The notes under the pieces: model-generated
The model's input: the letters and a program-made list of their open reading frames with translations, nothing else
Told to the model about the DNA's origin: nothing
Databases searched by the model: none
Shown: piece by piece, positions 1 to 64,000 of the stretch
Layout of the letters: each line of letters opens with the position of its first letter
How positions within the stretch are numbered: the first letter of the stretch is position 1
Made by a program: the position numbers and the translations under genes
Assembly: GCA_963933835.1 (NCBI GenBank)
Contig: CAWVVV010000004.1
Span: 128,001 to 192,000, forward strand
DNA: 64,000 nt
Direction of reading: 5' to 3'
DNA from: an uncultured Puniceicoccaceae bacterium
GTDB lineage: Bacteria > Verrucomicrobiota > Verrucomicrobiia > Opitutales > Oceanipulchritudinaceae

Positions 1-2
1 AG

Positions 3-311
3 ATTGATATTCCTGAGCCACCGAAACCGGCAGTGGAAGAGGTTGCGCCCGACGCAAACTTGAACCCTGAGCCAGAGGTCGCCCCAACTCCTGAGGGAGT
101 GAGCGTAGTGGTTGATAAGCTTACTCGGCCCGGGGCCGTAGTTAGCGGGCAAGTGACATTTTCCGACGGGCAAAAGGCAGGTTGGTTGCTCGATCAGACA
201 GGACAACTCGGTCTCGACGGTGCTCCAAAGGATTACCGTCCATCAGATACGGACTTGGCTGATTTCCAAACGAAGCTAAAGGCCTCATTGCACCAGGCCG
301 GATTGGCATAA
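3..311 (+). CDS. Hypothetical protein, 5'-partial
   Basis: Frame is open from position 3 (ATT GAT ATT CCT...), so the start lies outside the window. Pro/Glu-rich linker followed by a compact domain. Confidence 0.6.
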   Translation: MDIPEPPKPAVEEVAPDANLNPEPEVAPTPEGVSVVVDKLTRPGAVVSGQVTFSDGQKAGWLLDQTGQLGLDGAPKDYRPSDTDLADFQTKLKASLHQAGLA

Positions 312-368
312 ATAGATTTCTTCTGCGGCTTCTTGCCACGGTCCAGTGGAGTGCTAGTTTCCGATCAG

Positions 369-752
369 ATGCCTACTAAATTTCTTCACACTCGAATTCG
401 CGTTAGCGATCTAGAAAACAGTATCGACTGGTATGCGCGTGCAGCAGGCTTTGTCGTCGCTAAACGCAGTGATAAAAGCCCACAGGGCAACCAAGTTGTC
501 CATCTAGAGTTGCCGGGGAATCCCCACATGCTGGAGCTCACCTATTCGCCCGATTTCAAGGTAGAGTTCCCCGAGGACCTCATGCACACCTGCATCGGGG
601 TCGACGACATCATTGAATACTGTGATCGCGTTGAAAAAGATGGCTTTGAGGTCTGGCCGGGTAAATGGCGTGAAAAATTCTCCGATGGTGGCAAGAAAAT
701 GGCCTTCCTCACCGATCCAGACGGCTACGAACTTGAGATCTTAGAAAACTAG
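369..752 (+). CDS. VOC / lactoylglutathione lyase (glyoxalase I) family protein
   Basis: FLHTRIRVSDLENSIDWY...LELTY...AFLTDPDGYELEI. ATG at 369 preferred over TTG at 333. Confidence 0.85.
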   Translation: MPTKFLHTRIRVSDLENSIDWYARAAGFVVAKRSDKSPQGNQVVHLELPGNPHMLELTYSPDFKVEFPEDLMHTCIGVDDIIEYCDRVEKDGFEVWPGKWREKFSDGGKKMAFLTDPDGYELEILEN

Positions 753-1028
753 GGTCGACCTTCGCCAAGATAGATCAGTTGCCGAGTGCGCGCCATCTGT
801 GTTTGGAGATGGGCCCTTGACAGCGCATTTAGTCGGCCTTTCCATCGTAGGCAGTGGCACACACTCGAATTCAGAAAAGAGCGATTGCGATCCTCATTAT
901 TTGCTAAGGAACTGGCCGAAAAGGCGTGTCCAGTTCCGATAACCCTGTTTTGCCGTCACGAAATGAAGCACCATCGACAAGGTGTCTTCGATTGATTGAG
1001 TGTTTTTCAAATTTACGAAGGATTTCCT

Positions 1029-2612
1029 ATGTCCGCACAAAGAACTGTTTACATCTATGATACGACCCTGCGCGATGGTACGCAGGGTGAAGGCGTTTCA
1101 TTTTCAGCCGCTGATAAAGTGCTCCTCGCGAAAGCGATGGACGAAATGAAGGTTGATTTTATCGAGGGAGGTTGGCCCGGTTCTAATCCCCGCGATATGG
1201 AGTTTTTTGACCTGATGAAAGGTCAGACCCTCTCGCATTCAAAACTCGCTGCATTCGGCTCTACTCGTCGAGCCAATGTGAAGGCCTCAGAAGATGCCCA
1301 GCTAGCGACGCTCCTTGCTGCAGACACCCCCGTTATCACCATCTTCGGTAAAACATGGCTACTGCACGTCACGGAGGTCTTGCGCACGACCGCAGAGGAG
1401 AATCTGTCCATGATCGAGGATTCAGTGCGTCATCTGAAAGACTCTGGTCGGCAGGTGATCTATGATGCCGAACACTTTTTCGACGGATACAAGGACAACG
1501 CCGAATACGCCTTGGAGACGCTCAATGCGGCCGTACGGGGGGGGGCCTCGAACGTCTCGTTGTGTGACACGAATGGCGGAAGTTTGCCTCATGAGGTGGA
1601 AGCGATCGTCGAAACCGTCGTGAAGGCCTTGCCCGGTGTTTCAATCGGGATGCACACGCACAACGACAGTGGTCTTGGGGTCGCTCTTGCGCTCATCGGA
1701 GTCCGTGTTGGCGCTGATCTAGTCCAAGGGACAATGAACGGCTATGGTGAGCGCGTAGGGAACGCTAACTTAACTTCCACCGTTCCATCCTTAGTCTTAA
1801 AATACGGTTACGAGGTGGCCTGCGCGAAAAACCTGCATGCCTGGCGCGATCTCTCTTTGCTTATCGCAAAGACGGCGAACCTCGTCCCCGACAACAAGGA
1901 GCCCTATGTAGGGCATTCAGCCTTCGCTCATAAAGGCGGTGTTCACGCCAATGCAGCAAAGAAAGTTTCTCATAGCTATGAGCACATCCGTCCGGAGTTA
2001 GTTGGGAACAAGCAACGCATCTTGCTCTCCGATATGTCGGGCGGAAGCAGTGTCGCGATGAAGGCGAGAGAACTCGGAATGGAGATCGAAGAGAAATCTC
2101 CCGAGATGCGCTCTTTTCTGAAGGAACTCAAAGCGCTCGAGAATCAAGGCTACGAATACGAAAACGCTGATGCCTCATTTGAAGTGCTGCTCTGGCGCCA
2201 CTTCCATAATTACGACGATGCCTTCAAGCTCGTGAGCTATCGGACAATCTCCGAAGTTGTTCGCGGACAGGAGGAGAACTTGTCTGAGGCCGTGGTGAAA
2301 ATCCAAGTCGAGGGTGATTCTGAAATCAAACTCACTGTCGCTGAGTCGCCCGGCCCTGTAGGTGCGCTAGACCATGCAACCCGCGAAGCCTTTGGTGCAC
2401 ACTTTCCTGAGCTTCGATCAGTGAAATTGATCGATTACAAAGTGCGTATTCTGCAGACCGATTTGGGAACAGATTCGGTTGTCCAAGTTCTGATGCTCTC
2501 TGGAGACGGTGAGAACACTTGGTGGACGTGTGGGGCTAACCCAAACATCATAGAAGCTAGTTGGGAAGCGATTCGGGATTCATTCCGTTTCAAGCTCCTG
2601 CGCAGCCAATAG
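1029..2612 (+). CDS. cimA: Citramalate synthase (IPM synthase family)
   Basis: YDTTLRDGTQGEG, IEGGWPGSNPRD, YDAEHFFDG, HTHND, GYGERVGNANL, AFAHKGGVH, and a C-terminal regulatory domain (DYKVRIL). ATG at 1029. Confidence 0.92.
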   Translation: MSAQRTVYIYDTTLRDGTQGEGVSFSAADKVLLAKAMDEMKVDFIEGGWPGSNPRDMEFFDLMKGQTLSHSKLAAFGSTRRANVKASEDAQLATLLAADTPVITIFGKTWLLHVTEVLRTTAEENLSMIEDSVRHLKDSGRQVIYDAEHFFDGYKDNAEYALETLNAAVRGGASNVSLCDTNGGSLPHEVEAIVETVVKALPGVSIGMHTHNDSGLGVALALIGVRVGADLVQGTMNGYGERVGNANLTSTVPSLVLKYGYEVACAKNLHAWRDLSLLIAKTANLVPDNKEPYVGHSAFAHKGGVHANAAKKVSHSYEHIRPELVGNKQRILLSDMSGGSSVAMKARELGMEIEEKSPEMRSFLKELKALENQGYEYENADASFEVLLWRHFHNYDDAFKLVSYRTISEVVRGQEENLSEAVVKIQVEGDSEIKLTVAESPGPVGALDHATREAFGAHFPELRSVKLIDYKVRILQTDLGTDSVVQVLMLSGDGENTWWTCGANPNIIEASWEAIRDSFRFKLLRSQ

Positions 2613-2636
2613 CCACCGGCACTGACGAGTTAGGGC

Positions 2637-3869
2637 TTATCGGGTCGGCCCACCGACTTCGATCACCTCTTCACCACTTTTCACTACGATGAAACGCTCA
2701 GCGGGGGGTCCCGCGAGGTCTGTCCCAGGTGAATAGGTGGCGCGTGTCCAACGGCGAAATTCATCCCGGAGGATGTCTCGGCTCCCGTCGTCCCAGACGA
2801 TGAGACTGTGGTCGCTGAGAATCTCCCACTTGCCCGTTTTTTTGACGACGCCTTCGGACACTAGCTCTGCGTGTCCCCAGCTGAGAATGCGAACGGCACC
2901 CTGATCGGAGAAATCGGGATCAATTGATTTCCAGAGACCACGCAGCGTCGTCATAGTGGTCCGTCGGATGTCGCCTGCGCCGAAATAGCGTGCGGCCTCG
3001 GCAGCGTTCACTTGGCGCGCTTGACGGCGACTCTCGGGTTTGTTCTCGAAATCGTCTTTGCGCCCTAGACTTCCAAGTTCAAAGCCTTTGGGGCGTTTTT
3101 GTAAGATATCCTTCCGTCCAGATGGCCATGTGACCTGGGCCACGCCATCAGTGTAGCTCCAAATTCCCGTCGTATCGTTTTTTGACTTCGTCTTGCGGAG
3201 GGAAACAGATGCTTGGCCATTACGATCGAGAAAGATATAAAATCGGTCCGCATTGTCGGCCATCAGCCCGAAGAAAAGCCCTGGGCTTTGCTCGACCTCC
3301 CAATAACCTACAAATGGGTTTCGCATTGCGCCCCCTGGAGCTTTCATGGCCGGATCTTTCGAACTTGGTCCGGCGATAGAGAACGGCGACGGCGCTTTCC
3401 CTTCGTTCTCTTCTGCTATCTCAGCATCACTGCGCGTAAGGCTTCCAGGGACACGTGAATTGATCCGATAGGTCTGCGCGATGTAGTCAGGCGCCCCATT
3501 TATATCTGAATCTGGGTTATACGCTTCTCGCTTCAAGGTGGACCTATTATCGACGCTCAGGGCGTCTCGGTGGCCGCTTTCCCAAGTAATCACTAGTCGA
3601 GAGTCTACAACCTCCCAGGTGCCTTGGGTGATCTCGGTTGAAGCACTACCGACAAAGAAACAGGAAACCCGTCCACCTCGCTTGATGTTGAAGACGCACT
3701 TGTCGCCGATTTCTTCCTGTGTTTCCCAGAAACCGTAGAAATCACTCGGATTAGCACCGTAGGTAAGTGGACTAATGAAGCAGAAGCTTAGAAATAGGAA
3801 GAAGCAGGTTTTCAAGATGTAAAGTTTTGCGGGGTTTTGATCCTCCATACAACGGAGATTCAATATCAA
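2637..3869 (-). CDS. Exported hypothetical protein with three internal repeats
   Basis: 410-aa ORF with a hydrophobic N-terminal segment and three G.W...G.W...W.[SD]G.RD.L units. Start codon uncertain. Confidence 0.7.
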   Translation of the reverse strand: MILNLRCMEDQNPAKLYILKTCFFLFLSFCFISPLTYGANPSDFYGFWETQEEIGDKCVFNIKRGGRVSCFFVGSASTEITQGTWEVVDSRLVITWESGHRDALSVDNRSTLKREAYNPDSDINGAPDYIAQTYRINSRVPGSLTRSDAEIAEENEGKAPSPFSIAGPSSKDPAMKAPGGAMRNPFVGYWEVEQSPGLFFGLMADNADRFYIFLDRNGQASVSLRKTKSKNDTTGIWSYTDGVAQVTWPSGRKDILQKRPKGFELGSLGRKDDFENKPESRRQARQVNAAEAARYFGAGDIRRTTMTTLRGLWKSIDPDFSDQGAVRILSWGHAELVSEGVVKKTGKWEILSDHSLIVWDDGSRDILRDEFRRWTRATYSPGTDLAGPPAERFIVVKSGEEVIEVGGPTR

Positions 3870-4663
3870 AGTGAATGCTCTATATCAAGGGACTCACCAA
3901 GCTTTGAAAAGTTCAATCGTGTCCAACTGGCGAAGCCATCGTTAAGAGCCGATCGATCAGTGCGATCAGTTTCTGGATTCACGGTCCCTCCTTGGAACGT
4001 AAAGCGATAGGTTTCGCCATCATCTGATGCGTAGAGCGATCCCAGTGAGACATGACTTGGAAGCGTTTTTTGGATCTCAGTTTCCTTCCTCATCGAAGGT
4101 GGGTAATTGAGATTGTGGACGATGAGACCCGGTTGGCCTTCTTCGACGACAACTGCGGCGGCCTCTGAAACATGCCATGCCGATGCCTCCAAAACGTGCT
4201 GGAGTGCTTCTGGGATACGTTCTCGGTCTGCTTGAAGTTGGTCGAAGACCTCGCTTGGGAGTGACTGAGAGGCTGCGATTGCGGGGAGTCCCCAATGAGC
4301 GCCCTCGATCGCCCCCGCCAATGTGCCGGAGCTCAGGAGAAGCGGCATGGAGGTATTGAAGCCAATGTTGATACCCGACACGACAATGCTCGGTCGCTCC
4401 TTCAGAAGGTGCCCGATGGCAATGTTCACACAGTCTGTTGGTGTTCCGTCGATCGTCCAACCTTCAACCCCTTCCACTGGGTGCTTTTCAACATGAACAT
4501 CACGCCTCCTCGACATCGCTCTGCCGATCCAACTTTGTTCGCCTTTGGGTGCGGCCACAACGACTCGGAAGCGATCTGAGAGCGCCCGCACTAAGACATG
4601 AAGGAACGGAGAATCGATGCCGTCATCATTGGTCACGAGGGCGAGAGGAAGGGCAGCTTGCAT
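3866..4663 (-). CDS. surE: 5'/3'-nucleotidase SurE
   Basis: LVTNDDGIDS, DGTPTDCV, VVSGINIG.N, SGTLAGAIEG. Start MQAALP chosen; ORF extends to 4753. Confidence 0.9.
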   Translation of the reverse strand: MQAALPLALVTNDDGIDSPFLHVLVRALSDRFRVVVAAPKGEQSWIGRAMSRRRDVHVEKHPVEGVEGWTIDGTPTDCVNIAIGHLLKERPSIVVSGINIGFNTSMPLLLSSGTLAGAIEGAHWGLPAIAASQSLPSEVFDQLQADRERIPEALQHVLEASAWHVSEAAAVVVEEGQPGLIVHNLNYPPSMRKETEIQKTLPSHVSLGSLYASDDGETYRFTFQGGTVNPETDRTDRSALNDGFASWTRLNFSKLGESLDIEHSL

Positions 4664-4765
4664 AAGGGATGACGGTTGATCCCATAGTCGACCCTGTCGA
4701 GCCTTCGAGGAAGGGTTTCGCTGTGCTTCTTGCCTTTCGAATACCGAAGGCAAGTATCGAAGTTG

Positions 4766-6034
4766 ATGGCCTCAAATACAGATACTTCGAACGATGAGCG
4801 GCGGGATGTTTCTCAACGCATGTTTCGTTTCGATCTCATTCGAGGCTCCATGCAGGGCATATTGGAAGGCTGTTGGCAGGTTTTTTCACTACTCGTCCTA
4901 ATTCGATACTTTCAGGCCGACGACTGGGTTAAAGGTCAGGTAGCGGCGGCATATGGATACGGTTTGATTATGACGCCTTTTGTCATTGCATGGCTCGGCC
5001 GAGGGAAAGGCCAAACGACCCACTTCATGTCAAAGCTCTGGTTGGCTGCGTCAGCCTGTTTAATGGCAGCTGCATTTGTCCCGTCGATCGTCGTGTTTTT
5101 CGGTGCGATGATCTTGTCGCAAATCCTGGTTGCTCAGGGCGTTCCATTGTTCACGGCCTTATACACCCAAAACTATTCGAAGAAGGAACGTGGAAAACGA
5201 CTCTCGCGGTCCGTCATCTTTGTTTCAGCTACACTGACAGTGTTTGGCCTGCTAGGTGGGTATATCTTAGACTATTCGCTAGGCTCGTATCGGATTCTCT
5301 ACGGGATTGGGGCTATCGCAGCGCTCCTTGGGGCGCTATCAATTCGAAAAATGCCGAGTGTGCCGATTGCGACCCTGAATAGCGGGGTGCTTGTAGAAAA
5401 TCTCCGCATGGCAGCCAAAGACCGCGTTTTTCGCCAATTACTGATTCGCTGGATGATAATGGGGATGGGAAATCTCATGCTGATTCCGCTCCGCATCGAG
5501 GTCTTAGCTAACCCGGAATACGGCATCAATGCGACCAACACTCAAATCGCATTTCTGATGACCTTCCTTGTTCCCGTTTTCCGCCTCGCATCCACCACGG
5601 TGTGGGGGAACGTCTTCGATCGATACAACCTCATTACCGTTCGCGTGGCGATTAATGGAGTTTTCTTTGCGAGCATCGCGCTCTTCTTCTTTTCGGGGAA
5701 CTTGGTCGGAATGGCGGTCGGTTGCGCACTCTTTGGAATCGCGATCGGTGGAGGCAGCGTGATGTGGGCCTTATGGGTAACTAAGGTTGCGCCACCTGGG
5801 AAAGTGACTCTCTACATGAGTGTGCATGGATTTTTTACCGGGACTCGAGCAGCCGTCGCGCCGTTCGTGGGATACGCTTTGCTCACGATAATGAGTCCTA
5901 TGCTAGTGGCTTCTATTTCGATCGTCCTGATCGCGCTTTCAACTTTTATATTCTTTCCTCTACGCCGTATCCTGATCGACAAAGATAAAGCGGATGAAGC
6001 GCGTCTACTTGGCCAGAGCCTCAATCGTAGATAA
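4766..6034 (+). CDS. MFS transporter
   Basis: About 12 hydrophobic segments and a KERGKRLS loop. Start uncertain (ORF from 4730). Confidence 0.75.
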   Translation: MASNTDTSNDERRDVSQRMFRFDLIRGSMQGILEGCWQVFSLLVLIRYFQADDWVKGQVAAAYGYGLIMTPFVIAWLGRGKGQTTHFMSKLWLAASACLMAAAFVPSIVVFFGAMILSQILVAQGVPLFTALYTQNYSKKERGKRLSRSVIFVSATLTVFGLLGGYILDYSLGSYRILYGIGAIAALLGALSIRKMPSVPIATLNSGVLVENLRMAAKDRVFRQLLIRWMIMGMGNLMLIPLRIEVLANPEYGINATNTQIAFLMTFLVPVFRLASTTVWGNVFDRYNLITVRVAINGVFFASIALFFFSGNLVGMAVGCALFGIAIGGGSVMWALWVTKVAPPGKVTLYMSVHGFFTGTRAAVAPFVGYALLTIMSPMLVASISIVLIALSTFIFFPLRRILIDKDKADEARLLGQSLNRR

Positions 6035-6347
6035 AGCTGGGGAGGACCCACAAAGTGAAGAAGGCTATAGCAACGACGATTACAGCGACAGCAACACACC
6101 CAAAAGATTGCGCTCGGATGGATGATTTTACCAACTGTGGGTCGAGTAGTGGTTCGTATTGTGCCGCCGGTATTTCAGGCTCTGGCACTGCAACGACAGA
6201 CGGTGCTGTGGTCGGCACATGGTCAGTTGGCACGCAATCAGACGATTCGGTTTCACAACTAGCGATGAGCTGATCCAGCCACTGCAGATGATCAGCCACC
6301 TTTTGCCGCTGAGCCCGCAACTCTCTTAGTTCGTCCGCATCCGCCAT
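6021..6347 (-). CDS. Hypothetical membrane-anchored protein
   Basis: Coiled-coil N-terminus and a C-terminal TM helix; follows the ndk terminator. Confidence 0.55.
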   Translation of the reverse strand: MADADELRELRAQRQKVADHLQWLDQLIASCETESSDCVPTDHVPTTAPSVVAVPEPEIPAAQYEPLLDPQLVKSSIRAQSFGCVAVAVIVVAIAFFTLWVLPSFIYD

Positions 6348-6425
6348 CTATCGATAATATCGGTCACTGAGCGGGCGGCCTTACTCTGATTGATCGACGT
6401 CAGTTTCCCAGATTGAGGCAAAAAT

Positions 6426-6451
6426 AAACCCCGGCGCAAACGCCGGGGTTT
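6426..6451 (-). terminator. Rho-independent terminator of ndk
   Basis: AAACCCCGGCG-CAAA-CGCCGGGGTTT perfect 11-bp stem with a T-rich tail on the minus strand. Confidence 0.8.
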
Positions 6452-6478
6452 GTAAAGACGATCTAGCTTAACAAGTTC

Positions 6479-6895
6479 CTAAGCAAAGACTTCGCCAGCG
6501 TCGAAGAATCGCTTGAGCTCAACTTCAGCAGCCTCAGGACTGTCTGATGCGTGCACGATGTTCTTCATTACATCACTGCCCCAGTCGCCACGGATTGTTC
6601 CACCGGGGGCAACCTTTGAATTTGTCGGGCCAACGAGGAGGCGAACGCGATCGATGACACCGTCGCCTTGGAGGGCCAAAACGATCACAGGTAGCGAGCT
6701 CATGAACGCAGCGATCTCTGGAAAGAAGGGCTTGTCGGCGATATGGGCGTAGTGCTCGACCAGCTTAGCTTGATCGAGTTGGATCATCTTGGCGCCAATA
6801 ACGGTAAATCCAGCTTGCTCGAAACGGTCGATGGTTGCTCCGACCTTACGCTTCGTAAAGGCATCGGGTTTGAGGATAATTAGGGATTTTTCCAT
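6479..6895 (-). CDS. ndk: Nucleoside diphosphate kinase
   Basis: MEKSLIILKPDA, HYAH..KPFF, GTIRGD, NIVHASDS. Confidence 0.95.
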   Translation of the reverse strand: MEKSLIILKPDAFTKRKVGATIDRFEQAGFTVIGAKMIQLDQAKLVEHYAHIADKPFFPEIAAFMSSLPVIVLALQGDGVIDRVRLLVGPTNSKVAPGGTIRGDWGSDVMKNIVHASDSPEAAEVELKRFFDAGEVFA

Positions 6896-6977
6896 ATCTG
6901 GTGCTCTTTTTTGCATTATAAATAAGCCGGCAAAAGTGTCGCAACGGAGCTGATGGGCAAGCGGAAAGAGGACCAAA

Positions 6978-7965
6978 TTAACTCAACTCGATATCGCGGC
7001 TTTTCATCTTTGAGCGCACGTATCTCTGGACTTGGGACAGACTCGCAAGACGTGGCACCTGTCTAAGCTGCTGCGAAATTTTTGTCAGCTCGCCTGATTC
7101 TGCGATTTCAACCAATTCATCACCTACATAGTCGAAGGCACTCTTGATCGAAAAGTGTTCTTCCCAAACCCGGCGAGCGGTGATCTCCATTTCGATCATT
7201 CTGGGCAAATGTTCCCTCAAAATCTCATCGAGTTGATCAATGTCTTTTTCGGCGACGCGGATCGAAAAAGAATCCCAGTCGATGCCTCCCGGCGGGACCC
7301 AGTCATCCGAAATGATGACGGGGACACGGCCTGACTCCATGACTTCGAAAAGCCTGATCGAACCGCATCCGCGGCCACGGGGGCACAAGACAAACGATGA
7401 CTCCAAACTATAAGCGACAAATGCCTCCCGTAAGGCTTCGATCATAAACTGGTTTCCTGAGGTATAAGCTGGAATGACCATGCCTGAAGTATCGTAGATC
7501 GGATTCGATCCGCTGTTCTTACGAATTCTGATACGGATAGGGTGGTTCGAGCAGGAACCGCAGAAGCTATACAGATACCGCCTATGAGCAGAGTGGTCTA
7601 ACTCCGCGAGGACGCCTGAAGGTGTCGTGGACATAGAACCCGGTTCGAGCCTAATCCGAATGGTGCCACTTATTTGGGATCGATGCGTAGAGGCCAGGTA
7701 TGATTGGAACCGGATAGTCATCGCGGCAGAATATAAACGACTTCTGTTTCCACCGCTTGTAGACTGGATGATTGCGAATCGATTTAAAATGCGTGCCGAT
7801 ACCTGAATCTGCGAAAAGAATAAAGTCTGCCTCTGCGGGGTCATCAACGAGTGCATGGCGACGCGCAGCCGCACCACTTTGTCGTAAAAAGCGATACGGG
7901 CCTAAGTGCCAGTCGTCAGGGTGCGGTTTTTCCGACCGGCCGGTTTGGATCGAGATGTTGGCCAC
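6978..7965 (-). pseudogene. Exostosin (GT47) family glycosyltransferase, disrupted
   Basis: N-part DDPAEADFILF...PGLYAS ends at TAG 7653-7651; C-part FVLCPRGRG.GSIRLFEVMESGRVPVIISD is in another frame. Confidence 0.75.
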
Positions 7966-8126
7966 TAGAGTTTAGAAGGATACTGAGAGGAGAACCTCTT
8001 CATCTAAGAGCAGATTCCATTTTCATTCTATTGTCTAGTAGTGGATCTATTCTCCAGCGAATTATAAACTTTTTACATTCCTCCAAATCATGGAATATAT
8101 TCAGATGTGGGGGCTCAACATAGACA

Positions 8127-8748
8127 ATGAACAGACTTAAGCTTAACTTCCTAGGGGTGCTGTCATTCAGTTTTCTCACCCTCTATATTCCGAAAATGTC
8201 GGCGGACGAGATGAAGCATCTCGGCGTTGGCGACACGGTTCCCCAAGAGACGATTCAACTAGAGACCGGTGAAAGAGTGAGTCTCCTCGACCACTTAGGT
8301 GGAGAACCAGCAATTCTGATTTTCTACCGAGGTGGATGGTGCCCATTTTGCATCAAGCAACTCGCGCAACTGAACGACATTACCGAGGAGCTTGCCGCCG
8401 AAGGCGTTCAGCTTATCGCCATCAGCACTGATCTCCCGGAAAAGCTCAAAGCCAAAGAGAAGCTCTCAAATCTCGACTACGAGCTTGCCTCAGACAGCAC
8501 GATGGAGCTTTCGCAGGCCTTCGGAATCGTTTAAGGTCGATGACAAAATAGTGGAGAAGTACATCGGCTGGGGTATTGATCTGGAAGGTGATTCCGGTGA
8601 AGACCACCACCTGTTACCGCATCCGTCCGTATTTGTCGTTGATCGTGCTGGTGTCATCAAATTCGCCCACGTAGATGCGAACTATAAAACGCGCCTCTCG
8701 ACCGACGAGGTTTTAGCGGCAGTCAAAACTGTTTCAGGAAATGAGTAG
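8127..8748 (+). pseudogene. Peroxiredoxin-like AhpC/TSA protein, frameshifted
   Basis: FYRGGWCPFC in 8127..8534; LPHPSVFVVD...NYKTR continues in another frame; break near 8529. Confidence 0.75.
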
Positions 8749-8873
8749 GCGACCTCGGAGAGTCTGTAACCCAATCTTGCGCTTCTTTGGTGTTGGTTAC
8801 AAAGTAACGATAAGTTCACCGAGTTAAGCTGAATTTAGCTCGTCAATGAAGGTCATGAGTAAAGGCTCCCGTC

Positions 8874-10748
8874 ATGCAGTCACCTGCGTCTGAAACTAGC
8901 TCTCGTGCTGAAAAGCGCTTGATCGACCTAGAGGGAGTTCTGCCTCCTGGGTGGATGCGGTCCGCGTGGAGAGGACTCAAGCCACTGCACGAGCCGTTCC
9001 TTAAATTTGAGGAAACGAACCGCGCCTACGATCGCTTATTGGAGCTTTCGAGGAGCTCAGGAACATTCTTCGACCATGGACTAGAGACGATGGACGTCAC
9101 CTATGAGGTGTCCGATGAGGACCGAGAACGCATCCCAAAGGATGGGCCTCTTATAACAGTTTCAAATCATCCTTTTGGTGGCATCGATGGGGTGGCATTG
9201 GGCCATTTACTGACACAGGTGCGAGGCGATGTCCGCATCCTGGCCAACCGCCTCCTTGGTCAGATCGAACCGATAAAGCCGTGGCTCATCGAAGTTGACC
9301 CGTTCGGTGGGGAAGGTTCCGTCAAATCGAATTTAGCCCCTATGCGCCAAGCACTCAAATGGCTGCGTGGAGGTGGATGTTTGCAACTATTTCCGTCGGG
9401 AACCGTTTCGCATCTGCATGCCCGCCGCCGACAGGTAACCGACCCAGAGTGGGTATCGAACCTAGGAGGTCTGATCAAGCGCTCAAAGGCGACAGTCGTT
9501 CCGATCTACTTTGAGGGCTGCAACAGCAATCTATTTCAAGCGCTAGGTCTTGTTCATCCTCGTCTTAGAACGCTCCTCCTTGCGCGCGAGCTGATGAATA
9601 TCCGTGGGCGCTGCCTGCGCATGAGAGTAGGCAATCAGATCTCCGCGAGTCGTCTGGCAAAATTCCAGAGCGACGAGACGATGATGGGGTTCCTGCGATT
9701 GAAGACCTACATTCTGCAGAACCGTGAGCTCCAGTCGCGCACCAGCTTCCGCTTCAACTTCCGTCGACGTTCCGCAGCACGGATGGAACCAATCGCCCAA
9801 GCGGTTGAGCAATCGCTTATTGAACAGGACCTCAAGGCTCTGCCAATCGATCAAAATCTCGTCGAGCAGGGCGATTACAGCGTTTACTACGCACGTGCGA
9901 AACAGATCCCTAACATCCTAGAAGAAATTGGTCGCCTCCGCGAGTTGACCTTCCGGGAAGTGGATGAGGGTACGGGACTGCCCATTGACCTCGATCAATT
10001 CGACCGCGACTACGTCCATCTCTTTCTCTGGAACCGAAAGGCCTCCGAGATCGTCGGGGCCTACCGGATTGGGGCGACGGATGAAATCCTCGATAAGCAA
10101 GGTCCTGCCGGCCTCTACACCACGACGCTCTTTAAGTTTAGACCGGGGGTGCTCAAAGGCCTGAACCCGGCTCTCGAACTGGGTCGCTCTTTTATCATCC
10201 CGAAGTATCAACGGCGCTATGCCTGCCTCAGCCTTATCTGGCGCGGCATCGGTGCTTACGTTGTCCTGAATCCACGCTACAAGACACTTTTCGGTCCCGT
10301 CAGTATTTCGAAGGAGTATCAAAGCCTCTCGAAAAACTTGATCATGACGTATCTCAAGGAGCACAGCTTTGATCCAATTCTGGCCAATCAGGTCAAGGCC
10401 AAGAAGCCACCGCGGTCTCGCTATTTTGGGCGACTCGATCGCCAGTCCTTCAACACTAGTGTAAAGGACATCGAGGATGTATCCGCCCTTATCTCCGAAA
10501 TCGAAGATAAGACGAAGGGCGTTCCAGTCCTTCTCCGGCAGTATCTAAAATTCAGTGCGACGATGCTCAGTTTCAACGTCGATCCAGAGTTCAACGACTG
10601 CATTGATGGCCTCGTCCTCGTCGATCTCTCGAAGACGAGCGAGCGCATCCTTCGGCAATACATGGGGGTTGAAGGTCTAAAAGCATTCTATGCTTACCAC
10701 GAAGTTCGTCTAAGCGAGACGATCGAGATCAGCTCGAACGAGTCCTAG
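8874..10748 (+). CDS. Bifunctional acyltransferase (PlsC-like + GNAT), OlsF-like ornithine lipid synthase candidate
   Basis: N-terminal NHPFGGIDG (HX4D) and FPSG; C-terminal EIGRLRELTFR...GAYR...ELGRSF...PVLLRQYL. Confidence 0.8.
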   Translation: MQSPASETSSRAEKRLIDLEGVLPPGWMRSAWRGLKPLHEPFLKFEETNRAYDRLLELSRSSGTFFDHGLETMDVTYEVSDEDRERIPKDGPLITVSNHPFGGIDGVALGHLLTQVRGDVRILANRLLGQIEPIKPWLIEVDPFGGEGSVKSNLAPMRQALKWLRGGGCLQLFPSGTVSHLHARRRQVTDPEWVSNLGGLIKRSKATVVPIYFEGCNSNLFQALGLVHPRLRTLLLARELMNIRGRCLRMRVGNQISASRLAKFQSDETMMGFLRLKTYILQNRELQSRTSFRFNFRRRSAARMEPIAQAVEQSLIEQDLKALPIDQNLVEQGDYSVYYARAKQIPNILEEIGRLRELTFREVDEGTGLPIDLDQFDRDYVHLFLWNRKASEIVGAYRIGATDEILDKQGPAGLYTTTLFKFRPGVLKGLNPALELGRSFIIPKYQRRYACLSLIWRGIGAYVVLNPRYKTLFGPVSISKEYQSLSKNLIMTYLKEHSFDPILANQVKAKKPPRSRYFGRLDRQSFNTSVKDIEDVSALISEIEDKTKGVPVLLRQYLKFSATMLSFNVDPEFNDCIDGLVLVDLSKTSERILRQYMGVEGLKAFYAYHEVRLSETIEISSNES

Positions 10749-10813
10749 CAAAATCGCCCCGCGCGTGCTTTAGGCTTTCAGTCTGAGTTGAGTTCGTCCT
10801 TCGTTTTCATCCG

Positions 10814-11542
10814 ATGATTATTTATCCCGCGATTGATCTACGAAAATGCCGCGTCGTGCGCCTTGAACAAGGAAGAGCCGATGCTGAAACAGTCTACTTC
10901 ACTGATCCAGCCGAGCCTGCTAAGGCATGGAAAGCGGCCGGCGCAGAGTGGGTGCACGTCGTTGATCTGGATGGGGCTTTTGCGGGTGAAGGTCTGAACC
11001 GCAGCGCGGTGGATAGTATTCTCACGGCGGGAATGAAAGTGCAGCTCGGTGGCGGAATGCGATCACATGAAGCAGTTGAATCTGCGCTCAAGGCCGGTGT
11101 TACGCGCGTTGTTATCGGAACCCGCGCCGCTGAAGATCCGAACTTCGTTGGCGACCTCGTGAAGACTTTTGGTGCTGAACATATCGCCGTCGGTATCGAT
11201 GCGAAAGATGGCTTAGTCGCGATCAAGGGTTGGGTTGAAACAATGCAGCTCGACGCGATCGATCTCGCAAAGAAGGTTGAAGAGCTCGGCTGCCAGACGA
11301 TCATCTACACCGACATCAGCCGTGATGGTATGCTCACGGGACCAAATCTTGAAGCCCAGCGCACGATGCTCGAGTCTGTCAGTTGCCGCATCATCGCTTC
11401 AGGTGGCGTGAGCTACCCGAAGGACCTCGTTGCCCTCAGGGCGCTCGAAAAGGACTGCAACAACCTAGACGGTGTCATCACCGGGAAAGCTGTCTACGAA
11501 GGCCGTATCGACCTCGAAGTAGAACTCAAAGCGAACTCATAG
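10814..11542 (+). CDS. hisA: ProFAR isomerase
   Basis: MIIYPAIDL, VHVVDLDGA, QLGGGMR, YTDISRDGML.GPN, IASGGV. Confidence 0.95.
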   Translation: MIIYPAIDLRKCRVVRLEQGRADAETVYFTDPAEPAKAWKAAGAEWVHVVDLDGAFAGEGLNRSAVDSILTAGMKVQLGGGMRSHEAVESALKAGVTRVVIGTRAAEDPNFVGDLVKTFGAEHIAVGIDAKDGLVAIKGWVETMQLDAIDLAKKVEELGCQTIIYTDISRDGMLTGPNLEAQRTMLESVSCRIIASGGVSYPKDLVALRALEKDCNNLDGVITGKAVYEGRIDLEVELKANS

Positions 11543-11610
11543 CGGTACCCGAGCGAGTTCCCCAAAAGAAAAGAGTAGCAGAGCCGTCTATCTCTATAAA
11601 ACCACCACTG

Positions 11611-11672
11611 CGGCCAGCTGAGACAGGCGGCCCTACCATAACCAAAGGTAGGGATGGCTGTCCCGCCATCCG
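11611..11672. repeat. Pair of oppositely oriented GTAG-type REP-like palindromes
   Basis: Minus strand GGTAGGGCCGCCTGTCTCAGCTGGCCG (11637-11611); plus strand GGTAGGGATGGCTGTCCCGCCATCCG (11647-11672). Confidence 0.5.
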
Positions 11673-11715
11673 CAGTGTTTGTGCTTCGAGCCGTCTGCCG
11701 AAACGCTACTCAGCC

Positions 11716-12926
11716 TTACAGCTCGTCCAGAATATACTCGAGGGGATAGGCCCAGATTTCGCTCAGAGTAGGGTGATACCAGTGCACGCGCACGAGGCTC
11801 TCAATATCAGCGTTGAGTGATACCGCGACAGCCATGGAGTGGATGAGTTCGCCAGCGTCTTTGCCGAGACATTCCGCGCCAAGGAGGAGGCCGGTTTTCT
11901 TGTCCGCCCATGCCTTCACGTATCCGTAATTCGCCTCCATCAGCATCGACTTGCCATGATCGTTGAAAGGGTAGTCAGCCGCGACAACTTCGTAGCCAGC
12001 TTCGCTGCACTCCTCGAGCGTCCTTCCTGCCGTCGCGATCTGCGGATCGGTGAAAACGACCCCAGTGCGGTTTTCGTAGTCTAGCTTTTTGAGATTTAAC
12101 CCATCGACGTTTGGGCGGCGGCCTAAGGCATTGCATACATGCTTGGCGGTAACGCTCTGCTCTTTACCATCCTTTGTGAAATGCGCGGTGAATCCATTAT
12201 CGATACGTTCGATACGTGTGAGTTGGGTATCCGTGATGACCTCCAGTCCGCCATCTCGAAAGGCTTCTTCAATAACCGCACTCGCCTCAGGCGACATCTC
12301 TTTTAGGATCCTCGGACTGCGTTGGATTTGCGTCACCTTTGTCCCCATGCGCTGGAGGAACTGAGCAAGCTCACAAGCGACGATACCGCCACCAAGCATG
12401 ATGACGGATTCAGGCAGGGTATTGAGATCAAGAACACCATCACTCGTCCAAATCCCCTCCAGACCTAAGCCTTCAACGGGTGGTCAATTTACGGTGGAGC
12501 CAGTTGATATAAAAAGGTCTTTGCCGTGATTTTTCGCCCCGACGGCTGAAGCTCGATGGTGTTCTTATCAACAAAGGTAGCGCGTTCGCGGAACAGGGTA
12601 AATCGATCTGATTGTAACTGCTCCTGACGGTAGCTCTTGAAGTCGTCGATCATCCGGACTTTGCGAGCGTGAACCTCTGCCATATCAGCGCTCGCGACAG
12701 GAATTCTAAGACCAAAACGCGCCCCAATTTGCGCCGCGTGAAGAATCTCAGCGCTGTAGATCAGCGTCTTTGATGGCATACATCCGCGCAGTATACAGAG
12801 CCCGCCGAGCTCCACCGAGTCGTCAACAATCGCTACGTGTTCAGACTCTTCTCGCGCCGTGCGTGCCGCCGCGTAACCAGCGCTTCCGCCTCCAATAATT
12901 ACAAAATCGAATTCATCTGCCTGCAT
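11716..12926 (-). pseudogene. Class-I pyridine nucleotide-disulfide oxidoreductase (Lpd/MerA-like), disrupted
   Basis: IIGGGSAG, GGLCILRGCMPSK, YHPTLSE; frameshift near 12511, in-frame TGA near 12485, internal deletion near 12085. Confidence 0.85.
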
Positions 12927-12997
12927 TCAAAAACGAATGCGCTCACTCTGCTCGAATGGCAAATGCTATACGTATTCTGAGCGGCGAGATATGCGTC

Positions 12998-14032
12998 TTA
13001 GTTCTTCGCCTCGATCAGCCCCCAAGTCGTCTCAGCGCGTTGCTTGAGACCTATGCGGCAGTGATCAACTTCGCTTTCACGAATTTCACGGTTGGTGTTG
13101 GCGATTTTTGAAAGGTCAGCGAGATCATAGAGATAGACCGCTTCTTCTTTTCCGCAGCCAGCATCGACGTCGCGGGGCATCGCGAGGTCAATCAAGAGGA
13201 GGGGGTCGCCATTTCGCTCCGCCATGATGCGCGTGACTTCTTCGGCGAGCAGAAGTGATCCAGGTGACGCCGTAGCAAAGATCGCGACGTCGGCTTTTTC
13301 GAGGACGGTCTTCCATGTATCAAAAGGGACGACTTCACCTACCACTTCAGCAGCGGCGAGACTAGCGGTTTCCTCACGGCGACTCGTGACAGAAATCTGC
13401 TTTAAGCCCCGAGAATGAAGCGCCTTGACCACGTCGCGGCCTACTTCTCCTCCTCCGATGACGAGCGCATGGGATTTCTTCAGTTCTCCAAAGACGCGGG
13501 CGGCGAGATCGACAGCGATGTTCCCAAGGCTGACATGGCCTTGATTGATCGCAGTATGTGTGCGGGCCCACTTGCCCGCTTGAAAGGATTTCTGGAAGAG
13601 CTTGTGGAGGAGGCGGCCCGCCGTTTTACGATCGCAGGCTTCAGCGTAGGCATCCTTCACTTGCCCAAAGATTTCCGTTTCGCCGATGAGCTGCGATTTG
13701 AGTCCCGCTGCGACTTCGAAGAGGTGCTGAACAACAGACTGCCCTTCGAGGGTATAGACGTGTGGGCGAAAAGTCTCCTCGGGTGTCTGGGTCGCGGCAG
13801 CAATTTTTCCGGCGAGAAGATCTGTTTTTGCTGTTTCGCCAACGGCGTAAATCTCTAGCCGATTACAGGTGTGCAAGACCGCCACTTCTCCAAGTTCACT
13901 CTGAGTTTGAAGGTCGCCGTAGAGCTGGCGGAGGGCCGCTGTGTCGAGGTTGAGCTTCTCGCGCAATTCGAGGGGGGCACTTTCGTGACTACAGCCAACC
14001 AAGTGCAAATGCTGGGTATTCGACGGGCTCAT
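12998..14032 (-). CDS. hemA: Glutamyl-tRNA reductase
   Basis: TCNRLEIY, GETEIFGQVK, IGGGEVG, DLAMPRD. Confidence 0.92.
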   Translation of the reverse strand: MSPSNTQHLHLVGCSHESAPLELREKLNLDTAALRQLYGDLQTQSELGEVAVLHTCNRLEIYAVGETAKTDLLAGKIAAATQTPEETFRPHVYTLEGQSVVQHLFEVAAGLKSQLIGETEIFGQVKDAYAEACDRKTAGRLLHKLFQKSFQAGKWARTHTAINQGHVSLGNIAVDLAARVFGELKKSHALVIGGGEVGRDVVKALHSRGLKQISVTSRREETASLAAAEVVGEVVPFDTWKTVLEKADVAIFATASPGSLLLAEEVTRIMAERNGDPLLLIDLAMPRDVDAGCGKEEAVYLYDLADLSKIANTNREIRESEVDHCRIGLKQRAETTWGLIEAKN

Positions 14033-14865
14033 CGGGCGCTTAGGCTGGAAGGCTCGTCGAGAGGCTCAGGGGATCTTTGCACAATCGCTAATGTAGCTAG
14101 AGCAAAGGCAAAAAGGATGAGGGCGCTCCAAGCGAAACGCTTGCCCCGCAGTTTCTTCAAAATGCGAAGAATAGCTAAAACGACGTAGGCGATCCATAGA
14201 ACGATCGTTATCTTCAACTTGGCCGTGGTGACGTCGCCATGTTCACTGAGCCAGTGAACAGAGCCTATAACCATCGCAAAAGAAAACACACTGGCTCCAA
14301 CGATCGCTAGACGCTGATTGACCGTGTCGAGCTGAATCACAGAGGGAAGATGGGTATAGATGCCTTGGACCTGCTTTCGCTTCAGACCGTAGTTCTGAAG
14401 CAAATACATCGCCGAAGTTGCGGCGAGCAGTCCGAAGACTCCGTAGCTGAAAAGCGCGAGTGCGGCATGGGACTCAATCCAGGGGTTTCCGCCAAAGAGG
14501 CTCGGATGATCGTAGTCCCAGGTTGGAATAACGACCGAGATCAGACTCAAGATTGCCGAGACGCCCGCCGCGAAAACACCGAGCAAACTCATGCGAAAGA
14601 TTGACCCCGCCAAAAAATAGACAGCCATGGTTGACCAGCTGATAAACTGGAGCACCTCAAAGGGGTTGCCAATAGGACAGCTCCGCACCTCTAGCCCGCG
14701 CCAGTAGAGCCCGATAGACTGCAGGACAAAACCGATCGCAAGGACACCTGCCACCAGCGAAGCCGACGTTTCATGCCGCTTCTTTGAAAGGTTCAGCAGC
14801 GTAATTAGAAGGGCCGTCGTGTATACCCCTGCTCCGAGGAGCATCCACCAGCGATCATCAAACAT
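14029..14865 (-). CDS. Cytochrome c assembly (CcsA/HemX-like) membrane protein
   Basis: About 8 TM segments, CPIGNPFE, WIESHAALALFSYG; located between hemH and hemA. Confidence 0.75.
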   Translation of the reverse strand: MFDDRWWMLLGAGVYTTALLITLLNLSKKRHETSASLVAGVLAIGFVLQSIGLYWRGLEVRSCPIGNPFEVLQFISWSTMAVYFLAGSIFRMSLLGVFAAGVSAILSLISVVIPTWDYDHPSLFGGNPWIESHAALALFSYGVFGLLAATSAMYLLQNYGLKRKQVQGIYTHLPSVIQLDTVNQRLAIVGASVFSFAMVIGSVHWLSEHGDVTTAKLKITIVLWIAYVVLAILRILKKLRGKRFAWSALILFAFALATLAIVQRSPEPLDEPSSLSAR

Positions 14866-14874
14866 ACAGACTTC

Positions 14875-15930
14875 TTAGGCGAGCGGAGCACGCTCTGGCG
14901 AGGACTGTTCTGCCGATTCTTTAGTCCAATCCTGAACGCGTTGATGGAGGAATTGTATCCAGCCGGGGTGTTCGTTGAGGCAGGGGATCTGCTCAAAGGA
15001 TTCTCCGCCGGCATCGATAAACTCCTCTTTAACGCCTTCGGCGATTTCTTCGAGGGTTTCAAGGCAGTCTGTAACGAATGCGGGGCAGATCACCTTAATC
15101 TTTTTCACCCCTTCAGCGGCGAGGCGTCGGATGGTCGCGTCGGAGGGTGGCATCAGCCATGGATCCCTCCCGAGGCGGCTTTGAAAGCTCATGATCCAGC
15201 GATCTTCAGGTAGTCCAAGACGTTCCGCGAGGGCTTCGGCGGTGAAAAGGCATTGATGACGGTAGCAAGTAGCGTGGGCCGGATTCGCCACGTGACAGCA
15301 GTCCTTGGTCAAGAGGCAGTGTGAATGGGATGGATCGGATAGCTTCACATGACGCTCGGGAATACCATGAAAACTGATCACGAGTTTCTCGACCGAGTCG
15401 TCGATGTATCCGCGGGCACTTTCAGCCAAGACGTCCAGATAGTCAGCCTCCTTGTAGAAGGGCTGAAGGGTGTCTACTTTCAGATCTGGAAAACGCTCAC
15501 GAACAACCTCCATGACGCGCACAACAACGGTTTCGTAGCTCGACATCGCATATTGAGGGTAGAGCGGAACCAAAAAGACTTCATCGACCCCATCCTTCAC
15601 CATTCGCTCCAAGATATCCGGAATCGAAGGGTCTCCATAGCGCATCGCGAGGTAGATTTCGCAGTCCGACCTTTCCTGCAGAAGCTGCTGTTGCTTTACG
15701 CTGGTGGCGACAAGGGGGGAGCCTTCTTCAGTCCAGATGGTGGAATAGGCTTCGGCGGATTTCTTCGGTCGCGTGTTGAGAATAATCGCCGGAACGACGA
15801 ATTTGCGGACGAAAGGGAGGTCGATTACACGCTCGTCGGTTAGGAACTCAGCGAGGTAGCGTTTTACGTCTGCTACATCTGTAGAATCAGGAGAGCCAAG
15901 GTTGACCAGTAAGACTGCTTGTTTTGACAT
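14875..15930 (-). CDS. hemH: Ferrochelatase
   Basis: LLVNLGSPD, PLYPQYA, SFHGIP, FQSRLG, FVTDCLETLEEI. Confidence 0.95.
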   Translation of the reverse strand: MSKQAVLLVNLGSPDSTDVADVKRYLAEFLTDERVIDLPFVRKFVVPAIILNTRPKKSAEAYSTIWTEEGSPLVATSVKQQQLLQERSDCEIYLAMRYGDPSIPDILERMVKDGVDEVFLVPLYPQYAMSSYETVVVRVMEVVRERFPDLKVDTLQPFYKEADYLDVLAESARGYIDDSVEKLVISFHGIPERHVKLSDPSHSHCLLTKDCCHVANPAHATCYRHQCLFTAEALAERLGLPEDRWIMSFQSRLGRDPWLMPPSDATIRRLAAEGVKKIKVICPAFVTDCLETLEEIAEGVKEEFIDAGGESFEQIPCLNEHPGWIQFLHQRVQDWTKESAEQSSPERAPLA

Positions 15931-16003
15931 TGTGCGACGGTTCCTCTTCTCCGCATCTTCGTCAACTTTCTAGAACAATTTCCTTTAGCCGATTTCTCCG
16001 GGC

Positions 16004-16567
16004 ATGGTCCTACTCATCGATAACTACGATTCGTTCACGTATAACCTGTATCAATACTACCTCAAAACTGGGGTGGATTGTCAGGTGCTGCGCAATGACG
16101 TGGTAGAAATTGGCGCGCTGGCAGCGATGAATCCTCAACTGATCGTCATTTCTCCGGGGCCGGGTGGACCAGAGGCGACGGGACGTTGTTTGGAGATCAT
16201 TGAACGCTACGGCGGGCAGATCCCTATTTTTGGCGTTTGCCTGGGGCTGCAGACCCTAGCCTCAGCGGCGGGTGCGAGCATAATTAAGGCGAGGGCGCCG
16301 GTTCACGGGAAACTTTCCAAAATCGAGCACGATGAGCAGGGCGTTTTTGCAAACGTACCAAGTCCGTTTCAGGTAACCCGTTATAACTCACTCGTTGTCG
16401 ATCCAGAGACTGTTCCGGTTGATTGGTCGGTGAGTGCACGGAGTTCGGATGGCGAGATTATGGGAATGCGACAGGAGGCCTTGCGCATTGAAGGGGTACA
16501 ATTTCACCCAGAGGCACTTTTAACCGAGCATGGACATCCGATTGTGGAGAACTCTCTAAAACTTTAG
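16004..16567 (+). CDS. pabA: Aminodeoxychorismate synthase glutaminase subunit
   Basis: IDNYDSFTYNL, SPGPG, GVCLG.Q, QFHPE; first gene of the folate operon. Confidence 0.85.
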   Translation: MVLLIDNYDSFTYNLYQYYLKTGVDCQVLRNDVVEIGALAAMNPQLIVISPGPGGPEATGRCLEIIERYGGQIPIFGVCLGLQTLASAAGASIIKARAPVHGKLSKIEHDEQGVFANVPSPFQVTRYNSLVVDPETVPVDWSVSARSSDGEIMGMRQEALRIEGVQFHPEALLTEHGHPIVENSLKL

Positions 16568-17949
16568 TGATGGAGATGCGTCGAATCAGATGGGTGGGTA
16601 ATGCAGATGCGCTGGTCCGGGCCGTAACGCAGCTGCCGGACGGATTCGTCCTTGAAAGTTCACTACAAGCCAATGGTCTGGGTCGGTTTTCCTTCGCAGG
16701 GTATGGCCCCCTGAGCGAATTTATTTATCGGGTTGAAGACTCGAAAGCGGGTGAACTTGACCCGTTGAAGGCGCTCGAGTCGTGGTTTGCTCAGTATCAG
16801 ACGAATGAGGAGCTCGAACGTTTTCCCTTCACCGGTGGGGCGGTTGGGTTTCTTGCCTACGAGGCCGCTGTCGGATGGATACCAAAGGTTGAGATGTTAA
16901 ATATCGATCCGCGCATTCCGCTCATCGAGTTTAAGGCCTACGACGGTGTCTTCGCTTACGACCACGAAGATGGATCGCTTCATATCCTCGCTCATGGATG
17001 GGAAGAGCCTGCGGCCGATATCCTTGATCGACTAGAGATCTTCGCAAAAAACGCCCAGATTTCGAAGCCCCCGCGCGCAATGACGAAGCTGGCACTCGGG
17101 GAGGCCGTTTCTAATTTCACACTGGAAAGCTATAGTGCGGCTGTCGAGAAGGCGCGTGGCTACATTCGCGAAGGTGAAGTGTATCAGGTTAATCTCGCGC
17201 AGCGCTTTGAGATCAATGCCGCAGGCGCTACAGCATTCGACATCTACGAGCGTTTCCGTTCGACGACTCAAGCCCCTTACAGCGCTTGTCTTCCATTCGA
17301 GGGTGGGCATTTGCTTTCCTGCTCACCGGAACAACTTCTATGCCGAACTGGCCGCCGATTAACAAGTCGGCCGATTAAAGGGACAAGGCCGCGTGGGACA
17401 TCAGCCGAAAACAATGCAGCACAGAGAAAGGAACTCTCTACCTCGGAAAAAGACCGCGCCGAGCTGCTCATGATTGTTGATCTCGTGCGCAACGATCTCG
17501 GACGTATCGCCGAGACAGGATCCGTTGAAGTCTCGGGGCTATTCAATCTGGAGACTTACCCAAGCGTCTTTCATCAAACAGCACGTGTCAGTGCACTCGC
17601 CGCTGAAGGGGTCGGATTGGCAGACTGTATAGAAGCGCTTTTCCCCGGGGGCTCCATTACCGGCGCGCCGAAACTCCGCGCCATGCAGATCATTAATGAG
17701 CTAGAAAATACGCCCCGCGGAGCATATACGGGTGCGATTGGCTGGCTCGATCCGAGCGGTAACTTTGAGTTTAATATCGCGATTCGCACCGCGACACTGA
17801 TCGACGACTGCCTTTCCTATCACGCTGGAGCGGGGATCGTATGGGACTCCAATGCTGCAATGGAGTATACTGAAACACTCGATAAGGCGGCGGGCTTTTT
17901 TCGTGCTCTTGATCTCTCTTTTCCTCTTACTTCAGGAGATCTAAGATGA
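16567..17949 (+). CDS. pabB: Aminodeoxychorismate synthase component I
   Basis: YQVNLAQR, SPE, PIKGTRPR, AELLMIVDLVRND, FPGGSITGAPK. Confidence 0.88.
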   Translation: MMEMRRIRWVGNADALVRAVTQLPDGFVLESSLQANGLGRFSFAGYGPLSEFIYRVEDSKAGELDPLKALESWFAQYQTNEELERFPFTGGAVGFLAYEAAVGWIPKVEMLNIDPRIPLIEFKAYDGVFAYDHEDGSLHILAHGWEEPAADILDRLEIFAKNAQISKPPRAMTKLALGEAVSNFTLESYSAAVEKARGYIREGEVYQVNLAQRFEINAAGATAFDIYERFRSTTQAPYSACLPFEGGHLLSCSPEQLLCRTGRRLTSRPIKGTRPRGTSAENNAAQRKELSTSEKDRAELLMIVDLVRNDLGRIAETGSVEVSGLFNLETYPSVFHQTARVSALAAEGVGLADCIEALFPGGSITGAPKLRAMQIINELENTPRGAYTGAIGWLDPSGNFEFNIAIRTATLIDDCLSYHAGAGIVWDSNAAMEYTETLDKAAGFFRALDLSFPLTSGDLR

Positions 17950-18791
17950 TGGTAGATGGAATTGAAAACGTCTCGCCGAATGCGAGTGGCTTCGCCCATG
18001 GAGTGGGTCTTTTCGAGACCTGCGCCCTCGTCGAGAGTAAGGCAGCCTTCTTTGATGAACACTGGGAGCGTCTCGCGGCGTCTGCTGCGTCGCTTGGTCT
18101 TCCTTTTGAATATGACAAAACGGAGGTGGTATTTGCTTTGTGCGAATTCCTAGAGCAGGCAACCAACGCAGACGACTCAGCCTTGAAGCTGACGCTCTAC
18201 GAAGACGCCCCGGGACACACGAAGTTGATTTGGAATTTAAGGGCCAAGAGGAAACTCTCTCCGGAAGTTCGCACCCGGCTCAATCTGTCCAGTCAACAAC
18301 TCAACGAACACGCTGAACTCACGGGGCACAAGACGCTCAACTACTGGCCCAATCGCCGAGGTCTTGAACGAGCGACACAGGCGGGCGTTCTAGATGCGCT
18401 CGTTCTTAATACAAATGGAGTGCTTGCAGAATGCTGGGCGTCGAATGTCTTTATCATCAAAGAGGGCGTAGCTTATACACCACCCCTTGATGATGGTCCT
18501 CTGCCAGGCGTAGTAAGAAGAATCATACGACAGGAAGCCTTACGAAATGGCATCGAGATGGACGAATGCTCTATAACGCTTGAAGATGTGAGTCAGGCGG
18601 AGGCGGTTTTTGTTACGAACAGCCTAATCGGTATTCAAGAGATCACACAGATCGAATTGATGAATACGAGGACATGGAGTGCAGCACAAACTGCACACCC
18701 CATCATCGAGAAGCTTAAAGCATCCTATGCATCTGCTTTAGCAAAAAGCATTTCAATGTTTGGCCCCAGAGGGGAGGGTGCTGTTAGATGA
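17946..18791 (+). CDS. pabC: Class IV aminotransferase / aminodeoxychorismate lyase
   Basis: G.GLFET, HKTLNY, E...SNVF, LPGVVR, FVTNS; operon context. Confidence 0.8.
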   Translation: MMVDGIENVSPNASGFAHGVGLFETCALVESKAAFFDEHWERLAASAASLGLPFEYDKTEVVFALCEFLEQATNADDSALKLTLYEDAPGHTKLIWNLRAKRKLSPEVRTRLNLSSQQLNEHAELTGHKTLNYWPNRRGLERATQAGVLDALVLNTNGVLAECWASNVFIIKEGVAYTPPLDDGPLPGVVRRIIRQEALRNGIEMDECSITLEDVSQAEAVFVTNSLIGIQEITQIELMNTRTWSAAQTAHPIIEKLKASYASALAKSISMFGPRGEGAVR

Positions 18792-19603
18792 GTGTGGCGT
18801 TCCCAGGTTTCGTTCTAGGACAGCGAACATACCTCATGGGTATTCTGAATCTGACTCCTGATTCATTTTCTGATGGCGGTCGCTTTAACACCCCCGAAGC
18901 GGCTTTAGCCCGCGTCGTTCAGCTAGTAGAGGAAGGGGCTGATATCATCGACATCGGAGGGGAGTCCACTCGCCCGAAGAGTCATTTAGTCAGCACAGCA
19001 GAAGAGCTGCTTCGCGTCATCCCGGTGATTGAGCAACTACGCGAGGCTTTGCCAAATACCGTCCTCTCAATTGATACCACTAAACCAATTGTCGCGGAAG
19101 AAGCGCTAAAGCGGGGAGTCCATATTCTGAACGACGTCCATGGCCTTCATGGGGAAGGGGAGGCACTTGCCGCATTGACTGCAAAATACGACGCGGGGCT
19201 TGTCATCATGCACAATTCTAGATTGCGCCCGATTGATGGAGATCCGATCGAGAGCATGCGGGCCTATTTTGAGGATGCGTTATCGATTGCAGATAGGGCA
19301 GGTGTTTCGAAATCGAAAATCATCTTAGATCCTGGAATTGGTTTTGGTAAAGAGGTCGACGAAAACTGGGCTTTGCTCCGACGTCTCAAGGAACTGAAGC
19401 AGATGGGCCTACCACTACTTCTCGGCGCTTCAAGAAAGAAATTTTTGGGCGAAGGGCTCGATATCGACAACCCCGATGATCGAGATATGGCCACCGTTGG
19501 CACAACTGTCGTTGGCATCGAACAGGGAATCGACATCGTTCGAGTTCACGACGTTAAATCAAATCGCGACGCTGCTCTTGTCGCTGATCGAACTTACCGC
19601 TGA
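18788..19603 (+). CDS. folP: Dihydropteroate synthase
   Basis: MGILNLTPDSFSDGG, DIGGESTRP, DPGIGFGK, SRK, VRVHDV. Confidence 0.95.
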   Translation: MSVAFPGFVLGQRTYLMGILNLTPDSFSDGGRFNTPEAALARVVQLVEEGADIIDIGGESTRPKSHLVSTAEELLRVIPVIEQLREALPNTVLSIDTTKPIVAEEALKRGVHILNDVHGLHGEGEALAALTAKYDAGLVIMHNSRLRPIDGDPIESMRAYFEDALSIADRAGVSKSKIILDPGIGFGKEVDENWALLRRLKELKQMGLPLLLGASRKKFLGEGLDIDNPDDRDMATVGTTVVGIEQGIDIVRVHDVKSNRDAALVADRTYR

Positions 19604-19613
19604 AACAAACATT

Positions 19614-19985
19614 ATGGACCTGAAATCCTACAGTCTGCAGTTAAACAAAGTTGTGCTATACGCCTACCACGGCTGTCTCCCGGAAGAGAATCGCTTAGGT
19701 CAACGCTTTGTCATAGATCTCTGCGCAAAAATTGCTCTTCCAGTAGCGATAGATTCCGATGAGATTAACCACCTGATCAGTTACGCAGATGTCTACGAGG
19801 TGCTAAAAGTCGCCTTTACGGAAAACACCTTCCAGACGCTTGAATCCTGCGCATCTAATATCGCCAGTGCGGTCTTTGAGGCTTTTCAGGGTGTTGTTGT
19901 GATTGACCTAAAAATCAGCAAGCCATCGGTTCCTGTAGATTGCGCCTGCGAGAGCTTCGGAATTTCCGTCAGCTTCACACGGTAA
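19614..19985 (+). CDS. folB: Dihydroneopterin aldolase
   Basis: YAYHGCLPEE..LGQRF.IDL, SYADV, KP; ATG at 19614. Confidence 0.88.
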   Translation: MDLKSYSLQLNKVVLYAYHGCLPEENRLGQRFVIDLCAKIALPVAIDSDEINHLISYADVYEVLKVAFTENTFQTLESCASNIASAVFEAFQGVVVIDLKISKPSVPVDCACESFGISVSFTR

Positions 19986-20486
19986 ATGTCGGAACGTGTA
20001 TATATTGCAATGGGGTCGAATATCGGCGACCGATTTGCTCATTTAGCCTTCGCGTTCCGTGAATTAAGCAAAATTGCGCTAAATTATGCTGTGGAGTTTT
20101 CCTCGATTTATGAAACCGAAGCCATTGGGCCCGGCGTCCAAAAAAACTACTACAATGCGGTCGTGTCACTGGAGACGTCATGGGCACCAGAGCGCCTTCT
20201 TGAGCACTGTCTTGAAATAGAAATGCAGAGAGGACGAGAGCGACGCGAACGCTGGGGTCCGAGAACACTGGATCTAGATCTCCTCTTTCATGGCGACCGG
20301 ACGCATGCATCCTCTACGCTCACACTACCTCATCCACGCATTCAAGAGAGAGCCTTCGTATTGGCTCCACTGTGCGAGCTAGAGCCACGATTGTTGATTC
20401 AAAGAAAAGCTATTACCCAGCACCTGTCTTGCTTGGACGCTGAGATGACGTCAGTTCGAAGGCTTGATGACTTGAATTTGGGGTAA
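19986..20486 (+). CDS. folK: HPPK (dihydropteridine diphosphokinase)
   Basis: YIAMGSNIGD, SSIYET, RWGPRTLDLDLL, LPHPR..ERAFVL. Confidence 0.95.
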   Translation: MSERVYIAMGSNIGDRFAHLAFAFRELSKIALNYAVEFSSIYETEAIGPGVQKNYYNAVVSLETSWAPERLLEHCLEIEMQRGRERRERWGPRTLDLDLLFHGDRTHASSTLTLPHPRIQERAFVLAPLCELEPRLLIQRKAITQHLSCLDAEMTSVRRLDDLNLG

Positions 20487-20523
20487 GTCGAGCTCTTCGC
20501 AATCCACTCTAAGTGCGCTTATC

Positions 20524-21730
20524 CTAAGGAAGCGTTTGCCACTCCTTTACTTCAAAGTAGCTCCTCGGGTAGATTCTCGCCTCGGTGATTTCTGCCACTT
20601 CATCGTCATCGTAGCGGTTGATGTATTCCCAAACGATGGTTCCGTTGGCATCTATTTCAAAAACCCGACCACCATCAAATTCAGTAACGATAAGTCCATC
20701 GTGTTCCGTAGGATCGATTTTTCCTCTCGTCACTGAAAACATCTCCTGGTCGATGCGGCTGCCGTATCGAATCGTGGATACGTTTTTCACTGGATCTATC
20801 TCTATAATATTGGATACGCGAGGGAGATCCAAGCTTGTGAGCTTTGTTGTGCGTCTTTCTTCTCCAAATGCGACGCGAATGTAGGTGTTGTTATTAAACA
20901 CATTGATTTTTCCGCCCGCGATAAACTCTGGATCGTGCTGCCGAAGCCAAGGACCAACATGCCACCATTTAACGGCTTTCGTCTTCGGATCGATGACCAT
21001 CAGTAGGTTCAGATCACGCATCGAGAGGATAAGATCCCCCGTTTCAAAGAGGGGAAAGTCATCTGCTAATTCACTCGAGAGCTCGGAGATGTTATTCAAG
21101 TGAACGATCTCTCTGTTCCACGCATCATGCGGGGAGGGCTTGTAGATACTGGCTTTTGAACTTAACAGTGCCTCAAGACCATTGTCATAAAACAACTGAG
21201 GAACGGAAATTTCTTCAATGACCTCACCCTCTTCGGAAACACGCATGAGCGTCGATTCGACAAATGGCGCCTGGAAAGGAGGGAAGGGTGACTGACTGAA
21301 ATGTGGTATCTCGCCAACAGTGCGCTGACCTGGGATCCAAAAGCCTCCGCTTTCGGCGCGTTCAATTGAATGATGAGTGAAGTCGTTAATCGTCCATACA
21401 ACCTGACCAGCGCGATCAAGCTTCGCGGTTCCGCTATAGTCGAAATTGAAAACAACCGAGCCATCGGGGAGTGCCAATGCGCCATGGGTGCCCACATTCC
21501 AGTCACTCGCTGGCGGAGAAGGCAGAAAGGACATGTCTGTAAAGATATCCGCGAACGACAAGGGCCACTGTTGAACGATTGTCCCATCACGCTGTATCAG
21601 CCTTAGCTCATTTGTATCTCCAAAGAATCCAGAGAGGAAAATTAAGTCATCGTCATTTTCGATCAAATTGATCGTAACGCCAGAACCTTCATAACGGGCG
21701 GGTTGAAGCAAATGTTTTGGCTCGAATACG
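20524..21730 (-). pseudogene. Arylsulfotransferase (ASST)-like beta-propeller protein, probably 5'-truncated
   Basis: THHSI, H.NNI, QHDPEF, NN; no signal peptide or credible start, and its 5' end runs into an opposite-strand fragment. Confidence 0.6.
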
Positions 21731-21999
21731 GGATCGCAACACATCGCCATTTCCTCGGCCTGAAAGACTCCATCTGTTTGCTTAGCCACGAACAACTCTG
21801 CCGTGAACCCTCGGCGCAACTTGAGCAACTAGGTCAGATCCTCGGAACAAAGCACCGCCAGGTTCTTTTGGATCAGGCCAAAACGATCAAAGCCTCGCCG
21901 GACACATCGGAATTCGACGCGACCTTTGATGCAGACCTGTTGAAGGAAGCTCGAGTGCTCTACGCTGCGCTCCTCGAGTGCACTGCATCTGCAACCTAG
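21716..21999 (+). pseudogene. C-terminal fragment of a PAPS-type sulfotransferase-like protein
   Basis: FWLEYGIATHRHF...LLSHEQLCREPSAQLEQLGQILG resembles the sulfotransferase YE.L..DP...L..L..FLG motif; N-terminus absent. Confidence 0.45.
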
Positions 22000-22005
22000 G
22001 CTAAA

Positions 22006-22093
22006 TGGCGGAGGGAGAGGGATTCGAACCCCCGGAGCCTTGCGGCTCAGTGGTTTTCAAGACCACCGCGATCGTCCACTCTGCCATCCCTCC
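22006..22093 (-). tRNA. tRNA-Ser(TGA)
   Basis: GGAGGGA...GTGGT-CT-TGA-AA-ACCAC, long variable arm GAGCCGCAAGGCTC, GGTTCGAATCC, TCCCTCC-G-CCA. Confidence 0.97.
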
Positions 22094-22199
22094 TGCATTG
22101 TGAAAGTGAGGAGCATTCTCAGGACTTTTTTGAAGTCAAGCGGGGACATTGGTATCGAATAGATTGATTCAAAGAAGCGTTCCACTATGTTGCTTTTAA

Positions 22200-22424
22200 A
22201 TGGACGAAAAACGCCTGAAACTTCTACTCCTAAGAGTTGTTCGAAACGAGGATGCCGAAGGCATTACAGTGCTCGAAGCACTGCGTGAACTTGACGGTTT
22301 GAGCAACTCCTCCGGGCTTGAAGGGCAGATGCAGCACTACCTCTCAAAACGAAGTTACGAAAAGGCACTCATACAGCTCGAAACAGGTCATTCCTGCGGA
22401 CACCACACGGGGGAAGCTAACTGA
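22200..22424 (+). CDS. Small hypothetical protein
   Basis: 74 aa with HYLSKRSYEKAL; TGA/ATG coupled to the next gene. Confidence 0.6.
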   Translation: MDEKRLKLLLLRVVRNEDAEGITVLEALRELDGLSNSSGLEGQMQHYLSKRSYEKALIQLETGHSCGHHTGEAN

Positions 22425-22834
22425 TGCCATCGAAGAAGAAAGAGCGGCTCTCCACTGATGGAGGAAATGATCTCGAAGCGGACAACCCTTTCGCAGGCCT
22501 ATCGCTACAAGGACTTCCGGATAAACCTAAATCCGCCTCCGTCGCTTTCAGCAAGCCAGTTAAAGCTGAACCGAAGCGAAAGAAAGGGCCGGCTCCTAGA
22601 CTGAACTTACGACGTTTGAAAAGCGGCCGCGGAGGAAAGACGGTGACGGAAATCTCCGGCTTTATTGGCGTCAGTAAATCGCAGCTCGAAGCTTTCGCAA
22701 AGCGCTACAAATCCACCTGTGGAGTAGGGGGCTCAGTCCGAGGCCAAGCGATCGAAATTCAAGGTGACCAACGCGAAAAGCTTCGAGGGGTCCTCGAGTC
22801 TGAGGGCTATCAAGTCGTCTATGCTGGCGGATAG
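22424..22834 (+). CDS. SUI1/YciH family translation initiation factor
   Basis: GRGGKTVT.I.G, CGVGGSV, IEIQGD.R. Confidence 0.88.
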   Translation: MPSKKKERLSTDGGNDLEADNPFAGLSLQGLPDKPKSASVAFSKPVKAEPKRKKGPAPRLNLRRLKSGRGGKTVTEISGFIGVSKSQLEAFAKRYKSTCGVGGSVRGQAIEIQGDQREKLRGVLESEGYQVVYAGG

Positions 22835-22842
22835 GGCACGAG

Positions 22843-24051
22843 CTAGACTTCTATTGTTTCAACGGGCGTATCTTGCTTAGGATCGTTCTCGGTCGGGCGT
22901 AGATACTTCCGCTTCAATAGTCTCCACGCTACGACGAAGAAGGCGGTCAATGGAATCGCGAGAATCATCCCGAGTATCCCATTCAAGGCGACGCCCCAAA
23001 AGAAGATCGCGATGATAATCGTGAGTGGATGCAGCCCTGTCTGCTTGCCCATGATCCGCGGAGTCAGGACGTAGCCCTCAATAAGCTGGACCACAAAAAA
23101 CACCCCTAAAGCAATTAGCATGAGGGTAAGTCCACCATCAGGTTGAAGATAAGCGATCGGCAGAACCGTTCCTAAACCAAAAATCGTTCCGAGATAGGGA
23201 ATGATATTTAATGCACCAATGAAAAGTCCTAGAAAAATCCCAAAGCTCACACCGCCGACACTAAATCCGATTGCAAGGAGGACTCCCATGATCAGTCCGA
23301 TCAAGATCTGACCGCGAAAGAACGCGACCATGCTTGCAGCGAACTCCTTCATTAGGAAAACAATGTCTTCTCGCCATTCGTCTTTCAGGAAAGACAGTTG
23401 ATCATCGAGGTCGTTCGTCGGGTCGCGATCCGTCTGCAAGAAGAAGAAAAGATAGACCGGCAAGATCGCTAGGCCTGTCGCAAGGGAGATAATCCCGGAA
23501 AGCCTCGAGATCAGGTCTTGAGCGGCCGGAGCAGCGAGCCCCAGAAGTCTTTCAATATGACTGGTCAGTGATGCCTGATATTGTGCAAGTCGATCCTGGC
23601 CAAGATTGGCCTCTAGAAATTCGATCACTTGCGGGTAGCGTTCAACAAAGCCAACTTGGACATTCTTCCAGATCGTGGGCAACTTCTCCACGAAACTAAG
23701 GGTTTGGTCGATGAAGACGGGTAGCACCAGTGCTGAGATTGCGACCAAAACGAGGACTACGAGCGCATATAGAGCGATGATCGATGTCGTGCGACCAAGC
23801 TTAAGCCGGGTCTCAAAGGTCTGAACTACAGGGCGAAGGATCAGGGCAAGAATTCCAGCAACGGCTAGCGGCCATAGAACACCTGAAAAAGTGCTAACAA
23901 AGCCCTTCAGGATTAAAAAGACGGCTGCCGAAAAAACGACAATCACAACTGCAGCGAGCAATGCTAGAGCGGTTGCGACCAGTTTCCGCTGAAAAGGATT
24001 CAGCGTTTGAACAAAGTTAGTCGGCGCAGTGCTATGTTTTGTATCCCCCAT
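22843..24051 (-). CDS. AI-2E family transporter
   Basis: FFRGQ, IPYLG, Q.IEGYVLTPRIMG...GLHP, GMILAIPL. Start uncertain. Confidence 0.85.
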   Translation of the reverse strand: MGDTKHSTAPTNFVQTLNPFQRKLVATALALLAAVVIVVFSAAVFLILKGFVSTFSGVLWPLAVAGILALILRPVVQTFETRLKLGRTTSIIALYALVVLVLVAISALVLPVFIDQTLSFVEKLPTIWKNVQVGFVERYPQVIEFLEANLGQDRLAQYQASLTSHIERLLGLAAPAAQDLISRLSGIISLATGLAILPVYLFFFLQTDRDPTNDLDDQLSFLKDEWREDIVFLMKEFAASMVAFFRGQILIGLIMGVLLAIGFSVGGVSFGIFLGLFIGALNIIPYLGTIFGLGTVLPIAYLQPDGGLTLMLIALGVFFVVQLIEGYVLTPRIMGKQTGLHPLTIIIAIFFWGVALNGILGMILAIPLTAFFVVAWRLLKRKYLRPTENDPKQDTPVETIEV

Positions 24052-24081
24052 ATCTTTCAAAAGATTTCCACCCTAAATAAA

Positions 24082-25614
24082 TCACCGGCCATATAGCCAC
24101 GCAAGCTCACTCAGATAAGCTGCACTCGTTCGCGCCTCTTCGAATTGAGTATAGGTCATGCGCCATTCCCAGTTTCCAGAAGCCATCCCAGGGACATTCA
24201 TACGCGCACTTGAGTCTAGTGACAAAATGTCCTGCATCGCAAAAACGCACAGGCGACTTGGAGAGCTGTAACTTGCGCGAATAAAATCCCAAGTAATCTC
24301 GTCACCGGTAATTCTGAAATAACGACGAAGCTGATCCTTGGTCTCTGGGGATATGCTCTGATACCAGCCTAGGGTGGTGTCGTTGTCGTGGGTTCCTGGA
24401 TACACAACCATGTTTGTGGCAGCGTAGTGAGGAAGGAATACATTTGAATTATCTTCGCCATCGAAAGCGAACTGAAGAATCGACATCCCTGGAAATCCAA
24501 GCTTATCAATAAAGTTGCGAACATCGTCGTTGAGCTCTCCGAGATCTTCGGCAATGATTCTTGCTCCGGCGCCGAATCGCTTTTTCAACGCCTTAAAGAA
24601 AGCGTGTTGAGGGCCATCCTTCCAGACCCCTGACCGAGCATCAGGGGCGTCAGCCGGCACTGCCCAGTAGTCGAAAAACGCGCGAAAGTGGTCGAGTCGA
24701 ATTACATCACAGAGGGCGAAGTTTTGTTCAAGACGCCGCATCCACCATTCAAAGTCATCCTTTGCGAGCTCATCCCAATTATAGACCGGATTTCCCCACA
24801 GTTGCCCTGTTTCTGAGAAGTAGTCGGGCGGGACACCCGCAACTTCAGTACCACGACCGTTTTCATCGAGACAGAAAATAGAACGGTTCGCCCATGTGTC
24901 GGCACTGTCTCCAGACGCATAGATCGGCAAATCCCCAATGATCTCTACATTGCGCTCTTTCGCAAATGAGTGAAGCGCCCCCCATTGGCCCCAGAAAATG
25001 TATTGGACGAATATGTGCAACTCCTGCTCAAGGACGATATGTTCGGGCTTTTTGGCCCTGGAGGCTCTTTCGTAGTCGGCCCATTCCTCCGGCCAGTCCA
25101 TCCAGGCGGCTCCGCCGTGAGCCCGTTTGAGCGCCATGAAGAGCGCGTAGGGTTCAAGCCAGTCGGCATGCTTTTTTCGGAAATCTACTAAGCGTCCGAA
25201 ATTTCCGATGTAAGCTAAGCCACGCATTTTGAAGCGTTCGTGCGCTAGCCTGAGAACCGGCGCATGGATCGCTTGTAAAAAATTAAAGTCGATTCTGTCG
25301 ACTGGCAATTCGGCCAATGGGGCGAGCTCATCGTAGGTCAAGAGGCCCGCATCAAGAAAGACATTCAGATCAATCAAGAGTTGGTTGCCGGCAAAAACCG
25401 AATAGGCCGAGTAGGGCGAGTTGCCGAAGCCTGTTGGTCCCAATGGAAGGATCTGCCAGTATCCAATTTTTGATTCTGAGAGGTAATCAACGAAGGCATG
25501 AGCCGTCGCGCCGATCGTACCAATCCCGTAGGGACCCGGCAAAGATGAAGGATGCAAGAGGACACCAGCCTTGCGTTCAGCGAGCCAGCTAAAGCGACAG
25601 GATGTATCAGCCAT
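24082..25614 (-). CDS. malQ: 4-alpha-glucanotransferase (GH77)
   Basis: GVLLHPSSLP, WQILPLGPT, GVPPDYFSETGQLWGNP, RLDHFR, AEDLG, GTHDNDT. Confidence 0.95.
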   Translation of the reverse strand: MADTSCRFSWLAERKAGVLLHPSSLPGPYGIGTIGATAHAFVDYLSESKIGYWQILPLGPTGFGNSPYSAYSVFAGNQLLIDLNVFLDAGLLTYDELAPLAELPVDRIDFNFLQAIHAPVLRLAHERFKMRGLAYIGNFGRLVDFRKKHADWLEPYALFMALKRAHGGAAWMDWPEEWADYERASRAKKPEHIVLEQELHIFVQYIFWGQWGALHSFAKERNVEIIGDLPIYASGDSADTWANRSIFCLDENGRGTEVAGVPPDYFSETGQLWGNPVYNWDELAKDDFEWWMRRLEQNFALCDVIRLDHFRAFFDYWAVPADAPDARSGVWKDGPQHAFFKALKKRFGAGARIIAEDLGELNDDVRNFIDKLGFPGMSILQFAFDGEDNSNVFLPHYAATNMVVYPGTHDNDTTLGWYQSISPETKDQLRRYFRITGDEITWDFIRASYSSPSRLCVFAMQDILSLDSSARMNVPGMASGNWEWRMTYTQFEEARTSAAYLSELAWLYGR

Positions 25615-25644
25615 ACTAGGAAGACTAGGGATCAGGATGCCTGA

Positions 25645-26187
25645 CTAATTCTGAAGAATTAGCTTAAAAAAGGAGGTATCAAACCCGCGAGACGCTGAGA
25701 AATCTAACAACCATTCGCGCGTTTCATAGTCGATGACCTTGGACCTGCTAAGCATGTAAAGATAGTTTCGAGTGGGGTGGCCAATAAGAAGAATCGACTG
25801 GTCCTCATTAGCATAAATCACTCGATAGTCATTTTCGAAAGGCCAAAGGAATTGGATGCTCCAATCAGCATTTGTTTGGATCTCATCGATGCGAGCACGG
25901 CCAGTGTAGGTTTTGAAAGCCGAGTCGGGTCCCTTAGGGCGAAAAGAATACGCGATACTCAAGGTGCCATTTGGCTGCTGCGTGAACTGAAATGTTGCAT
26001 CCGTAGGGTTCCTGTCCAACAGCGTAGGCATTGTCCCAACAACGTAGTACGTGCCTAGGATTTGTTGAATATTTACGAAATTCGCTGTGCCTAATTCGCC
26101 GTGTTGCTTGAAAGAAAAACAGCCTGTAAAGAAGAGGCATGCGAGAGCGAGAAGGGAAGATTTCCGAACTAAGCTTTTAAAATGCAT
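25645..26187 (-). CDS. Blc-like lipocalin lipoprotein
   Basis: Lipobox FTGC, G.YY, QFLWPF..DYRV, YLYMLSR. Confidence 0.75.
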   Translation of the reverse strand: MHFKSLVRKSSLLALACLFFTGCFSFKQHGELGTANFVNIQQILGTYYVVGTMPTLLDRNPTDATFQFTQQPNGTLSIAYSFRPKGPDSAFKTYTGRARIDEIQTNADWSIQFLWPFENDYRVIYANEDQSILLIGHPTRNYLYMLSRSKVIDYETREWLLDFSASRGFDTSFFKLILQN

Positions 26188-26290
26188 AATAACGGGAAGC
26201 TAAGACCCCGCTTAAAAGGAGCAAGGCCAGAAAAGGGGGCCTAGAGAAATGACTCACGAGTGCTTACGGATGCCTCTCCACTGATAACCA

Positions 26291-26318
26291 ATTAGACATA
26301 ATATATATTGTGCATAAC
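26291..26318 (-). other. dif-like XerC/XerD recombination site
   Basis: GTTATGCACAA-TATATA-TTATGTCTAAT matches E. coli dif GGTGCGCATAA-TGTATA-TTATGTTAAAT at 21/28 by manual alignment; intergenic. Confidence 0.75.
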
Positions 26319-26377
26319 AAACACCCGTGACGTATGTCTAGAGTCATTGATGATAAATGGATAGATAAGCTCGAAGC

Positions 26378-26756
26378 TTACGGTATTCTAAGGACGACGT
26401 AACCCCGTTTTCCACGAGCGTTCACAAACAGGCTGTTAGCGCCCTTGCGTAATGCCCGCTCTAGTTCCCCGATCGAATTCACCTCTATGCGGTTGGCTTC
26501 AAGGATGACCATTCCTTCGGCTAGCTTCTTACCATAAGGCGAACGGGCATCTACTGCGGTAACAATGACGCCTTCGCTCGTATCTAGATCCCATTCGCTT
26601 TTACGGTCGGAGTTGTTTGGCGAAAGCGTGACCCCTTCGAGAAGGTCCCCAACTTCAGGCCCCACGCCAACCCCGGATGGTTCATCTAGACTAGTAAGAA
26701 TGACATCAACCGACTCAGGTTCGCCGTCTCGGATGAAACCCGTGAGTTTATATTTT
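26378..26756 (-). pseudogene. C-terminal remnant of a DegP/DegQ (HtrA) protease: end of PDZ1 plus PDZ2
   Basis: KLTGFIRDGEPESVDVIL...GVIVTAVDARSP...LAEGMVILEANR; no start and no protease domain. Confidence 0.7.
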
Positions 26757-27704
26757 TAAGCCCTTCATGCGGAAGAGGCTTGTCACGCTCTGGTGATTGT
26801 TCACGCGCAAGATTGCTTCACCAAGCAGGGATGCGACACTCAATACCGTGATGTTTGGCAGACCGCGGGTATCAATCGGAGTTGAGTTGGTTGTAATGAG
26901 TTCATCGAGGAACCCTTCTTTCAGGCGTTCGTAGCCAAATTCATTCAAAACGCCATGACTCACAGCGGCGCGGACCTTTACGGCTCCCTCCTGTCGGGCA
27001 ATCTCAGCTGCAGCCTTGAGCGTCCCTGCAGATTCAGTAAGATCATCGACGAGTAAAACTGACCGCCCTTTGACATCACCAACAATGCTGGTCGCTTCAA
27101 CATTCGTTGCATCCATTCGGCGTTTAGCAACAAAACCGAAATCCACTCCGAGCATGTTTGCATAAGCCGAGGCCATCTTGATCCCTCCAACATCTGGCGA
27201 TATGACGATGATGTTCTCGTCCTTGAACGAGTGGAGATAGTCGTAAAAGACTGAAGACGCGTAGAGATGGTCCACTGGGATATCGAAAAACCCTTGGATC
27301 TGTGGTGCGTGGAGATCCATCGTCAGAACCCGGTTGGCTCCTGAGGTGACGAGCAGATTAGCCACCAGCTTTGCGGTGATTGGAACGCGAGGCTGATCCT
27401 TCCGATCTTGACGAGCGTATCCATAGAACGGCAACACCGCTGTGATTCGCTGCGCGGAGGCTCGGCGGGCGGCATCCATCATAATGAGCAACTCCATCAA
27501 GTTGTCGTTAGCCGGCGGACTTGTCGGCTGAACAATGAAGACGTCTTTTCCTCGGACGTTTTCGTCAATTTTTACAAAGACCTCTTGGTCAGGAAAGCGC
27601 TTCATTGTGACATGAGCGGGGGTAGCGCCTATAAAGTCGCATATTTCATCCGCGAGCGGCTGGTTAGCGCTCCCTTTGAGGATTTTCATCTCGCCGATTT
27701 GCAT
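26748..27704 (-). CDS. prs: Ribose-phosphate pyrophosphokinase
   Basis: YARQDRK, DLHAPQIQGFF, SPDVGG, LVDDLTESAGT. Confidence 0.95.
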   Translation of the reverse strand: MQIGEMKILKGSANQPLADEICDFIGATPAHVTMKRFPDQEVFVKIDENVRGKDVFIVQPTSPPANDNLMELLIMMDAARRASAQRITAVLPFYGYARQDRKDQPRVPITAKLVANLLVTSGANRVLTMDLHAPQIQGFFDIPVDHLYASSVFYDYLHSFKDENIIVISPDVGGIKMASAYANMLGVDFGFVAKRRMDATNVEATSIVGDVKGRSVLLVDDLTESAGTLKAAAEIARQEGAVKVRAAVSHGVLNEFGYERLKEGFLDELITTNSTPIDTRGLPNITVLSVASLLGEAILRVNNHQSVTSLFRMKGLKI

Positions 27705-27778
27705 AAGTAGTGTGTGGGAATGGGTGTCTCAGATAGTGAGACATACTGGCAAACTAAAAGGGTCTAAGAGTAAAGTAT

Positions 27779-28810
27779 TTATGAAACAGACTTTTCAATC
27801 GCCTTCAGTCTGGTGAAAAGTTCGGGAAGCCGGCGCTGATAACTCTCGATACGACGTTGCGCTTGAAACGCTATTGCAGGCGAGCCTGCATAAGCCTTCC
27901 CGCCTTCGAGCGACTTGGCAACGCCTGCCTGTCCTCCTACGATTGATTGATCACCAATCTCAAGGTGTCCCGCAGTGCCGACCTGACCGGCGAGGACAAC
28001 AAAGTCCCCTAGCTTGGTCGTTCCGGCTAAGCCAACGAAGGCACATAGAATGCAGTGCTGGCCAATCTCGCAATTGTGCCCGATCTGGACTAAGTTATCG
28101 ATCTTCGTCCCGTGCCCTACCTTGGTTGCAGAGAAGCGAGCTCGATCGATACTAGAGTTCGCGCCGATTTCGACGTCATTTCCAATCTCTACCGTTCCAA
28201 TCTGAGGAGATTTCATGTGCCCAGAAGGGCCGCTTTCATAGCCGAAACCATCGGAACCTAGCACGACTCCAGAATGAAGAATACAGCGATCACCGATCGA
28301 ACAATAACTCTGTATTGAGATATGGGGATAGAGCCAACAATCAGCTCCCACAACGACGTCACGTCCGAGATAACAATGACTTTGCACGACGGCACCCTCT
28401 CCTACCACAGCGCCGCCTTCAATCACGACCAATGGGCCAATACTGGCAGACTCCGCAATCTTGGCCGTAGGATCAATGAATGCAGAGGGATGGACTCCTG
28501 CTGGTGGCATTACTTTCTGGCCTTGTTCTACGAGACCACAGATATGAGCCAGGGCGACCGAAGGATGCTCTACGCGGATCAACCACTGGTCGCTCTGCGG
28601 GACGACATCCAAACTTTTAGGAATAATGACCGCAGAAGCAGCCGTTTCGCTGAGTTGCTTAGCAAATTTCGGTTTGCTGATGAAGGTTAAATCTCCAGCC
28701 AAAGCGGTGTCTACACTAGCGATTCCTGAGAGAGATTTGGGGCCGGAGCCCTGAAATTCGGCATCAGGTAAGACGGATCGTATCGCTTCAATCGAGAGCT
28801 CGATTTCCAT
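27779..28810 (-). CDS. lpxD: UDP-3-O-acyl-glucosamine N-acyltransferase
   Basis: Hexapeptide repeats, GSDGFGY, TKIDNLVQIGHN. Confidence 0.95.
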   Translation of the reverse strand: MEIELSIEAIRSVLPDAEFQGSGPKSLSGIASVDTALAGDLTFISKPKFAKQLSETAASAVIIPKSLDVVPQSDQWLIRVEHPSVALAHICGLVEQGQKVMPPAGVHPSAFIDPTAKIAESASIGPLVVIEGGAVVGEGAVVQSHCYLGRDVVVGADCWLYPHISIQSYCSIGDRCILHSGVVLGSDGFGYESGPSGHMKSPQIGTVEIGNDVEIGANSSIDRARFSATKVGHGTKIDNLVQIGHNCEIGQHCILCAFVGLAGTTKLGDFVVLAGQVGTAGHLEIGDQSIVGGQAGVAKSLEGGKAYAGSPAIAFQAQRRIESYQRRLPELFTRLKAIEKSVS

Positions 28811-28854
28811 AGAAAAATTGTCGCTAGGAGCGCAGAATGATCAACAGCCAAAAA

Positions 28855-28893
28855 CAAAAAAAGCCTTCCCCGCGAATTGCAGAGAAGGCTTTT
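28855..28893 (-). terminator. Terminator-like hairpin between skp and lpxD
   Basis: AAGCCTTC...GAAGGCTT imperfect stem with an A-run on plus (T-run on minus). Confidence 0.6.
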
Positions 28894-28916
28894 GTAAATT
28901 CAGGTGCAGGAAAAAA

Positions 28917-29489
28917 CTAGTTCGAAGGCTGATCTTTATTCAGCTCGTTGATGACCTTGTTCGTGATATCGATTGAAGGATCACTGTAAAGAACAGGAGG
29001 AAGGCCATTTGAAAGGACGTCAGAAGTATCCAAGACGAGTTGGCTGCCATCACGCAGAGCAACCGCAATGACGACGCGCTTGATATCTTCGATCAGGTTC
29101 TGGTTCCGGCTAGTGCTAGAAGCTTCAGCTTCTTGTTCGCTTTGCTGAGCCCACTCTTGAAATACTGCTTCCTTAGCACGAAAGGCTTGAATCTCAGGTC
29201 CGAGTTCAGACATTTGCTCTTGTTTCGCGGTGTCCGAGAGTCCCGGGTTATCGCGGATTTCAGAAACTTTCGCCTGAAGCGGCTCTGATTCTGCTTTAAG
29301 AGCATCTTGTCGGCTCTTTGCTTCGGTCTGGAGCGATTCAATCGTGCTTCGAATCTTATGGTTCACATCTGCTGTGAGATAGTAGTTCTCGTGGCACTTT
29401 GCGATGCTGACTGTTGCGATTTTGACCTGCGCGTTGAGCGAAAGGGCAAGCATGCTTAAAGCGAGGAATGCGATGATCGTCTTTTTCAT
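28917..29489 (-). CDS. skp: OmpH/Skp periplasmic chaperone
   Basis: Signal peptide, KIATV, coiled coil, VLY...DIT..VI..LN; bamA-skp-lpxD order. Confidence 0.85.
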   Translation of the reverse strand: MKKTIIAFLALSMLALSLNAQVKIATVSIAKCHENYYLTADVNHKIRSTIESLQTEAKSRQDALKAESEPLQAKVSEIRDNPGLSDTAKQEQMSELGPEIQAFRAKEAVFQEWAQQSEQEAEASSTSRNQNLIEDIKRVVIAVALRDGSQLVLDTSDVLSNGLPPVLYSDPSIDITNKVINELNKDQPSN

Positions 29490-29586
29490 AAAATTGATTC
29501 TATTATTTAAGGGTAGTCGTAGAAATGGAGGTTAGTTTGCGACAAAGCGTTCAAAAAAGGGCTGAAATCTATAGCTGGTCAACGCT

Positions 29587-32034
29587 TTAAAAGCGGGTTC
29601 CGAAGGAGAAGTTGAACTGTGCGCCTTCGTTATTATCGATCACATTACCAGCCTCATCGGTATATCCAGAGGTCAAAGGAATGCCGTAGTCTAGGCGCAA
29701 AGGATTTCCGAGGACGAGGAGGCGGATGCCTACCCCCCAGTTGTCATTGAATGAATGCGGGCTAAAATTGAAGTCCTCTTCATTCAGGAAGCCCCAGTCG
29801 TAGAAAATCGCGAGCCGAAGCGTCTCGCCTAGCTTGACCGTATACTCCGCGCTAGCAAAGCCGTAGGTATTGCCACCAACCGGTTCACCCAAGACGACTG
29901 GGCCAACCTCGCGAAACTCGAATCCACGCAGACTGTCTGGTCCACCAAGGAAGAATCTATCGTAGAAAGGAACCTGGCCCTCAAAGCCGAAGGCAACATC
30001 ACCGACAAGCGGTGTGCTTGATTCAGCATACGACCAAAACGTCCCGGCACGCGCAATGATTTGCAGGACTTGATCACCCTGGCGAAATGTAGGAATGAAG
30101 ACGGCGTTCCTGGATTCGAACTTAAGGTATTCGGTGTCTCCTACAAGGCCTGCCCACGTTGCACCCAGTGAGAAGCGACTACCACGCGAGGTGAAAATCA
30201 GATCGTTCCGAGTGTCACGTGTCAGCGTCAAAGCAAGCTTGGAAGTCAGGCGTGGATTCGAATCAAGAACCAAGCCAGCGATCACCGGCGGGATCAGCGG
30301 ATTGATGCCGATCTCACCTGTTGAATCGGCACGTAAGAAGCTGTTATTAAAGTCGAGTTCCGTCGATTCGAGGGTGTAAGAGAGCTGTCCAGAAATCAGA
30401 CCGATAAGCCTTTTTCGGAGGAATAGGTTAATCCCTGTTCTTAGCTCGTCGTAGATCGAACTATTAAAATCGGATTCTCGGCGATAGAGCTCAAAGCCAC
30501 CAGCAATACGGCGCTCAAAGAGCCATGGCTCTTCAAAGTAGAGTGTGACTTCGTTCGAGCGGGAACCGACCGAACCACGAAGGCGAAACTTTTGGCCATC
30601 ACCTTGAAGGAGCGGCGAGCGCCACTTCTTGAAATCAAAATTAGACTGCGAAACTTCGAAGAAAACGACGATGTTTTCGAGCGAACTAAAGCCTGCCCCG
30701 AACTGCAGATTACCTGTTCTACCCTCTTTCAGTCGGATCTTGAGATTACGCTTACCGGGGACGTTTGAGGGCTCATCACTGAGCGAAACATCTTCGAAAT
30801 AGCGGGTGTTTTTAAGACGCCCTTCCGAATTCTTCATGTAAACGAGGTTGAAGTTTCGGCCAGGAGACAGCGCTAGCTCACGGATGACGACCGTGCTCTT
30901 TGTTTCCGTATTACCCTCAATGATGATCGATTCGACATCGAAACGTACACCCTCTCGGATACGGAAATTCAAATCGATATTACCGGTTTCTATGTTCGCT
31001 GTCCGTTCCGGTCGAACAGACGCATCAAGGTAGCCGAGGGAGCCATACAAATCCTGAAGACGCTCAACGTCCTCACCGAGTAATTTGGGTGAGAAGGTCT
31101 CTCCAGGAAGAAGACTTAAAAACGGATAAAGTTCTAGCGTGTTGAAAATCTCATTACCTTCAAATCCAACTCGTCCCACTTGGTACTGGCGCCCTTCGTC
31201 GACCTGCACAGTGAGTTTGATCTTTCCCTTCTTTGGATATTCCAGTCGGACGTTCGACTCAGGGATGCTGATATCAAGATATCCCTCTTCGAGGTAAAAA
31301 CCGCGAAGGTTCTCAAGGTCCTCTTGGAACTGAGTTTCGTCGAAGCGCCCTCCGCCTACGAGCCATGACATAAACCAGCGCTTCTTGGTCTTCATCCGAC
31401 CTCTCAGCTTGCGATTTTTGATCTCGTTGTTCCCGATGAATTCAACCTTGGAGATTTTAAAACGGGAACCTTCTTCAATGACGAAAGTGACGACTCCGCG
31501 CCCTGACTCAGAATTGCGATCGATCTCAAAGTCTACCTTTGCCTGTGTGTATCCGCGTTCTTGATACAGCTCCAGCATCATGTTCGCGTCCCTCGTCAGT
31601 AGGCGTTCGTCAAGCCCTCCGCCGACCTTACTGTTCATGTCGCGAAGCAGTCTTAATCGACTAATCTTTTTAGAGCCAATGAGGACAATGTCTTCAACCC
31701 GATACTTAGCTAAAACCGAGAAGACGATGTTTACACGATTGTTGGGTAAATCGACGCTGCGAGCCTCGATAAAATCAAATACCCCCATATTGTAGAGGGT
31801 CCGGATTGAGCGGTCGATGAGCTGCTGATTAAAAACCATTCCGGGGCGTATCTGAATACGCGACAAGATGGCCTCGCGGCTTACCGTTTTGAGGTCAAAA
31901 AACTCAATCTCGATGCCTTCGACGACTGAGTCAACGGGCGTGGATGTCTGAGCAGCGCCCGATAGAGGGAGCAGACAAAGAACGAAGAAAAAGAAGCGTG
32001 CCAGGTGGCCGCATGTCACCGCTGGATTAAACAT
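29587..32034 (-). CDS. bamA: Outer membrane protein assembly factor BamA
   Basis: POTRA repeats, LGG..SLRGF, C-terminal FNFSFGTRF. ATG at 32034 chosen. Confidence 0.93.
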   Translation of the reverse strand: MFNPAVTCGHLARFFFFVLCLLPLSGAAQTSTPVDSVVEGIEIEFFDLKTVSREAILSRIQIRPGMVFNQQLIDRSIRTLYNMGVFDFIEARSVDLPNNRVNIVFSVLAKYRVEDIVLIGSKKISRLRLLRDMNSKVGGGLDERLLTRDANMMLELYQERGYTQAKVDFEIDRNSESGRGVVTFVIEEGSRFKISKVEFIGNNEIKNRKLRGRMKTKKRWFMSWLVGGGRFDETQFQEDLENLRGFYLEEGYLDISIPESNVRLEYPKKGKIKLTVQVDEGRQYQVGRVGFEGNEIFNTLELYPFLSLLPGETFSPKLLGEDVERLQDLYGSLGYLDASVRPERTANIETGNIDLNFRIREGVRFDVESIIIEGNTETKSTVVIRELALSPGRNFNLVYMKNSEGRLKNTRYFEDVSLSDEPSNVPGKRNLKIRLKEGRTGNLQFGAGFSSLENIVVFFEVSQSNFDFKKWRSPLLQGDGQKFRLRGSVGSRSNEVTLYFEEPWLFERRIAGGFELYRRESDFNSSIYDELRTGINLFLRKRLIGLISGQLSYTLESTELDFNNSFLRADSTGEIGINPLIPPVIAGLVLDSNPRLTSKLALTLTRDTRNDLIFTSRGSRFSLGATWAGLVGDTEYLKFESRNAVFIPTFRQGDQVLQIIARAGTFWSYAESSTPLVGDVAFGFEGQVPFYDRFFLGGPDSLRGFEFREVGPVVLGEPVGGNTYGFASAEYTVKLGETLRLAIFYDWGFLNEEDFNFSPHSFNDNWGVGIRLLVLGNPLRLDYGIPLTSGYTDEAGNVIDNNEGAQFNFSFGTRF

Positions 32035-33514
32035 CAGATGGAGTTCTCGAGAAGTTTTCAAAACGAGTGAATTCAGGAATAAAGGTAAGTGGTACTTCGC
32101 CCGTCGGGCCGTTACGCTGCTTTGCAATCACGAGCAGACGCTCCCGAGAGGCCTGTGGGACGTTGGGGTTATCCTCAGCCTTGGGATTTGTAGCAAGGAG
32201 GAAAACGACGTCGGCATCCTGCTCGATCGAACCAGATTCACGCAGATCACTGATCCGCGGAAGACGCTTCTCCTTCTCGCTCTCACGATTTAGCTGACTA
32301 AGAACGAGAATTGGGATGTTGAGTTCTTTCGCTAGCCCCTTAATCCCTCGACTGATCTCAGCAATTTGCTGTTCACGGGCAACGCGATTGTCGATGCCGC
32401 TAATCAGTTGGAGGTAATCAATCATTATGAAGCTCAAGGGACGCTTGCGATGTAGACGGCGCGCTTTCGCTCGAAGTTCAAGAATGTTTAAGTTACTTGA
32501 ATCGTCGATGTAAAGGGGTGCCTGTTTGAGCTCCTTGGCCGCCTGTGTTAGCTCGTGCATCTGTTGCTTGCCAATCATGCGATCACGCACGCGTCCCATA
32601 TTAACACGGGATCTTCCGCAAATCATCCGCATAGCAAGCTGATCAGAAGGCATTTCGAGCGAGAAAACGAGGGTCGGAAGCCCATCTCCTTTCAGCGGTC
32701 GGGTGACGTGCTCTGCAATATTCATTGCTAGCGACGTCTTCCCCATCGAAGGGCGCGCAGCTAAAACAATCATTTGTCCTGGGTGCATCCCGAAGGTCAT
32801 CTTGTCGATGTCGACGTAGCCCGTCGGCACGCCTTCATCCGTATCGCCCTGCATGATACGAGCGACCAGACTCATCGCATTATCTACCCCGACCTTGAAT
32901 TCTTGGGTCGACTCGCTGACGCGGTCCTCGTTGATCGCAAGGATCTCTTTTTCGACCGAATCAATGAAGTGCGATAATTTGTCCTGCTGGGTGTAGGCCC
33001 GCTCGACAATGCTCTGTGAAGACTGGATGAGACGCCGCAGCATCCATTTCTCACGAACAATTTCTAACCAATAGGGAGCGTGAGCGGTTCCCTCGATCTG
33101 GCTGTTGATTTCGTTGACGGTACTAACTCCGCCTACGATATCGAGAAGCGTCGCCTCGGTGTTTTGCCTTAAGCGCTTCGCACGGTCGTGGAGCCAAGGA
33201 ATACTGTCGACCGTCCGGCTCCGCAGCTGGTTGAGCACAAGCAGATCATCGATAGCCTTCCCGTTCGTCGCCAGGTCGACCATGACCTGGAAGATGACTT
33301 GGTGAGAGAGGACGGAGAAGGCTTCATTGCGCAGCCGTGACTCCATGCATAGAGTCAACGTCTCCTGCGAGCCTTCGAGCATGCAGGCCGCGAGCAAACC
33401 AGCTTCGGCTCTTTCATCGCAAGGCAGCTCACGGCTGACCGGGCGCGACGAAGTCGACGACCCGCTGACATCACGGGAACCGTTCGGTACGAAATTTGAA
33501 CCTCCTTCTGCCAT
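32027..33514 (-). CDS. dnaB: Replicative DNA helicase
   Basis: LAARPSMGKTS, FSLEM, IDYLQL, LSQLNR, DLRESGSIEQDAD, KQRNGP. Confidence 0.97.
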   Translation of the reverse strand: MAEGGSNFVPNGSRDVSGSSTSSRPVSRELPCDERAEAGLLAACMLEGSQETLTLCMESRLRNEAFSVLSHQVIFQVMVDLATNGKAIDDLLVLNQLRSRTVDSIPWLHDRAKRLRQNTEATLLDIVGGVSTVNEINSQIEGTAHAPYWLEIVREKWMLRRLIQSSQSIVERAYTQQDKLSHFIDSVEKEILAINEDRVSESTQEFKVGVDNAMSLVARIMQGDTDEGVPTGYVDIDKMTFGMHPGQMIVLAARPSMGKTSLAMNIAEHVTRPLKGDGLPTLVFSLEMPSDQLAMRMICGRSRVNMGRVRDRMIGKQQMHELTQAAKELKQAPLYIDDSSNLNILELRAKARRLHRKRPLSFIMIDYLQLISGIDNRVAREQQIAEISRGIKGLAKELNIPILVLSQLNRESEKEKRLPRISDLRESGSIEQDADVVFLLATNPKAEDNPNVPQASRERLLVIAKQRNGPTGEVPLTFIPEFTRFENFSRTPSDV

Positions 33515-33537
33515 TTCTGTCGGTGGCAGTGGGCAGC

Positions 33538-34053
33538 TTAGGCTTTAGCGGGTGCTTCCTCAGCCGAAGCTTCGGACACTTCCTCAACTTCTTCGATCGC
33601 GTTTTCCGATACGACTTCGAAGCTGAGCTCAACAAGCACTTCCGGGTGCAGTTTGATCTTAGCCGTATGACGACCGAGAATCTTAACCGGACCAGCGGTT
33701 TGCACCTGCTTTTTATCGAGCTCGACGCCTTCTTCGGCGATGCGAGAAACGATGTCGGCGATCGTTACCGATCCGAACATCTTGCCACCGGGGCCCGTCT
33801 TAACCGCGAATGCGATCGAGATCTTCTCAAGCTTAGCAGCCAACTCTTTAGCAGAGTCGAGAAGAACCATCAGTCGGACTTCAGCGCGCTTTTGAAGGGC
33901 TTCGATTTGTTTCTTATTCGCACGTGTCACCGGAACGGCGAGCCCACGTGGGAGGAGATAGTTACGGGCGAAGCCAGCCTTTACGCTGACTTGGTCACCT
34001 TCGTTACCGATACTGTCGACCGGTTGGAGAAGCAAAAGCTCTTGGTTTGCCAT
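33538..34053 (-). CDS. rplI: 50S ribosomal protein L9
   Basis: VKAGFARNYLLPRG, GKMFGSVT, KLHPEV. Confidence 0.95.
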   Translation of the reverse strand: MANQELLLLQPVDSIGNEGDQVSVKAGFARNYLLPRGLAVPVTRANKKQIEALQKRAEVRLMVLLDSAKELAAKLEKISIAFAVKTGPGGKMFGSVTIADIVSRIAEEGVELDKKQVQTAGPVKILGRHTAKIKLHPEVLVELSFEVVSENAIEEVEEVSEASAEEAPAKA

Positions 34054-34103
34054 GGTTCTAAAAATTTGGGTATTAAATTGTAAGTGTTTGACGCCTAGTG
34101 AGA

Positions 34104-34565
34104 TCAAAAAGGAACGTCGTCGTCTTGAAAATCGTCTGCGGGCGCAGATGATGTTTTGCTCTTTGGGGCAGACGCAGCTCGCTTAGGCGGGCTCGAATCG
34201 TTGCTTCCACCACCGGAACCTTCTTCACCGCGACCTCCTACAAACTGGAAGTTGTCTAAGACGACTCCAAGCTTGGAGCGGTTTTCACCGCTGGTCTTAT
34301 CTTGCCATTGGTCAAGGCGGAGACGGCCCTCAATAAAGATACCGCTGCCTTTGGTGCAATACTTCTGAATCGTTTCAGCCTGTATTCCAAACGCATCAAT
34401 ATCAACATAGGTGACTTCCTCGCGTTGCTCACCTTCCTTGGTTTTGTAGCGACGGTTCACTGCCAAGCCAAGCTTAGCAATCGTCAAACCAGAGGGGGTT
34501 ACCCGAACTTCAGGATCACGGGTAAGGTTTCCCATGAGCATTACTTTATTGTAGGAAGCAGCCAT
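34104..34565 (-). CDS. ssb: Single-stranded DNA-binding protein
   Basis: NKVMLMGNLTRDPE, C-terminal DDDVPF. Confidence 0.97.
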   Translation of the reverse strand: MAASYNKVMLMGNLTRDPEVRVTPSGLTIAKLGLAVNRRYKTKEGEQREEVTYVDIDAFGIQAETIQKYCTKGSGIFIEGRLRLDQWQDKTSGENRSKLGVVLDNFQFVGGRGEEGSGGGSNDSSPPKRAASAPKSKTSSAPADDFQDDDVPF

Positions 34566-34595
34566 TTGAGCAGTCGTTTAAAGGGTTTCGCGAAA

Positions 34596-34895
34596 CTAGA
34601 TGCGGTGAACCTGCAAACGCTTGATCGTCTTGTCCAGACGCGTCTTCTCCTCAAGGAGAGCTGGGATGTCTGCACCTCCGGAAAAGTCGTAGAGGACAAA
34701 GATGTCGCCCGCGTGCCGTTTAACCGCACCGGAGACAAAGTCTTTGTGGCCGACATTGTCGACTTTCGTTACCTCGGCACCGAGTTCTTTTAAGAGGTCA
34801 CTCACTTTGTTCACGAGATTCTCCACTGGGTCTTGGTAGCCCTGTGTGTTGAGAATCACCGTGGTGCGGTAGTTGCGCATCACTGTCTGAGTCAT
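34596..34895 (-). CDS. rpsF: 30S ribosomal protein S6
   Basis: MRNY....IL pattern, 99 aa, between pth and ssb. Confidence 0.85.
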   Translation of the reverse strand: MTQTVMRNYRTTVILNTQGYQDPVENLVNKVSDLLKELGAEVTKVDNVGHKDFVSGAVKRHAGDIFVLYDFSGGADIPALLEEKTRLDKTIKRLQVHRI

Positions 34896-35487
34896 TTGAT
34901 TTCTTTTTGGTTTTTAATCGTTGGTTAAGGGTGTTCATCGCCTTTGCGACATCGAGACGACAGAGGAGCTCTAGACCATCGATAATGGCGGGTATCGCCT
35001 TCTCAATGAGCTCGCTCTCTTCGCTCGAAAAGCGGCCGAGAACAAAATCTGCAAGTGGGACAGAGGGTTTTACCTCCGGACCTACACCAATGCGGTAACG
35101 CACCACGTCACCAAAACCATGTGCAATCAAACTATGCACACCATTGTGGCCTCCAGCACCTCCGCCGACACTGAGCTTTGAATCGCTCACTGACAGCTGA
35201 TACTCATCATAGACCACACACACCTCACTTGGATTCCAGCGGTAAAAACGGCAGATGGCTCCGACGCTTCGCCCGCTCTCATTCATAAAGGTGAGCGGCT
35301 TGACCAAGAGAATCTCTTGGCCAGCTAGTACGATCGATGTGGTATGGGCACTGAACTTGGGTTTTTCTTTCCACTCGGCTCCGGCTTTAGCGGCCAGAGC
35401 GTCGAGAATCAAAAATCCAATATTGTGGCGTGTTTTATCGTACGATCGACCTGGATTACCCAGACCGATCAAGACACGCACCGGCAT
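34798..35487 (-). CDS. pth: Peptidyl-tRNA hydrolase
   Basis: GLGNPG..Y..TRHNIGF, KPLTFMNESG, GGHNG; tail overlaps rpsF. Confidence 0.93.
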   Translation of the reverse strand: MPVRVLIGLGNPGRSYDKTRHNIGFLILDALAAKAGAEWKEKPKFSAHTTSIVLAGQEILLVKPLTFMNESGRSVGAICRFYRWNPSEVCVVYDEYQLSVSDSKLSVGGGAGGHNGVHSLIAHGFGDVVRYRIGVGPEVKPSVPLADFVLGRFSSEESELIEKAIPAIIDGLELLCRLDVAKAMNTLNQRLKTKKKSNDSDSDAQLPHHGDSQHTGLPRPSGESREQSE

Positions 35488-35503
35488 ATTATAAAAGAAC
35501 AAT

Positions 35504-35527
35504 GCCTCTGGCTGGATCGCCAGAGGC
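35504..35527 (-). terminator. Hairpin after rplY (weak terminator or processing stem)
   Basis: GCCTCTGGC-TGGATC-GCCAGAGGC 9-bp perfect stem; T-tail is poor. Confidence 0.45.
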
Positions 35528-35534
35528 TTAAAGG

Positions 35535-36206
35535 TTAGGTTGTCGCGGGAGTTTCAGCTTCAGCGGTTTCAGCGGTTTCAGCTGCTGCGGCGGCTTCAGC
35601 TTCTTCAGCTTCGGCTATTTCCTCATCAGTAAGACCACTCTTGCCACCGGACGAGGCAACACAGGATACGAGCACGAGCTCTTCGTCTTCCATGAATGTC
35701 ACGCCATCGATTGCAGCAAGCTGACCGAGGTGAACCGAATCACCGACTTTTAAGTCAGTTACATCGACGACGATCGCTTCCGGGAGAGACTTAGGTCGGC
35801 AACGAACAGGAACTTCGTGAGCGTTGATTTCAACGACACCCTGTTCATTCTTAACACCGTAAGCGATGCCTTGAGTGATCACAGGGATCGCTGCTTCCAT
35901 GTCCTTACCGCGAACAATCTCGAGGAAGTCGACATGGAGAAAGTTATCTTTAGTGGAGTGACGCTGGGTGCCCTTGATAATCGCGAACGTTCCCTCTTTG
36001 TCGCCATCAGCATGGAGCTCTACGAGGGACGCACGTCCACCGATTGAACGCCAAGCGTTACCAAAAGCGACGGCATCGATCTCAAGGTGGCTCACACCAC
36101 TTTCGCCGTATATAACAGCTGGGATCTGTCCTGCATCGCGCAAACGCTTCACTGCACTGCTACCTAACGCACTGCGTGTCTTAACATTTAATACTACCTG
36201 TTTCAT
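35535..36206 (-). CDS. rplY: 50S ribosomal protein L25/Ctc
   Basis: RLR..G.IPAVIYG, HVDF, LPEAI.VDV..L.VG, acidic tail. Confidence 0.93.
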   Translation of the reverse strand: MKQVVLNVKTRSALGSSAVKRLRDAGQIPAVIYGESGVSHLEIDAVAFGNAWRSIGGRASLVELHADGDKEGTFAIIKGTQRHSTKDNFLHVDFLEIVRGKDMEAAIPVITQGIAYGVKNEQGVVEINAHEVPVRCRPKSLPEAIVVDVTDLKVGDSVHLGQLAAIDGVTFMEDEELVLVSCVASSGGKSGLTDEEIAEAEEAEAAAAAETAETAEAETPATT

Positions 36207-36374
36207 GTCCGAAGGTCGGGGGATCCTGTTTTGAAGAAAAACGCGTAACTTGAGTTATCGAATTTGCGGTGGCAATGTAAACTTTCAAAAAAATTGACCT
36301 GAAAGAATTCTCCAGAATTCAACTTTCCCCCTTGACTCCCCTTCCCTTCTTTTCAGCCTTCGCTGCTTCTTTAT

Positions 36375-36449
<75 letters not shown>

Positions 36450-36455
36450 ATTTTT

Positions 36456-36480
36456 AAGCCCCTCTTCTGGGGCTTTTTTT
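36456..36480 (+). terminator. Terminator after tRNA-Asn
   Basis: AAGCCCC-TCTTCT-GGGGCTT followed by a T-run. Confidence 0.75.
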
Positions 36481-36734
36481 GCCTGTATTCGCTGTCTACA
36501 TCCTTGAGAACCCTCAGGATCGTTTCTACATCAGTCAAACACGGGATTTGCAGGCTAGACTGAATAGCCACAACGACAGCGGCCCAAGGAGGGGTAAATA
36601 TACCCGTAAGAATAGCCATGGAAGCTTGTCTGGTCTGAGGAGCATGCAAGTCGGTCCTCGGCTATGCGACGTAAGAGAGCAACAAAGGACTAAAAGTCTT
36701 CCAAGCGTATTTGCAGCGAATTGCTCGCTCAGTA
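36479..36734 (+). pseudogene. Small GIY-YIG nuclease, degraded
   Basis: FAVYILEN...FYISQT.DL..RL..HN...KYTRKN, then frameshift to PWKLVWSEEHASRSSAMRR..K, then premature TAA. Confidence 0.8.
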
Positions 36735-36825
36735 GCTCAGCGGTAGAGTCCCGCCCTGCGGGATTAATCTCTTGGTCTGCCGAAGGTCCCGATTCATCGG
36801 GAGTCGATCCCAGCCTGAGCAGCCA
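36727..36825 (+). pseudogene. Pseudo-tRNA-Asn copy with two palindromic replacements
   Basis: Blocks GCTCAGTAGCTCAGCGGTAGAG, TTAATCTCTTGGTC and TCGATCCCAGCCTGAGCAGCCA are identical to tRNA-Asn; they are separated by TCCCGCCCTGCGGGA and TGCCGAAGGTCCCGATTCATCGGGAG. Confidence 0.9.
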
Positions 36826-36929
36826 ATCTACAAGACATTGGCACTTAATTGAATCCCCTGAAAGATTCTATGCAGGCCCCCAATAAAGTTGCTTGGGGCG
36901 GACGCGCAGAAACGATTGAGTAAGCTCCC

Positions 36930-37118
36930 ATGATGGAACCACTCTCGATCACTTGTCCCTATTGCTGGCAACGCATTGACATCGAAGAGCCGGCAAAAGC
37001 GGAGACGACGGTCGAATTCGTCACCGATTGTGAGGTTTGCTGCCGTCCCATCCTTGTCACGGCCGAATGGGAGCCGGATGAGGACACCCCCTATCTCACC
37101 GTCGAGCCCGAATCCTGA
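36930..37118 (+). CDS. CPXCG-motif cysteine-rich protein
   Basis: CPYCWQ...DCEVCCRPI. Confidence 0.8.
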   Translation: MMEPLSITCPYCWQRIDIEEPAKAETTVEFVTDCEVCCRPILVTAEWEPDEDTPYLTVEPES

Positions 37119-38092
37119 GCCGGTTCGTAGTCCGGAAGCTCAAAGGCAGGATCGACGACTTCATTGATCAGATCCCAAAGCCGCCTCCAGTCCTCCGTAG
37201 CGGTATCAAGGGCACCCTCTTCGTTCCCATAAAACGCTGCCACGGCGCCGTCTTCAACGCTGTAGAGAAACGTCGTCAGCTCAATTGATTCATCGTCACG
37301 ATAGGCACGTTGCATGCGCACGCTATGCCTCTTATGGTCGTCAACGAAAACGATCGCCTCGTATTCACCAGTGCGCCCCAAGCGTTCGAGGAGGAGTCGG
37401 AGCATCAGCCCTTTGTCCTGCCCAGCCGTCATGAAGACACCTTCGCTGTAGCTAGCGAGACGTGGGCTCCTTGGACTACCATCTTCGTTTTTCAACCAGT
37501 GATCCACTTCGTCGGCGCTCAAACCTGCCTGCTCGTCGGGTGTTTCTCCAAACGGCAAGAAGGGGCCGATGAAACCGATCGCTTTCTCTGGATGAGGCTT
37601 CGGTGCACTCTCGTTAAAGTCGTAGCCATTGTTTGCGAGTTCCCGGCGTGTAGAATCGCGAAAGATATGGTCGCGAGAAGTCAGCATTAGGGCAGGAAAT
37701 CCCTTCGCTTGAAGTTCGCGCACTCGATCAGGTTGTTCCTCGAAAGTTGGACGCATACTGGATGCGGCGTAGAGCAGCCCTTGGATATCGACGAGTGCTC
37801 CAAGGTCGCCCAAGCGATACGGGTCACCTTCCTCTAAGCCATACTGCCAGCCAAACCACTGATCGCTCCCCAGTCCGCGACGCATCGCAAGGAGTGTGTT
37901 ATCAATGTCAAAGACGAGGAGGACCTTCTCCGGCCCGTATTTCTCCCCAAGTCGCATTGCCTCGGCTTGAACCTCTTCAAAATCCCACGTCTCCAAAGCC
38001 GTCTTCGGATGGCTATCAAGGCCACATCCGGTCGTTAAAAGGCAGAGCCCGACAAGTCGGCCCAGATTCGTTAAACAGAGGGCAGTTTGCAT
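37091..38092 (-). CDS. HAD-fold lipoprotein (DUF2608-like)
   Basis: Lipobox-like TTGC, VFDIDNTLL, LTSR, K, FVDD. Confidence 0.7.
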   Translation of the reverse strand: MQTALCLTNLGRLVGLCLLTTGCGLDSHPKTALETWDFEEVQAEAMRLGEKYGPEKVLLVFDIDNTLLAMRRGLGSDQWFGWQYGLEEGDPYRLGDLGALVDIQGLLYAASSMRPTFEEQPDRVRELQAKGFPALMLTSRDHIFRDSTRRELANNGYDFNESAPKPHPEKAIGFIGPFLPFGETPDEQAGLSADEVDHWLKNEDGSPRSPRLASYSEGVFMTAGQDKGLMLRLLLERLGRTGEYEAIVFVDDHKRHSVRMQRAYRDDESIELTTFLYSVEDGAVAAFYGNEEGALDTATEDWRRLWDLINEVVDPAFELPDYEPAQDSGSTVR

Positions 38093-38617
38093 ACCCTTTT
38101 CAAACGGCGTTTTCTAGTAGCGGCAAGCCTCGGCGTGCTTTCCGTTCATCGAAGTGTCCGGTTCATCTTCACGAGGCTTATTCTCAACGAGAGTACGAAT
38201 CGTATCCGCCATGTCACCCAGGACGACTCTCATTGGAGCCTGCCGACCACCCGCATCCTCCATCAACTCTTCTAAACTCATCTCATACAAGACCGGCGGC
38301 TCAAGAGCACGAATGGTTGTGAAATGCGATGTGCCATGCAGCGTCCCGAGTAACCCGACGATGGCGAAGGCAACTACACCACCGGCGTCACCCTACAACG
38401 GGGCCACATCCAGACCTCCATCGGAACCTTTACGGCCGATGCAGTTACCCAGACTTTCAACTTTCGATCACTCAACGGAGCTTCTGGAAATAATGATCCC
38501 GGACTTTCCGGCATCGTCATTCTCGATGTCACGCCCGCCGTTCCGGAGCCTTCAATGTTTTCGCTCCTCGTCGCAGGTCTTGTTTTCGGTGGCAGCCTAA
38601 GACGCCGGAGACGCTAA
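38087..38617 (+). pseudogene. PEP-CTERM sorted protein, degraded
   Basis: Frame 38354-38617 reads ...GTFTADAVTQTF...VPEPSMFSLLVAGLVFGGSLRRRRR*, preceded by in-frame TAA at 38351; signal-like N-terminus at 38087. 5' boundary uncertain. Confidence 0.7.
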
Positions 38618-38625
38618 GGGGCTCC

Positions 38626-39075
38626 CTACCCGAGCTCCGCTCGCACGAGCTTGCTCACGAGACCGAAGTCGATCAGTCCGGCATCCGGATGTTGTTTGAG
38701 GATGCCCATGACTTTGCCCATCTCTTTCATTGAGGCCGCACCGCTCTCGGCTACTGCACTCTTTACCAGCGCTTCAACTTGAGCTGGGTCCATCTGCGCT
38801 GGCAGATAGATCTCTAGCCAGGCGATCTCGGTGTTGTTTTTCACCACCAGATCATCGCGGCCACCTTTGGCAAACTGCTCATTCGCGCCCTGCATATCCT
38901 TCACCGCCTTGCGGATGATCGAGACCACGAGCGCGTCATCGATCTCAGTGTTCTTATCGATTGCTACGCGTTGAATCCCGCCATCAAGGGTGCGAAGAGC
39001 GAGCGCGAGATCAGATTCACGAGCCTTCACTGCAGTGATGATATCGGCACGAAGTTTTGCGTAGAGTTCGGACAT
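38626..39075 (-). CDS. GatB/YqeY domain protein
   Basis: F.KGGR.DL, YLP.QM, GA.SMKEMGKVMG. Confidence 0.9.
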   Translation of the reverse strand: MSELYAKLRADIITAVKARESDLALALRTLDGGIQRVAIDKNTEIDDALVVSIIRKAVKDMQGANEQFAKGGRDDLVVKNNTEIAWLEIYLPAQMDPAQVEALVKSAVAESGAASMKEMGKVMGILKQHPDAGLIDFGLVSKLVRAELG

Positions 39076-39287
39076 AAGCGGAGGAATCTATCGACCCACT
39101 CTCCCCTGTCGACTTGATATCAAATTAGAGCAACCAGCCGTGGACATGACAGTTTTGTCATAAAGCGGGCGTGTTCTTGCCATCGCGTGTGGAGTTTGGT
39201 CTTTTCGGCTCACTGTAATTTGCCGGGCCTCGCAAGCGGACCTCCTTAGGTTAGCAGTCAGCGCCCAACTTGAATTCATCGTAGATC

Positions 39288-41567
39288 ATGTACCAAGAAG
39301 AAATAGAAACGAAGCGCCACGAAGGCATGCCTATGATCCAAGCTTGGACAGTCTTGGTTATGATCTCAATGGCCCAGCTGTCATCGTTCGCGGCGGATGG
39401 TGTCCTCGAGATACTACCAGATGACGGTGCAGTCTCATTGCAGGTTCTGGGCGACAAGGACGATGCATGGATTTTTGAATCCTCCACGGACTTAGAGAAT
39501 TGGACACAGTTTACGGATTTCCACAGTGTCTACTCCGACCACGCTCCCGTTGCTTTGGCGGATCCTGAAGAGCTGTCCTTTTATCGCGCCAGATCGATCC
39601 CAAGGTTTTATGATCCACTACATATTCGAACGATCGAGTTAACCTTCGAAGAATCAAACTGGCTTTCTATTCTTCAGGCGAACTATACCGACGCCTCGAT
39701 CTTAGTCGGAGACCTGACCGTGGATGGATTCGTCTTCGCCGACGTTGGAATCAGATACAAAGGGAATACCTCTTACACGCGGAGCGGGGAAAAGAAATCA
39801 ATCGCGATCGAATCCGATTACACTGATATCAACCTCGAGGTCATGGGCTATGACGATTTCAATTTTAATAACGCCTTCGGAGACGAAACAATCCTGCGGG
39901 AAGCGCTCTATTTCAACTCGATCAAAGAGTATGCCATCACCCCGAATGCGGGCTTTATCAAGATTCTGATCAACGGAGAGAATTGGGGCCTCTATTCGAA
40001 TGCGCAGCAACAGTACGGCCCCCTCATCCGAGAGTGGTTCAAGAGCAATGACGGTGATCGCTGGAAGTCTCCCAGTGGGACGGGGGCTGGCGGTGGAACG
40101 ACCGGCGGTGGTGGCGGTGGGTTCGCCACCGGGGATAAGGCCCTGCTCTATCTCGGAGATGATTCAGCGGACTACGAGGCACTATATGAGCTCAAATCAC
40201 AGAACTCTCTCGACCCTTGGGCGCACTTGATTGCGGCCTCAAAGCATCTAGATGAAACCGATACGGCCGGAGCCAATTATCGTGAAGCCATGGACACGGT
40301 CTTAGCGGTCGACCGCTGGCTCTGGTTCCTCGCGGCGGAGAACATCTTTACCGACGACGATAGCTACTGGCACAAGGGGGCGGATTATCAAATCTACTAC
40401 GAACCCGACTCCGGTCAGATCCATCCCATCGAGCACGACGGCAATGAAGCGTTCACCGTCAGCCTACACGACCTTGATCCGATGTATTATGAGGATAATG
40501 CGAACCGGCCGATCATTTCTAAATTCCTCGCTAACCCGGAACTGCGCCAGCGCTACCTCGCACATTTTCGGACGATTCTCAGCGAGCGTTTCAACCCTAC
40601 CTACCTGAATGCACTGATCGATCTCTACCGCGGCGTCATCGTCAATGAAGTGGCACTCGATCCGAAAATTACTTACACGGTCGAAGACTTCGAAACCGAT
40701 ATCATAGAACTGAAAGGGCATATCCAGAGCCGCTACGACTATCTCATAGCGCATGCGGAAGTCGCTCAAGTCGGGCCAACTATATGGAGTGTTTCGCAAC
40801 CCGTCCCTCCCGTGCCCGGAGACTCGGCTAATATCACTTCAACCGTATCCCAAAACGGAACAGACGTGGTCAACGCCGTCTATCTCTATTACCGGCAAGG
40901 GTCATCGGGAGCGTATACCGATGTTGAGATGCTCGATGACGGATTGCACGCAGATGGAGCAGCAGGAGATGGTGTTTTCGGAGAAAGTATCCCCGGCTTT
41001 CTTGCCGGCCAAAAAGTCCGCTACTACCTCGAGGCGATATCGGGCAACGCCTCTGCTACCGCTGTCTACAATCCTCACCGCGCAGAATTGGATCCCTACA
41101 TTTATGAGGTAACAACCGAACTCGCCGGCTCCACTTCGATCGTCATCAACGAATTCATGGCCTCCAATGACAGCGCGTTCGCCGACCCCCAAGGTGAATT
41201 CGACGACTGGATTGAACTGCGCAACCTGACGAACTCAGTCGTCGATCTCTCCGGCCTCTTTCTCAGCGACAATGCAGGCAATCCACGAAAATGGGAATTT
41301 CCAGCAGGGACCACAATCGCTGCATCTGGATACCTGATTGTTTGGGCAGACGAAGATGGCAGCGCTACCCCAGGCCTGCACGCCAACTTCAAGTTGTCGG
41401 CCAGTGGTGAGGAGATCCTCCTCGTGGATACAGATTTAAATCTAAATGCAGTCCTCGATTTCGTAGTCTACGATAGCGCACAGACAGATGTATCCATCGG
41501 CCGAACGGACAAAAACCCGGAACCCTTTATCTCGATGTCACCGACCCCCGGATTCGCCAACGAGTAA
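39288..41567 (+). CDS. Exported CotH-kinase family protein with lamin-tail domain
   Basis: GIRYKGNTS, LRE, INGE.WGLY, DSY, P..HD.NE.F; DDG.H.DG.AGDGVF; INEFMASN...DWIEL.N. Start probably 39327-39333. Confidence 0.85.
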   Translation: MYQEEIETKRHEGMPMIQAWTVLVMISMAQLSSFAADGVLEILPDDGAVSLQVLGDKDDAWIFESSTDLENWTQFTDFHSVYSDHAPVALADPEELSFYRARSIPRFYDPLHIRTIELTFEESNWLSILQANYTDASILVGDLTVDGFVFADVGIRYKGNTSYTRSGEKKSIAIESDYTDINLEVMGYDDFNFNNAFGDETILREALYFNSIKEYAITPNAGFIKILINGENWGLYSNAQQQYGPLIREWFKSNDGDRWKSPSGTGAGGGTTGGGGGGFATGDKALLYLGDDSADYEALYELKSQNSLDPWAHLIAASKHLDETDTAGANYREAMDTVLAVDRWLWFLAAENIFTDDDSYWHKGADYQIYYEPDSGQIHPIEHDGNEAFTVSLHDLDPMYYEDNANRPIISKFLANPELRQRYLAHFRTILSERFNPTYLNALIDLYRGVIVNEVALDPKITYTVEDFETDIIELKGHIQSRYDYLIAHAEVAQVGPTIWSVSQPVPPVPGDSANITSTVSQNGTDVVNAVYLYYRQGSSGAYTDVEMLDDGLHADGAAGDGVFGESIPGFLAGQKVRYYLEAISGNASATAVYNPHRAELDPYIYEVTTELAGSTSIVINEFMASNDSAFADPQGEFDDWIELRNLTNSVVDLSGLFLSDNAGNPRKWEFPAGTTIAASGYLIVWADEDGSATPGLHANFKLSASGEEILLVDTDLNLNAVLDFVVYDSAQTDVSIGRTDKNPEPFISMSPTPGFANE

Positions 41568-41586
41568 GGCAGAATACAACGTGTGA

Positions 41587-41829
41587 TTAGAGCAGCGCTT
41601 CCTTTTCAGCCTTGGAGAGCTGCTTGATTCGCCACTCCTCTTTGCAGGCTTCTGAGCGCGTCCCGATCACTTGGGTATAGACCAGCACCAGCGGCCCACG
41701 CCCGCGGACATATTTCGCCGCCTTCGGCCCACCCGACTGATGCTCCTCCAGCCGACGCTCAACATCCATCGCCACGCCCGTGTAGAGCGTGCCATCCGCA
41801 CATCGTAAAATATAAACCCTCCACTTCAT
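41587..41829 (-). CDS. Stand-alone GIY-YIG nuclease (UPF0213/YhbQ-like)
   Basis: VYILRCADGTLYTG.A.DVERRL.EH..G...AKY.RGRGP..LVY.....RSEA...E..IK. Confidence 0.92.
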   Translation of the reverse strand: MKWRVYILRCADGTLYTGVAMDVERRLEEHQSGGPKAAKYVRGRGPLVLVYTQVIGTRSEACKEEWRIKQLSKAEKEALL

Positions 41830-41843
41830 TTAAACCAAATATC

Positions 41844-42339
41844 TCACCACAGAGACGCATTCGACAGGCTCATGCCATGACAGTGAAAAAGACTTTAACT
41901 AAAAGAGTAACCACAAAAAGCACAGAAGCCCCCAAAAGCTCATTGCTCAGAATTGTTCACCACAGAGGAAAGAGAGTTACTGTAAGGTTTAACCACTGAT
42001 ATCCACTGATGACCACTGATCTGATCAACTGTTTCTAGATAGTAAACTCATTCGTGGAAAAAACTTACAGAGCAACAAGCATCCGGGGTTATCAGTGTCC
42101 ATCTGTGGTTTATTTCAGATCTTAAGTTCTGTGTCTTCTGTGGTTAAACTAAACAGAACCTAAGTATCCAGAGAGCCTACGCTCCGTGCTCTCTGTGGTT
42201 AAATAAACCAGAGCAACAAGTATTCGCAATATTTGCGTCCATTCGCGGTAAACCTTCCAGAGCCTAAGTCTTGTGCCTTCCCTGGCATGAGCCTGTCGAA
42301 TGAGTGGTTAAACCTTACGGAGCCTAAGCATCCGTGGTC
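41844..42339. repeat. Modular palindromic repeat cluster 1
   Basis: Left units (A/C)ACCAC+mini-tandem; right units mini-tandem+GTGGT joined by ACAGAGCCTAAG-like linkers; 20-bp perfect inverted repeat at 41858-41877 / 42283-42302. Confidence 0.85.
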
Positions 42340-42356
42340 ACTGTATTTAAGTCTTA

Positions 42357-45300
42357 CTACCTCAATCGGACGAGGAGGTCTTTGCTGTCGACTTGGTCGC
42401 CTGGGGCGACTTCGATCAAGTCGACAACGCCGGCTTCGAGGGCGTAAACGGTGGTCTGCATCTTCATTGCTTCGAGGACAGCGAGCTTTTCATTCTTCTT
42501 CACTTGATGCCCTACGGTGACGAAGACACTGCTTACCATCGCGGGGATGGGTGCGCCGACTTCTAAGCGATTGGCTGGATCGGCTTTCGCGCGGCGCTTA
42601 GATTCACTTTTGATCGAGCGGTCTAAGATGACGCATTCGCGTGCCAGACCATTGAGTTCAAAGGTCAAGCTGCGTTCACCATCCTCATTTGGCTCGCTGA
42701 CATAAATGAGTTTTACGATGAGCGTTTTGCCTCGCTGGATTTCAACAGAGATCTCTTCACCTGGTTTAAGACCATAGAAAAAGGCTGGCGTTGGCAGGAT
42801 GCGTGCGGCCCCGAATTTATTCACGAAGTTTACCAGATCCTCAAAGACTTTTGGATACATTAAATAGCTGTAGAGGTCGTCATCATTCATCTCTCGCTTG
42901 AACTTCTTTTCGAGCGTTGCTCTCGTCTCTACGAGGTCGACTTTTTCGGCGCGTGTGCCTGGTCGTCCCTTGAAGGGTTTGCGGTCACCCAGGACTACTT
43001 TCTGAACGGGTTTCGGCCAACCACCTTTCGGCTGTCCGAGTCCACCGGATAGCATATCGACGACGGATTCTGGGAAGGCAGTGCCTGGTTCCAAATTGAC
43101 GAGGTCAGAGGGCTCAACCCCTTTGGTGAGGAGGAACATCGAGAGGTCTCCGACCACTTTACTACTTGGGGTCACCTTAACGATATCCCCGAGAAGAACA
43201 TTCACTTCATGGTAATAGCGAACCACTTCCGGCCAGCGGGCACCGAGCCCGAGTGAACGGGCCTGCTCGCGCAGGTTGGTGTATTGCCCGCCCGGCATTT
43301 CATGGGTGTAGACTTCGGCCGAACCGAATTTCGGAGAGGTGTCAAAAGGACCGTAGTATTGGCGAACGGCTTCCCAGTAAATCGAGAGTTCATTAAAGAA
43401 CTTAAGGTCCAGCTGCGTATCGCGCTTATCTGCTTTGAGCGCATTCACGACCGAATTAAGATTTGGCTGTGAGGTGAGCCCTGACATGGAGGAAATGGCC
43501 AGGTCAACAACATCAACTCCGGCCTCGGCCGCCTTGATCACTGAGGCGCCTGCGATCCCAGATGAATCATGGGTGTGGAAATGGATCGGAATCCCGATTT
43601 CGCTCCGCAATGCTTTGATCAATTTGTAAGCAGCATGAGGGGTGCACAGCCCCGACATATCTTTGAGGGCGAGAACGTGAGCGCCCATTTTTTCGAGTTC
43701 TTTCGCGAGCTCGAGGTAATACTTCAGGGTGTATTTATCACGGGTTTCATCGAGGATGTCTCCAGTGTAGCAGATCGTCGCTTCACAGACCGATTGCGTA
43801 TCCTCGCGTATTGACTGCATCGCTACACGTAGGTTCGGCAGATAGTTGAGCGAATCAAAGACGCGAAAAATATCCATCCCGCTCTCCGCGGAGTGCTTGA
43901 TGAAACCCCGAATCACATTGTCCGGATAGTTGGAGTAACCCACCCCGTTTGCGCCGCGTAGGAGCATCTGAAAACAGACGTTCGGAATCAGTTCCCGCAA
44001 TCGACGCAGGCGCTTGAAGGGATTCTCGTGGAGGAAGCGCATCGTGGTGTCGAAAGTCGCCCCACCCCAGCACTCGACACTGTAGAGGTTGTGTCCACGC
44101 TGCGCGATCGACTCTGCCACCTTGAGCTGATCAAAACTCCGCATCCGCGCCGCGAGCAGAGACTGGTGGGCGTCGCGCATCGTCGTATCAGTGACCAGTA
44201 AGCGTGACTGTTTGCGGGTCCACTGAGCGAACTTCTCGGGACCGTTTTTCGTCAAATAATCTTTTGTGCCGGCGGGGACTTTTGCCTCTCGGTCGAATTC
44301 TGGAACGATGATCGGCAGGTCCATGATCGGCTCAGGGCGCCCCTTGACCTGCGGGTTTCCATTCACGATCGTCTCACCGAGGAGATTGAGAACTTTGGTT
44401 GCTCGGTCACGACGGGGTTTGAAGCTCAAGAGCCCTTTCGTCGTATCGATCAAGGTCGTGGTTGCATTACCGGAATTGAAAATTGGATGCGCTATGACAT
44501 TTTCGATGAATGGAATGTTCGTCTTCACTCCGCGAATACGCATTTCACGCAGGGCGCGATCCATCCGCTGGATAGCGAGCTCGAAGCTACCCGCTGACGC
44601 GGTTAACTTAACGAGGAGGGAATCGTAGAAGGGAGTGATGACCGAGCCAGTGTCCCCCATGGCGCCATCCAAGCGGATTCCAAAGCCAGCTGCGCTTCGA
44701 TAACTGACGATCTTTCCATAGTCCGGGGCAAAGTTCTTTTCCGGATCCTCGGTCGTGATACGCGCCTGGATCGCGTATCCATTTCGGGGAATCTTCGACT
44801 GTTTCGGGATGTTGATTTCCTTGCCGTGTAGGCTGTGCCCTTGAGCGATCAGGAGCTGGCTTCTCACGATATCGATCCCCGTAATGACTTCTGTCACGGT
44901 ATGCTCAACTTGGATACGTGGGTTCATCTCGATGAAGAACCATTCATGGGTATCGAGGTCTAAGAGAAACTCGACCGTGCCGGCATTGTAATACCCGATT
45001 GATTTTGCGATCTTTACCGCTGCCTCGCAGAGGGATGCACGGAGGTCATCGGGTAGGCCGACTGAAGGAGCGATCTCGATGACCTTCTGGTGCCGGCGCT
45101 GAACCGAACAGTCGCGCTCATGCAGGTGGATGACGTTGCCCTTTTTATCACCCAGGATCTGCACCTCAATGTGCTTCGCCCGCTCAACGTAGCGTTCGAG
45201 GAAGACAGCGGAGTTTCCAAAAGCACGTTGCGCTTCCCCTTGGGCCTCTTCGAGGAACGGCTTGAGGTCCTTTGGATCTTTAACCACCCGCATCCCGCGA

Positions 45301-45791
45301 CCACCCCCACCAAAGGCCGCCTTGATGATGAGCGGGAAACCAATCTTCTTTGCGATCTTAAGGGCTTTGTTTGGATCGGCAATAGGGTCCTGAGTGCCGG
45401 GCAAGGTCGGAACGTCCGCTTCATCAGCGATTTTACGCGCTTCGATTTTATCCCCCATCCGGCCAAGAAGATCCGAGCTGGGGCCGACAAAAGTGATTCC
45501 ATTGTTTTCGCAAGCCCTGGCAAAGTCGGCATTCTCGGATAGGAAGCCGTACCCTGGGTGGATCAAATCAACCTGATGCGCTTTTGCGGTCGCGATGACA
45601 CTATCAATGTCCAAATAAGCCGCTACTGGCCCCAGCCCCTCACCGATCAAATACGATTCGTCCGCTTTGAAGCGATGTACCCCGAAGCGATCTTCATTGG
45701 CGTAGATGGCGACCGTTCGGCAACCCATCTCGGTGGCACTACGGAAAATACGAACGGCTATTTCACTACGATTGGCGGCAAGGAGTTTCAC
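42357..45791 (-). CDS. pyc: Pyruvate carboxylase
   Basis: ANRSEIA, HPGYGFLSEN, ERDCSVQRRHQK, RDAHQSL, LKDM, HFHTHD, EAMKM. Confidence 0.97.
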   Translation of the reverse strand: MKLLAANRSEIAVRIFRSATEMGCRTVAIYANEDRFGVHRFKADESYLIGEGLGPVAAYLDIDSVIATAKAHQVDLIHPGYGFLSENADFARACENNGITFVGPSSDLLGRMGDKIEARKIADEADVPTLPGTQDPIADPNKALKIAKKIGFPLIIKAAFGGGGRGMRVVKDPKDLKPFLEEAQGEAQRAFGNSAVFLERYVERAKHIEVQILGDKKGNVIHLHERDCSVQRRHQKVIEIAPSVGLPDDLRASLCEAAVKIAKSIGYYNAGTVEFLLDLDTHEWFFIEMNPRIQVEHTVTEVITGIDIVRSQLLIAQGHSLHGKEINIPKQSKIPRNGYAIQARITTEDPEKNFAPDYGKIVSYRSAAGFGIRLDGAMGDTGSVITPFYDSLLVKLTASAGSFELAIQRMDRALREMRIRGVKTNIPFIENVIAHPIFNSGNATTTLIDTTKGLLSFKPRRDRATKVLNLLGETIVNGNPQVKGRPEPIMDLPIIVPEFDREAKVPAGTKDYLTKNGPEKFAQWTRKQSRLLVTDTTMRDAHQSLLAARMRSFDQLKVAESIAQRGHNLYSVECWGGATFDTTMRFLHENPFKRLRRLRELIPNVCFQMLLRGANGVGYSNYPDNVIRGFIKHSAESGMDIFRVFDSLNYLPNLRVAMQSIREDTQSVCEATICYTGDILDETRDKYTLKYYLELAKELEKMGAHVLALKDMSGLCTPHAAYKLIKALRSEIGIPIHFHTHDSSGIAGASVIKAAEAGVDVVDLAISSMSGLTSQPNLNSVVNALKADKRDTQLDLKFFNELSIYWEAVRQYYGPFDTSPKFGSAEVYTHEMPGGQYTNLREQARSLGLGARWPEVVRYYHEVNVLLGDIVKVTPSSKVVGDLSMFLLTKGVEPSDLVNLEPGTAFPESVVDMLSGGLGQPKGGWPKPVQKVVLGDRKPFKGRPGTRAEKVDLVETRATLEKKFKREMNDDDLYSYLMYPKVFEDLVNFVNKFGAARILPTPAFFYGLKPGEEISVEIQRGKTLIVKLIYVSEPNEDGERSLTFELNGLARECVILDRSIKSESKRRAKADPANRLEVGAPIPAMVSSVFVTVGHQVKKNEKLAVLEAMKMQTTVYALEAGVVDLIEVAPGDQVDSKDLLVRLR

Positions 45792-45896
45792 AATAGGTTA
45801 TGGATAGGCGGGTATGAAGGGATGCAAACTGAATGCTATCGAATAGAATTTTCCAATCCAGTCCAAGTCAACGAACATCACTATCTGCAGGACTGG

Positions 45897-46314
45897 AACC
45901 ACTGTATGCACAGAAGCTCATGCCGAGACAGAGGGAAAGAGACAGAGGGAAAAATAGCTACTGTAAAGTTTAACCACGAATGACACGAATGAGGTTAGAA
46001 GTCTCAAAAGCTCATTGCTCAGAATTGTTCACCACAGAGGCACAGAGGAACACGGGTGAAAGACTGTAACTGTAAAGTTAACCACGGATGGACACAGCTA
46101 AACACGGATCTGATCAACTGAATATCTGTCCACGAATTAACACGAATCAGGTTCAATAGTTACAAAATCTTAAACCACAAAAAAAATAGAGCATACGTAT
46201 CAGTGTTTATTTGTGCCTATTCGTGGACAACACTTACAGAGCCTAAGCTCCGTGCTCTCTGTGTCCTCTGTGGTAAAAAGTCTTACAGAGCCTAAGTCAT
46301 CCGTGTCCATCCGT
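45897..46314. repeat. Modular palindromic repeat cluster 2
   Basis: AACCACGAATGACACGAAT, CACCACAGAGGCACAGAGG, AACCACGGATGGACAC, then ATTCGTGG, CTCTGTGTCCTCTGTGGT, ATCCGTGTCCATCCGT with TTACAGAGCCTAAG linkers. Confidence 0.85.
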
Positions 46315-46503
46315 ATCTACTTCCTGATGCTTCACTTGGCAGTCGTATAGAATGTAGGAGTCGCGGTGGGTGGCGTAGGTTTTGGTTATATCCACAATAT
46401 TTCGGGATGCTAATCTCTGCCTCGTCTCTTTGCGATTTTGGAAGAGTTGGTTTGATCAAGTCTCATAAATACGCATTACTTTTGGGGTTAACCTGAGAAA
46501 TTA

Positions 46504-46887
46504 ATGCACAGTATATTGAGCACGTTCCTACTTTTGGGCGCACTCTCGATCAGTTCCCTGAGCGCAGCCCGTAGTCATCCGGAAAAGTATTACCAAGAGT
46601 CTTACGCTGATAAGATTGGGGGAGAAACAGAGGTTCGCGCCGCTGATGGAACCCGCGTCGATATCTTAACGGATGTGCATGCGATTGAAGTAGACTTTGG
46701 TGACAAGTGGGCAGAGGCCGTTGGGCAAAGCCTCTACTACGCTTTTCAATTCAATCGAAAGGCTGGGATCGTTCTCATCCTTGAGGATGCATCGGATTAC
46801 AAATACCTCATTCGCCTCAACTCCGTGATCGAGCAGTTCGATCTCCCGATCGATGTCTTAGAAATCACGAACTACGACGAAGAGTAA
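46504..46887 (+). CDS. Secreted hypothetical protein with PD-(D/E)XK-like motif pattern
   Basis: Signal peptide, then HPEKYYQ...TE...DGTRVDILT..HAIEVDF..KWAEAVGQSLYYA. Confidence 0.75.
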   Translation: MHSILSTFLLLGALSISSLSAARSHPEKYYQESYADKIGGETEVRAADGTRVDILTDVHAIEVDFGDKWAEAVGQSLYYAFQFNRKAGIVLILEDASDYKYLIRLNSVIEQFDLPIDVLEITNYDEE

Positions 46888-46917
46888 ACGTCCGCGCTAA
46901 GAATAACTGAAGCACAG

Positions 46918-47100
46918 TTTAACCATGCATTCGAGAAGCTCATGCCGGGACAGATGAAAAGACTTCAACTGAAATATCTGTCCACGAATTAGCACGAATC
47001 AGGTTCAATGGTTACAAAATCTTTAACCACAAAAAGAAATAGAGCATACGTATCAGTGTATATTTGTGCCTATTCGTGGACAACACTTACAGAGCCTAAG
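46918..47100. repeat. Modular palindromic repeat cluster 3
   Basis: 46965-47100 is a near-identical direct copy of 46114-46247. Confidence 0.85.
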
Positions 47101-47102
47101 AG

Positions 47103-47807
47103 CTATCCACATTCATCCTTGGATACATCATCACTCTTCACCCGGCAGTAGTAGATCATGTAGGTATCGCGGCGGGCTGCGCCGTAGGCTTTGGTCGGGA
47201 CAGCGTCGTAGATGAGGTCGGAATTTTGGAGGCGTTGCTCGAATTCTTTGTCGCGGCTCGCTGACCAGAAAGCGACGATTCCACCTGGAGCGAGGACCTC
47301 TTTGATCAGGGCAAGACCCGCTGGGGAATAGAGTCGCTGGTTCCCTGCCTGAACCATCGCAGTGGGGCCATTGTCGATATCGAGAAGAATCCCGTCGTAG
47401 CCGTCGGGTGTCGCCTTTGAGAGAAGATCGATGACGTCGCAGGTGTGCATGATGACGCGGGGGTCGTCGAGGAGAGCTCCGTTGAGCTCGCGAAGATGGG
47501 TGCGGTTCCATTCGACAACGGCAGGGAGCAGCTCCGCGACCGTGACGCTACCGATTGCGGGCAGGTCTTTCAGGAGGGCTTTGAGGGTATACCCAAGCCC
47601 GAGTCCACCGACGAGATAGCGCGGCGCTGTAGTCTCTGTGATTTGTGAGGCCACCTTCACCCCCATCTCATACTCTGAGTAGGTGGAGAAGGAATGCATC
47701 AATTCCCGTCCTTCGAGGAGAATCTTGTATTGGCCATCGTGGGCGTAGAGCGTGAGGCTCCCGCCATCGGGTGTGGTCGCTTCGGCCAGTTGTATCCGCG
47801 GTTTCAT
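47103..47807 (-). CDS. Spermidine synthase-like SAM-dependent methyltransferase-fold protein
   Basis: ELM.S....SE, LVGGLGLGYT, AELLP.VVEWNR, ILLDIDNGP. Confidence 0.85.
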   Translation of the reverse strand: MKPRIQLAEATTPDGGSLTLYAHDGQYKILLEGRELMHSFSTYSEYEMGVKVASQITETTAPRYLVGGLGLGYTLKALLKDLPAIGSVTVAELLPAVVEWNRTHLRELNGALLDDPRVIMHTCDVIDLLSKATPDGYDGILLDIDNGPTAMVQAGNQRLYSPAGLALIKEVLAPGGIVAFWSASRDKEFEQRLQNSDLIYDAVPTKAYGAARRDTYMIYYCRVKSDDVSKDECG

Positions 47808-47877
47808 ACGTATAGGTGAGTCGCGTTAACCCAGTGAAGCGACGTAAATCGATGAGGAAATCTAACAACTGCAGCGT

Positions 47878-48437
47878 TTGTCCACGAATAGACACGAATC
47901 TGATTGCTCGGAATAATATCTCACAGAGGCACTGAGACACAGAGGAAGGCTTAAACTGCAAAAATAACCACGGATCTGGTTCAAGGCTTGAAATTCTTTA
48001 ACCACAAAACGCTCAAAAGCTCGTTGCTCTGGATTGTTCACCACAGAGGCACAGAGGAAAGATTAGAACAGCAAAATCAACCCCCTCGAGCAACAAGCAT
48101 TCGTGGACATTCGTGGACAACCCTTACAGAACCTAAGCCCTCCGTGTCCTCTGTATCCTCTGTGGTGAACAAAACCATTACAGAGCGAAAGTCTTTTGTG
48201 CCCTTCTTGTGCCTTCTGTGGTTCCAATCCATACAGAGCCAAAGCATCCGTAGTAATTCGTGTCCATTAGTGGACCCTTCTTACAGATCCATAGTCATCC
48301 ATAGTAATAAAATCATCTCTTAAATCTCCGTGCTCTCCGTGTCTCTCCAGGCATGAGCCTGCCGAATGCGCTCATCCGTGGTCAAAAGAACAGAGCCAAA
48401 GCTTTCGCACACATTCGTGTCCATTCGCGGTAAACCT
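47878..48437. repeat. Modular palindromic repeat cluster 4
   Basis: TCCACGAATAGACACGAAT, TCACAGAGGCACTGAGACACAGAG, CACCACAGAGGCACAGAGG, then about 6 reverse units with ACAGA(G/A)CC(T/A)AAG linkers. Confidence 0.85.
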
Positions 48438-48534
48438 TCATGAGTCCTGTCTTGATCCTGTGCTCATCGTCGTCAGAGTGAGCGGCGTCTCATGATTCTG
48501 ATTCTCCGACGCATCCCTTTTCCTTCCACCCGAC

Positions 48535-48816
48535 TCACTCCATCTCCTCGACCGCTTTTTCAACGGCGTCCTCGTAGCCAGCGTTAATGCGGATGAAGAG
48601 TTCTTGGAGGCCTTTAGCTGACTGCATGACGGCTTTGATCCCACCGGGCTGGCGACGTTGAATTTTGACTGACCCGGTGCGGTTCGTCCGACCAAGGGAT
48701 TTCCCGCCGTAGGAGCGCCCGATGATCGTGCCGACGACGCCTTCGAGGGCCTCGATCTTTTTCAAGACCACGAGGCATTCCTTGGAAGTGCTTTGATGTC
48801 GACCGCGCAAAGGCAT
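48535..48816 (-). CDS. Small basic hypothetical protein (DUF2103-like)
   Basis: GRHQST...IIG......VKIQ....GGIK......GLQELFI; sole gene between clusters 4 and 5. Confidence 0.65.
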   Translation of the reverse strand: MPLRGRHQSTSKECLVVLKKIEALEGVVGTIIGRSYGGKSLGRTNRTGSVKIQRRQPGGIKAVMQSAKGLQELFIRINAGYEDAVEKAVEEME

Positions 48817-48890
48817 GAGCGCTTAGAGGACCCTCACTCCTCAGGAGAGGCAAACACGAAAGCTCGCAGCGCATCATATGGACTGGAATG

Positions 48891-49287
48891 TTAACCACAA
48901 ATACATGCATTCGACAGGCTCATGCCAGGACGGACCTGATCATCTGTTGAAAAACTTCACCACGAATGGACACGAATTAGCACGAATCTGCTCAACAGAA
49001 AGAGTGATCTAACCAAAAAAGCACAAACACCTTGGCTCAGTGATATTCACCACAGAGGGCACAGAGGAAAACGGAGAACAGTTAAGGACTGATTGCATCC
49101 TGTTCATCCTGTCAGAAAAACAGAGACTAAGCATTCGTGCTATTCGTGGTTAAACCTTACAGAGCGATAAACCAGTTCATTGGTTTTCAGTTAAACAGTT
49201 TTCAGACCCCCAAGCCCCTCCGCCTGACAGAGCCTAAGCATTCGCGAACATTCGTGTTCATTCTCGGTAAACCCAACAGAGCCTAAA
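48891..49287. repeat. Modular palindromic repeat cluster 5
   Basis: CACCACGAATGGACACGAATTAGCACGAAT, CACCACAGAGGGCACAGAGG, then ATTCGTGCTATTCGTGGTT and ATTCGCGAACATTCGTGTTCATTCTCGGT with ACAGAGCCTAA linkers. Confidence 0.85.
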
Positions 49288-49327
49288 CCGTCATCCGCGT
49301 CTATATATTGTTCTACAAATGCTCTAT

Positions 49328-49987
49328 CTAAAAGCCATCATAGCTTTGGGCTTGGAGCGCGAACTTTTGGAGCTCACTGACGGTTTCTCTAACGGCTTCG
49401 CCGATGGAATCATGCTGAGTAATATCCGAAATCCGGGCCTTTGTCTGCTCGAGCTCGGCGTGACTGAACATGAGGTTACCCAGCTCACAGACGTCGACGA
49501 GGGCGATGAGGACGGATTCTTCACGCGTGGGCTTACTCGACGCGTCGAGGATGATACGTCGCAGTCGTTTGAGCACGGCAAGCTCTTCTGAGAGGTCAAG
49601 GGTCTCATAATGTTGCGAGTGGAATACCCAGAGGATGTCCTCATCATCCTTACGTAGAATCTTGTGATAAACGAGACGATCAAGGATCTGCCTTCGAAAC
49701 CGATCCGCATTTGCAGCGAGGTGCGTGATCAAGTTCTGGAGACTGGGTCGCACCATACCGCACAGGTTTGAAAGGGCCTCGAGGAGTTCCTCTTCTTCTG
49801 GTGGGTTCACGCCCGGCGCGATATCGATCTCGTTAACCCCAAGTGAGATCAGTTCATGGTGTATAAGCTCGGCGATGAGGGCCCCTGCGAGGGCATGATC
49901 AAAAGCCTGTTCGGGCATCTTGCGAAACTTGACCGTCTGATCATCAAGGCCGAGGAGTATAAGAGATTCTGTGACGTTTAGCTTTAT
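49328..49987 (-). CDS. GPP34/GOLPH3 family protein; expected start codon reads ATA
   Basis: In-frame extension (ATA)KLNVTESLILLGLDD precedes ALAGALIAEL...LWVF...Y. Confidence 0.7.
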   Translation of the reverse strand: MKLNVTESLILLGLDDQTVKFRKMPEQAFDHALAGALIAELIHHELISLGVNEIDIAPGVNPPEEEELLEALSNLCGMVRPSLQNLITHLAANADRFRRQILDRLVYHKILRKDDEDILWVFHSQHYETLDLSEELAVLKRLRRIILDASSKPTREESVLIALVDVCELGNLMFSHAELEQTKARISDITQHDSIGEAVRETVSELQKFALQAQSYDGF

Positions 49988-50132
49988 TCTTTACAATGGC
50001 TAAAGCTGAGCTTCACGGCAAGTCATATGATCCCTTAGATTACGCTATTAGAGCCCCTATAGTCTACTATTCGAATAGTTTATTCCTGACTCTATTGATC
50101 ACCTCTAATGAAGGCGTTCCAAAAACCTCTCG

Positions 50133-50962
50133 CTAACCCTCACGCTGCACTTGGCGGATAAGATTCTCGATGTATCCATTATCACCTGACAACACATGGT
50201 TCTCTTTGATCTCCCATGGGCGCCCCGTCATGTCCATCAGGCGTTCATAAATCTTTCTTTTGACTCGTTTCCAGCTGGCTTTGGTCGTTTCGGTTTTTTG
50301 ACGTTTAAGAATCATACGTCTACCCGGGTGGCTAAAAAGGGTTCAGGCGGAAGGTGCGGGACGACGTCTTTTTCATTCATGACTCGATGGTGAGGGCCCT
50401 TGCCCTGTGTCATCATCTCATGATCAAGAGCGGTCGCGAGGGCGTCATCTCCGGGTCGTGGACTGGCGAAAGTATAGATTCCATAGACAGTGTATCCGGC
50501 CTCAAACATCATCGCAGCGTAGAGGGAACATAAGGCACCTCCGAGACTGTGACCCGTAACCCAAATGCGCTGCTCGTTGTCGTTCATATGATCGATACTG
50601 TTGGTTACTTGAATGACCGAAGGAAAGAGTGCGTCCTGAAAGCCTTCGTGCGTTTTCGTGAGCGGGCCTGGGTCATGGACAGCTTGGAAATTGGCAAACC
50701 AGTCATTGACGTCATCTGAACCTCTAAAGACGACAACGATGTCCTGCTCATTGCCAGCAATGAAGCACTGCGTATCAATGTCTTTAGCCTTACGCACGTT
50801 AATGAAGTCGCAGCTGTCGAAGCCGAGCTGTTTTGCCCCGGCTTTTATGGCAGAGCCATTTCTATACGCTAGGTCGCAGAGGACGGCCATGGACAGAGCT
50901 GTTTTTGCGTCATAGCGCTTTGTGCGCCTGAGGCCTGTATAGTGTTCCAAATATTCGCTCAT
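50133..50962 (-). pseudogene. Lipase class 3, frameshifted near the C-terminus
   Basis: VVFRGSD..DW, H.GF, VTGHSLGGAL, TFASPR.G, D.VPHLPP; one T short in the run at 50334-50338 (restored reading PFFSHPGRRMIL). Confidence 0.7.
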
Positions 50963-51184
50963 GATGAATTCCAGTTTGAAGTGGGACGGCCTGGGAGCCA
51001 TTGGCGGCTAGGCGCATTCATAGAGAACAATCCCTCCCAATATGTCTACGCTTATATGGTTAGTTCTGCTCAGAAAACCGGTCTGCACGACAACGCGGCT
51101 AGTCTTGGAGTTAACTCGCTGAGGAGCAAAAAAGACTTAGCGACGCGCCTTGCGCCGAGCGCAGAATGGCTCAAGCCTTCGGTC

Positions 51185-51835
51185 ATGAAAATCAAGACGG
51201 CACGTTTTCAGACCAGTGTTGCGGCGTATGATGAGTGTCCCAAGGCCTCGCGGCCGGAGTTCGCTTTCGTCGGTCGGTCGAATGTGGGGAAGTCCTCCCT
51301 GATCAACATGCTGACAAACAAGAAGGAGCTCGCGAAAACATCGGGGGTGCCGGGTAAAACACAGCAGATAAATTTCTTCGATATCGACGCTCGCTGGCAT
51401 CTCGTCGATTTGCCGGGCTACGGCTTTGCGAAGGTCTCGAAGGCACAGCAGGAGCAGTTCAATATCCATGTGAGCGCCTACCTGACGCAGCGCGAAACGC
51501 TCAATCAAGTCTTCGCCCTCGTCGATTCCCGGATTGAACCACAAAAGAACGATTACGAATTCATCGCATGGCTGGAAGAATGCGAAGTCCCCTACTCGAT
51601 TGTTTTCACGAAGACGGACAAGAGCTCGGAAGGTCAGGTACAGCACCACATCGGGCTCTTCCAAGAGGGGCTAAAGGAGCGAAATCTAGAACCCACGATG
51701 ACTTTTAAGTGCTCGGCTAAAACTGATCGCGGCCGCGGCCCAATCCTCAACTTCATCGAAGGCAAGCTACCGAAGAAGCCTAAGGCTTCGAAGTCTGTGC
51801 CAACGATGAACCTGTCATGGATGAAGAAGAAATAG
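51185..51835 (+). CDS. engB: Ribosome biogenesis GTPase YihA/YsxC
   Basis: GRSNVGKSS, PGKT, DLPGYG, TK.DK; ATG at 51185. Confidence 0.93.
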   Translation: MKIKTARFQTSVAAYDECPKASRPEFAFVGRSNVGKSSLINMLTNKKELAKTSGVPGKTQQINFFDIDARWHLVDLPGYGFAKVSKAQQEQFNIHVSAYLTQRETLNQVFALVDSRIEPQKNDYEFIAWLEECEVPYSIVFTKTDKSSEGQVQHHIGLFQEGLKERNLEPTMTFKCSAKTDRGRGPILNFIEGKLPKKPKASKSVPTMNLSWMKKK

Positions 51836-51860
51836 GCGTCATTTTTACCTGCGTGCGTTT

Positions 51861-53072
51861 ATGAGTGATCCAACGAAAACGACCCGTCTCCGCATCGACC
51901 TATTTCCGCGGGCGATCAAGGCGATCCGAAGTGGTCACCCATGGATCTACCGGGATAGCATCAAAAGCCAAAACCGCGACGGCGATATTGGCGAATTGGC
52001 GATCATGTATGACAGCAAGAATCGCTTTCTTGCGGTGGGGCTCTACGACCCCAGCTCACCCTTTCGCGTCCGCATTCTCCACCATGGCAAAGCGGCTACG
52101 ATCAATCGAGAATGGTGGCTGGAGAAGGCAACGGCCTGTCGTGAGTTGCGTGACAAAGAAGTCTTCAGCTCTGAAACGAATGGCGCCCGCTGCATCAACG
52201 GCGAAAGCGAAGGCTTTCCTGGCATCGTGGTTGATCGCTATGCAGATACGCTCGTGGTTAAGCTCTATTCTGCCTCATGGCTGCCACATTGGGAAGAGAT
52301 CGAGTCCGTTTTTCGTGAAGTCTTTGCGCCGCGTTTTCTCGTTCTGCGTCTGAGCCGAAACATTCAGCCAATTGCGGCAAAGCGATGGAAACTCAAAGAA
52401 GGCTTTTGTGGTGATGCGGGCGAGGACATGGTTATCTTTAAAGAAAACGCCCTTTGCTTCGAAGCCGCTGTCCGCGAAGGCCAGAAGACAGGATTTTTCC
52501 TCGATCAACGCGATAATCGAGCCCGTGTCGAGAAACTGAGTAAAGGTCGTGCAGTGCTGAATGTCTTTAGCTTCTCCGGTGGGTTCTCACTCTACGCCGC
52601 TCGAGGGGGCGCAAAAAGCGTGACTGATCTCGACATTAGCGCGCACGCTTTAGCAAGTGCGAAGCGGAACTTCGCGCTCAACGCCGCCGAGGCGCCCATC
52701 TCGAATGCTTCCTATGAACAAGTGCAGGCAGATGCCTTCGCTTGGATCGAAACAGCAGAGGAAAAATTCGATCTCATCATTCTCGATCCCCCTTCGCTCG
52801 CAAAACGTGAAAAAGAACGGGAGCGCGCCATCCAAGCTTACAAGGGCTTGAACAAGCGAGCCATGCAGATGCTTCACCCAGGCGGCATCCTCGTCACAGC
52901 CTCATGCTCAGCGCATGTTAGCGCAAAGGAGTTCCTCCTTCTTGTCCGTCAATCAGGCAACAACAGCGGACGCAGATGGAAAGAAAAGTGGACGAGCGGA
53001 CACGCAGTGGACCATCCGGCGGGCTTTCCTGAAGCGCAGTATCTGAAAGCGATCTGCATGGAGTTCAGTTAG
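51861..53072 (+). CDS. RlmI-family SAM-dependent rRNA methyltransferase
   Basis: GHPWIY, GESEG.PG..VD.Y, GQKTGFFLDQR.NR, DPPS, SCS. Confidence 0.85.
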   Translation: MSDPTKTTRLRIDLFPRAIKAIRSGHPWIYRDSIKSQNRDGDIGELAIMYDSKNRFLAVGLYDPSSPFRVRILHHGKAATINREWWLEKATACRELRDKEVFSSETNGARCINGESEGFPGIVVDRYADTLVVKLYSASWLPHWEEIESVFREVFAPRFLVLRLSRNIQPIAAKRWKLKEGFCGDAGEDMVIFKENALCFEAAVREGQKTGFFLDQRDNRARVEKLSKGRAVLNVFSFSGGFSLYAARGGAKSVTDLDISAHALASAKRNFALNAAEAPISNASYEQVQADAFAWIETAEEKFDLIILDPPSLAKREKERERAIQAYKGLNKRAMQMLHPGGILVTASCSAHVSAKEFLLLVRQSGNNSGRRWKEKWTSGHAVDHPAGFPEAQYLKAICMEFS

Positions 53073-53132
53073 AGGGTAAGGTGCCCCTGAATCTCATTGC
53101 ACTACCCTAGCTAAAACGATCAATCTAAGTTC

Positions 53133-53727
53133 ATGTTTGGTCACGCTATGCTCTCTCAGCGTATTGCCCTCCTCACTGCAATTTCCCTACTTTACCTAGC
53201 TAACTTCCCACTCCGAGCAATCGACAAAGTTCGAGTCGAGACCCGGGTGGATGAGGCAATTGAGGCTTTTGATGTCGATGGAGAAGGCGTTATTGTCGCC
53301 CTCCTAGACCGCGGCATAGGTTGGCAAATAATGACATCCGGAATGAGGATGGCACGACGCGGATTAAATACATTTTCGACCTCAGTGACGCTACGGGCGC
53401 AAATGCCGCAGAGAACCCCTATGGTGCTGGCACGATATACACAGAAGACCAAATCAACGCGGCACTGAATTCTGGGAATCTCCTAGCCCACCGCGACGCG
53501 GTTGGCCATGGAACGACGACTGCGGGCATCCCAACGGGCAATGGGCGAACCTCGAGCAATCGCAAATACCGTGGCATTGCACCCAAGGCATCCATTATCG
53601 CAGTTAAAGTCACCTCTGATGGAGCTCCGGCTCACGACAACCAACCTGCTGAAGCATCGTTCTTCAACTCCGCATTCATACCCATCGCGATTCAGTTCGT
53701 CGCAGATAAGGCCGCAGAATTAGGAAG
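53133..53727 (+). pseudogene. S8 subtilase (Csp-like) N-terminal remnant
   Basis: VALLDRGI (Asp) and DAVGHGTTTAG (His); frameshift near 53325; truncated before the catalytic Ser at the cvfB stop. Confidence 0.75.
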
Positions 53728-54570
53728 TTACTTCGAGAGGCGAATGCCGCCTTCTTTTGGGAACTCAATTTTGCGTTCCTTGTAGAGCGTAGAAAGCGTT
53801 CGCTTGAAAACCTTTTTGCTCACGTTGAAAGCTTTGCGAATGAGCTCTGGTGAGCTCGAATCGTCGTAGGGAAGATCCCCGTCCTGCTCCTTCAGCGCAG
53901 CGAGGATGCTTTCACTCAAGCCACGGATCGGCGGCGGCCCAGAGGGATCGAGACTTAAGTCGATCTTCCCATCCGGACGCACAGTACGAACGTATCCATT
54001 AATCACTTCACCAACTTTGAGGCTCGTCCCAAGATCGCTATGATAGACGAGCCCACTGTAGCGCTCTTCGACAATCGCATTGTAGCCGAGTGGCGTCCGA
54101 TGCGTGATGAGGAACTTCACTGGCTGTGAGTCGGTGTAGTGTGGCCGCCCTTCGGATAGGAAGCGCTGCCACTTCGTCGTCGCTACGATGCGCTGAGTGA
54201 GGGTGTCGAGTTTGACATAGACGACAACACATTCTCCCACCTCGACAAGGACTTCACCCTGCTCACGATAAGGCAAAAGTAGATCTTTCCCAAGACCCCA
54301 GTCTAGAAATGCACCAATCTGCTCATGCACATCGACCACGGTCAGAGCAGCAAATTGACCCACGACGGCGTGCGGACGCTCGGTCGTCGCGATGAGACGA
54401 TCTTCCGAATCATTATAGAGAAAGACCTCAAGGTCATCGTCTTCAATTGTGCCCTGTGGAGCCAGTTTACCAGGAAGCAAAATATCCCCGAGATCCTCCC
54501 CATCGAGGTAAAAGCCACTCCCTGTTTCCCGCAAAACTGTGAGGATATTATACTTACCTATCTCCGCCAT
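53728..54570 (-). CDS. CvfB-like S1 RNA-binding protein
   Basis: FLY.DSEDR.IAT, GAFLDWGL.KDLL.P..EQ, R.DGKIDLSL, SKK.FKR....LYK. Confidence 0.88.
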   Translation of the reverse strand: MAEIGKYNILTVLRETGSGFYLDGEDLGDILLPGKLAPQGTIEDDDLEVFLYNDSEDRLIATTERPHAVVGQFAALTVVDVHEQIGAFLDWGLGKDLLLPYREQGEVLVEVGECVVVYVKLDTLTQRIVATTKWQRFLSEGRPHYTDSQPVKFLITHRTPLGYNAIVEERYSGLVYHSDLGTSLKVGEVINGYVRTVRPDGKIDLSLDPSGPPPIRGLSESILAALKEQDGDLPYDDSSSPELIRKAFNVSKKVFKRTLSTLYKERKIEFPKEGGIRLSK

Positions 54571-54867
54571 TTCGAAACCTTGAAGACATCTTTAGGCAAT
54601 GGGGAGAGCTAAATATAACAAACTGCTTGGCATACATCCCGGATCAGCTGTTTTTGCCCTTAGCAGCCTCGTTGAAGCGTTAAGTGCGTTTTCCATTCGT
54701 CACTTTTCTCTCGACGCGCCTTCGGCAGATATGCACATAAGCAGACAGTGAATTGCACTCAAAACAGCACCCAACTTCGGAACAAAGTATCCATTTGGAT
54801 TCTTTATGCTCCTTCGGCGTGCTCACAAGTGATGTAGCTTTCTTCTAGCAGATTTCACTTTTCCGAT

Positions 54868-54898
54868 GCCCGCCGAGATTTTCTCTGCGGGCTTTTTT
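54868..54898 (+). promoter_or_regulatory. Intrinsic terminator in the 5' leader of the DMT gene (candidate attenuator)
   Basis: GCCCGC-CGAGATTTTCTCT-GCGGGC-TTTTTT ends 5 nt before the ATG at 54904. Confidence 0.6.
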
Positions 54899-54903
54899 GT
54901 GCC

Positions 54904-55869
54904 ATGAAAACACCCACCGAAACAGTTCAACCCTCCGAAGAACCTGAGCCATCACGTTCAGCCCAGTTTGTCGTCTTTGGAATCATCGCCTTAGGGTCGC
55001 TCCTCTTTTCCCTCAAAGGTGTCTTTGCGAAGTTGGCCTACAACCATGGCTCGGATCCACTTGAAATCCTCACGCTCCGGATGGCATTCGCTTTACCTTT
55101 CTTCGCGACAACATGGTTGATCATCGAGCTGCGCAAGGCCGCTGCCCAACCTGCGCAACGGCTCAAGGACATAGCACAACTCGCCGCCCTTGGTCTCTTG
55201 GGCTACTATGCATCCTCGATGCTCGACTTCATCGGCCTACAGTATGTGAGCGCGAGTCTCGAACGCATCATCCTCTACAGCTATCCAACCATGGTGCTAC
55301 TGCAGAGCGCTAGGATCTTTCGCCAACGCATCGAGCGCAGTCTCTATTTCGCCTGCCTGCTGACGTGGGCCGGGGTCTCCTTGTCCTTTTTTGGAGAATC
55401 CAGTTTTGAGCATGACACTCCATCTCTCCTCTTGGGAGGTGGGCTCATCCTCCTCTGCGCTTTCACTTATGCGCTCTTTGTTGTTCTGAGCGGGCGACTC
55501 CTCAAGCGCATCTCTTCGCAACATTTCACGAGTGGAGCGATGACGTTCTCAAGCCTCTTCATGTTGTCCCACTTTTCTGCTACACGAGGGATTGAGAACC
55601 TCTTCACGGCTGCCCCCGAAGTCTTGGGCATCGGATGCTTCCTAGGCATCTGCGGAACAGTGATCCCGGGCTACCTCACTGCCTACGGCCTCAAGCATAC
55701 CGGGGCAGCTCGCTTTGCTGTGGTCAGCTCCATCGGACCGGTCATGACTCTTTTCGCGGCCACTTATGTTTTAGGAGAAGTTCCAACTGTTTTCCACTGG
55801 GTTGGACTTGGCCTGACACTTTTTGGTGGACTCTCCGTAGTCCTCAAGAAGAAGCAAGCATCCGACTAA
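54904..55869 (+). CDS. DMT/EamA family transporter
   Basis: About 10 TM; KGVFAKLAY, LRM.F.LPF, GLQY.SA.LER.IL..YPT. Confidence 0.85.
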   Translation: MKTPTETVQPSEEPEPSRSAQFVVFGIIALGSLLFSLKGVFAKLAYNHGSDPLEILTLRMAFALPFFATTWLIIELRKAAAQPAQRLKDIAQLAALGLLGYYASSMLDFIGLQYVSASLERIILYSYPTMVLLQSARIFRQRIERSLYFACLLTWAGVSLSFFGESSFEHDTPSLLLGGGLILLCAFTYALFVVLSGRLLKRISSQHFTSGAMTFSSLFMLSHFSATRGIENLFTAAPEVLGIGCFLGICGTVIPGYLTAYGLKHTGAARFAVVSSIGPVMTLFAATYVLGEVPTVFHWVGLGLTLFGGLSVVLKKKQASD

Positions 55870-55895
55870 GGTTTCATCTGGTTTTGAGATTCGAT

Positions 55896-56525
55896 CTACT
55901 CCGACCGGAATGGAATGGTTATCCGAACCCAGACAGAAACAGCCTTACCATCCTTCTCACCAGGGCGGAATAGCCACTTTTTGACCGCCTTTACTGACGG
56001 ACCCTCAAAGCCACGATCAGTTGAATTGACGGCACGGACAAGCGTCGTTGTTCCATCAGACCTGACGACAAATTCAACCGTCACGGAACCTTCAATACCC
56101 ATTCTCAAATACTCGATCGGATAAATAGGCGGGACCTGCTGAATAGCTTCCGGCGGAACGGTGAGGTCTTTTATTTGATGAATGAACTCAGCGAGTTCAT
56201 CTCCGACGATACCCGTATCCACGACCACTCCACTGCCTGCCATCCCACTCAAATCGAGATTCAGAGCGGTCTCAATAGCGGTCAGAGACGGCGGCTTAAA
56301 CTTCTCTTTAGGCGGCGGAATATCAACAACCTCCTTAATAATATTCTCAACAACTGGCGGGTCAAAAGGCGGTGGCGGTGCAACAACAATACCTGAGTCT
56401 ACCGGTGAAACTTTTGGCACGACCTTCAGCGATATCATTTGTGCCATTGGAACCACAATAAAGACCGCTATACCGCACCCCAAGCACCATAGAAGGCTAC
56501 TTGATTGTATTCGTCTTAGAGACAA
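55896..56525 (-). CDS. Energy transducer TonB family protein
   Basis: N-terminal TM, Pro-rich linker, P.YP....GIEG.V.VEFVV..DG, W.F.PG...G..V. Confidence 0.85.
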   Translation of the reverse strand: MSLRRIQSSSLLWCLGCGIAVFIVVPMAQMISLKVVPKVSPVDSGIVVAPPPPFDPPVVENIIKEVVDIPPPKEKFKPPSLTAIETALNLDLSGMAGSGVVVDTGIVGDELAEFIHQIKDLTVPPEAIQQVPPIYPIEYLRMGIEGSVTVEFVVRSDGTTTLVRAVNSTDRGFEGPSVKAVKKWLFRPGEKDGKAVSVWVRITIPFRSE

Positions 56526-56781
56526 CAGGAGATAGAAGGCGCATAGGCTAAACTTTATTGAGTTGATGGCTGTTCACCTAATCAACGCACCGAGCTCCCG
56601 AAATCTTAAGGCCCCAAGCCAAATTAAACCAACATACATTGTATCAATGCATGACTACACACAGAGCAGTCTGAATGGACGACCGGCTGGGATTCACATT
56701 CCCAAGGAACACGACCACCGCGAATGAGCCTCTTCATTTGAAGACGCCTTGTAACCGATAAAACGGATTCAGGTAACTCTA

Positions 56782-58998
56782 CTAGGGCTTGGAATTGCCT
56801 TCGTATTTGAAGACCATCGTGGTGTTACCCGGAACAGTGATCTTCAACGATTGGCTGTGGCTATCCCACGGAATCGGTTCCGTTTTAACGCCTCCCATGT
56901 TTCCAACTCCATTGCCACCATAGACGTCGGCATCGGAGTTAATCACTTCGCTCCAGTAACCTTCGAGTGGAACACCAACGGTGTAGCCACTACGGATGGA
57001 TGGGGTGAAATGAGCGACAACGAGGTAAACTTCATTAAACTCGGTGTCTTTACGCAAGAAGGTGAAAACTGAGCTTTCAGAGTTGTTCATTGAGACCCAC
57101 TCAAATCCATCAGCTCTCGTATCGCCCCAAGCAAAGAGGCCTGTGCTGGTGTAGAGCTTATTGAGGTCGCGAACGATCCCTTGAATACCTGAGTGATCCT
57201 TATACTCAAGTAGGTTCCATTGGAGTTGCTGGTTATATTGCCACTCTTCGGGCTGACCAAATTCACAGCCCATGAAGAGCGTCTTTTTGCCAGGCCATAC
57301 CCACATGAGCGCATAGAGTGCGCGAAGCGTCCCAGCCTTTTCGCTGATCGAGCCAGCGGCCATATTCAAGAGGAGCGAGCCTTTACCGTGCACAACCTCA
57401 TCGTGGGAGAAGACCTGGGTGAAGTTCTCCGAGAATTGATAGATTATCCCAAAGGTTAGGTTGTGATGATGGTGCTTCCGGTAAATGGGATCCTTTTGGA
57501 AGTATTGCAGCGTATCGTGCATCCAGCCCATGTTCCACTTGAGGTCGAAACCAAGGCCACCTTCGCTGGTTGGCTTCGTTAGCTTTGGAAAAGAGGTGCT
57601 TTCTTCCGCGATCATCAATGCGCCAGGGTAGTACTGGTGCACAACATCATTGGTCGCTTGGAGGAATGTAATCGCTTCGAGGTTCTCTCGACCACCGTAT
57701 TGATTCGGAACCCATTCGCCAGCTTTCCGCGAGTAATCTCGGTAAAGCATCGAAGCCACCGCATCGACGCGCATGCCATCGATGTGGTAACGTTCAAACC
57801 ACGACAACGCACTCGCAATCAGGAAACAGCGCACTTCGTGGCGCCCAAAGTTTGGAATATAGGTACCCCAGTCGAGGTGGAACCCTTCTCGCGGATCAGC
57901 GTGCTCGTAAAGCGGCGAGCCATCGAACCGAGCGAGCGCAAAGGCGTCGATTGGGAAGTGAGCGGGAACCCAGTCCATGATCACGCCGATGCCTTTTTGG
58001 TGCAGAACGTCGACGAGGTATTGAAAGTCATCGGGTGCTCCAAAGCGGTGGGTCGGGGCGAAATAACCTGTCACCTGATAACCCCAAGAGCCCGAGAACG
58101 GGTGTTCGGCGAGAGGCAGGAACTCCACATGGGTGTAGGCCATCTCAAGTAGGTAGGCCGTCAGCTCATCGGCTGCTTCGCGGTAACTAAGCGGGCGATT
58201 GCCATCTTCTTGGCTAAGCTTCCATGAACCCAAGTGGACCTCGTAAATCGACATGGGCTTGTCGAGCGCCTGACGATTCGCGCGGTCGTCAATCCATGCT
58301 TGGTCATTCCATTCATACTGATCGACGCGCTTCAGAATCGAAGCATTGTGCGGAGGCGATTCAAAGTAAGTCGCATAAGGATCCGTCTTGAGCAGAAGGT
58401 CGCCCGACTCGGTCTTGATCTCAAACTTGTATTTGATCCCTTCGCTGACGCCGGGGATGAAAATCTCCCAAACACCGGAAGAGCCTAGCGAACGCATCGC
58501 ATGGTAGCGGCCATCCCATTGATTAAAGTCACCGACGACAGATACGCGCTTCGCGGTCGGAGCCCAGACGGCAAAACTAGCACCCTGGACGCCTTCATGA
58601 TCACGCAGGTGCCCTCCGAGTTTCTTGTAGATGAAGTGGTCGCTGCCTTCATTGAAGAGAAACAGGTCCTCGTCAGAGAGGGTCGGCAGAAAGCAATACG
58701 GGTCGAAGAATTGGCGCACTTCACCCGATGGGTAGGTGACGCGAAGCCGGTATTTAAACGCCTCTTTGCGATCCGCGATAAAGCCCTCGTAAAGGCCCTT
58801 GTCAGCTAGACGCTTGAGCGGCCAACGTTCATCTGTCTCCACATCGACGACCTCACAAGTGTCGCCTCCACTGATGAGCGCTCGAACAACAACCCCAGCC
58901 TTTTTACCTTGTTTCGCCGGATGCATTCCCAGAACTGCATGAGGGCACCAATGATCGGCGTTAATAAGAGTTTTGATTTCGGAAGATTTTATAATCAC
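56782..58998 (-). CDS. glgB: 1,4-alpha-glucan branching enzyme
   Basis: FAVWAP.A, YEVHLGSW, SWGYQ, DWVPAHFP, RVDAVASMLY, AEEST, SHDEVVHGK. GTG at 58998 chosen. Confidence 0.95.
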   Translation of the reverse strand: MIIKSSEIKTLINADHWCPHAVLGMHPAKQGKKAGVVVRALISGGDTCEVVDVETDERWPLKRLADKGLYEGFIADRKEAFKYRLRVTYPSGEVRQFFDPYCFLPTLSDEDLFLFNEGSDHFIYKKLGGHLRDHEGVQGASFAVWAPTAKRVSVVGDFNQWDGRYHAMRSLGSSGVWEIFIPGVSEGIKYKFEIKTESGDLLLKTDPYATYFESPPHNASILKRVDQYEWNDQAWIDDRANRQALDKPMSIYEVHLGSWKLSQEDGNRPLSYREAADELTAYLLEMAYTHVEFLPLAEHPFSGSWGYQVTGYFAPTHRFGAPDDFQYLVDVLHQKGIGVIMDWVPAHFPIDAFALARFDGSPLYEHADPREGFHLDWGTYIPNFGRHEVRCFLIASALSWFERYHIDGMRVDAVASMLYRDYSRKAGEWVPNQYGGRENLEAITFLQATNDVVHQYYPGALMIAEESTSFPKLTKPTSEGGLGFDLKWNMGWMHDTLQYFQKDPIYRKHHHHNLTFGIIYQFSENFTQVFSHDEVVHGKGSLLLNMAAGSISEKAGTLRALYALMWVWPGKKTLFMGCEFGQPEEWQYNQQLQWNLLEYKDHSGIQGIVRDLNKLYTSTGLFAWGDTRADGFEWVSMNNSESSVFTFLRKDTEFNEVYLVVAHFTPSIRSGYTVGVPLEGYWSEVINSDADVYGGNGVGNMGGVKTEPIPWDSHSQSLKITVPGNTTMVFKYEGNSKP

Positions 58999-59108
58999 AG
59001 CTAAGTGGTTGGAAAGTTCGAAACTATACACGATTCCCCTTCAACGGGAAGAGAAAATCCTATTGATTTGCTAAAGCCTTTCGACTCGCCAAAGCCCTTA
59101 GAGATGAA

Positions 59109-60551
59109 TTGTTTACACAACATCTGATGGCTTCCCTGTCCCGATGTTTACTGATCAGCTTTAGCTGGGCGTTAGCGCGGTCTCCGGACTTCGTCGGCGC
59201 AGGCCTGTGTTCTACTCTCGGCGTGCTTACCTACACCTTCTCGAGCCGCCGCCACGATATCTTGTCGGCCCTCGACCATGCCTTTCCGGAAAAGGACATG
59301 GCCTGGAAACACCGCATTTGCCGCCTGCATTGCACACGCATGTTCGAGATGTTTCTGATTGTCTTGGCGATGCGTCACTGGTCGCCAAAGGAAATGAAGG
59401 AGCGGCTTAAATTCACCCCTAGTTACAGTGCCTTCTTTGATGGACCGGCAAAGGATCGCCCTAGTGTCCTCTTGCTCACACACGCCTCAACGACCGAAGC
59501 CATGGCTGTGCTCCCGGTGACCGGGGCCGGCTTCCCGAAGACGATGGCACTCTACCGCGCGCTCGATAATCCAGCGGCAGAAACTTTCGTGAAAGAATCC
59601 CGCGAATTCGCGGGCAACAGCCTTTATGCACGTCGCGAAGGTCTCCTCAAGGCGAAGAAAGCGCTCCAATCTGGCCGCAACGCCGTCGCCATTCTCTTCG
59701 ATCAAAGCGCAGGACATAGCGGACATCTCAGCCTCCTCTTTGATCGACTCTGCACGACGTCGAATCTAGCCTCCATGCTCACCGCCAAAACGAATGCGAT
59801 CTCCGCCATCTTGTATGTGCGGCGTGACGGTTTTTGGCGGGGAACAATGAGCGTTCGCCAACTCCCAGACACGAACGAACCGGACCGTCTCCTACGCGCT
59901 GCCAACGCTGAGCTCGAGAGCATCCTCCGCGAAAGCGATAGCCAATGCGCCGACTGGTTTTGGGCCCACAAGCGCTGGAAGGCCACCATCCGAAATGAGA
60001 GCATCCTCAATCTCAAAGTCCTCAAAACCTATCTCCCTCAAGAGCTAGAGGCACGCGGGCTCGATAGCCCGCCCCGCACCACTCGGATCGCCCTACGCCT
60101 TGATCCCCGACTCGAGCTCATACCCTTCGCTCAGACAGTGGCCGACTTCATCCGCCACCAGCGTCCCGACGCACAGGTCTGGCTGCTCGCCCCGAGTACC
60201 CTACCGAAAGACCGCCTACCGGCTCACGACGAGATGTTCACTCTGCCCTCAGAAGCAAAGGAACGTAAAGGCGTGCTCAAAGCCATCAACGCCGAGCGTT
60301 TCCCCGATGCCCTCATCTCGCTCGACCCAAATTTGGATGCCGTCAGTGAAGCAAAGCTCTTTCAGTGCGACTTCCGCGGGGGCTTCGCTTATTCGGCCCC
60401 GGCCAAACGCTCCTTCCATGCTCATCTAGTCATCAACTCTGAGGCGTATTTAAAATCTCCCTACAGCGCCATGATTGATTTTCTAGAGAAGCTCGGGATC
60501 TCTCGCTCCGACACCGAAATACACTTCCTCGCACCCCCACCCCTGGCATGA
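59109..60551 (+). CDS. Lipid A acyltransferase (LpxL/HtrB-like) with extra C-terminal domain
   Basis: H....E, YR.LDNP, ILFDQSAG, W.W.HKRWK; coupled to an msbA-like gene. Confidence 0.7.
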   Translation: MFTQHLMASLSRCLLISFSWALARSPDFVGAGLCSTLGVLTYTFSSRRHDILSALDHAFPEKDMAWKHRICRLHCTRMFEMFLIVLAMRHWSPKEMKERLKFTPSYSAFFDGPAKDRPSVLLLTHASTTEAMAVLPVTGAGFPKTMALYRALDNPAAETFVKESREFAGNSLYARREGLLKAKKALQSGRNAVAILFDQSAGHSGHLSLLFDRLCTTSNLASMLTAKTNAISAILYVRRDGFWRGTMSVRQLPDTNEPDRLLRAANAELESILRESDSQCADWFWAHKRWKATIRNESILNLKVLKTYLPQELEARGLDSPPRTTRIALRLDPRLELIPFAQTVADFIRHQRPDAQVWLLAPSTLPKDRLPAHDEMFTLPSEAKERKGVLKAINAERFPDALISLDPNLDAVSEAKLFQCDFRGGFAYSAPAKRSFHAHLVINSEAYLKSPYSAMIDFLEKLGISRSDTEIHFLAPPPLA

Positions 60552-62290
60552 AATACCTCCTCCGATACTGGCCCAACTTAAAAGCCCACCGCGGGCTCCT
60601 CGCGCTGGGAATTGCTGCAGGCGTGATCACCGGGCTATCCAGCGGTTTCGGTGCCCCGTTTTACATGAAGGTCGTTTTTGCCGAAGTCTTTAACGACGCC
60701 GAACGCGGCCGTAGCATTCTTAGCATTGTCCTCGTCGCTCTTCAACTACCGGGAATCTTCCTCATCCGCGGAATCGCCGGTTACTTCAACCAATACTGGA
60801 TGACGCAGTGTGGCATAGAAGTCCTCCGCTCGATACGCCAAAACGTCTTTGATCATGTGCAACGCCTCCCCTTCGGATTCTTCGAGAGTCAGCGTTCGGG
60901 CGATCTCATCTCCCGCCTCGTCTCAGATACTGAACAAGTCCAGAACGCCGTCATCATCGCGGCGCGTGAAGGCATTCGACAGCCGGTCACTGCCATCGCG
61001 GGCGTAGGAGCACTCATCTACCTCTCCTACACAGAGGGAAACGCTGTCTTCCTCCTTCTCCTCCTCCTTCTCACGCCCCTTATTATCCTCCCGGTCTTCT
61101 TCATCGGCCGCCACCTCAAGAAGCGTGGGCGCGAAGTTCAAGTCGCCCTCGGCGAAACAACGCAGACCTTTCATGAAAACCTCCGAGGCATGGTCGAAGT
61201 TCGCGCCTTCAATCTTGAGGAACGTCAGAGCACCCGCTTTCGGTCCGTCCTCTCTGGGCACTTCTACTCCTTCATGAAGATGACCAAATACGACAAGCTC
61301 AACCAGCCCATCATGGAGTTTGTTGCCGTCACGGTCGTCGCCATCTCTTTCGTCTACGCCTACTTCTTTGGCCTCAGTTTCGACGTCTTCCTCTCCTTTG
61401 GCATCGCCCTCTACTTCACTGCCGACGCCGCCAAAAAGACGATGCGTGCGATCAATGATGTGCAAAAGGTCCAAGGCGCCTCCGATCGCCTGAACGAACT
61501 CCTCATCGAGCCCACAGCAGTCGATCAGGCCCCTGCCGACTCCACCGCCGTTTGGCCCGACGTTTCCTCGGGCGAAGTTGACTTTAAGGACATCAGCTTT
61601 GCTTACAGCGAGAAATCCGTTTTCCGAAACCTCAACGTATCGATCAAGCCCGGCACTTTTTGCGCCCTCGTCGGCCCCAGCGGCTCCGGGAAAAGCACCT
61701 TCATCAAACTACTTACTCGCTTCTACGAACCCCAGCACGGGCACATCGAGATCGACGGCGTTTCGCTCCCTAGCGTATCAGCGAAATCACTACGCGATCG
61801 CATAGCCCTCGTTCCACAAAACCCCGTCCTCTTCGATGCCACCGTCGCAGAGAACATCGCCCTCGCCCGTCCCGACGCCACCGCAGAGGAGATCGAAGCG
61901 GCCGCGCGCGCCGCCTATGCCCACGACTTTATCAGCGCTGTTCCTGAAGGCTACGACGCCCAAGTTGGAGAAGACGCCATCCGCCTCTCCGGTGGACAAC
62001 GCCAACGCCTCGCCCTCGCTCGGGCCTTCCTCAAAGACGCTCCTATTCTCATCCTCGACGAAGCCACCTCAGCCCTCGACGCTGAGAGTGAAAAGCGCAT
62101 CCAAGAAGCCCTCATTGAACACGCCCGCGGACGGACTGTCTTTGTCATCGCCCATCGTTTTAGCACGATTCAAAACGCCGACCGCATCCTCCTCTTTGAA
62201 GAAGGCGACATCACCGCAGACGGCACCCTCGACGAAGTCATGCAACACCCGACTTTCGCCAACCTCTACCAACAGCAGCAGCTCGGGTAA
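60548..62290 (+). CDS. MsbA-like ABC exporter
   Basis: TMD plus GPSGSGKST, LSGGQRQR, ILDEATSALD, IAHR. Confidence 0.88.
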   Translation: MKYLLRYWPNLKAHRGLLALGIAAGVITGLSSGFGAPFYMKVVFAEVFNDAERGRSILSIVLVALQLPGIFLIRGIAGYFNQYWMTQCGIEVLRSIRQNVFDHVQRLPFGFFESQRSGDLISRLVSDTEQVQNAVIIAAREGIRQPVTAIAGVGALIYLSYTEGNAVFLLLLLLLTPLIILPVFFIGRHLKKRGREVQVALGETTQTFHENLRGMVEVRAFNLEERQSTRFRSVLSGHFYSFMKMTKYDKLNQPIMEFVAVTVVAISFVYAYFFGLSFDVFLSFGIALYFTADAAKKTMRAINDVQKVQGASDRLNELLIEPTAVDQAPADSTAVWPDVSSGEVDFKDISFAYSEKSVFRNLNVSIKPGTFCALVGPSGSGKSTFIKLLTRFYEPQHGHIEIDGVSLPSVSAKSLRDRIALVPQNPVLFDATVAENIALARPDATAEEIEAAARAAYAHDFISAVPEGYDAQVGEDAIRLSGGQRQRLALARAFLKDAPILILDEATSALDAESEKRIQEALIEHARGRTVFVIAHRFSTIQNADRILLFEEGDITADGTLDEVMQHPTFANLYQQQQLG

Positions 62291-62458
62291 CCGCCTTCAG
62301 TGCTCAATGCTGAAATTCGAGAATCCATATCGTTAACATGCCGATAGGAAGATTTTCATCGGCTACGTTTCGTAGGCGCTAGGATCCGCCATATGGACGC
62401 TAGGAAATAAAGGCGCAGTTTGGAATTTCGACTTGGTGCGCAGAGACGTATTTCAGCC

Positions 62459-63524
62459 TCAGCCGCCCCATGCCTCGATGAGGTGCACCATCAGTTCTCT
62501 TGCGGTTTGGCGTCTTACGAGTGGCACTCCTTGACCTGCGTAGAGCGCCATGCAGTCCGTATTAGATTGTTCTGTCGCCGCCTGTTTGATGGGTGTCGTC
62601 AGCCAGCTATGCGCAGGAAATGGCAATGGTTCTTGAGCCTCGTTTTCGAAAGAATCAATGAACGCGTTGTTGATAAAACGAGCGAGGCGGCCGGTATAGG
62701 CACGAGAGAGTCGCGTATCGCCTTTGGTGTTTTTGCGCAGCTGTTCCTGATGGGTCGAACTAGCGCCAGACTCTTTACAGGCTAGAAATGCGGTGCCTAT
62801 CTGGACTGCGTCAGCTCCTAGTGCTAGCGCAGCTCGCATACCTCGGCCGTCAGTAATCCCTCCTGCCGCTATGATCGGGATTTTCACTTGATCTCTGATG
62901 GCAGGAATCAGGGCGAAGGAACCAACCAACGAATCTTCTGCTCGTTCAATAAATGAAGGGCGATGACCGCCCGCCTCAAACCCTGAAACTAACACAACAT
63001 CAACCCCAGCGGCTTCTACCATGAGCGCCTCTTCGATCGTCGTGGCCGCACCGACAGTCACGATTCCGCGCTGGCGGCATTCAGATAAGATTTCTTTTGA
63101 GGGTATTCCAAATACAAAGCTAAAGACCTTGGGGCGAGCCCGCAGGACTGCCTCAACCTGACGCTCGTAGAGTGCCTTGCTTGACGGAATCCATTCCGGA
63201 GGTGCGACGCTGAGCTTATCATAAAGGCTCCGGTAACCGGCGGCTCGTTGGCTAAATTCCTTCTGGCTAAGGTCACGCATCGAGGCGTCATAATCAGACA
63301 CCCACAGATTGATAGCGAAGGGCTGCGTCGTGTGTGTTCGCATTTCCTCACAAAGTCGCTCGATCGGCTTCCGGCTCCAGCATATGGGCACCGTATGAGC
63401 CGAGGCCTCCCAAATTGGATACGGTTGAAGCAAGTTCAATGGTGGACAGGCCACCGCCGAACGGACCTTGGATAATTGGATATTGAATACCCAGTAACGT
63501 GCTCACTTCACTATCAATGTTCAT
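62459..63524 (-). pseudogene. Nitronate monooxygenase family protein, frameshifted
   Basis: MNIDSEVSTLLGIQYPIIQGPFGGG...GGLGSYG from 63524 shifts near 63366 into EAGGHR, AAGGITDG, VQIGTAFL. Confidence 0.75.
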
Positions 63525-63543
63525 AGCTCAATGTCCCCTTGGA

Positions 63544-63999
63544 TTAGGCTGCACCACCAAAGCTGCAGTAGTCGTCTAGATCTAAGATGTCGGCCCAACT
63601 GCTAACATCGCCACGGTTCTTATTATGGCTGGCCAGTACTTCTAGGAAATACACGCCTGAGTCAGTATGTGGCTCCGGCGCACGATGCCCCTGATAGCTC
63701 GACCATTGTTCAATCTCCCAGGGAGTCTGGCTGACCGTTGTATTTTCCTTAATCCAATCAAGGAGTTCGCCATCGGACATCCCGGCTGAAACATGCTTCC
63801 GAAGTGCATCGTAATCGATTCCCGTGTAATCGAGAAATTCTCGGTCGATGGTACAATTCGTATGGTATTCGCCGATAAGGCCGGCGATATCAGCCCGGCA
63901 CTTGTCCAGCAAGCGCGGCAGGATGGCGTAACCCCCATGACGGACACGAGGGCTGCGAGGTGGGTTAGCGTTTAGGTTAGGCGCCTTGAAGGCTGTATT
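63544..63999 (-). CDS. DUF5069-like protein, 5'-partial
   Basis: PPRSPRVRHGGYAILPRLLDKCRA...GEYH.NC..D..FL; frame is open to the window edge. Confidence 0.75.
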   Translation of the reverse strand, partial: NTAFKAPNLNANPPRSPRVRHGGYAILPRLLDKCRADIAGLIGEYHTNCTIDREFLDYTGIDYDALRKHVSAGMSDGELLDWIKENTTVSQTPWEIEQWSSYQGHRAPEPHTDSGVYFLEVLASHNKNRGDVSSWADILDLDDYCSFGGAA

Positions 64000-64000
64000 T

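Follow-up and report, generated by a model that had tools for sequence, protein, structure and literature searches.

The window, a 64,000-nucleotide stretch of a marine verrucomicrobial genome (G000; assembled in 10 contigs, 97% complete), contains five arrays of short repeated words that lie in intergenic gaps and alternate with four enclosed genes, whose strands are -, +, - and - (Table 1). A small GIY-YIG gene has its start 15 bp away from array 1 but lies beyond the arms, and is a neighbour and not enclosed. Each word is a 7-nt core that recurs with a period of 9-10 nt, and a left arm precedes a right arm in 5/5 window arrays. Right-arm modules alternate with a linker (K-module-K-module-K) and outnumber the left modules, and the linkers differ between the two arms. 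Several arm classes are mixed within one array, many modules are degenerate, and array 3 largely duplicates a portion of array 2 in direct orientation. On re-reading, the grammar that the first-pass annotation had described was present in all five gaps, the identity of its 36-bp block was reproduced, and the interchangeability that it had proposed for the word classes is supported.

Table 1. Features of the window and their coordinates.
Feature	Position	Strand	Description
GC skew maximum (cumulative), contig C4	29727	.	terminus-like switch
GIY-YIG gene, 80 aa	41587..41829	-	PF01541, E 2.4e-15
Array 1	41844..42339	+	left arm of S, G, A, S, T word classes, linker J
Array 1 right arm			modules E, T, A, S, E', A+G, T joined by linker K
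36-bp block	41933..41968	+	identical copy at 46005-46040
Pyruvate carboxylase gene	42357..45791	-	between arrays 1 and 2
Array 2	45890..46314	+	left A, G, S, E, S, T, J, E, A; right T/E, K, S, K, T
134-bp direct repeat, copy 1	46114..46247	+	brackets the 46504-46887 gene
Linker K, type example	46236..46248	+	from sequence; with the following S module closes a 7-bp stem (one mismatch) with a 4-nt loop
127-aa gene	46504..46887	+	between the 134-bp direct repeats; no Pfam or NCBIfam match
Array 3	46918..47100	+	G, E, A, then T/E, K
134-bp direct repeat, copy 2	46966..47100	+	brackets the 46504-46887 gene
Spermidine-synthase-like SAM-dependent transferase gene	47103..47807	-	between arrays 3 and 4
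Array 4	47866..48437	+	left E, S, T, A, S
Array 4 right arm			E, S, A, T/E, S+G, T, E' modules, K as joiner
93-aa hypothetical gene	48535..48816	-	between arrays 4 and 5
Array 5	48891..49287	+	left A, G, E, A, S; right D, K, E, K, E', K

The linker K, ACAGAGCCYAAGC, is the single linker common to modules of different classes. At no more than one mismatch it occurs 12 times in the window, always on the + strand and always within the five arrays, which agrees with the earlier claim of strict + orientation. At up to two mismatches, however, 15 copies on + (14 in arrays) are joined by two on -, one inside array 1 and one at 33403. At up to three mismatches the arrays hold 18 copies, and K-to-K spacing is 49-60 bp in 8 of the 13 within-array intervals.

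The arrays are real, gene-less heaps of short inverted arms. Clusters with at least eight word or linker tokens number 13 in the genome, against none with more than five in the locally shuffled genome, which places the arrays beyond chance. Folded as DNA (two strands, 20 shuffles each), arrays 1-5 have z scores of -7.5/-6.7, -3.9/-6.7, -2.7/-4.1, -3.7/-6.3 and -1.9/-3.4, compared with -0.4 to +1.6 in four control stretches; this supports arm complementarity beyond chance, which had been put forward as a check. The arrays were said to occur nowhere else in the window, and outside them there are just two double-word matches, attributed to chance and located in coding sequence. They are not limited to this stretch, however, as eight further linker-joined arrays lie on four contigs of the genome, for a total of 13.

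The array words are the inverted arms of PF13366/TIGR04256 (GxxExxY) genes in the same genome. To our knowledge, this very common family of small nucleases has no known job. Each of the seven PF13366 genes of G000 is flanked by inverted arms built of S, B, E, E', T or C words, which supports a link that the first-pass annotation had mentioned, and most GxxExxY genes of G001, G008 and G035 are placed likewise. Genes with A- or D-class arms were not found in G000; A-class genes are present in G001. Word class partly follows protein clade. GxxExxY genes occur in 34/61 genomes examined, and module matches rise with their number (Spearman 0.69, 61 genomes), a correlation in which relatedness breaks the independence of genomes and the arms of the genes themselves are part of the module count. 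At least five module matches are found in 25/34 genomes with the gene vs 4/27 without it, the latter four still having 12-29 matches, and PF13366 has no match in G061 (87% complete), the genome richest in arrays. The GxxExxY genes occupy the same two sites in G000 and G001, in the direction of the upstream gene, and so look settled themselves. Besides GxxExxY arms, the arrays hold pieces resembling the wrappers of two other gene families.

The polarity of K follows replication direction, not transcription. All eight arrays outside the window (six separate loci) have K on the C-rich strand, and in the whole of G000, window copies included, this strand carries 31/31 copies of K beside a module and 9/9 copies of J; the split is 7:4 for K away from modules and 62:59 for word modules overall. 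The S10 gene sits on the G-rich strand, hence the C-rich strand is the lagging one. Relative to flanking transcription, K in the G000 arrays runs with it at three and against it at three, the other settings being convergent (four) or divergent (three). In G061, from another family, K is on the C-rich strand at 28/28 loci, and over 237.6 kb this strand has 94 modules in right-arm and none in left-arm orientation, the arrays being one-armed and non-palindromic. G061 places picked without K agree on strand in 20/20 cases, against local AT skew. In a third genome, G008, K agrees at 4/7 stretches, the three misses being weakly skewed, and one stretch has K on both strands; at the seven non-G061 loci of a multi-genome K survey, K is on the C-rich strand in four. 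Solo modules in G025, G056 and G057 are few and weakly skewed, one one-armed mixed array of G025 agrees with the skew rule and one solo module there disagrees, and T-class modules in G001, G008, G035 and G089 show no strand trend. The five window arrays themselves lie in a zone of ambiguous skew near the terminus: skew is weak and mixed on both sides of the maximum, arrays included, and five consecutive genes at 175-182 kb of contig C4 indicate + as the leading strand. A search gave no convincing dif-like site or DnaA-box cluster to mark terminus or origin. The earlier statement that polarity ignores gene strand holds as regards transcription, but the rule is replication direction and not merely the + strand.

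Blocks of 36-228 bp are common to arrays, best between neighbours. Ranked by similarity, the first three of the 153 array pairs each join neighbouring arrays, for which the chance is 2.6e-4 when the 78 K-array pairs are considered; similarity in the three remaining neighbour pairs is unremarkable. The top score of the 153 pairs (114) belongs to the 134-bp repeats, which are 92-94% identical over two gap-free blocks. The protein encoded between them has an N-terminal hydrophobic leader and, by eye, a PD-(D/E)XK-like motif. Kinship with GxxExxY gained no support (profile comparison 4.6%, no solved-structure match); its single-sequence fold has a pLDDT of 42, and the nearest named Atlas cluster, XisH at 0.78, is below threshold. 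Excision of this gene was considered and rejected as well: a contig of run X4, at depth 2, lacks 46207-47061, but its junction spans 40 bases shared by arrays 2 and 3, and contigs with the gene occur in X4 too, so that it is read as an assembly join. For the second such duplication, on contig C3, the ancestral order was sought in 13 distant relatives, in which neither a helicase nor a kinase gene neighbours the enclosed rhodanese-family gene within 1.5 kb. Nor do array-flanked genes qualify as specially mobile cargo: the pyruvate carboxylase, 127-aa, transferase and 93-aa genes are patchy (5, 1, 5 and 2 of 40 relatives, close orthologues being counted for the first), yet the same holds for a nearby array-free gene (0/40) and for the gene after the C3 array pair (0/24).

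Relatives lack the arrays at the orthologous loci: of 13 such loci, none has a cluster of at least four tokens. Unit gain or loss was not seen in contigs of three other studies, over the parts of the region that their runs cover, and three metagenome loci (L018-L020) show no unit change. As to enzymes, G000 has no candidate Y1 transposase (PF01797), which removes RAYT as mobiliser, and its two PF00589 tyrosine recombinases (open frames of 313 and 322 aa), on C1 and C5 and far from the arrays, were read as XerC/XerD by size alone. In G008, 3/19 examined Y1 genes have K-like words 79 bp upstream; these fall inside a variable promoter spacer and were set aside as chance. The first-pass suggestion of recombination or cassette sites is not supported as a gene-cassette system, given the lack of Y1/RAYT and of an integron-type locus and the mixed gene orientation.

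Several known systems resemble the arrays in part. As described in two sources (PMC3733652, PMC6006769), REP/BIME/REPIN repeats with RAYT and TIRtrons form extragenic inverted repeats, doublets and mosaics; REP/TIRtron repeats correspond to the arms that surround a gene which is resident and apparently settled, with several classes per genome; and the IS200/IS605 enzymes related to RAYT have a documented single-strand, lagging-side chemistry. The same traits of arms, settled genes and classes are seen here, and extragenic inverted doublets and mosaic clusters are many per genome. Of the earlier REP/REPIN-like proposal, a self-spreading, REP/BIME-like repeat is supported. However, REP units are described there as self-complementary stem-loops with a GTAG or CGTC tag, whereas the present units are tandem 7-nt words that, on inspection of the sequence, pair only with the opposite arm and include no 20-40-bp self-complementary tagged unit. 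The REP partner is an HUH/Y1 transposase; here it is a PD-(D/E)XK-family protein, given as of unknown function in PMC3424549, in a genome without Y1. Moreover, unlike in the REP systems as described there, a single polarised linker is common to arms from different gene families here. NIME arrays (dRS3/RS), as described in PMC1797815, likewise alternate a short constant element with many intergenic module families; they flank genes, are proposed to promote recombination and gene insertion, and are reported only in Neisseria. The dRS3 element is a symmetric 20-bp inverted repeat there, whereas K is asymmetric, strand-polarised and unlike the dRS3 consensus. In addition, the present modules trace to nuclease-gene arms, there is no recombinase candidate, and the NIME-type alternation comes with no between-sample variation, the samples being near-clonal. 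Integron attC arrays share one-orientation repeats between single genes and replication-strand dependence (PMC5371416). They differ in that here no integrase gene is nearby, the genes in between, one of them a 3.4-kb gene of core metabolism, point in both directions, and the repeats are 180-570-bp mosaics. Unlike in CRISPR, the spacers are repeat families themselves and not unique. Fixed termini with a short target-site duplication would mark a MITE or IS-derived element; the arrays have no termini in common. A literature search found no paper on linker-joined, replication-polarised GxxExxY-arm arrays.

The polarised linker points to replication-coupled repeat copying rather than a gene-cassette system. 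The favoured reading, to which we give not quite an even chance, is that the arrays are non-autonomous piles of cassette ends spread by fork-coupled nick-and-copy. The unit of spread would be a K-plus-arm block, copied at the fork from a nuclease nick. GxxExxY, or another wrapper-associated nuclease, might recognise its cognate words folded on single-stranded fork DNA and nick there, and repair, through template switching or RecA-type recombination involving another array, would then copy blocks in, with K and the words supplying microhomology. Exposure of the substrate on one side of the fork is proposed as the reason for one orientation per replichore. An occasional event may duplicate a block on both sides of a gene, the cassette-like look being a by-product. 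A more specific version remains tentative and is on balance doubtful: that the cassette ends of three unrelated small-gene families (GxxExxY nuclease, four-helix bundle, GIY-YIG) are added on one conserved linker, in fork orientation, to intergenic arrays with no Y1 transposase or integrase, and that the arrays seed gene-sized duplications or insertions near the terminus.

Alternatively, K could be the core of a site-specific recombination site at which small circles of K plus an arm module integrate serially, in the manner of cassettes at integron sites or of what has been proposed for dRS3 in Neisseria NIME arrays, genes being moved likewise. The alternation of K and modules in right arms that often end in K, two near-identical 40-bp units in tandem in one array, the conservation of K between two families, the two single genes lying between 134- and 228-bp direct duplications, and the replication-strand dependence of attC sites all fit. 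This is nonetheless rather unlikely, given that the only two tyrosine recombinases are on other contigs, there is no Y1 transposase, K varies at 3-4 positions, shared blocks have no fixed start or end point in K, and the enclosed genes point both ways.

Growth by nested insertion of complete empty elements, giving concentric arms and one long hairpin, was the first-pass view and is unlikely. The order of left and right arms suits it, as do a mirror order of 4/5 classes in array 1 and 5/5 in array 4 and folding z scores as low as -7.5. Over nine hand-parsed arrays, however, the mirror-order score is 22 vs a shuffled mean of 19.3 (P about 0.05), with the same-order score close behind at 20; the right modules are in excess and on a different linker, for three arrays elsewhere in the genome, folding z ranges from -1.0 to -2.3, and the G061 arrays lack a left arm. 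The window arms are complementary and fold beyond controls, but with one-armed arrays in G061 the long hairpin is not required.

Quite unlikely, too, is that the arrays, whatever their origin, are polar DNA signals kept by the host (sites for fork, translocase or repair factors) or structured RNA. Their orientation does follow the replichores, 5/13 arrays are packed into 7.5 kb of the terminus zone, and RNA run X9 yields contigs matching three other arrays, with loose ends and possible DNA carry-over. Against this, K with a module occurs in just 5/301 genomes of the order and in neither of two same-genus genomes, and, whereas polar motifs are scattered, K is found only in clusters between genes. 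An Rfam scan of 34-52 kb found only a tRNA and no array match, and promoter- and terminator-like sites (2 and 8 vs shuffle means of 6.8 and 8.3) are not in excess.

It is improbable that the arrays are inert relics, that is, decayed palindromic wrappers whose polarity stems from strand-biased mutation or deletion and whose K is a worn S-class left word. The motif ACAGAG, common to K and the S word, the degenerate modules and the absence of any present-day change would agree with decay. However, the T-rich arm of G061 persists on the A-rich, C-rich strand, contrary to skew, identical or 92-94% identical blocks show recent copying, and decay does not place one linker between modules of different classes. 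Least credible, to the point of being negligible, is an assembly artefact of a repeat-rich metagenome-assembled genome: its 10 contigs and the low-depth X4 join of arrays 2 and 3 through 40 bases are outweighed by contigs from three studies that cross array-gene borders with 0-1 differences, by the 100% identity of L018-L020 to the genome and by the same array grammar in other genomes.

What is new in these arrays is the combination of multi-class arms with wrapper-like pieces of two other families on one replication-polarised linker. If fork-coupled nick-and-copy is correct, linker-based, fork-polarised spread of GxxExxY arms would add a second enzyme class behind REP/BIME-like repeats. It would also explain the origin of NIME-like mosaics outside Neisseria and how accessory genes gain long flanking duplications, and the orientation rule makes fork-dependent spread directly testable.

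The first-pass annotation placed five polarised repeat arrays in the window, and all five lie where it put them (table). The arrays are real: clusters of at least eight word or linker matches number 13 in the genome (1.94 Mb in 10 contigs, 97% complete), whereas no cluster of a shuffled genome exceeds five matches. The window corresponds to C4:128001-192000, and the runs containing it are for the most part marine metagenomes. Word classes are lettered here by their 7-nt cores: S (CACAGAG), T (CACGGAT), E (CACGAAT), A (CACAAAA), B (CACGAAG), C (CGCAGAT) and D (ACAGGAT); the letter G denotes a word of 20 nt, and J and K denote linkers. As had been claimed, the linker keeps to one strand and to the arrays (12 of 12 K copies with at most one mismatch lie on the + strand, all within arrays), and both window copies of a 36-bp block are identical. 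Looser matching yields 18 K copies, with 8 of 13 within-array intervals measuring 49-60 bp. The predicted folding stood up (z -1.9 to -7.5 versus shuffles; control stretches -0.4 to +1.6), and an Rfam scan near the arrays returned nothing except one tRNA.

Features of the window and of compared loci (window positions unless a contig is named)
Feature	Location	Strand	Remark
Array 1	41844-42339		adjoins a GIY-YIG match
Array 2	45890-46314
Array 3	46918-47100
Array 4	47866-48437
Array 5	48891-49287
127-aa protein gene	46504-46887	+
Its paralogues	C7:3-155 and C7:3150-3504 (frameshifted)
tRNA-Asn, frameshifted GIY-YIG fragment, degenerate second tRNA copy	36375-36886		in this order
GIY-YIG gene after tRNA	C4:12341		also found in G061
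Wrapped four-helix-bundle gene	C1:432573		TTCATCATTCATCATT-type arms
Spermidine-synthase-like to S1-domain genes	47103-54570		adjoining in G001 (L029, G001:C61)
ORF presumed dnaA-like	C4:126354-127787		ends 213 bp upstream of the window
GxxExxY genes in tandem arrays	L148, L153 (G008:C58, C154)
One-armed array	L272 (G025:C4, ~220.2 kb)		on G-rich strand

Thirteen arrays of the genome bear K, the five in the window and eight on contigs C1, C2, C3 and C4. Right arms run in K-module-K-module order, often ending in K; left arms are joined differently, by J. The K consensus, ACAGAGCC(T/C/A)AAGC, comes from 43 copies, and 44 copies in another Opitutales assembly (G061) are almost identical. K preceding an S module closes a short hairpin, and so it may have originated as the tip of an S doublet. 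Blocks are common to different arrays, and the three most similar of the 153 pairs all involve neighbouring arrays: 2 and 3, which share 134 bp on either side of the 127-aa gene; a pair on C3 with 228 bp (~75 bp of it non-array DNA) around a rhodanese-family gene; and another C3 pair, separated by 3 kb. The remaining three neighbour pairs show unremarkable similarity.

The first-pass annotation linked similar words to neighbouring GxxExxY genes, and this link is borne out: all seven PF13366 genes of the genome (one, checked, is TIGR04256 GxxExxY) stand between inverted arms of array-class words, immediately past the stop codon of the upstream gene. These arms consist of two or three words each, the classes being S, B, E, E', B, T and C. 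Most GxxExxY genes of the genomes G001, G008 and G035 are similarly wrapped. In a 21-protein tree, certain classes of word track clades (C with C 95/92; A with A 100/99) and others scatter, E for example at two places. GxxExxY genes occupy what, judged by the neighbouring genes, are the same two sites in G000 (the genome of the window) and G001; at one of them the word class differs. Module matches increase with GxxExxY gene number (Spearman 0.69) across 61 genomes that include non-independent kin, with the genes' own arms counted among the modules; at least five matches occur in 25 of 34 genomes with such a gene versus 4 of 27 without. Two four-helix-bundle genes of G000 have inverted wrappers of other words, pieces resembling these wrappers lie in or beside four arrays, all outside the window, and the G word looks by eye like a repeat that precedes two GIY-YIG genes of G002. 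On these grounds the arrays combine cassette ends from one gene family for certain and from three probably. C1 and C2 also hold some 10 gene-less doublets of the TTCATCATTCATCATT-type arm. At two loci of G008, GxxExxY genes sit inside tandem arrays of 180-200-bp doublet units with K-like linkers.

GC skew switches at ~250 kb on C2 and ~158 kb on C4, and the S10 gene is on the G-rich strand, which by the usual rule makes the C-rich one the lagging strand. Module-adjacent K lies on the C-rich strand in 31 of 31 cases and J in 9 of 9, window copies included; K apart from modules splits 7:4 and word modules 62:59. K orientation reverses at C4:75.8 kb, where the + strand is G-rich. K runs along transcription at three arrays and against it at three, with four arrays convergent and three divergent. 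Because skew at C4 110-182 kb is weak and mixed (five genes at 175-182 kb mark + as the leading strand), the window arrays within these counts are not firm evidence of polarity. The eight arrays outside the window form six separate loci, all in clear skew zones and all with K on the C-rich strand. The presumed dnaA-like ORF, so named for its N-terminus, lies ~30 kb from a terminus-like skew maximum and away from the skew minimum on C2.

When one genome per species was scanned, 35 K-plus-module loci emerged, 28 of them from G061, which is assigned to another family under the handle G195. All 28 of these loci carry K on the C-rich strand, and in most cases third-position skew, read from genes of both strands, shows the skew to be replicational. 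Over the 237.6 kb of these loci the C-rich strand holds 94 right-arm and 0 left-arm modules. In a K-independent sample (the first 30 of 165 E-module matches), 20 of 20 places on 14 contigs agree, the T-rich arm lying on the A-rich strand; opposed pairs occur on two contigs among 100 places listed. The other loci of the scan have K on the C-rich strand in 4 of 7 cases. In G008, 4 of 7 K-bearing stretches agree, three further stretches having no K; skew is weak at the misses, and at one of them K lies on both strands. The L272 array lacks K and mixes S, B and related left words; its polarity is that of G061.

Partition of genes like cassettes, as first proposed, is not upheld: the only cassette-like signs are two long direct duplications, and the enclosed genes (pyruvate carboxylase, a 127-aa orphan, a spermidine-synthase-like transferase, a 93-aa orphan) face -, +, - and -. 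They are patchy among relatives, as is an unflanked neighbour gene. Only one contig skips the 127-aa gene, and an assembly join explains it better than excision does. The 127-aa protein has a hydrophobic leader, and its R-x-D...I-E-V-D...G-Q-x-L-x-Y pattern resembles that of a PD-(D/E)XK nuclease; it matches no Pfam or NCBIfam family, has three homologues in G035 and falls in unnamed Atlas clusters. A profile search of G000 found no Y1/RAYT transposase; the genome has five GIY-YIG matches and two tyrosine recombinases, both on contigs other than C4. G061 has no PF13366 match and one Y1 gene. G008 shows a very large Y1-type transposase expansion, its 137 PF01797 matches, spread over many contigs, being mostly one ~340-aa family with near-identical N-termini and variable promoter spacers.

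The sequences establish where the words come from, their alternation with K, the sharing of blocks and the polarity in two genomes. Our preferred mechanism is fork-coupled copying of K-plus-arm blocks, a reading we hold at somewhat under even confidence. By analogy with IS200/IS605 enzymes, a wrapper-associated nuclease would nick a single-stranded substrate, and host repair would complete the copying. Those enzymes act on the lagging-strand template, according to two sources (PMC6006769; PMC3971601). Site-specific integration at K is unlikely. Nested insertion, as first suggested, is quite unlikely: a mirror-order signal stands weakly (score 22 versus a shuffled mean of 19.3, P ~0.05, nine arrays parsed by hand), with a same-order score of 20. 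A polar site or RNA kept by host selection appears rather improbable. That the arrays are a relic is improbable, ranking lower again, and an assembly artefact is highly improbable.

No array change was seen in the near-clonal population: contigs of three runs (X3, X4, X8) span the arrays with 0-1 differences, and three metagenome loci (L018-L020) are identical to G000. At 13 loci orthologous to those of the enclosed or adjacent genes, clusters of four or more tokens (word or linker matches) are absent throughout, so the arrays arrived in this lineage. The exact G000 junction is absent from all 60 relatives scanned, and across the order 5 of 301 genomes show a looser K-plus-module pattern (7 matches in G000, 43 in G195, 2 in G008, 1 each in G089 and G103; 3 in all in the reversed control). 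The surrounding zone has been rearranged, because the spermidine-synthase-like gene directly follows the S1-domain gene in G001 and is 6 kb from it in G000.

BIME/REPIN mosaics (PMC3733652, PMC6006769) and Neisseria NIME arrays (PMC1797815) work similarly, yet the arrays lack defining features of both, as they do of integrons (PMC5371416). PF13366 is labelled 'unknown' in PMC3424549, and a literature search, with subscription papers mostly outside it, found no published link of GxxExxY genes to such repeats. The arrays represent a variant form of the REP/BIME-like mosaic, linked to a nuclease family that is uncharacterised; what is new is the common linker, the combination of several classes in one array and the polarity by replichore.
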